From positions 1-24,334 of IMG/VR virus record IMGVR_UViG_3300020161_000045: a stretch of 24,334 nt of DNA; one strand, written 5' to 3'. Position numbers and translations under genes: made by a program. Positions within the stretch are counted from its first letter, which is position 1; the number at the start of each line of letters is the position of its first letter. Under the pieces are notes generated by a model. That model saw only the letters and a program-made list of their open reading frames with translations, was not told the DNA's origin and did no database searches. Source of the stretch: a virus. Lineage: Duplodnaviria > Caudoviricetes. Positions 1 to 24,334 of the stretch are shown piece after piece.

Positions 1-3000
1 ACTTCTAGCATAATTATTTTTCTTGGATCTATAGTTTTAGAGATTAACCATTCCATTATTTTATTAGCCTGATCTTCACTTTGTATATATATAGAGTCTA
101 GACTAAAATCTCTTCTTCCATATTTAGACCTGCTAAGTTTTACATTTTGATATATTTTATCTTGTCTAGATGGAGAAAGTATTGTATTGTTTACTAAAAT
201 TGGGTCTGAAAAATTTGATCTATTTTGAAAATATTTATCAACAGTTAACGTATTTGAAGTATTTTGAGTAAATGTTATTCCTATAATTTGTAAATAGTTT
301 CCAGATGTTTCATCAATATTAATTAGTTTATCTGTAGAATTAAATATTAAAAACTCTGCACCATAGGCGTCTGCGTAAAATCCAGAAGATGTGTATGTCT
401 TTTCACTATTAAAAGTAGGTTTTAATATTGCTCTAAATGCTGGATATGCTTTATCATATCTAACATTAAAATATGCACACTCTCTAAATATAGTTCCAAA
501 CTCTTCATAGTACATATTATATTTAGGAGCATTTTGTGCACTAATTCCTGATAGATAGGTTGCTTGAACAAATCCAGATACGGCGTATTTCTTTAAAGCA
601 TCAGATGAATTTATTTCATTTGTACCAAAGGCTTGACTTACATTTTCAATAATTGTATTTTTACTATCTTGTGAATATTGGTCTTTTAGGGCATATACAT
701 TTTCAAACATACATTTGCTACCCCCTCTTACGAAAAGAGCCATAGAGTTATATCTATTTGGAAGAGGCACAACGTCATCTACTGTAGCAATTTGATTTCC
801 ATTAAGGTATAAATAAAATCTTCTTACTGATCCTATTTCTTTATATTCAACTGCTAAATCATATACGGTTGGATTTTCTTCTTGACTAATCCTATCTTGT
901 CCAACAAACCTACCCTCGTCAACAAGAATTTTAGATAGGCCTCCCCACAATTTATGAGGAACTGCTATTTCATTTCCACCTTGTAGTGCAGTTCTTACCT
1001 TATAAAATAAAATATTGTGTAGAGAAGAAGTTTCTTCTCCAGTATCTTTATCTACTAAATTATAGTTTTCTAAGTTATCTGAACTTAATGTACATATTTC
1101 AAAATAGTATCCAGTTACACCGTTTGGGTCTAGCATAAATGCAATACCGCCAGATCCTCCTGTGAGTGTAGTATTTTGATCTCCAGTTTCTGAAGGAACT
1201 ACATAATACTCGGTTGCATTATTTGCAACTTGAATTCTGTCATTAGATTCTTTTTTACCTATTACTCTCATTCTTGTACCAAAATGTTTATAGTCAGAAT
1301 CTAAAGTTTTTCTTACATGAGATATTTGATTCTTATCAATGTTTGATGCTGGTCCAGTAAATACTAAAGCAGATGATTGAACAGTTCCTTTTGATGTAGT
1401 TTTTTGAGTTTTAACTATATCATCTGAAGGAATTGTTTCTCTTAGAAAGTTTGCTATGATTCCATTTCTTGTAGATTGTTTTGCAATGTCTTTTCCAGCC
1501 TGCCATAATTTATTAGAAGCAGTTGCTGTTGGTGGAGTTGCAATATTATCTGTTGGAGTAGTTGTAAATAGATAACTTGAATCCATCTTAAATCCGTCTA
1601 CGTTATCGTTGTTAGACCAAAAATCACTTAGTCCAGCATCATGTTGTGTAATCAATGTTCCAAACTGTGCTCTTCCACTTTTATTAACTTGTCCATTTTT
1701 ATAAATTGTAGAAAACTCTCCTGAGTTATTTAATATGTCTTCATATAATGGCTCAGAATAAATTCTAATTAATCCAGTTGGATACATCTTTCCATTAAAA
1801 GGTAGTTCTCCAAAATACTTTTGATATTCTATTTCATCAGATATCCAAACATTTCCTACTAATGGAACGGTATATTCAACTGCATCATATTTAATAATTT
1901 CTCCATTTGCATATAGGTACCCCTGCATTCTTGGAAGCCAGTAAACATTTTCTCCTATATCAATAATGTTATTGACTATAGAATTATTTTCTACATAAGG
2001 ATGTAAGTTGTTAAGAGTAGTATTTAAAGCAACAGCACCTAGAGTAAATGATCCTGTTTTTGACTTTTCATTAATGGTCTTGCTATTGGTTTGTCCTGGA
2101 ACTTCCCATAAAACAACTGGTTGATATCCATAAGTTCTGTCTTCGTCAACATATATTGCTTGTTGTAGTGATCTAGGTGCCCTTTGAATATATCTAGTAG
2201 TATAGTCAATCTTTCCGTCATTAATAACCTTTGTTTCACCACTTTTTATTTCAATGATGTTTGGTAGGTTAATGCCTTCTTTTTGTCCATATAGTGTAAT
2301 ATCTGTACTTCTATCGTTATCACCTGGTAATAAATATTCTTTTGACATTACGACAAAGTTATTATATTCATCAAAAAACATTGATGATTGAGTTGCTACA
2401 GCAATTCTTTGTAGTACTTCTGCAATGTTTGCATCTGGTTCAATAAATAGATATGGAATTACTTCTTCACTTTTACCTTGAACATTTTTAAATACATAGT
2501 TACTAAATCCTATATTGTCTAATAATACTGCAACTGCATATGTTACTGATACATTTTGTAAAAATAATGGAGGGCATGACTGTGTTTCAAGTCTAAAAAA
2601 CAAATCTCTAAGGTTTACTGTTATATCCTCTAAAGCACTTCCTGCTTTTGGAAAGTCTTCAATATACATACTTTTTATAGGAACAAATTTGTCAAACTCA
2701 TTTACATTTTTTATAACTTCATAAAAATCAACTCTTATATTAGGATTTAATAAATTAGATATAATACTTCCTTGATCATTTTCTAATATATTTTGTTCAC
2801 TAAATGCAAAGTCGTGATTCATCAAAGACATTGTTCCGTTAGAAGCAATAAGGCTACCTACTGGCACTCCAGCAGTATTATTAGGTATGGACTTTGTAAT
2901 TTCAAATCCTACAATATAGTTTGACATATCTGCTTTTAATCTAGGAGATAGTTCAATCAAATCAAAGGTAGTATCTGGGGCAAACATGGTGTCTACCTTT

Positions 3001-4151
3001 ATTCTTAATCCTTTTACAAATACTATGTCTCTATATATTTTATTACCACCAGATATAAAATAATCTGGATCTGTCAAAGAATCTATAACTCCAAGTTTTC
3101 TAGTATCATTATCTTCTAATAGTTGAAATCCATATTCTGCATCATATGTTTCCCATTCTTCATTTTCTGAATTCCAGATATGTAAGATTCCTGGGTTAGT
3201 TGTAGATGATCCTATTAAGTATGATTCTCCATTAGTAGCAGATATAGGTCTTTTATCTACCCCGTCTATTTTGTCAACAAGATAAAAATATTCTTTATAT
3301 TTGTTTGGAACCTTTATTCCATAATAAAGTTCAGCATATCCATCCCAATTAAATATTGGAGATGCGTCTCTTCTTTCAGAATCTTCATTAAAATTAATTC
3401 CTGTAACCCAATTATTATTACTATCTAAGTATTCTATAGACCATCTTTTAGGTATGCTTGATTTAAATCTATTAAATAGTGGATCATTAATAACGTTATT
3501 GTTTACATCCCTTACTACTTCCCCTTGAGATTCTGCTAAATTTGTTTGTATTTTTACAACAATTCTATTGGTTGGAACAGAGTCTTTATAGACAACAAAA
3601 GGACAAGCATCTGATATTTTATATCCAGTTTCATTTGAATCTGTTCTATCAGATCTACCCCTTTCCACACCTTCTTCGGTTCTAAAAGAATTCCAATATT
3701 TAAAGTAATCATTTCTTGATGCCATGTAGTATCTAGGTCTTCTAGCAGACTTTATGTTATCAATGTACTTTCCTGTTTCAAAAAATAAAGGTTTGTTAAT
3801 TCCAGATCTTGGTCTGAATGAATTAAAGCATTCTTTTAAATCATAATACAATTGTCTATCTACTTCTTCGGTACTAAAAAGTAATGATGCTTGATCGTCA
3901 TCAATTAAGGTCTCTGAATCAATCTTTGAAATTAATGCATCTGTATAGTAATTTCCTAAATCAAGGGGGTCATATGAATTTGGTAAATTAAAATAAATAG
4001 AAGATGCAGCATCATTAGGTCTATATCTATAGTTTCCATAGTTTAAAATATTATCAAAACTATTCAAATTCCATTCTGCAACAACAAAAGATTCTGACTT
4101 TAAGGTATTTGTAGTTTGTATATATTCCAATAAGTCTTCATCGACAAACAT
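1..4151 (-). CDS. Large tail-tip / baseplate hub protein with a probable lectin (ConA-like) domain; partial, runs off the left end (>=1383 codons)
   Basis: ATG at 4151 overlaps the upstream stop (TAATG). Hand translation gives MFVDEDLLEYIQTTNTLKSESFVVAEWNLN... The frame is open where checked (about 2400: IPYLFIEPDANIAEVLQRIAVATQSSMFFDEYNNFV, hub-like; about 800: YDLAVEYKEIGSVRRFYLYLNGNQIATVDD, beta-sandwich-like; 3-59: IMEWLISKTIDPRKIIMLE). Absence from the ORF track fits there being no stop in the window. Position after TMP and Dit fits a hub/Tal. Confidence 0.8.
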   Translation of the reverse strand, partial: MFVDEDLLEYIQTTNTLKSESFVVAEWNLNSFDNILNYGNYRYRPNDAASSIYFNLPNSYDPLDLGNYYTDALISKIDSETLIDDDQASLLFSTEEVDRQLYYDLKECFNSFRPRSGINKPLFFETGKYIDNIKSARRPRYYMASRNDYFKYWNSFRTEEGVERGRSDRTDSNETGYKISDACPFVVYKDSVPTNRIVVKIQTNLAESQGEVVRDVNNNVINDPLFNRFKSSIPKRWSIEYLDSNNNWVTGINFNEDSERRDASPIFNWDGYAELYYGIKVPNKYKEYFYLVDKIDGVDKRPISATNGESYLIGSSTTNPGILHIWNSENEEWETYDAEYGFQLLEDNDTRKLGVIDSLTDPDYFISGGNKIYRDIVFVKGLRIKVDTMFAPDTTFDLIELSPRLKADMSNYIVGFEITKSIPNNTAGVPVGSLIASNGTMSLMNHDFAFSEQNILENDQGSIISNLLNPNIRVDFYEVIKNVNEFDKFVPIKSMYIEDFPKAGSALEDITVNLRDLFFRLETQSCPPLFLQNVSVTYAVAVLLDNIGFSNYVFKNVQGKSEEVIPYLFIEPDANIAEVLQRIAVATQSSMFFDEYNNFVVMSKEYLLPGDNDRSTDITLYGQKEGINLPNIIEIKSGETKVINDGKIDYTTRYIQRAPRSLQQAIYVDEDRTYGYQPVVLWEVPGQTNSKTINEKSKTGSFTLGAVALNTTLNNLHPYVENNSIVNNIIDIGENVYWLPRMQGYLYANGEIIKYDAVEYTVPLVGNVWISDEIEYQKYFGELPFNGKMYPTGLIRIYSEPLYEDILNNSGEFSTIYKNGQVNKSGRAQFGTLITQHDAGLSDFWSNNDNVDGFKMDSSYLFTTTPTDNIATPPTATASNKLWQAGKDIAKQSTRNGIIANFLRETIPSDDIVKTQKTTSKGTVQSSALVFTGPASNIDKNQISHVRKTLDSDYKHFGTRMRVIGKKESNDRIQVANNATEYYVVPSETGDQNTTLTGGSGGIAFMLDPNGVTGYYFEICTLSSDNLENYNLVDKDTGEETSSLHNILFYKVRTALQGGNEIAVPHKLWGGLSKILVDEGRFVGQDRISQEENPTVYDLAVEYKEIGSVRRFYLYLNGNQIATVDDVVPLPNRYNSMALFVRGGSKCMFENVYALKDQYSQDSKNTIIENVSQAFGTNEINSSDALKKYAVSGFVQATYLSGISAQNAPKYNMYYEEFGTIFRECAYFNVRYDKAYPAFRAILKPTFNSEKTYTSSGFYADAYGAEFLIFNSTDKLINIDETSGNYLQIIGITFTQNTSNTLTVDKYFQNRSNFSDPILVNNTILSPSRQDKIYQNVKLSRSKYGRRDFSLDSIYIQSEDQANKIMEWLISKTIDPRKIIMLE

Positions 4152-4741
4152 TATACTTCCTCAAGTTCTACTGAGATATTCCAAAAATCAAAATTAGATC
4201 CACCACGTTTTGCTATATTAAAATTAAATGAAGAAAAATAAACTTCAACAATATCATTGTACTGATTAAGATGATCAAACTGATCATTTTGTCCATCAAA
4301 CTTATCATGTCTATCGTATGCCATAAACATATAGAATGATCCAGGATGTTCTTCATACCACTTTACTATATCTACACCTCCTGCACCACCGTCAGCGGTA
4401 TATTCGGTTAAGCCAGAGGCTGGGTTTCCATAGGCATTATAATTTGGATTATCACTATGTGATCTAGATGGAAGCATTTCCCAATTCCAAGAAATAGCAA
4501 GTTTATCTGCTATATGATATGAACGCATATTTCCATTAATCATTCTTTTTCTATTTTCAATTCTATTTTGAGATACTGATATCTCTCTACGATTATGATC
4601 TGATAATATAATAAAATCTTCAAATTCATTACCCTGTGGAACTACAATGCCACCACTAACACTTCCACTATTGTTTGACCATGCAATAGCCTGGGGTCTA
4701 CTATAAGCCCATCTATTCTGCATATATACACTTGTTGCCAT
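4151..4741 (-). CDS. Distal-tail (Dit)-like minor tail protein
   Basis: 196 aa immediately after the tape measure, coupled by TAATG at both ends. RIENRKRMINGNMRSYHIADK-type hairpin motif and C-terminal beta strand (WNISVELEEV) resemble Dit-like proteins. Call rests on synteny plus motif. Confidence 0.65.
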   Translation of the reverse strand: MATSVYMQNRWAYSRPQAIAWSNNSGSVSGGIVVPQGNEFEDFIILSDHNRREISVSQNRIENRKRMINGNMRSYHIADKLAISWNWEMLPSRSHSDNPNYNAYGNPASGLTEYTADGGAGGVDIVKWYEEHPGSFYMFMAYDRHDKFDGQNDQFDHLNQYNDIVEVYFSSFNFNIAKRGGSNFDFWNISVELEEV

Positions 4742-7700
4742 TAGTATCTATTTCCCCTTACGCCTCTATCTTGAGTCATCTTAATTTTATTAATAACCAC
4801 ATTTGCTATTTCATTTGCAGAAGCATTAGTATCTGCAACATTTACATTTACACTATAATTATACATTGGTGCACTTATGTTTGAAACATTTGATGTGGTT
4901 AATACTGGAGATGCTTCCATACCCTCAGAATTCATACTTGGAAACACATTTCCATTTAAAGCCTCTAGAAGAGGTAAATTAGCCTGTGTAACAGACTTCC
5001 TTACTACGAACTCACCTGGTGTTAAAAGTGCTGGTACCTTGTCTGTAATGCCTACTCCAGGCACCATAGAGCCAACTGCATACTTCTTCATCTTTCCACC
5101 ATAATTCATTCCTGGTGCTGGCTCTCTTGATCCTTTATAATTTACCATTCCACCAGTCATATACTTCATCAAACCACCATACATTCCAGTCTGTGTTTTT
5201 TTCTTTGGTGATGATGCTGAAGCAATTGCAGCAAGTGCTTGTTGCTTAGCATTATTAATATCTACAACTCCTTTTGATATTGCATCTTTTGCAGATTTAA
5301 ATGTGGCATAAATATCAGCACCAGTAGCAACTAGTCCTGATTTTCTATCTCCCCATAGTGAAGATATTCCAGTCATAAATGATAAAGAGTTAGATGCTTC
5401 AGTTTCTGCTTTTTTGAATAGAGATGCAGATAGTTTAAATGAGTCTCCAACTGACTTTGTGTGTCCTGCTAATTCTTGTATTGATTTTTGAGATGTTTGA
5501 ACTGCTGATGTTATTTCAACTGAAATTGCTGAAAGGTCAATTCCTAATTCTTTAGATAATCCACCAAATGCTCCAGCACCTTGTATGTTAGAAATTCCAA
5601 GAGTTGTACCCATTGATTGTGCTTGAGTTAATAGCATGTCTCTTTGAGTTCTATTAGCACTGTTTCTTATTTCTCCAACAACAGACATTAGTTGAGACAG
5701 TGTTTGAATTTTAAATTGTTTTTCTACTAGAACAGTTTTCTCTTTTTCAAGTTGTACAAGTCTTTCTTGTTGAGCATTTATTTGATCTTGTATTTGAACT
5801 CTTGTCATCAATTTGCCATTAACTTCTTCTGTAATATTGTTAATGTCTACTTGTTTTTGTTCTTCTAATGCTAACTTGGCATCTTCTAATTGATACCCCG
5901 CTGCTGCTGAAGTCATCTCTGCTGCTGCTCTTGCGGCTGTACCAAAGTCTCCAGATGTTAAAGCCCCTGCTAAATCTATTTGATTTTGTTGCTGTGCTGC
6001 AAGTCTTTCATTTGCTCTCTCAACTGCATCAAGTGCCTTAACTCTATCTTCATATCTTTTATTAATAGCATCTTCTTTTTTAGTTATCTTATCAAGTGTC
6101 TTTTGATATAGATCTATTGTTTCTTGAACTGGTTTAATGCTAGTTCTTTCTAACTGTTTAACCTGTGAATCAATAAGTGCAGATGATACCGTTAATGTAT
6201 CTGATAATCTTTGATTTTCGTCTTTCAATGCTTCGGTTGTCATTGCCGCAATTCTTTGTTCTTCGTTCAATGACTTAATAGACTGTATTTGTTTTCCAAT
6301 AACCTGCTCACTTAATTGAACCGCTTCTAATTGCTCTAATTGAGCCGCTGCAGCAGGATCTAAACCTTTCATCTTAAGTTCTAACAATGCTTTTAAATAT
6401 TCAAGTGCACTAACTTTTCTTTCTTCGTCACCACCTTCTTTGGTTGTTTGAAAATCTTGAGTAGCCTTTGTAGCAATCAACATGCCTTTTTCAACATCTG
6501 CAATTTCATCATTAAGTTGTTTTATTCTTCTTCCAGTTTGTGGACTTGGTTTTAAATTAAATAATGCTTCTCTTTCTTGAATTAAATCTGATATCTTTGT
6601 GGAACCAGTAGAAAATATAGCCATAAATTGTAATACTTTTTTAGGATCATCTTTTAATGAACTCCACATTTCTTGGAACATAATTAAACTATCAGCACCA
6701 AATATATTACTATCTATAACATATTGATATTTTTCATCTACAGTTTTTAGTGCAACAAGTTTGTCATACAAAGTATCTATATTCATTATGTCTTTTTTGT
6801 CTAGATCTTTTATAACTACTTCTTTTCCTATAAGATCTGGGAACTCATCTATTACAGTAAGACCTTCTTGGAATTTTGTAAAGTCCTCAGTAGTCATTTT
6901 ATCTGTATCTATTGATAATACTAAGTTAATTAAGGATGGATAGTTTACAACTTTTTCTAATAATGGTACGAGTTTTAGAACTTCGTTACCACCCCTTTGT
7001 TCTATTAATAATGAAAATTCTTTTCTTTGTTCTTCGTCCATTGTCAAATAAGACTTAGCCAAAGAAGTTGCAGCCTCTTCTCCAATTGTCACAAAGTCTA
7101 AACTAAATAGTCTGTTAAATGTTTTCTTTCCTTCGGAAGTCTCTCCCATTTCTTGAGCAATCAACGCTGCAATCTGAGGATCTATAGTTCCAGCATTTAC
7201 AGAAATTCTTAAATTAGCGTTGGCTAATGTTTGACCTTCAGTAAGTTTTAATAATTCTTTAATAATAGGGGTGTCTCCATATAGAGATTTTATAGAGTCT
7301 CCTAAACCTGTAAACATTTCTGATTGAACTTGATCAAACTTTTCAGTATTATATATTGTTTGATTTTGTAATGTTTCAATTGACTTTAGTTCACCCTTAT
7401 ATTGTTTAATTTCTTGAAGTGTTTTATTATATTGCTCTCTACTTGTCTTAGGATCAAACCTTGTTAATCTTTGTTCTGCCTTTGTTAAGTTCTCTTCTGC
7501 AATAAGTTTCTTCTTTTCTAAACGATCTAAGTCTTGATTATATTGAGCAAAGTCTTTTGCATCAGGTAAAAATTGTTTAAACATATCTTTTCTTTGATCT
7601 TCTAATAATTTTTGAAGTTTTGTAACATTGCTTAATTTTTCTTGCTCTAATAATTCTGCTCCAGTTTGATCTCCTGTTTGTTTCATTTTTTCAATAATTA

Positions 7701-10700
7701 CATCGTATCCAGTTATAACATTTGCTATATTTTCTCTTTGTGTTACTAATCCTGAGTTTTGTAAAGCAATTAATAGTCCTATAGATCTTCTGGCCTCATC
7801 AGCCCTTCCTGACCAAAATGCAGATATTTTTTCTAATTCAGATCCTAATTCGCCTACTTTTTCTTTTGCATTATTTATTTCCATTGAAGAATTTGAGTTT
7901 AAGGTAAGTGCAACCTGCATTGGTGTTTTTGTTAAATCTTCTCCATTAGGGCCAACTATGCTGGTTAAAGTTCCTGCAATTGCAAAACCTAAGTTTGTGT
8001 CTTTTAATTGTTGACCTAATGCATAGGATATTGATTGTGCTTGATCCTGACTCATAAGTCCACTTGCTACAGCCTGTGCCAATTTAGTTCCAATAGCATC
8101 TCTTGTTTTAGCAAAACTTCCTTCTGTTGTTTTTCTTATATTTTCAACTTCTTTTAAGAATGTTTTTCCTTGCTCTGATTCTAAAAAGTTTTTACCTTCT
8201 GTTAGAAGTTCATTCATTGATCTATTTCCAGTAAACATCTTATCTAATTGTTTTTGATAGTTTGACTTGTTACCAAAATAGTCTCCCATGGACTTAATGT
8301 TTTTAGTAGTCAAAGTCATGGCATTTCCTAATTCAATACCTTTTTTAACCTGAGCCTCATTTGATTTTTGTATTGCATAAAGTGATGCAACAACTACTAC
8401 TGCTGCAGCAGCAATTCCTGATTTCATTCCAACAACTACAGACGATAGCATACTTAAGCCCATTCCAGCAATCATCATTTTATTTGCAAACTCATTTTGT
8501 CCACCAGACATAATTGATGACATCATGGCAACACTTCCTATAGCACCACTTGCCATACTTATTCTTCCTGCATATTTAGCAGTTGTATTAGTTGCTTTAT
8601 TTGTTTGTGCAGCAAAATTTTCTGCTGCTCTTGCAGCAAGTATGTTTGCCTTTACTGCAATATTTTCAGAAACAAACCTACCCCTAGTATCTCTAAAATT
8701 AACTCTTCCTGTTTTATCTTGGCTAATTCTATAACCAGGATTTAATTCTTTTTGTGAATATTGTGGATTAAGTCCTTCTGCGTATTGTTTAACAGCACCT
8801 TTATTTATACTTTGTAAAAATGGTGCATATTTTTGAGAAGCATCTTTATTTATTACAAACTCGCCAGGAGTTAGTAGTGTTGGAATTGTATCTTGATTTC
8901 CAGATCCTGGAACCATACCACCTGTAGCCATTTTTTTAGGACTTCTTATTGATCTTCGTGCTGCTGTTGATGGGGCCATTACTCCTTTACCCATTGAAGC
9001 AGCAAGTTTATCTTGATTAGCAAATGCAAGAACTAGTTCTGTATTTAATAATTGTAGTTGTTTTGTTACTGAAGGAAGAATCGTTGCTTGTTTTCTAAGT
9101 GATGTAGTCGCAGCCTCAGTAGACATAGACAATTGTTTTGCTGCATCAGCAGATTTTAATTCTTCTAAACTTGCATAATTTGCAGACTGACCTATTAATT
9201 TTAATGCTTGAGGAAATCCACCACTAATCATTCCTTTTCCAACTAATGCAAAGTTTTGACCAAACTTAAAAAGTTGACCTATCAAGTTAAATAATAAACC
9301 ACTAAACATTAAGAATGTAGGAACAATAAGTCCAACAAGGATTGTACCAAATCCTATTATATTTTTAATTCCATCTGGTAAGTTATTAAATGCATTAGCA
9401 ACTGCGGCAGCAAATTTTACAAATGGTGTTGCTGCTCTAACAAACATTTCTCCTATAGGTGCTATAGATAATTTAAATTCTTCTATTGCTGCTTTTAGTT
9501 TTGTTCCATAGGCTTCTTCTATTCTTGATAATTCTCGATCTGACAAATTAGCAAGTTCTGCTGTAGAGTATTTCATTAAGTCTATAACTTGTGCTGCTTG
9601 AGATCCTTCTCTTCCAATGTTTTCAAATAATGCACCTAGTCTTGCGTATTGATATTTACCAAAAACTTTTTCTAATGCTTGTTGTCTTGAAAACATGTCT
9701 AGACCTTGTAAGGCTTGTCCAAAGTCCATGACGAGACCCATTAAGTCTCCTCTATTTGTTTGAATAATTGAATCAAGGTTTATATTAAATCCTGCTAATG
9801 TTTCGGTAGCGGCTTTTGTTGGATTAACTAAAGATGCCAAACCTGACTTTAATGCGTTTGCACCTTGTTCAGCAGATACCCCACCTTCTTGCATTGCTGC
9901 TAGAAATACTGTTAAGTCTTTTACATCTCCACCAAGTCCTCTAACAACTGGTGCTACACGAGGTATTGCTTGTGATATATCTTCCAAACTTACAACAGTT
10001 TGGTTTTCTACTGCGTTTAAAAAGTCAATTGTTTGAGCAAGTTCGTTACCACTAATTTGAAAAGCACTTTGTAAAGCGATGGTTGCTTTAAGTGCTGTAT
10101 TTTGTTCCATCTGTCCAAGAGTTGCTAATCTTGTTGCTTGAATTACTGCATCTCTTAATTCAACATCTCTTCTACCTGCTGCTGCTACTTGTCCAGCCAA
10201 TGCGAGAGTATCTTTTACTGCTATACCATATTTTGTAAATCCTTCTGCTAATTCCATTACTGAATCTAAGTTTTGTTGTGTTTGTTCTGTTGTTGTAAAT
10301 ACGTCTCCATAAACTCTTTTAAAATATACTGCTTGTTGCTCTAGTTCCATGAAGACTTTTCCTGCTGTGCTTCCTAGAATAGTTAATGGAACAGTAAAAC
10401 CTACCATCAACTGACGTCCAGCCCATTGGGTATTTTTACCAAAATTAATTAATTGTGTAGTTCCTTGTCTAAATAAATTACTTAAAAGTTGTTGTCTTTG
10501 AGCACTAATTTGAAGTTGATCATTAAATGCACTTACATTGCTTATTCTTAATGACTCTTGAAATCCTTTTGATGACTGCCCAGCCATAAGTAGGCTACTT
10601 GATAATACTCTTGCTCTTTCGTTTGCTAAATCTAAAACTCTATTATAACTAGTTCCATTTTTTACAAATTTTGCATCAAAATATTGGGATAAAGTTCCTC

Positions 10701-10953
10701 TACCTCTTGCTAGTGTCTTATCTAAAATAGAGGCACTAGTTCTAACCTTTTCAAATTCTGCAGTAAAAAGTTTTGTATTTGCAGCAGCATTTTTTATATC
10801 ATTTGCAATATTTTGGATACCAGAAAGTTGTCTTCTGTTTGATAAATTTGCAGCAGCATTAAAAGCATTTAATTGTTGGGTTAAACCTTTAATAGCATTT
10901 TTAGCCTGAACAACATCGGCATTAATATGTATATTGGCATTTACATCAGCCAC
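4741..10953 (-). CDS. Tail tape measure protein (TP901-type core)
   Basis: 2070 aa, GTG start with SD GAGGAGG (10964-10970). Ala/Gln/Leu-rich and helical, with a TMP core motif (LAAMQEGGVSAEQGANALKSGLASLVNPT), hydrophobic segments and coiled coils. Follows the frameshifted chaperone. Confidence 0.95.
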   Translation of the reverse strand: MADVNANIHINADVVQAKNAIKGLTQQLNAFNAAANLSNRRQLSGIQNIANDIKNAAANTKLFTAEFEKVRTSASILDKTLARGRGTLSQYFDAKFVKNGTSYNRVLDLANERARVLSSSLLMAGQSSKGFQESLRISNVSAFNDQLQISAQRQQLLSNLFRQGTTQLINFGKNTQWAGRQLMVGFTVPLTILGSTAGKVFMELEQQAVYFKRVYGDVFTTTEQTQQNLDSVMELAEGFTKYGIAVKDTLALAGQVAAAGRRDVELRDAVIQATRLATLGQMEQNTALKATIALQSAFQISGNELAQTIDFLNAVENQTVVSLEDISQAIPRVAPVVRGLGGDVKDLTVFLAAMQEGGVSAEQGANALKSGLASLVNPTKAATETLAGFNINLDSIIQTNRGDLMGLVMDFGQALQGLDMFSRQQALEKVFGKYQYARLGALFENIGREGSQAAQVIDLMKYSTAELANLSDRELSRIEEAYGTKLKAAIEEFKLSIAPIGEMFVRAATPFVKFAAAVANAFNNLPDGIKNIIGFGTILVGLIVPTFLMFSGLLFNLIGQLFKFGQNFALVGKGMISGGFPQALKLIGQSANYASLEELKSADAAKQLSMSTEAATTSLRKQATILPSVTKQLQLLNTELVLAFANQDKLAASMGKGVMAPSTAARRSIRSPKKMATGGMVPGSGNQDTIPTLLTPGEFVINKDASQKYAPFLQSINKGAVKQYAEGLNPQYSQKELNPGYRISQDKTGRVNFRDTRGRFVSENIAVKANILAARAAENFAAQTNKATNTTAKYAGRISMASGAIGSVAMMSSIMSGGQNEFANKMMIAGMGLSMLSSVVVGMKSGIAAAAVVVVASLYAIQKSNEAQVKKGIELGNAMTLTTKNIKSMGDYFGNKSNYQKQLDKMFTGNRSMNELLTEGKNFLESEQGKTFLKEVENIRKTTEGSFAKTRDAIGTKLAQAVASGLMSQDQAQSISYALGQQLKDTNLGFAIAGTLTSIVGPNGEDLTKTPMQVALTLNSNSSMEINNAKEKVGELGSELEKISAFWSGRADEARRSIGLLIALQNSGLVTQRENIANVITGYDVIIEKMKQTGDQTGAELLEQEKLSNVTKLQKLLEDQRKDMFKQFLPDAKDFAQYNQDLDRLEKKKLIAEENLTKAEQRLTRFDPKTSREQYNKTLQEIKQYKGELKSIETLQNQTIYNTEKFDQVQSEMFTGLGDSIKSLYGDTPIIKELLKLTEGQTLANANLRISVNAGTIDPQIAALIAQEMGETSEGKKTFNRLFSLDFVTIGEEAATSLAKSYLTMDEEQRKEFSLLIEQRGGNEVLKLVPLLEKVVNYPSLINLVLSIDTDKMTTEDFTKFQEGLTVIDEFPDLIGKEVVIKDLDKKDIMNIDTLYDKLVALKTVDEKYQYVIDSNIFGADSLIMFQEMWSSLKDDPKKVLQFMAIFSTGSTKISDLIQEREALFNLKPSPQTGRRIKQLNDEIADVEKGMLIATKATQDFQTTKEGGDEERKVSALEYLKALLELKMKGLDPAAAAQLEQLEAVQLSEQVIGKQIQSIKSLNEEQRIAAMTTEALKDENQRLSDTLTVSSALIDSQVKQLERTSIKPVQETIDLYQKTLDKITKKEDAINKRYEDRVKALDAVERANERLAAQQQNQIDLAGALTSGDFGTAARAAAEMTSAAAGYQLEDAKLALEEQKQVDINNITEEVNGKLMTRVQIQDQINAQQERLVQLEKEKTVLVEKQFKIQTLSQLMSVVGEIRNSANRTQRDMLLTQAQSMGTTLGISNIQGAGAFGGLSKELGIDLSAISVEITSAVQTSQKSIQELAGHTKSVGDSFKLSASLFKKAETEASNSLSFMTGISSLWGDRKSGLVATGADIYATFKSAKDAISKGVVDINNAKQQALAAIASASSPKKKTQTGMYGGLMKYMTGGMVNYKGSREPAPGMNYGGKMKKYAVGSMVPGVGITDKVPALLTPGEFVVRKSVTQANLPLLEALNGNVFPSMNSEGMEASPVLTTSNVSNISAPMYNYSVNVNVADTNASANEIANVVINKIKMTQDRGVRGNRY

Positions 10954-10958
10954 TTAAT

Positions 10959-11626
10959 TTATACCTCCTCATAGTCAAGACCTTCACCTATTCCAAAACC
11001 AGCACGCTTTGCTGAGTGCCCCCGTAATGAAACGATGTCCTCTGGGTCAGAAGTTTTGCCTTTGCTAAATGCTTTAGCCTTTATTCTTTCCCATTCTTCT
11101 TGACCCTTAGAAGAATTCTTTTCAAGGTCTACACCTTGCATCGCTGCTAAGAATTTTTTATCTTCATACTCAGATTTTCTTTTTGCTCTAAGTACTTCAA
11201 ACAATTCTGGCATTGATAGAGATTCTTCTAAGTCTTGATAGTCTTTCCAGTTTCCTAGTAAGAATATCTCTGACTCTACCTCGGCAAGTTCTAAATCTTT
11301 CCAGGACCTGCCGTTAGAAGGTTTGGGGAGTCACCATTAAAGGTAATTCCAGATGCTACTTCAATTATTTTATAAATTGATGGTAGATCAATTACGTCTT
11401 CTAACTTTTCCTTATCTTGTGAAAGTTCTGGTTTGTATTGCTTCATTGCCACCTGTACGCATTCTAATAATACGTCCATTGATTTAATATTATCTTCTGC
11501 TACGTCACTAATTTTTTCAAATGTCTTCATAAATTCACGAAGAATTGAAATTTTTAAAGGACGTAAACTTAATTTTGTTCCATCCAATAACTCTATATTT
11601 ACTATCTCATAAACACTTGTTGCCAT
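10959..11626 (-). CDS. Tail assembly chaperone, long -1 frameshift product (gpGT-like, about 222 aa); includes track ORF 10959..11213
   Basis: The -1 frame is open from the slippery site through PSNGRSWKDLELAEVESEIFLLGNWKDYQDLEESLS into MPELFEV... and ends at TAA 10959-10961. Confidence 0.85.
11282..11327 (-). promoter_or_regulatory. Programmed -1 ribosomal frameshift signal: heptamer C CCA AAC plus downstream stem-loop
   Basis: In-frame X XXY YYZ heptamer at 11321-11327, 7-nt spacer, then hairpin CGGCAGGU-C-CUGGA-AAGA-UUUAG-A-ACUUGCCG (11282-11313). The -1 frame has stops (TAA TGG TGA) just upstream of the heptamer. Confidence 0.85.
11291..11626 (-). CDS. Tail assembly chaperone, short form (gpG-like)
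   Basis: 111 aa, acidic, between major tail and TMP genes. SD AAGGAGG. Carries a slippery site near its 3' end. Confidence 0.88.
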   Translation of the reverse strand: MATSVYEIVNIELLDGTKLSLRPLKISILREFMKTFEKISDVAEDNIKSMDVLLECVQVAMKQYKPELSQDKEKLEDVIDLPSIYKIIEVASGITFNGDSPNLLTAGPGKI

Positions 11627-11654
11627 TAAAAGCCTCCTTAAGACTCTAATAAAA

Positions 11655-11663
11655 ATTATAGCA
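11655..11663 (-). promoter_or_regulatory. Extended -10 promoter (TGCTATAAT) for the chaperone-TMP-tail tip unit
   Basis: TGnTATAAT consensus upstream of the chaperone SD, abutting the terminator U-tract. Confidence 0.7.
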
Positions 11664-11692
11664 CAAAACCCACCCTCAAACGAGAGTGGGTC
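11664..11692 (-). terminator. Intrinsic terminator after the major tail gene
   Basis: ACCCACUCUC-GUUU-GAGGGUGGGU: 10-bp stem (one G-U) followed by a short UUUG tract. Confidence 0.75.
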
Positions 11693-11711
11693 AAGTGTTT
11701 ATGCTTTTGGT

Positions 11712-12359
11712 TTAGATTGTACGATCTACAATCTTTCCATATGATCCATTTGATGCTGAAAGTAAACGGAATGTTACTTCGAACATTGATGGTTCATCAC
11801 GCTTTGCTGAAACTGTTACGTTTTCAATTGATAACGCACGGTTAGCAACGTAGACACGTTCTTTAGTGATTTGTGGGTCACCAGTGCCTGGACCAACTGC
11901 AACGAGAGCACGTTCAACTGGAACATCTCCGATATCTCCAGAAAGGATTTCTAGTGTATCGACTGATCCGTTAGTTGTTAGGTCTGCATCGTCTGCTGCA
12001 ATTGCAGTAACTAGGTTATCCAAAGTTGCTTCAGCAAATGCTGTCACTAAACTTACGGACATTCCTTGTTTGTACAAACGTGCAACGTCTAGTAATTGAT
12101 CTACTTGAACTTCGCCAAAGTCTGGTTGGAATTGTAATTCCAAACCATTCATGGTGTATCCAACATTTGTAAATGCTGAACAAGCACTCATTACTGTTTT
12201 GAAGTCTGTTGCTCCTGAGAATGCTGGAACACCAGTAGTTGATGCAGATGAGAATCTGTATCCACCAACTGATGCAAAGTATTCTAGTGAGTCGTCTGCA
12301 ACGAATAATGCTGCTGCACCAACGATGATCTTTTTAGAATCTCCACGAGTATATGCCAT
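11712..12359 (-). CDS. Major tail (tube) protein
   Basis: 215 aa with siphoviral tube-like motifs (IIVGAAALF, VGYTMNGLEL, VQVDQLLD, FEVTFRLL). Strong SD GAGGAGG, followed by a terminator and the chaperone. Confidence 0.9.
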   Translation of the reverse strand: MAYTRGDSKKIIVGAAALFVADDSLEYFASVGGYRFSSASTTGVPAFSGATDFKTVMSACSAFTNVGYTMNGLELQFQPDFGEVQVDQLLDVARLYKQGMSVSLVTAFAEATLDNLVTAIAADDADLTTNGSVDTLEILSGDIGDVPVERALVAVGPGTGDPQITKERVYVANRALSIENVTVSAKRDEPSMFEVTFRLLSASNGSYGKIVDRTI

Positions 12360-12385
12360 ATTTTTTTCCTCCTCTTTTTTTAAAA

Positions 12386-12412
12386 GTGGGGGCGTTCCTC
12401 AATACAATTATA
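12386..12412 (-). promoter_or_regulatory. -10 box (TATAAT) and GC-rich leader element of the major tail gene
   Basis: TATAAT (12407-12412) followed by ATTGAGGAACGCCCCCAC (12386-12403) in otherwise A/T-rich intergenic DNA. Confidence 0.55.
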
Positions 12413-12422
12413 TATCTTATTT

Positions 12423-12989
12423 TTATGTAAGACTATCTGGGACTACCTTGTGAAAATCGTACTTTATAACAAAATCTGTGCTAAAAACGCTTCTTTGAAC
12501 ATCTAAATTTGTAGCATCTTCCATATATGTCACTTGATATAGGTTTATACAGTGTAGGAAGAATTTATTGTTTACCCCGTGTAATTGTTGAGCATACTGG
12601 TTTATTTCATCTGCTGCTACATCTTCTCTATCTAGTAAGTCATACATCAGTGTTCTTAGATTTAAAGATCCTACTATTGTTGGGGCAGTAACCTTGATTA
12701 AAGCCTGCATACTCTTAATAGGATAAAAATATCTCATAGAGCCAGTTCTTTGTTTAATAAAATCATCATAAGTAATTAATACATTATTAGTGTCCCAAGA
12801 AAAATTGCTAGTATTTTTTGCTACAGATATAGGAAAGATAGGGATGATATTGTATGGTGGCTCAGAATTGTTTTCTTGATTTTGTAATTCTGGATATGCT
12901 GTTTTAGCCTTATCCCAAAAAAACTTACAGATTGTCAGGGTAGGAGAGTCTATGGCTGCTGCTGTAGCATTTGTATCATAGGTAGTCAT
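12423..12989 (-). CDS. Putative tail terminator / tail completion protein
   Basis: 188 aa directly upstream of the major tail gene, TAATG-coupled to the upstream gene. Call is by synteny. Confidence 0.55.
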   Translation of the reverse strand: MTTYDTNATAAAIDSPTLTICKFFWDKAKTAYPELQNQENNSEPPYNIIPIFPISVAKNTSNFSWDTNNVLITYDDFIKQRTGSMRYFYPIKSMQALIKVTAPTIVGSLNLRTLMYDLLDREDVAADEINQYAQQLHGVNNKFFLHCINLYQVTYMEDATNLDVQRSVFSTDFVIKYDFHKVVPDSLT

Positions 12990-13447
12990 TAGTAGGTTAC
13001 CTCATTTTGTTTTGGAGATCTTTCCATATACCCTCTATAAAATTTTATTTCATGGGTATCTCCATATGAAGCAACAAAGGTCTTTATTTCATATTGAACA
13101 TTTTTGTCTCTTACATCTTTGGTAACAATCTTTCCATTAGAGTCTTTTATGTTAGTAATCAATATTTCGGTAATAGGATAGTATGTTCCATTCTTTTTTG
13201 ATTGAACATTGTCATTTGTTCTTAATAGCATATTTGAGGTAAATTGAACTAAGGAGTTATTTGACTTTAATTCTCCAGTAAGTGTTTTATCTGACATAGC
13301 AGATATGATTGAGCATTTAATTGTTCTATCGTATACCCAGGATTTTTCAATTACCCCGATAGCATTTTGTTTGCTTTCTGCATAATATATGTCTGCTGAC
13401 ATTGGATAGTATATGCTATCTAGTTTAGAACTATTTTTTAAAAACAA
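12989..13447 (-). CDS. Putative head closure (stopper) protein
   Basis: 152 aa beta-rich protein, TTG start abutting the upstream TAA. YPMSADIYY...GVIEKSW resembles head-tail adaptor/stopper N-termini. Synteny supports this; the start could be Met15. Confidence 0.55.
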   Translation of the reverse strand: MFLKNSSKLDSIYYPMSADIYYAESKQNAIGVIEKSWVYDRTIKCSIISAMSDKTLTGELKSNNSLVQFTSNMLLRTNDNVQSKKNGTYYPITEILITNIKDSNGKIVTKDVRDKNVQYEIKTFVASYGDTHEIKFYRGYMERSPKQNEVTY

Positions 13448-14320
13448 TTAGAACACCCCAGGAAGAATAGGTTTTTGATATCTCTCCAGGATTCTATCTA
13501 CGACACGGTTGCCTGTGCTTGAGGTCCAATTCTTAGAAAATTTAATTTTAAAGTCATCATTGTCAAATGATTCAATATATCTATTGACGTATCTTAAACT
13601 ATCATTTGCTATATCTTGAACTAGTAATTCTGAGGCATCTTGAATATCTTGAGGAATAACTTTCCAGCCAAAGTCTCCATCTACAACATATTCATATCCA
13701 TTAAAAAAGTCTACATCTAAAAATCTATCTCTCCAGATTTTAGGGTAATCTATCCTATTTCCTTCTGGAATATCAAGAACAATTGCATTTAATTGTCTAA
13801 GAATCTTGTATTCTGATTCATTGTTTTCTGAAGTAGAATCATACATCAATTCTCCATTTTCATACAACTTATATAGTTTGTGTATATTTTCATCAATTAA
13901 AAGTTGATCTGATCCATCACCAATAAATTCTTTTTCTTTTCTAATAAAGGAAAATCCACCTGTGTGTGAGTCTATAATGTATCTTGCTAGTCTTTCATAT
14001 TCTGTTGCTTCTGATACCTTAATTGATAAGGCAGTAGCAATTGTATTTGGATTTGAGTATGGTCTAACTATATCTAAGTTTGTAATATTAACTAGGTCAT
14101 CATTTTGATCTTTTACTGATGCTGATAATGATCCTGTATATGTTAAATAATGATTTGGCATTAAGAATGATGCAACTCCAGATCCATTGGCTGTTGCACT
14201 TGCTGAATATGAAGTTCCTGTTATTAAATCATCTAACTCTATAGTGTATGAAGAACTTGCTGTTAATCCAGAAAAAGATGCAGATAAACTAGTTGTGTTA
14301 TTTAATCTTAAAAGTTCCAT
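13448..14320 (-). CDS. Head-tail connector (adaptor) with an N-terminal Ig/FN3-like extension
   Basis: 290 aa after the capsid gene. C-terminal GWKVIPQDIQDASELLV...VDRILERY is typical of gp6/gp15-like connectors. Ser/Thr-rich N-terminus with SGLTASSSYTI. Confidence 0.7.
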   Translation of the reverse strand: MELLRLNNTTSLSASFSGLTASSSYTIELDDLITGTSYSASATANGSGVASFLMPNHYLTYTGSLSASVKDQNDDLVNITNLDIVRPYSNPNTIATALSIKVSEATEYERLARYIIDSHTGGFSFIRKEKEFIGDGSDQLLIDENIHKLYKLYENGELMYDSTSENNESEYKILRQLNAIVLDIPEGNRIDYPKIWRDRFLDVDFFNGYEYVVDGDFGWKVIPQDIQDASELLVQDIANDSLRYVNRYIESFDNDDFKIKFSKNWTSSTGNRVVDRILERYQKPILPGVF

Positions 14321-14337
14321 TAATGCACCTCTAAATT

Positions 14338-14346
14338 ATTATATCA
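14338..14346 (-). promoter_or_regulatory. Extended -10 promoter (TGATATAAT) for the neck genes
   Basis: TGnTATAAT between the capsid terminator and SD GAGGTG of the connector gene. Confidence 0.7.
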
Positions 14347-14350
14347 TTTA

Positions 14351-14386
14351 TAAATAAATAAGAGGGGAACATTTCTGCTCCCCTCT
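14351..14386 (-). terminator. Intrinsic terminator after the major capsid gene
   Basis: AGAGGGGAGCA-GAAA-UGUUCCCCUCU: 11-bp stem with a GNRA loop, then UAUUUAUUU. Confidence 0.85.
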
Positions 14387-14404
14387 CTAATTTCGTAAAG
14401 CAAA

Positions 14405-15385
14405 TTATGCTGTACGTGCGATTGCATCAGTTTCTTCGATTTGAACGCCGAAACGTAAGAATACAGTATATTCTACTGTGTCTTTCTTAGGTTGGAATTC
14501 GCGATGAACTGTGATATCTCTTTGGAAACCCCAAATACGGTTTTCAGGGAATGTCAAAGTGATACGGTTTGCAGGCATCAATGGAACTTCCAATAAAGGA
14601 AGACCCAATACACGGTACTGAATTGGAGCACCAAGTATTTGTGGTTCTTGACCAGCAACAACTCTTTCAACGATTCTTTCGCTGTTCAGGTTACCTGAAG
14701 AGCCAAGTCCGTTGATGATGTTTGATACTGTTTCTGTGTCTGCATAGAACTTCATTGCTGAACGTGAAGCACGATATTTACGAGGCATTGCAAGCACTAA
14801 TGCTTGTAAGTCTTCGATATCTGTACCAAATGTTGCAGTGTTTGTTGAATTGTTTTCCTTTGTAGTAAAACCTTCCAATATGTTCAAGAATGCATTTGAA
14901 CCTGTACCTGTTCCGTTGATTGCGAGATCTTCGAGATCATTTGCGAAAGCACGAGTCATTGTGCGGACCAAATGGTCTTCCAATCCTGCACCTTCCAAGT
15001 TGTCTTCGAGTGCTTCAGTTGATACTTCCCAGTCAAGACGAATCTTCTTTGTAGAGATTTCGACCTTTGTGAAAGTAACACCAGCGTTTGTGTAAGTAGA
15101 ATCTGCTTGTGCAGCAGCACGGATTACACGTTCTCCAACGTTAAGTTTTTCAAGTTCTGCAGCGTTTGTACGCATTGTTACTCTGCGTCCATCTCTTGCT
15201 AGTACTTGTTGTTCGAATATGTATTCGATAAATTGGCGTGATTGCTCAGGAGCAAGAATACCGCCGTCATTAGCGGAACTTCCTGCGACACCAAGGTCTC
15301 CTGCGGCTGGGGTGCTTACACCTCCAATACCACCAGAAACGATAGATCCTGTTGCAGCAGCCTTTTGTAAAATTTCTTCTGCCAT
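14405..15385 (-). CDS. Major capsid protein, HK97 fold
   Basis: 326 aa with GGILAPEQSRQFI, EVSTEALEDN, FANDLEDLAINGTG and VLGLPLLEVPLMP motifs. SD GGGAGGTG (15394-15401), downstream terminator. Confidence 0.93.
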   Translation of the reverse strand: MAEEILQKAAATGSIVSGGIGGVSTPAAGDLGVAGSSANDGGILAPEQSRQFIEYIFEQQVLARDGRRVTMRTNAAELEKLNVGERVIRAAAQADSTYTNAGVTFTKVEISTKKIRLDWEVSTEALEDNLEGAGLEDHLVRTMTRAFANDLEDLAINGTGTGSNAFLNILEGFTTKENNSTNTATFGTDIEDLQALVLAMPRKYRASRSAMKFYADTETVSNIINGLGSSGNLNSERIVERVVAGQEPQILGAPIQYRVLGLPLLEVPLMPANRITLTFPENRIWGFQRDITVHREFQPKKDTVEYTVFLRFGVQIEETDAIARTA

Positions 15386-15409
15386 AATTATTTCACCTCC
15401 CAGTGAATG

Positions 15410-16000
15410 TTAACGATATAGGTCAGCGGAATTGAGGAAACGCCCGCCCCACATCGATTTTCTTGTTATTTGTGTTTCCTGAACGACCCCGCCTAGGTCG
15501 CCAGACTTACGGACAGCAGTGTCGTCTTCTAATTCATCGACACGCTTTCCAAACTCGTCTACATTGCCCTTAATTCCTTTAATTTCCTCTTGTGCGGAAG
15601 CAATGCTCTTTTGTAGTTCTGCCATTTTGTCATTTAGTGACTTTACGGTTGCCACCAAGTCTCCAAGTGCTGAAGCAACTGTATTTTGAACCTCATCAAT
15701 AGATTCTTGTACTGTATCAACAGCCTTTGCTAAATCAGCAGGTGCTTCTTCAGCAGGAGTGGCGGCATCTTGTGCTGGGGCTTCTGTTTGTTCAGCAGGT
15801 GCTGCTTCTTCAGCAGGTGCTACTTCTTCAGCAGGTGCTGCTTCTTCAGCAGGTGCTACTTCTTCAGCAGGTGCTGCTTCAACAGGTGCTACTTCTTCAG
15901 CAGGTGCTGTTTCTGCAACAGGGGCTGTTTCTTCAGTTCCCTCAGACTTTACAATGTTTTCTTCAGCAACAATTGCTGGTTCTACATTTTCTTTTGCCAT
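15410..16000 (-). CDS. Nested in-frame scaffold protein (196 aa) from internal start Met262
   Basis: AAGGAGG (16009-16015) lies 8 nt before an in-frame ATG at 16000, at the protease/scaffold boundary. Confidence 0.65.
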   Translation of the reverse strand: MAKENVEPAIVAEENIVKSEGTEETAPVAETAPAEEVAPVEAAPAEEVAPAEEAAPAEEVAPAEEAAPAEQTEAPAQDAATPAEEAPADLAKAVDTVQESIDEVQNTVASALGDLVATVKSLNDKMAELQKSIASAQEEIKGIKGNVDEFGKRVDELEDDTAVRKSGDLGGVVQETQITRKSMWGGRFLNSADLYR

Positions 16001-16783
16001 TATATTCCCCTCCTTATCAGGATTTTCAGCCTTGGTTACTTTATCACCAAGTCTATTTTTCTGTGATTTAATTAATCCTTTTACCACAGAATTCTTTTCG
16101 GTATCATTAGATTCAACAAAGCCTATATTTATCATACCTTTATCGCATGATGGGCAACATGAATCTTCGTCTTGAGAAAGTCTAACGATGGAATCAGATT
16201 CGCACCAATAAACATTTTCAAGATCTACCTTACTAATAATACCATCAAATTTATTTTGTCCGTCAGCCATTTTTTCAATTGAAATAATATTTGCAAATTG
16301 ATTGGCTGGATTATCTACTAATGAGAGTTCATGGAGTTCATAGTCTTTAATAACGCGAATTGACTTATCCATCTCGGCATTGTATACCTGGTCAGATTCC
16401 TTAATACTACCACCAATAGAAAAACCAGAAAGAGTGCCATCAAGAACCTTTTCCCAAGTATCTTGAGCACCTTTAGAAATGTATGCATTTACAAAAACTC
16501 CATTATAAAATTTGTCTTCTTCTTGATTATAAAACTTGTCTGATTTGAATGACATTACCCTGCCGACTGCAATAGGCATGTGCATTTCACGAAGGTTTCC
16601 TCTGAATCTTTCAAAGGCTTTTACACTTACATCTGTTGGGACAATATCTGACTGCTTGTCAACATTGTCTAATGTAGCAAACCCAGAAACGGTACGTTTC
16701 TCTTTGTCGATTTTAGCAATTGGCATCGATAACTTAATGCTATTTTCTTCTGAGTGCCAAAATGCTTTGGATAAATTAGTCAT
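15410..16783 (-). CDS. Prohead (capsid maturation) serine protease, HK97/XkdF-like, fused to a scaffold domain
   Basis: RTVSGFAT..VDKQSDIV, REMH (His), WEKV.DG..SGFSIGG (Ser) and ELSLVDNPANQ motifs. Acidic Pro/Ala/Glu linker and C-terminal coiled coil. Confidence 0.9.
   Translation of the reverse strand: MTNLSKAFWHSEENSIKLSMPIAKIDKEKRTVSGFATLDNVDKQSDIVPTDVSVKAFERFRGNLREMHMPIAVGRVMSFKSDKFYNQEEDKFYNGVFVNAYISKGAQDTWEKVLDGTLSGFSIGGSIKESDQVYNAEMDKSIRVIKDYELHELSLVDNPANQFANIISIEKMADGQNKFDGIISKVDLENVYWCESDSIVRLSQDEDSCCPSCDKGMINIGFVESNDTEKNSVVKGLIKSQKNRLGDKVTKAENPDKEGNIMAKENVEPAIVAEENIVKSEGTEETAPVAETAPAEEVAPVEAAPAEEVAPAEEAAPAEEVAPAEEAAPAEQTEAPAQDAATPAEEAPADLAKAVDTVQESIDEVQNTVASALGDLVATVKSLNDKMAELQKSIASAQEEIKGIKGNVDEFGKRVDELEDDTAVRKSGDLGGVVQETQITRKSMWGGRFLNSADLYR
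15791..15913. repeat. Coding tandem repeat, about seven 18-bp units (ttcagcaggtgct[g/a]cttc), encoding PAEE[V/A]A
   Basis: Units at 15791, 15809, 15827, 15845, 15863 (15 bp), 15878 and 15896. The g/a alternation gives a 36-bp higher-order repeat. Confidence 0.95.
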
Positions 16784-16792
16784 GCTACCTCT

Positions 16793-16833
16793 ATTATAAT
16801 AAGTGTTTATAGGTACTTTAGAATATTATAACA
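16793..16833 (-). promoter_or_regulatory. Two -10 elements upstream of the protease: TGTTATAAT (16825-16833) and TATAAT (16793-16798)
   Basis: Both lie in the 52-bp portal-protease gap. The proximal one is 9 nt from the ATG. Confidence 0.6.
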
Positions 16834-16835
16834 AA

Positions 16836-18392
16836 TTATTGTTGAGATCGACCTTCACCCTGTGGATTTCTCCCAGTAGTGGTTGAGGTTGAGTCAGACG
16901 CATTGTTAGTTCTTTCTTGGTCTCTATTTCTATTTCCAGTAGATTGGGCTACCTGCTCAGCCCTTGCCTGTGCTCCTAAAACAATTGGTTCAGAGCCTCC
17001 TGGTCTAACTGGATAGTTCAATCTTTCACGAACTTCATTTGGGACAAGAACCTGCATACGCAAGTATCTCTCATCTATTTGACTTTGAGTTTGCTCATCT
17101 GTCAATGTTAGTTCGTTAAATTTAAGGGAAAGCATATCTGTCTTTTCTTTAACAATCTTGTTAATAGTTTTTTCTAGATTTCTTTGTGCTGGTCTTGCAA
17201 CCTGCTCCTTAAATGTTCTATCTGCCACCAATGCTGATGCGATAGAAATTCCTGCACCACCGCCAACCTTTGAATATGGAACTTGGTGAGCCATTAAGAT
17301 ATCATCACGGTTTGCTTTGCGATATCTATCAAATGATCCATCTTGAATGCCATTCTCAATAGGTTCTAATTTAAAGTCTACTTTGTTATCTGGTCCATCT
17401 CCAGGAAGAGGGATGTAAAGAGTTCTATGGTTTTGACCCTTTAATCCTGCTTGCATAAATCTAAAGAATTTATCCTCTGCATCTGAACTAAGTTTGGCAC
17501 CTTTAACTATTGCAATGTATCTAGGAACTGCTTTATTTTCGAAATAGTCAACATTGTACTTGGCTGCAAGTTCATTTCCAACCATAGATGTTGCTGATGC
17601 TACTGTATCTGGAACTCCATAATATGAGTTCTTTGGGGAATACTTTTTAATATGGATTAGTTCGTTTGGTCTATTGTCATTTGTTACAGGGTTAATATTT
17701 TTTTGTTCTTGAAAGTTTCTAAAATATACTACCTTTTGATTTACTATTTGAATATACCCGTCACGCATACGGCGTACACGAATTGTAGTTGCTGGGATAT
17801 GACCAATATAGCCAATATCTCCATTTACTTTTCTACCAATTTCAATGTAACCATTTCCTACTGTTTCAACATCTGTATATACTTTTTCTAATACGTGAGT
17901 AAAAGTGTCTTCATCATTTAAACTTTCTACCCAGTCTGTTAAATCTGCTTTTGCTCTTTGAATTTTTCTTTGTGCTCTCATTAGAGACATGTCATCTGGT
18001 GCCTCTTCTAATTTAGCAACCGTAGAATCTGTCATGTTAAATGAATATCCAAGACCTACAATATTAGCAACCTTTGCTTGAATAGCAGCATGGTTTGCAA
18101 ATGAGTTTTCATAAAAGTAAGCCAGTTCATCTAAATTGTATGGTGGTAGAACAACATCAAAAAGACCATAGGCAGTAACCATGTCCATCTCTGGAAATAG
18201 TTGTTTTGATCTAGTATCATCAACACCCATAAATGCTTTACTTACTGTTCTAGAAATTTTACGTTTAAAGTTTTGATGTATGCCATCATAAGACTTAATA
18301 AGTTCTCCATCAATATTAAATGGATCTATCTTTTCTTTTTTTTCTACTTTATCAAGATTATCAATCTTGGCTATTGATCCGTTATCTTCCAT
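16836..18392 (-). CDS. Portal protein (HK97/PBSX-like)
   Basis: 518 aa with GNGYIEI, NELIHIKKYSPKNSYYGVP, YFENKAVP, ILMAHQVP and PNEVRERL motifs. Lies upstream of protease and capsid. Confidence 0.92.
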   Translation of the reverse strand: MEDNGSIAKIDNLDKVEKKEKIDPFNIDGELIKSYDGIHQNFKRKISRTVSKAFMGVDDTRSKQLFPEMDMVTAYGLFDVVLPPYNLDELAYFYENSFANHAAIQAKVANIVGLGYSFNMTDSTVAKLEEAPDDMSLMRAQRKIQRAKADLTDWVESLNDEDTFTHVLEKVYTDVETVGNGYIEIGRKVNGDIGYIGHIPATTIRVRRMRDGYIQIVNQKVVYFRNFQEQKNINPVTNDNRPNELIHIKKYSPKNSYYGVPDTVASATSMVGNELAAKYNVDYFENKAVPRYIAIVKGAKLSSDAEDKFFRFMQAGLKGQNHRTLYIPLPGDGPDNKVDFKLEPIENGIQDGSFDRYRKANRDDILMAHQVPYSKVGGGAGISIASALVADRTFKEQVARPAQRNLEKTINKIVKEKTDMLSLKFNELTLTDEQTQSQIDERYLRMQVLVPNEVRERLNYPVRPGGSEPIVLGAQARAEQVAQSTGNRNRDQERTNNASDSTSTTTGRNPQGEGRSQQ

Positions 18393-18747
18393 GTTTTCTC
18401 ATTCCTTCTTGGGCAAGCATCCATGCTCCAATATCTGTTTCGCTAGGAATTAATCCTTCTTTCATTCTTTCAATTTGATTTTCGTGTTCTTGATCAGAAA
18501 TTCTATTGACTCCAGCCATAAACTGAACTTTTCCTGGTGGTGCATTGTAGTGTTCAGCAGCCTGTCTTATTTTTGACATTTTTTCTAAGTCATATGGTCT
18601 ACCAGGTACATTCATAATGTTACCATTGCCATCACCAAAAGGCTTGTTGTCTAGGTCACACATCCATACATATATGCCCCAGTCTGATTGTTTTTCTATT
18701 ACAGTTATTCTTGGCTTACCATTATTTTTTAATTTTCTTGGATTCAT
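18382..18747 (-). CDS. Hypothetical protein, probably co-transcribed with the portal
   Basis: 121-aa ORF filling the gap, overlapping the portal start by 11 nt, with its own promoter. Confidence 0.8.
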   Translation of the reverse strand: MNPRKLKNNGKPRITVIEKQSDWGIYVWMCDLDNKPFGDGNGNIMNVPGRPYDLEKMSKIRQAAEHYNAPPGKVQFMAGVNRISDQEHENQIERMKEGLIPSETDIGAWMLAQEGMRKHGR

Positions 18748-18754
18748 GTCAACA

Positions 18755-18763
18755 AGTATACCA
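18755..18763 (-). promoter_or_regulatory. Extended -10 promoter (TGGTATACT) giving a probable leaderless mRNA
   Basis: TATACT lies exactly 7 nt before ATG 18747, with no SD. Confidence 0.7.
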
Positions 18764-18765
18764 CA

Positions 18766-21700
18766 TTATACTGGTTTGACAATAATTGTGTCCCACACTA
18801 CGTCAGAAATTAAATCAACACCGTCAGAATTTAACTCTACTACAGCATTATCTTCTGAAACTATGCTTGAATTGCCCAGATAAGATGACATTATTGCATT
18901 TCCATCTATTGTATATGTTATATAGTTAGTTAAAGAGTATACAGAAGACCAGTTTAATGGAAGCCAATCTTCCCATTGATACTGAATGTATACTGAGCCA
19001 TCTTCTGTTATAACCTCTGCTGTTCTTATATCTTGCCAAGATCTTGCATCAACACTTTGTCCAAGTATGTCAGTTGATTTTTCATATATAGCAAAGTTAT
19101 TATATAGGAATCCTTCGTAAAATTCTAACTGCCCAGATGTTGCATTTAATATAATTGTGTCTCCAAAGGAAACTATAATAGACGTCCAGACAAGTGGCTC
19201 CACTATTGGGTTTTTAATAATTTGTCCATTTTGATAAAATACTGTAACTGGATTTTCTAAGCCAGTCTCTGAGTCAAAGACTCTTACTAGTCCACGCTTT
19301 CCATCATCTATTGGTTCTAAATAAAAATCATATGATCTATCTTGTGTTGATACCCTTGCTATTTTTTTAACAGAATCAATAGTTAAATCTTTATTGTACA
19401 TACCCCAAAATTGGAATCCACCTAGTGAATAGTCTTGAACTTTTTTAGAATTTATAGGTATAGAAATACCTCTTGTACTATTTGAAGGGTATGGCAAAAT
19501 TGATATTCCAGAATCTGAAGTTAAATATAGATAAGGGGTAGAGTCTTTATATATGAAAAATGGGTTCTTTTCTTTATAAGAATATGATCTTTCGTATCTG
19601 GTTATAGGGTATATCTTATTTCCAGTCCTAGTGTTTATTTCAAAGAAGTTGTTTTCATCAGATACTATTGAGGATAGGCTCATTCTTTTAATTCTAATAG
19701 GTTTTGTATTTACCCCCTTTGATTTTATTTCTAAATGTATGTTTATATAATAGTTTGAAAAGTTTACTAGTTCTTTAGGTGGAAATATTATTGTGCCATC
19801 GGCTATCTCAAATTTTGTATTAATAACATCTACAGTATTGTCAAAATCAATAACCTTAGTAGAAGATAGTTTCTCTATATTTGAATAATTTGAGTATGAT
19901 ACAAGTCCTACCTCGTCTATATTTTGAAGTGTCATATAGGCTTTAACATTTATATCATCATAGTAAGAAGGGCTTGAAGATGGATCTGTAAGAATTTGAG
20001 AAGGGTATTCTAGGTTAAATTGAATCATGTCTAGATCATAGTATTCTAATCCACTTTTATCTTTTACTATTTTTCCAAAATAAGATAATGGAAGAGAGTC
20101 TTCCCAATACCCTGCAGAACTAACATCTAGGATCAAAGAAGAAGAGTCTACTACTGGCTTAAGGGTATAGTTTCCAACATAAGTAAAATATTCTGATGGG
20201 GCTCCAGGATTAGCAAATCCATTAAAATCAAAATATGAACCCATATCTTTTTGATTAAAAAAACTATTGTTAAATGTTAAACTATAAAATTTTCCTAGAA
20301 ATGTAGAGGTAGAGTATCCCATAAAACTTAATGATATGTTTTTTGGATTAGAGAAAAAATTTCCTATAATATTAGAATAGTTAATGTTTAGTTTGTCAAT
20401 ATCTATTCCTGCAGAAAATTTAGAACTTGCTGAAACTGATTCAGTATTTAACAATATATCGTTATATAAGTATTTTAATCCACTTGAGTCTATAGTTATC
20501 TTTAAGTTATTATTATTTAAAGAATTGTAAAAATACATAAGGGTTTGAGGTGTAGCATCTAAAGTTGTTGGGGCTTCAAATACTCCATGTATAGATGACA
20601 CTCTATCTGATATTGGATTTATTGAGTCAAACTCCAAAGACCCATCTATATTAACGTATGCATTGTTTGGTCTAATTTTTAAAAATGGATAATCTACATT
20701 ATTTTGAATTAAAAAGTTGTCTGTATATATGTCTGAAACTTCTTCTGTAATTACACCAGTCCATGACTGCGATATCCAGTTTATCCAATCTTGTTGATTA
20801 AACTCAGTCCATGTTCTTGGATTTGCAGATGATGTAAAAACTGTTCCCTCTCCAAGAAATCTAAAATTTGGAAGTACATATTCTTTAAGACCTATATATT
20901 TTGAATTAGAATCTAAATTGTTAAAATATCCAGAATTCCATGGATTCATATCTGGATAATTTATTGTAGACGCATAATTGGCAAATGGAAAATCAATAGG
21001 TAAAAACTCTCCTAAAAAGTTATTAGACACTGCTTCAATATTTTGAACTCCTTGTGCATAAATAAATCTTCTTTTTGCAACTTGATCTGGAACAACATAT
21101 GGATATATTGCTAAACAATCTATCTCAAAAGGCCTTATATCCTCATTTCCATAAAAACCTATCCAGTCATAATTGTTTCTTGCAAAGTTAATATTTGATA
21201 TATCTATGTCTAACTCAATAACAACATCTCCATTTATTAAGACGCTAACTAAATTAGGAGTATACCTAATATCAATAAGCATTGGTCTATACCACTTACC
21301 TACAAAATAAGACTTGCTATATTTTCCAACTTTTAAAGTTAAAAATTCATAATCAACATACAATCCATCTTTTGATGATAATGGCCCAAATATTCTTGTT
21401 TCGTTAGTTAAACTTGGATTAAGTCTTATCCAAAATTCTGCAGTTATATTTGAATATTGTCCATTTTTATTTAAAAATCCTTTACCTGGAAAAATTGCAG
21501 CAGGCATTTGTGGAGTAACTGGTGCCACTATCTCGGTTATGTTTCCAGCACCATATATCATTGGCAAGTTATTATTATGAGCAAGCATTCTATTTCCATC
21601 TATAACAAAATATCCAGTGTCTGAATCATTAAAACCATAGGCATCTACTGGAAAAATTTTAACTGGAACGTCTGGAATTAAATCAGTAATATCATTAATT

Positions 21701-22311
21701 TGTAAAAGAGAGCCTAGAGTTCCAGAACTTATGCCTGTGTATAATTCAGGCCAGTGTCCTACTGAAACTCCGTTAATCATTACGTCATAATCTGGAAGAG
21801 ATCCTCCAGGAAGATAATTAATCTTTATAAATGGCCTAGCGTTTGTTATTCCAGATGGTATTGTTGACCTATATTCAAATTTTTGCCATGATCCTAATCC
21901 AGCGGAATTATAAATTGTTTTATCTACACTTCCATTAGAATATATAAATCCTATTTCATAATTATCTATTAAATCTCCATAGGCGTAGGCAAATGCTGTT
22001 ACTGATATTGTTTCTTTTTCTGAATCAAAAGAAGATACTGGTATTGCTGCTGGTCTTATCTCTGTATAAGATACACTTGCAGATGAAGTTTTTCTTAATA
22101 CACCCTTTGGCTCTTGACGTAGTGGAATAGCCCTAGGTGAAATATATGAGTTTGTCCATTCTCCGTGACCATTAATTATTGTCCAGTTTTCTACATCTAT
22201 AGTTTCTGGAGACAAAAGAGAATAAAAATATGCTTCATCATCTAATGACCATAGTGCTATTGGATGTTCTGCAAATACTCTAGAAGCATAAAGATTAGAG
22301 AAATTGTACAT
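18766..22311 (-). CDS. Large beta-rich protein with LamG/ConA-like and carbohydrate-binding-like domains; probable virion protein
   Basis: 1181 aa. N-terminal YASRVFAEHPIALWSLDD; ITAEFWIR...VSVLINGDVV (LamG-like); WQKFEYRSTIPSGITNARPFI (CBM-like). Function is inferred. Confidence 0.6.
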   Translation of the reverse strand: MYNFSNLYASRVFAEHPIALWSLDDEAYFYSLLSPETIDVENWTIINGHGEWTNSYISPRAIPLRQEPKGVLRKTSSASVSYTEIRPAAIPVSSFDSEKETISVTAFAYAYGDLIDNYEIGFIYSNGSVDKTIYNSAGLGSWQKFEYRSTIPSGITNARPFIKINYLPGGSLPDYDVMINGVSVGHWPELYTGISSGTLGSLLQINDITDLIPDVPVKIFPVDAYGFNDSDTGYFVIDGNRMLAHNNNLPMIYGAGNITEIVAPVTPQMPAAIFPGKGFLNKNGQYSNITAEFWIRLNPSLTNETRIFGPLSSKDGLYVDYEFLTLKVGKYSKSYFVGKWYRPMLIDIRYTPNLVSVLINGDVVIELDIDISNINFARNNYDWIGFYGNEDIRPFEIDCLAIYPYVVPDQVAKRRFIYAQGVQNIEAVSNNFLGEFLPIDFPFANYASTINYPDMNPWNSGYFNNLDSNSKYIGLKEYVLPNFRFLGEGTVFTSSANPRTWTEFNQQDWINWISQSWTGVITEEVSDIYTDNFLIQNNVDYPFLKIRPNNAYVNIDGSLEFDSINPISDRVSSIHGVFEAPTTLDATPQTLMYFYNSLNNNNLKITIDSSGLKYLYNDILLNTESVSASSKFSAGIDIDKLNINYSNIIGNFFSNPKNISLSFMGYSTSTFLGKFYSLTFNNSFFNQKDMGSYFDFNGFANPGAPSEYFTYVGNYTLKPVVDSSSLILDVSSAGYWEDSLPLSYFGKIVKDKSGLEYYDLDMIQFNLEYPSQILTDPSSSPSYYDDINVKAYMTLQNIDEVGLVSYSNYSNIEKLSSTKVIDFDNTVDVINTKFEIADGTIIFPPKELVNFSNYYINIHLEIKSKGVNTKPIRIKRMSLSSIVSDENNFFEINTRTGNKIYPITRYERSYSYKEKNPFFIYKDSTPYLYLTSDSGISILPYPSNSTRGISIPINSKKVQDYSLGGFQFWGMYNKDLTIDSVKKIARVSTQDRSYDFYLEPIDDGKRGLVRVFDSETGLENPVTVFYQNGQIIKNPIVEPLVWTSIIVSFGDTIILNATSGQLEFYEGFLYNNFAIYEKSTDILGQSVDARSWQDIRTAEVITEDGSVYIQYQWEDWLPLNWSSVYSLTNYITYTIDGNAIMSSYLGNSSIVSEDNAVVELNSDGVDLISDVVWDTIIVKPV

Positions 22312-22326
22312 TTTGACCTCTAGTCT

Positions 22327-22335
22327 ATTTTAGCA
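22327..22335 (-). promoter_or_regulatory. Extended -10 promoter (TGCTAAAAT)
   Basis: Lies in the 29-bp gap between nrdJ and the 1181-aa gene, followed by GAGGT and ATG. Confidence 0.6.
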
Positions 22336-22340
22336 TGTTG

Positions 22341-24281
22341 CTATTTGGTAATATCAACTATTTCGCATACCCCAGCAACACATGCAAGTTCTTGCGTTCC
22401 AGTGGTTCCGTCTTCTTTTTCGTAAATTGAAAGCATTTCCCATTGAATATTTGAAGGAGACTTCTTTACCCATTCTTCATACTCATCTTTAGAAATTTCT
22501 TGATATGGGGCTTGCTTATAAGTATGTTCACTCGCTGGTAAGAAAGATACACCACCAATTGAATCAAAGTTATCAAAAACCCATGCACCTACTCTTAGCC
22601 ATTCATTTTCGTGGACATTAATCGTAACGCTAGGGTTATGCTCTGTCCAGTAAGTTCTATAAATCTTCCACATTTCCAAATGATCTATGGCTGTTAAATC
22701 TTTTGTTATTATTGCATTCTTTGGAGCCTTTTGAGGAAAGTAAAATACTGTTGTTTCATCAGGCTTCATTACATCTGGTTCATTTGGAACTCCTGAATCT
22801 TTTAAGAATTGTGTCAATGGATCATTGTTTGACCCACGAACGCTTCTAATATAGTATTCTGAATACCACGGATGAATTCCGCTAGACACCCCGACCAGTT
22901 GACTTACAGTGCCAGAAGGCTTAACACAAGTAATTGATACAGAAGGGTTTATATTTAATTTCTTTGCTTCGTGATCATTAACCCTAACTGATTCTAGTCT
23001 CATATCAGTCAACAACTGCTCTAATGCTTTACCTGCTGTTGAAGTTATCTTGTTACCGTATATTCCAGTTAAAGACACTCCTAGCAATCTTTCTTCTTCA
23101 CAATTATCTTTCCATGTTTTACGAAGATATTTAAAATTAGTTAATGTTGATTGCCAAGTTCCAAGAATTGTAGCAAGTTTAACTTTTTCCATTAAATCTT
23201 CTCTTGTATCTTCTGCAGAAATAACTACCTCTGTTAAATTACAAAATTCATTAGGACGAAGTATGATTTCTCCACAAGGATTTGTTCCAGAAACTAAAGA
23301 AGCATCTCTTCTTCCAAACGATTCTACGTGCTTACGCACTGAGTCAATATTATAAATTCCTCTTTCTCCAGATTTTGATTCATAGAGATTTCTCCATTCA
23401 CGCAAGAATTGTGCAGTGTTTGGCTTGGCATTATAAACTGCTGAGTTATTTGCCAAAGATCTTTGTGCTTGAGTTTCCCACCAAGATCCACTCTTTGCTT
23501 TTGCCATTTCAAAATCATCAAGATTAGAAAGACTTATCAAGGCACTACGGCGTACTCCACCAACTACAACTACTTCTCCAACCTTACACATTAAGTCATG
23601 TGCTTCAATTGGTTTTAATCTACGGCCTGCAGCGTTTCTAAAAGTATCTGTTGTGAATGTAAATAATGCACTAAGCGGTCCAGGTCCAGAAGCACGTCCA
23701 CCAAAAGTTTTTAGTCTTGCTCCAGCAGGACGTACTTTTGACATATCCCATTCTGGAATTTGACCTTGTGATAATAATGCAATTAATTCTTTAAATGCTT
23801 TTGCCCATCCAAGTTTAGAATCTTCTACAACAATGGTTGTTGCTGTTTGATTAAATGATTCTGAAATTATTGGAAGTTCATCAACATATTTTGATTCTAC
23901 AGAAAATCCTACCCCAGTACCATTCATTAATACATACATCGCTTCATCAAAAGCACGTAGACTATCTACTGCAATAAAAGAACAATTGTATGCTGCAATG
24001 TGGTCACGCTCTAGGGCTGGACCTGCTGTCATCAATGCTCTCATTGAAGGCATAATTTTATGATTTAAGATTGATTCTTTAACTTCGTCAAAAATTTTAG
24101 CATTTGGACTATAACCATAGTTTAAGACCAGATGATCCTTCATAAAGTTTATATATCGTTCTACTGTTTCTACCCAGGTTTCCCTACGGTTTTTGCTTTC
24201 TATCCACCTTGCATATCTTGAGATATGAATAAAGTTTTTGTATGGATCTGTAATTGACCCGTTTTCGTTAATAAATGACAT
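22341..24281 (-). CDS. nrdJ: Class II adenosylcobalamin-dependent ribonucleotide reductase (monomeric RTPR type)
   Basis: 646 aa with PSMRALMTAG, YNCSF, TNPCGEI (thiyl radical Cys), FCNLTEV, TCVKPSGT and C-terminal CVAGVC redox pair. SD CAGGAG. No intein-sized insert and no evident ATP cone. Confidence 0.93.
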   Translation of the reverse strand: MSFINENGSITDPYKNFIHISRYARWIESKNRRETWVETVERYINFMKDHLVLNYGYSPNAKIFDEVKESILNHKIMPSMRALMTAGPALERDHIAAYNCSFIAVDSLRAFDEAMYVLMNGTGVGFSVESKYVDELPIISESFNQTATTIVVEDSKLGWAKAFKELIALLSQGQIPEWDMSKVRPAGARLKTFGGRASGPGPLSALFTFTTDTFRNAAGRRLKPIEAHDLMCKVGEVVVVGGVRRSALISLSNLDDFEMAKAKSGSWWETQAQRSLANNSAVYNAKPNTAQFLREWRNLYESKSGERGIYNIDSVRKHVESFGRRDASLVSGTNPCGEIILRPNEFCNLTEVVISAEDTREDLMEKVKLATILGTWQSTLTNFKYLRKTWKDNCEEERLLGVSLTGIYGNKITSTAGKALEQLLTDMRLESVRVNDHEAKKLNINPSVSITCVKPSGTVSQLVGVSSGIHPWYSEYYIRSVRGSNNDPLTQFLKDSGVPNEPDVMKPDETTVFYFPQKAPKNAIITKDLTAIDHLEMWKIYRTYWTEHNPSVTINVHENEWLRVGAWVFDNFDSIGGVSFLPASEHTYKQAPYQEISKDEYEEWVKKSPSNIQWEMLSIYEKEDGTTGTQELACVAGVCEIVDITK

Positions 24282-24334
24282 TAGTAATACAACTCCTGAT
24301 TGTTTGATTTGTGAGATAATAGTATTCTACACTA

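Follow-up and report, generated by a model that had tools for sequence, protein, structure and literature searches.

The predicted 5' end of the major tail (tube) protein mRNA and the end of the head maturation protease gene, just upstream of the major capsid gene, carry complementary segments, and the comparison of related genomes indicates that this complementarity is under selection and covaries. Because the match is retained even where the letters differ completely, the two messages likely pair. In addition to many uncultured relatives, the group with the match includes Stanwilliamsviridae and the Rhodococcus phages Trina and Dorin; its members are actinobacterial-type siphophages. As a tentative explanation, with somewhat less than an even chance of being right, capsid and tail mRNAs may pair in trans, whereby the 5' end of the tail mRNA would be shielded and tail-tube output would depend on capsid mRNA.

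Pairing Sites and Predicted Duplex in the Window

The window, i.e., the whole stretch of DNA analysed, is 24,334 nt long, and the features concerned are listed in Table 1. Both segments named in the sequence-only reading are present (12403-12386 and 15452-15431), on the same strand and 3.0 kb apart, and the capsid-side site lies 46-67 nt upstream of the ATG at 15385, as had been claimed. Their duplex has 18 pairs, arranged as 9 bp, a bulged U, 5 bp, a 3-nt bulge, and 4 bp, with an energy of -27.5 kcal/mol. Cis-encoded antisense of the IS10 RNA-OUT type, coded on opposite strands of the same DNA, was ruled out, as both sites are on the same strand.

Table 1. Features of the tail and capsid loci in the window.
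Feature	Coordinates	Strand	Basis or remark
Head maturation protease/scaffold gene; last codons (WGGRFL) contain the capsid-side site	15410..16783	-	ORF; phrog_9427, E 6e-130
Predicted hairpin presenting the seed in a 12-nt loop (15442-15431)	15414..15456	-	z -2.3; family trend
Capsid-side pairing site (G-rich arm and loop seed UUUCCUC)	15431..15452	-	Within protease-gene end; conserved and covarying
Small predicted hairpin that includes the capsid SD (GGAGGUGA), separate from the pairing site	15392..15407	-	Fold prediction
Major capsid protein gene	14405..15385	-	ORF; phrog_1623, phrog_10
Terminator-like hairpin 3' of the capsid gene	14360..14387	-	z -6.7; 45/62 relatives
TATAAT -10 box of the predicted tail promoter; predicted +1 about 12400	12407..12412	-	Spacing conserved in relatives
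Tail-side pairing site, predicted 5' end of tail mRNA	12386..12403	-	Transcription predicted from 12400 onward
Tail SD (GAGGAGG); CCCCCACUUUU masks it weakly when the leader is free	12368..12374	-	Sequence; fold prediction
Major tail (tube) protein gene	11712..12359	-	ORF; homologues annotated as major tail protein; phrog_2175
Terminator-like hairpin 3' of the tail gene; tail mRNA predicted monocistronic	11667..11692	-	z -3.7; 54/62 relatives

With the tail segment as a probe against the whole 24-kb coding strand, the capsid site was the best partner (-25.8; runner-up -20.7). This is also stronger than any best match of 30 shuffled tail probes on the same strand (mean -20.7, sd 1.6, strongest -24.1), a control of the kind proposed for the claim. 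In the reverse scan of the coding strand with the capsid site, the tail leader ranked first with -27.2, and the second match had -22.2.

The capsid-side segment had been described as exactly the loop of a hairpin, and CGUUUCCUCAAU does form the 12-nt loop exactly. The hairpin is longer than was described, with 14 bp over 15456-15414 (-16.3 kcal/mol, z -2.3). Among relatives, the real site outdid versions with shuffled flanks in folding in 48 of 57 (median z -1.0), and under a strict test the seed tends to be displayed in a hairpin loop, in 28 of 57 against 14.5 expected.

Placing the tail site at the 5' end of the message was correct as to its position near the predicted +1, but its first three letters (AUU) are probably untranscribed: from the TATAAT at 12412-12407, the start is predicted at about G12400, so that AUU probably lies outside the transcript and about 15 bp are left. 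The predicted tail promoter with its TATAAT was not among the matches of a consensus promoter scan. Folding of the tail-side segment over its own SD is weak, with z -0.8 and 45 of 200 shuffles equally good. Rfam covariance models run over positions 10500-19000 gave two weak matches, far below the gathering score and neither of them at the sites.

Conservation and Covariation among Relatives

The comparison set comprised 62 relatives with capsid identity down to 32%. Weasels2 and Zuko were left out of it; no layout of a -10 box plus seed was recognized in them by eye, and their wide-window energies (-21.6 and -22.7, respectively) overlap those of positives. When nearby gene leaders were ranked blindly, the capsid leader was the best partner of the tail leader in 59 of 62 relatives (8.5 expected), and the converse ranking, as a probe, gave 53 of 62 against 8.5 expected by chance.

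Retention of the complementarity in homologues through compensatory change, a check suggested earlier, was borne out. Parsimony on a 67-tip capsid tree gave about 35 two-sided changes from one Watson-Crick pair to another, a count that includes the CTC-to-CTA / GAG-to-UAG change treated below. Rhodococcus phages Trina and Dorin have a complementary word unrelated to that of the window, and the same is true of relatives L324 and L292. After refolding, net binding among the 62 relatives has a median of -12 kcal/mol, and cognate partners bind better than non-cognate ones in 56 of them. Codon usage at the site is also unusual: Phe is encoded by TTC in 59/67 rows, against 159/429 across protease genes, and Leu by CTC in 50/67 rows, against 70 of 978 Leu codons. 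In most relatives, the duplex is interrupted by bulges or internal loops.

It is highly improbable that the match represents a DNA-level inverted repeat (for protein binding, looping, or inversion), or that two independently conserved motifs, the WGGxF peptide and an element downstream of the promoter, happen to match. The protein does constrain the WGG codons, and the G.U versus A.C asymmetry, which would favour RNA over DNA, was not significant in 58 representatives (17 vs. 8, p 0.11) or in the core (13 vs. 7), with 42 vs. 39 in 173 rows and 28 vs. 30 at helix ends. However, the match persists through complete change of the word, and Dorin retains WGG-I-F, yet its pairing is found elsewhere, across the stop codon. 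Furthermore, the bulges are asymmetric, the duplexes of L242 and L388 rely on three to four G.U pairs, and no inversion between the sites was found in 293 loci with both genes. As for a general promoter-downstream element, GAGGAA follows none of the window's 17 other listed -10-like sites, and this candidate was rejected. Pairing energy was stronger in sense orientation in 41 of 65 pairs and in antisense in 22.

Onset of Pairing and Arrangement of the Loci

In only 49 of 62 relatives was an independently picked -10 box close to the seed helix. Among these, Watson-Crick pairing was present in 14-21 rows at nt 1-5 after the box, in 26 at nt 6, in 35 at nt 7, in 41 at nt 8, and in 47-48 at nt 9-13. 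Pairing thus starts at the predicted +1, 7-8 nt downstream of the box. The base facing the third position of the Leu codon behaves in the same way: where it is at least 7 nt after the box, the C-G pair is present in 123/124 rows, and at a distance of only 6 nt, CTA is the codon in 11 of 14 rows, these 14 rows with a shifted start representing about two lineages. Selection therefore appears to end where the tail mRNA is predicted to begin. The CTC-to-CTA / GAG-to-UAG change was rejected as compensatory because the facing base precedes the predicted +1, and it is read as relaxed selection. The distance of the sites from the start codons varies from -26 to -84 on the tail side and from -34 to -110 on the capsid side.

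Terminator-like hairpins follow the capsid gene in 45/62 relatives and the tail gene in 54/62, compared with 0/62 in a coding control. With these hairpins behind both genes, pairing is likely in trans, and the partners may be separate transcription units, the tail gene having a predicted -10 box of its own. Contigs assembled from RNA libraries of lakes span the capsid and tail genes, some of them identical to the window, but are uninformative on transcription, its level, strand, or ends; contigs of several relatives end about 30-60 nt before the tail ATG while four extend 100-210 nt, and the start site is not readable from them.

Other conceivable arrangements are pairing in cis on a long transcript that reads through both loci, and binding of the tail RNA's 5' end to non-template DNA at the capsid leader, with an effect on transcription and not on the fate of the mRNA. 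In each of the 293 loci with both genes, the two sites lie on the same strand and in the same order, as these variants would allow, and G.U-tolerant pairing does not separate RNA:RNA from RNA:DNA. They are nevertheless improbable, since the spacing of the sites ranges from 2.8 to 7.85 kb, a terminator-like hairpin separates the sites in 45 of 62 relatives, and read-through RNA would ignore the predicted +1 of the tail promoter at which selection ends.

Predicted Effect on Ribosome Binding Sites

The suggestion that the duplex frees one or both ribosome binding sites (RBSs) survived in part only. In the predicted dimer, the tail RBS is more open in 35/62 relatives and more closed in 9, its opening cost being lowered by a median of 1.3 kcal/mol, and the real tail 5' segment has a greater effect than shuffled ones in 43/62 (p 4e-4; -1.35 vs. 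-0.72 kcal/mol). Freeing of the capsid RBS, i.e., anti-antisense activation, was rejected: in 6/62 this RBS is more open, in 20 it is more closed, and the other 36 show no change. Occupancy of the capsid site closes it more than occupancy of a shuffled site in about 51/62, with a median of +0.3.

These predictions fit a translational switch, in which binding would free the tail RBS in an anti-antisense manner and leave the capsid RBS unaffected or slightly damped, balancing tails against heads; the earlier version with both RBSs freed is a weaker form of it. Such a switch is unlikely, although it deserves consideration. On the tail side the effect exceeds the control by a mere 0.7 kcal/mol or so, and the capsid-side median of +0.3 is likewise small. 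They may be incidental, as a C-rich arm matching the G-rich Trp-Gly codons also matches a G-rich SD. The distance to either RBS is not fixed, and the anti-SD fold of the tail leader in the window is the weak one mentioned above.

The slight closing of the capsid RBS would also suit negative control, with the duplex triggering cleavage of one or both mRNAs by RNase III or E, or blocking a ribosome standby site, and thereby capping excess message. A loop meeting a free 5' end is typical geometry of inhibitory antisense pairs. The duplex is, however, short and interrupted in most relatives, a poor substrate for RNase III, its end is at least 34 nt upstream of the capsid ATG, and both products would be needed simultaneously in bulk. 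Negative control is thus doubtful, with a small chance of being correct.

Proposed Shielding of the Tail mRNA 5' End

Pairing that is fixed to the predicted +1 and stands at variable distances from the start codons fits 5'-end shielding better than an RBS switch. In the proposed course of events, the monocistronic tail transcript would begin at about G12400, and its free 5' end would nucleate on the UUCCUC loop and then zip into the G-rich arm, giving a two-helix duplex of 15-20 bp. The duplex would conceal the 5' end from 5'-end-dependent decay of the RppH, RNase E, or RNase J type, and would slightly loosen the tail RBS. In most relatives, the capsid site is located 3-10 codons upstream of the protease stop, where ribosomes would unwind the duplex, and this counts against the shielding explanation. 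Because ribosomes completing the protease gene would strip it, the duplex would survive chiefly on capsid messages with a trimmed or untranslated upstream portion, and it could also cap the 5' side of those messages.

Alternatively, the duplex might mainly tether the two most abundant structural mRNAs, so that heads and tails would be produced at one site and in matching numbers, and leave mRNA stability unaffected. The location of the pairing outside both ribosome footprints and the small predicted RBS effects agree with such co-localisation, which is, however, very improbable: a tether would not require an exact start at +1, where selection ends, and heads and tails are assembled in separate pathways. 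The same idea was floated as speculation for hly-prsA2 in the consulted excerpt of PMC8722363.

Precedents for shielding are given in the cited excerpts, according to which hly mRNA protects the prsA2 5' UTR from RNase J1 (PMC8722363), and RNase E and RppH require single-stranded 5' ends (PMC3997798). The host of the virus, and hence its set of nucleases, is deduced from relatives only. Comparative sequence data alone do not separate shielding from other effects of a duplex at the 5' end.

Discussion

The head and tail modules of tailed phages are assembled separately, and promoters, terminators, and RBS strength are usually credited with keeping their output matched. No published phage case of such capsid-tail mRNA pairing, nor any mRNA-mRNA interaction in phage morphogenesis, was found in the literature searched. 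In the IS10 RNA-IN/RNA-OUT pair, a free mRNA 5' end invades a hairpin loop, a feature shared with the phage proposal. That pair is cis-encoded and perfectly complementary, and its dedicated non-coding RNA inhibits by occluding the RBS, while here both partners are mRNAs, their loci are separated by 2.8-7.85 kb, and pairing is imperfect. DsrA and RprA are anti-antisense activating sRNAs acting on rpoS, where an RNA in trans pairs with a structured leader. Host sRNA ArcZ binds the mRNA of the T2 capsid gene 23, according to the part consulted of bioRxiv 10.64898/2026.06.19.733364. All of these are dedicated sRNAs, host-encoded in the case of T2, and unlike in the activating systems, freeing of the capsid RBS is not predicted here.

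Known trans interactions between bacterial mRNAs are few, and the excerpted text of PMC8722363 names irvA-gbpC as the sole earlier one as of 2020. Similar to the phage pair, the hly-prsA2 system of Listeria monocytogenes, as presented in the excerpts of PMC8722363 and PMC8079631, involves a full-length mRNA that pairs in trans with the 5' end of a functionally linked mRNA, and the SD of the protected partner is not targeted. In Listeria, a 3' UTR acts as the donor, and protection from RNase J1 was demonstrated to run one way; the phage effect is a proposed one, the 5' end meets a leader/coding hairpin of a structural operon, and covariation extends across the whole phage group. In Streptococcus mutans, the irvA 5' UTR forms base pairs with gbpC mRNA in its coding region and alters its stability (cited via the same excerpt of PMC8722363), likewise an mRNA 5' UTR acting on another mRNA. 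That case concerns bacterial stress regulation with the target protected from RNase J2, whereas the phage pairing begins at the predicted +1 and is directed at a hairpin loop located where the upstream gene ends.

The pairing explains the rare codons fixed at the end of the protease gene, and a selected pairing of the two main structural mRNAs would directly link head and tail output. Cultured Streptomyces phages that have laboratory hosts carry the element. As synonymous and non-coding mutations suffice to disrupt and re-establish it, it is open to direct testing. A further possibility, rather speculative and less probable than shielding itself, is a 1:1 heterodimer of capsid and tail-tube mRNAs across the phage group, in which mutual capping of the 5' sides may set the head:tail ratio without a protein regulator or small RNA. 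If true, virion assembly in these phages would have a counting device that works at the level of RNA.

Complementarity between the tail and capsid leaders

The sequence-only reading proposed that the leader of the major tail mRNA pairs with the end of the scaffold (protease/scaffold) gene, just before the major capsid gene. Both strings are present at their positions in the window, and the computed duplex has 9+5+4 bp and -27.5 kcal/mol. When the whole coding strand was scanned with the tail probe, the capsid site ranked first (-25.8, runner-up -20.7), and none of 30 shuffled probes came up to this match (their best hits averaged -20.7, sd 1.6). The reverse scan concurs, the two sites being reciprocal best partners. 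The capsid-side hairpin was recovered as well: it has 14 bp (z -2.3), and its 12-nt loop contains the seed (UUUCCUC). The fold claimed to cover the tail SD is also computed, but is weak (z -0.8). G12400, the seventh base past TATAAT, is the predicted +1 of the tail mRNA; this TATAAT is absent from the consensus promoter scan listing. Matches in public runs were contigs only. Rfam gave no match. The capsid SD lies inside a small hairpin, and many close relatives show a comparable UCAC...GUGA pattern.

Features of the siphophage structural module in the window
Feature	Position	Strand	Remark
-10-like hexamer	about 18770-18755	minus	upstream of pre-portal ORF
Portal gene		minus	before protease gene in module order
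-10-like hexamer	16830-16825	minus	before protease gene
Head protease/scaffold gene	16783-15410	minus	
18-nt tandem repeat	15716-15964		AP(A/V)EE(A/V) linker of protease/scaffold protein
Capsid-side pairing site	15452-15431		end of protease gene
Capsid SD hairpin	15392-15407		UUCACU/GGUGAA
Major capsid gene	15385-14405	minus	
-10-like hexamer	14343-14338	minus	directly past capsid terminator
Three head-tail genes		minus	between major capsid and major tail genes
TATAAT	12412-12407		predicted tail promoter
Tail-side pairing site	12403-12386		tail leader
Major tail gene	12359-11712	minus	
Two chaperone-sized ORFs	11626-11291, 11213-10959	minus	after major tail gene, in tail assembly chaperone place
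Tape measure gene		minus	after chaperone-sized ORFs

With -10-like hexamers at these three places, the structural blocks may each be served by a separate promoter. A joined (frameshifted) form of the chaperone-place ORFs is annotated in relatives Dorin and Phredrick. Cultured relatives are mostly Stanwilliamsviridae Streptomyces phages, together with Rhodococcus phages; of 136 tail matches, Streptomyces phages account for 129, Rhodococcus phages for 5, and Microbacterium phages for 2, so the host is probably an actinobacterium.

Conservation and covariation among relatives

Collected loci numbered 423 (424 with the window), and 293 of the 424 hold both genes, none inverted or reordered. Both starts were obtained for 261 loci, with 178 distinct leader pairs; L057 and L073 were left out for odd protein lengths, and the remaining rows were reduced to 62 representatives with <85% capsid identity (lowest to the window 32%). 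In a motif-free ranking with fixed windows, the tail leader was compared with the other gene leaders of its own locus. The capsid leader was its best partner in 59 of the 62 representatives, and in 53 no other probe matched the capsid leader better than the tail leader did (chance 8.5 for each), counts that are not independent trials because the representatives share ancestry. The target misses are L209, L324, and L388, the pairing site of the last two lying partly or wholly beyond the fixed window. Net binding after refolding had a median of -12 kcal/mol (below -5 in 59/62), and in 56/62 the cognate pair outdid the average over six randomly chosen non-cognate partners. The capsid/tail-tube mRNA complementarity is real and deeply conserved across a large phage group.

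Alignment of both sites revealed complementarity kept with two-sided changes. Among 58 representatives anchored on the Phe codon, the pairs were G-C 29, C-G 8, and A-U 5 at position -2; U-A 36 and C-G 15 at -1; C-G 52 and U-A 5 at +2; and C-G 48, U-A 6, and A-U 2 at +5. Parsimony on a quick capsid tree (67 tips used, nine positions) gave 35 two-sided WC-to-WC changes, with 18 changes to or from G.U, 11 A.C, and 26 other mismatches, in an automatic, ungapped register that misplaces some rows, including the window's bulged duplex. Examples are Jay2Jay (CACUUCCUCA with UGAGGAAGUG), Wakanda (CGCUUCCUC with GAGGAAGUG, using one G.U), and loci L227 (UUUCGUCGUU with AACGACGAAA) and L240 (UUUUCCGCGU with ACGCGGAAAA). 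In Trina and Dorin the word is unrelated (UCCUACC pairing with GGUAGGA, 15-16 bp when extended); it spans the protease stop codon, and its tail side is also directly past TATAAT. Dorin still encodes WGG-I-F upstream of this word, and the L324 site is entirely non-coding. The pairing site fixes rare codons at the protease-gene end: Phe is TTC in 59/67 vs. 159/429 in protease genes, and Leu is CTC in 50/67 rows vs. 70/978 Leu codons. Covariation, word replacement, and rare codons together exclude chance, and a DNA word bound by a protein is very unlikely. Comparing G.U with A.C as a test of RNA vs. DNA gave no significant difference (17 vs. 8, p 0.11; over all rows 42 vs. 39).

A CUAGCC word (mostly CCUAGCCAGC) follows the seed in tail leaders of 12 of the 62 representatives (L158, L159, L205, L209, L210, L215, L227, L240, L293, L296, L339, and L345), even where the seed word differs. 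In L310 and L313, this part of the leader finds its best partner in another stretch of the protease gene, upstream of the first. The word may mark an additional contact or be bound by a protein.

Predicted position of the duplex on the transcripts

The -10 box was picked independently of the duplex, and the seed helix adjoins it in 49/62. Over these 49, the number with a WC pair is 14-21 at nt 1-5 past the box and then climbs to 26 (nt 6), 35 (nt 7), 41 (nt 8), and 47-48 (nt 9-13). When the Leu third position faces a base at least 7 nt past the box, the pair is C-G in 123/124 rows; at only 6 nt, 11 of 14 rows (from about two lineages) carry the common codon CTA. Another 13 rows at 4-5 nt, whose boxes may be mis-picked, show C-G throughout. 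Selection therefore appears to end at the predicted tail-mRNA 5' end, as expected of an RNA end and not of DNA. A DNA site or chance is the least probable explanation, and a selected RNA duplex very probably exists.

The start codons lie at variable distances (-26 to -84 for the tail, -34 to -110 for the capsid). A terminator-like hairpin is present behind the capsid gene in 45/62 and behind the tail gene in 54/62 (coding control 0/62), and the two genes are 2.8-7.85 kb apart. Pairing in cis or as RNA:DNA is improbable, and a tether slightly more so. A hairpin loop contains the seed in 28/57 vs. 14.5 with shuffled flanks, and the capsid-site region folds better than shuffles in 48/57, though weakly. 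Immediately before the G-rich arm on the capsid side of the 62 representatives, ~25 nt upstream of the duplex, lies a stretch rich in A (about half of the rows have this base), which may be where processing occurs or simply reflect Lys/Thr-rich linker codons.

Putative function

The suggestion that pairing frees one or both RBSs holds at most for the tail, and weakly; the capsid RBS is not opened in the computed dimer. The tail RBS opens more easily (median change -1.3 kcal/mol): it is more open in 35, more closed in 9, and unchanged in 18, and the effect exceeds that of shuffled 5' segments in 43/62, by about 0.7 kcal/mol. The capsid RBS is more open in 6, more closed in 20, and unchanged in 36 (n=62 for each RBS). 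When the capsid site is occupied, the capsid RBS tends to become slightly more closed. A translational switch is doubtful, and negative control is improbable.

The tail mRNA is predicted to be monocistronic, with a strong hairpin at its 3' end, and the duplex would cover its very 5' end, a feature strictly kept in relatives. RNase E and RppH require single-stranded 5' ends (according to part of the text of PMC3997798), and because of this and the strictly kept coverage we tentatively favor shielding, in which the capsid mRNA would protect the tail-mRNA 5' end and the tail RBS would gain slightly. RNase J reportedly occurs in actinobacteria (PMC7917786).

Full-text searches of main texts, few of them subscription papers, found no paper describing such a phage case; the complementarity is apparently undescribed. 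Its recognition geometry resembles that of IS10 RNA-IN/OUT but, unlike it, the capsid/tail-tube pair is not cis-encoded. The only phage match in these searches is a host sRNA binding T2 transcripts (bioRxiv 10.64898/2026.06.19.733364). The pairing may work like hly-prsA2 (portions of PMC8722363 and PMC8079631) and irvA-gbpC (as described in PMC8722363, likewise in part). The complementarity would represent a variant of trans mRNA-mRNA regulation with a proposed regulatory role, and the pairing is readily testable in cultured phages.
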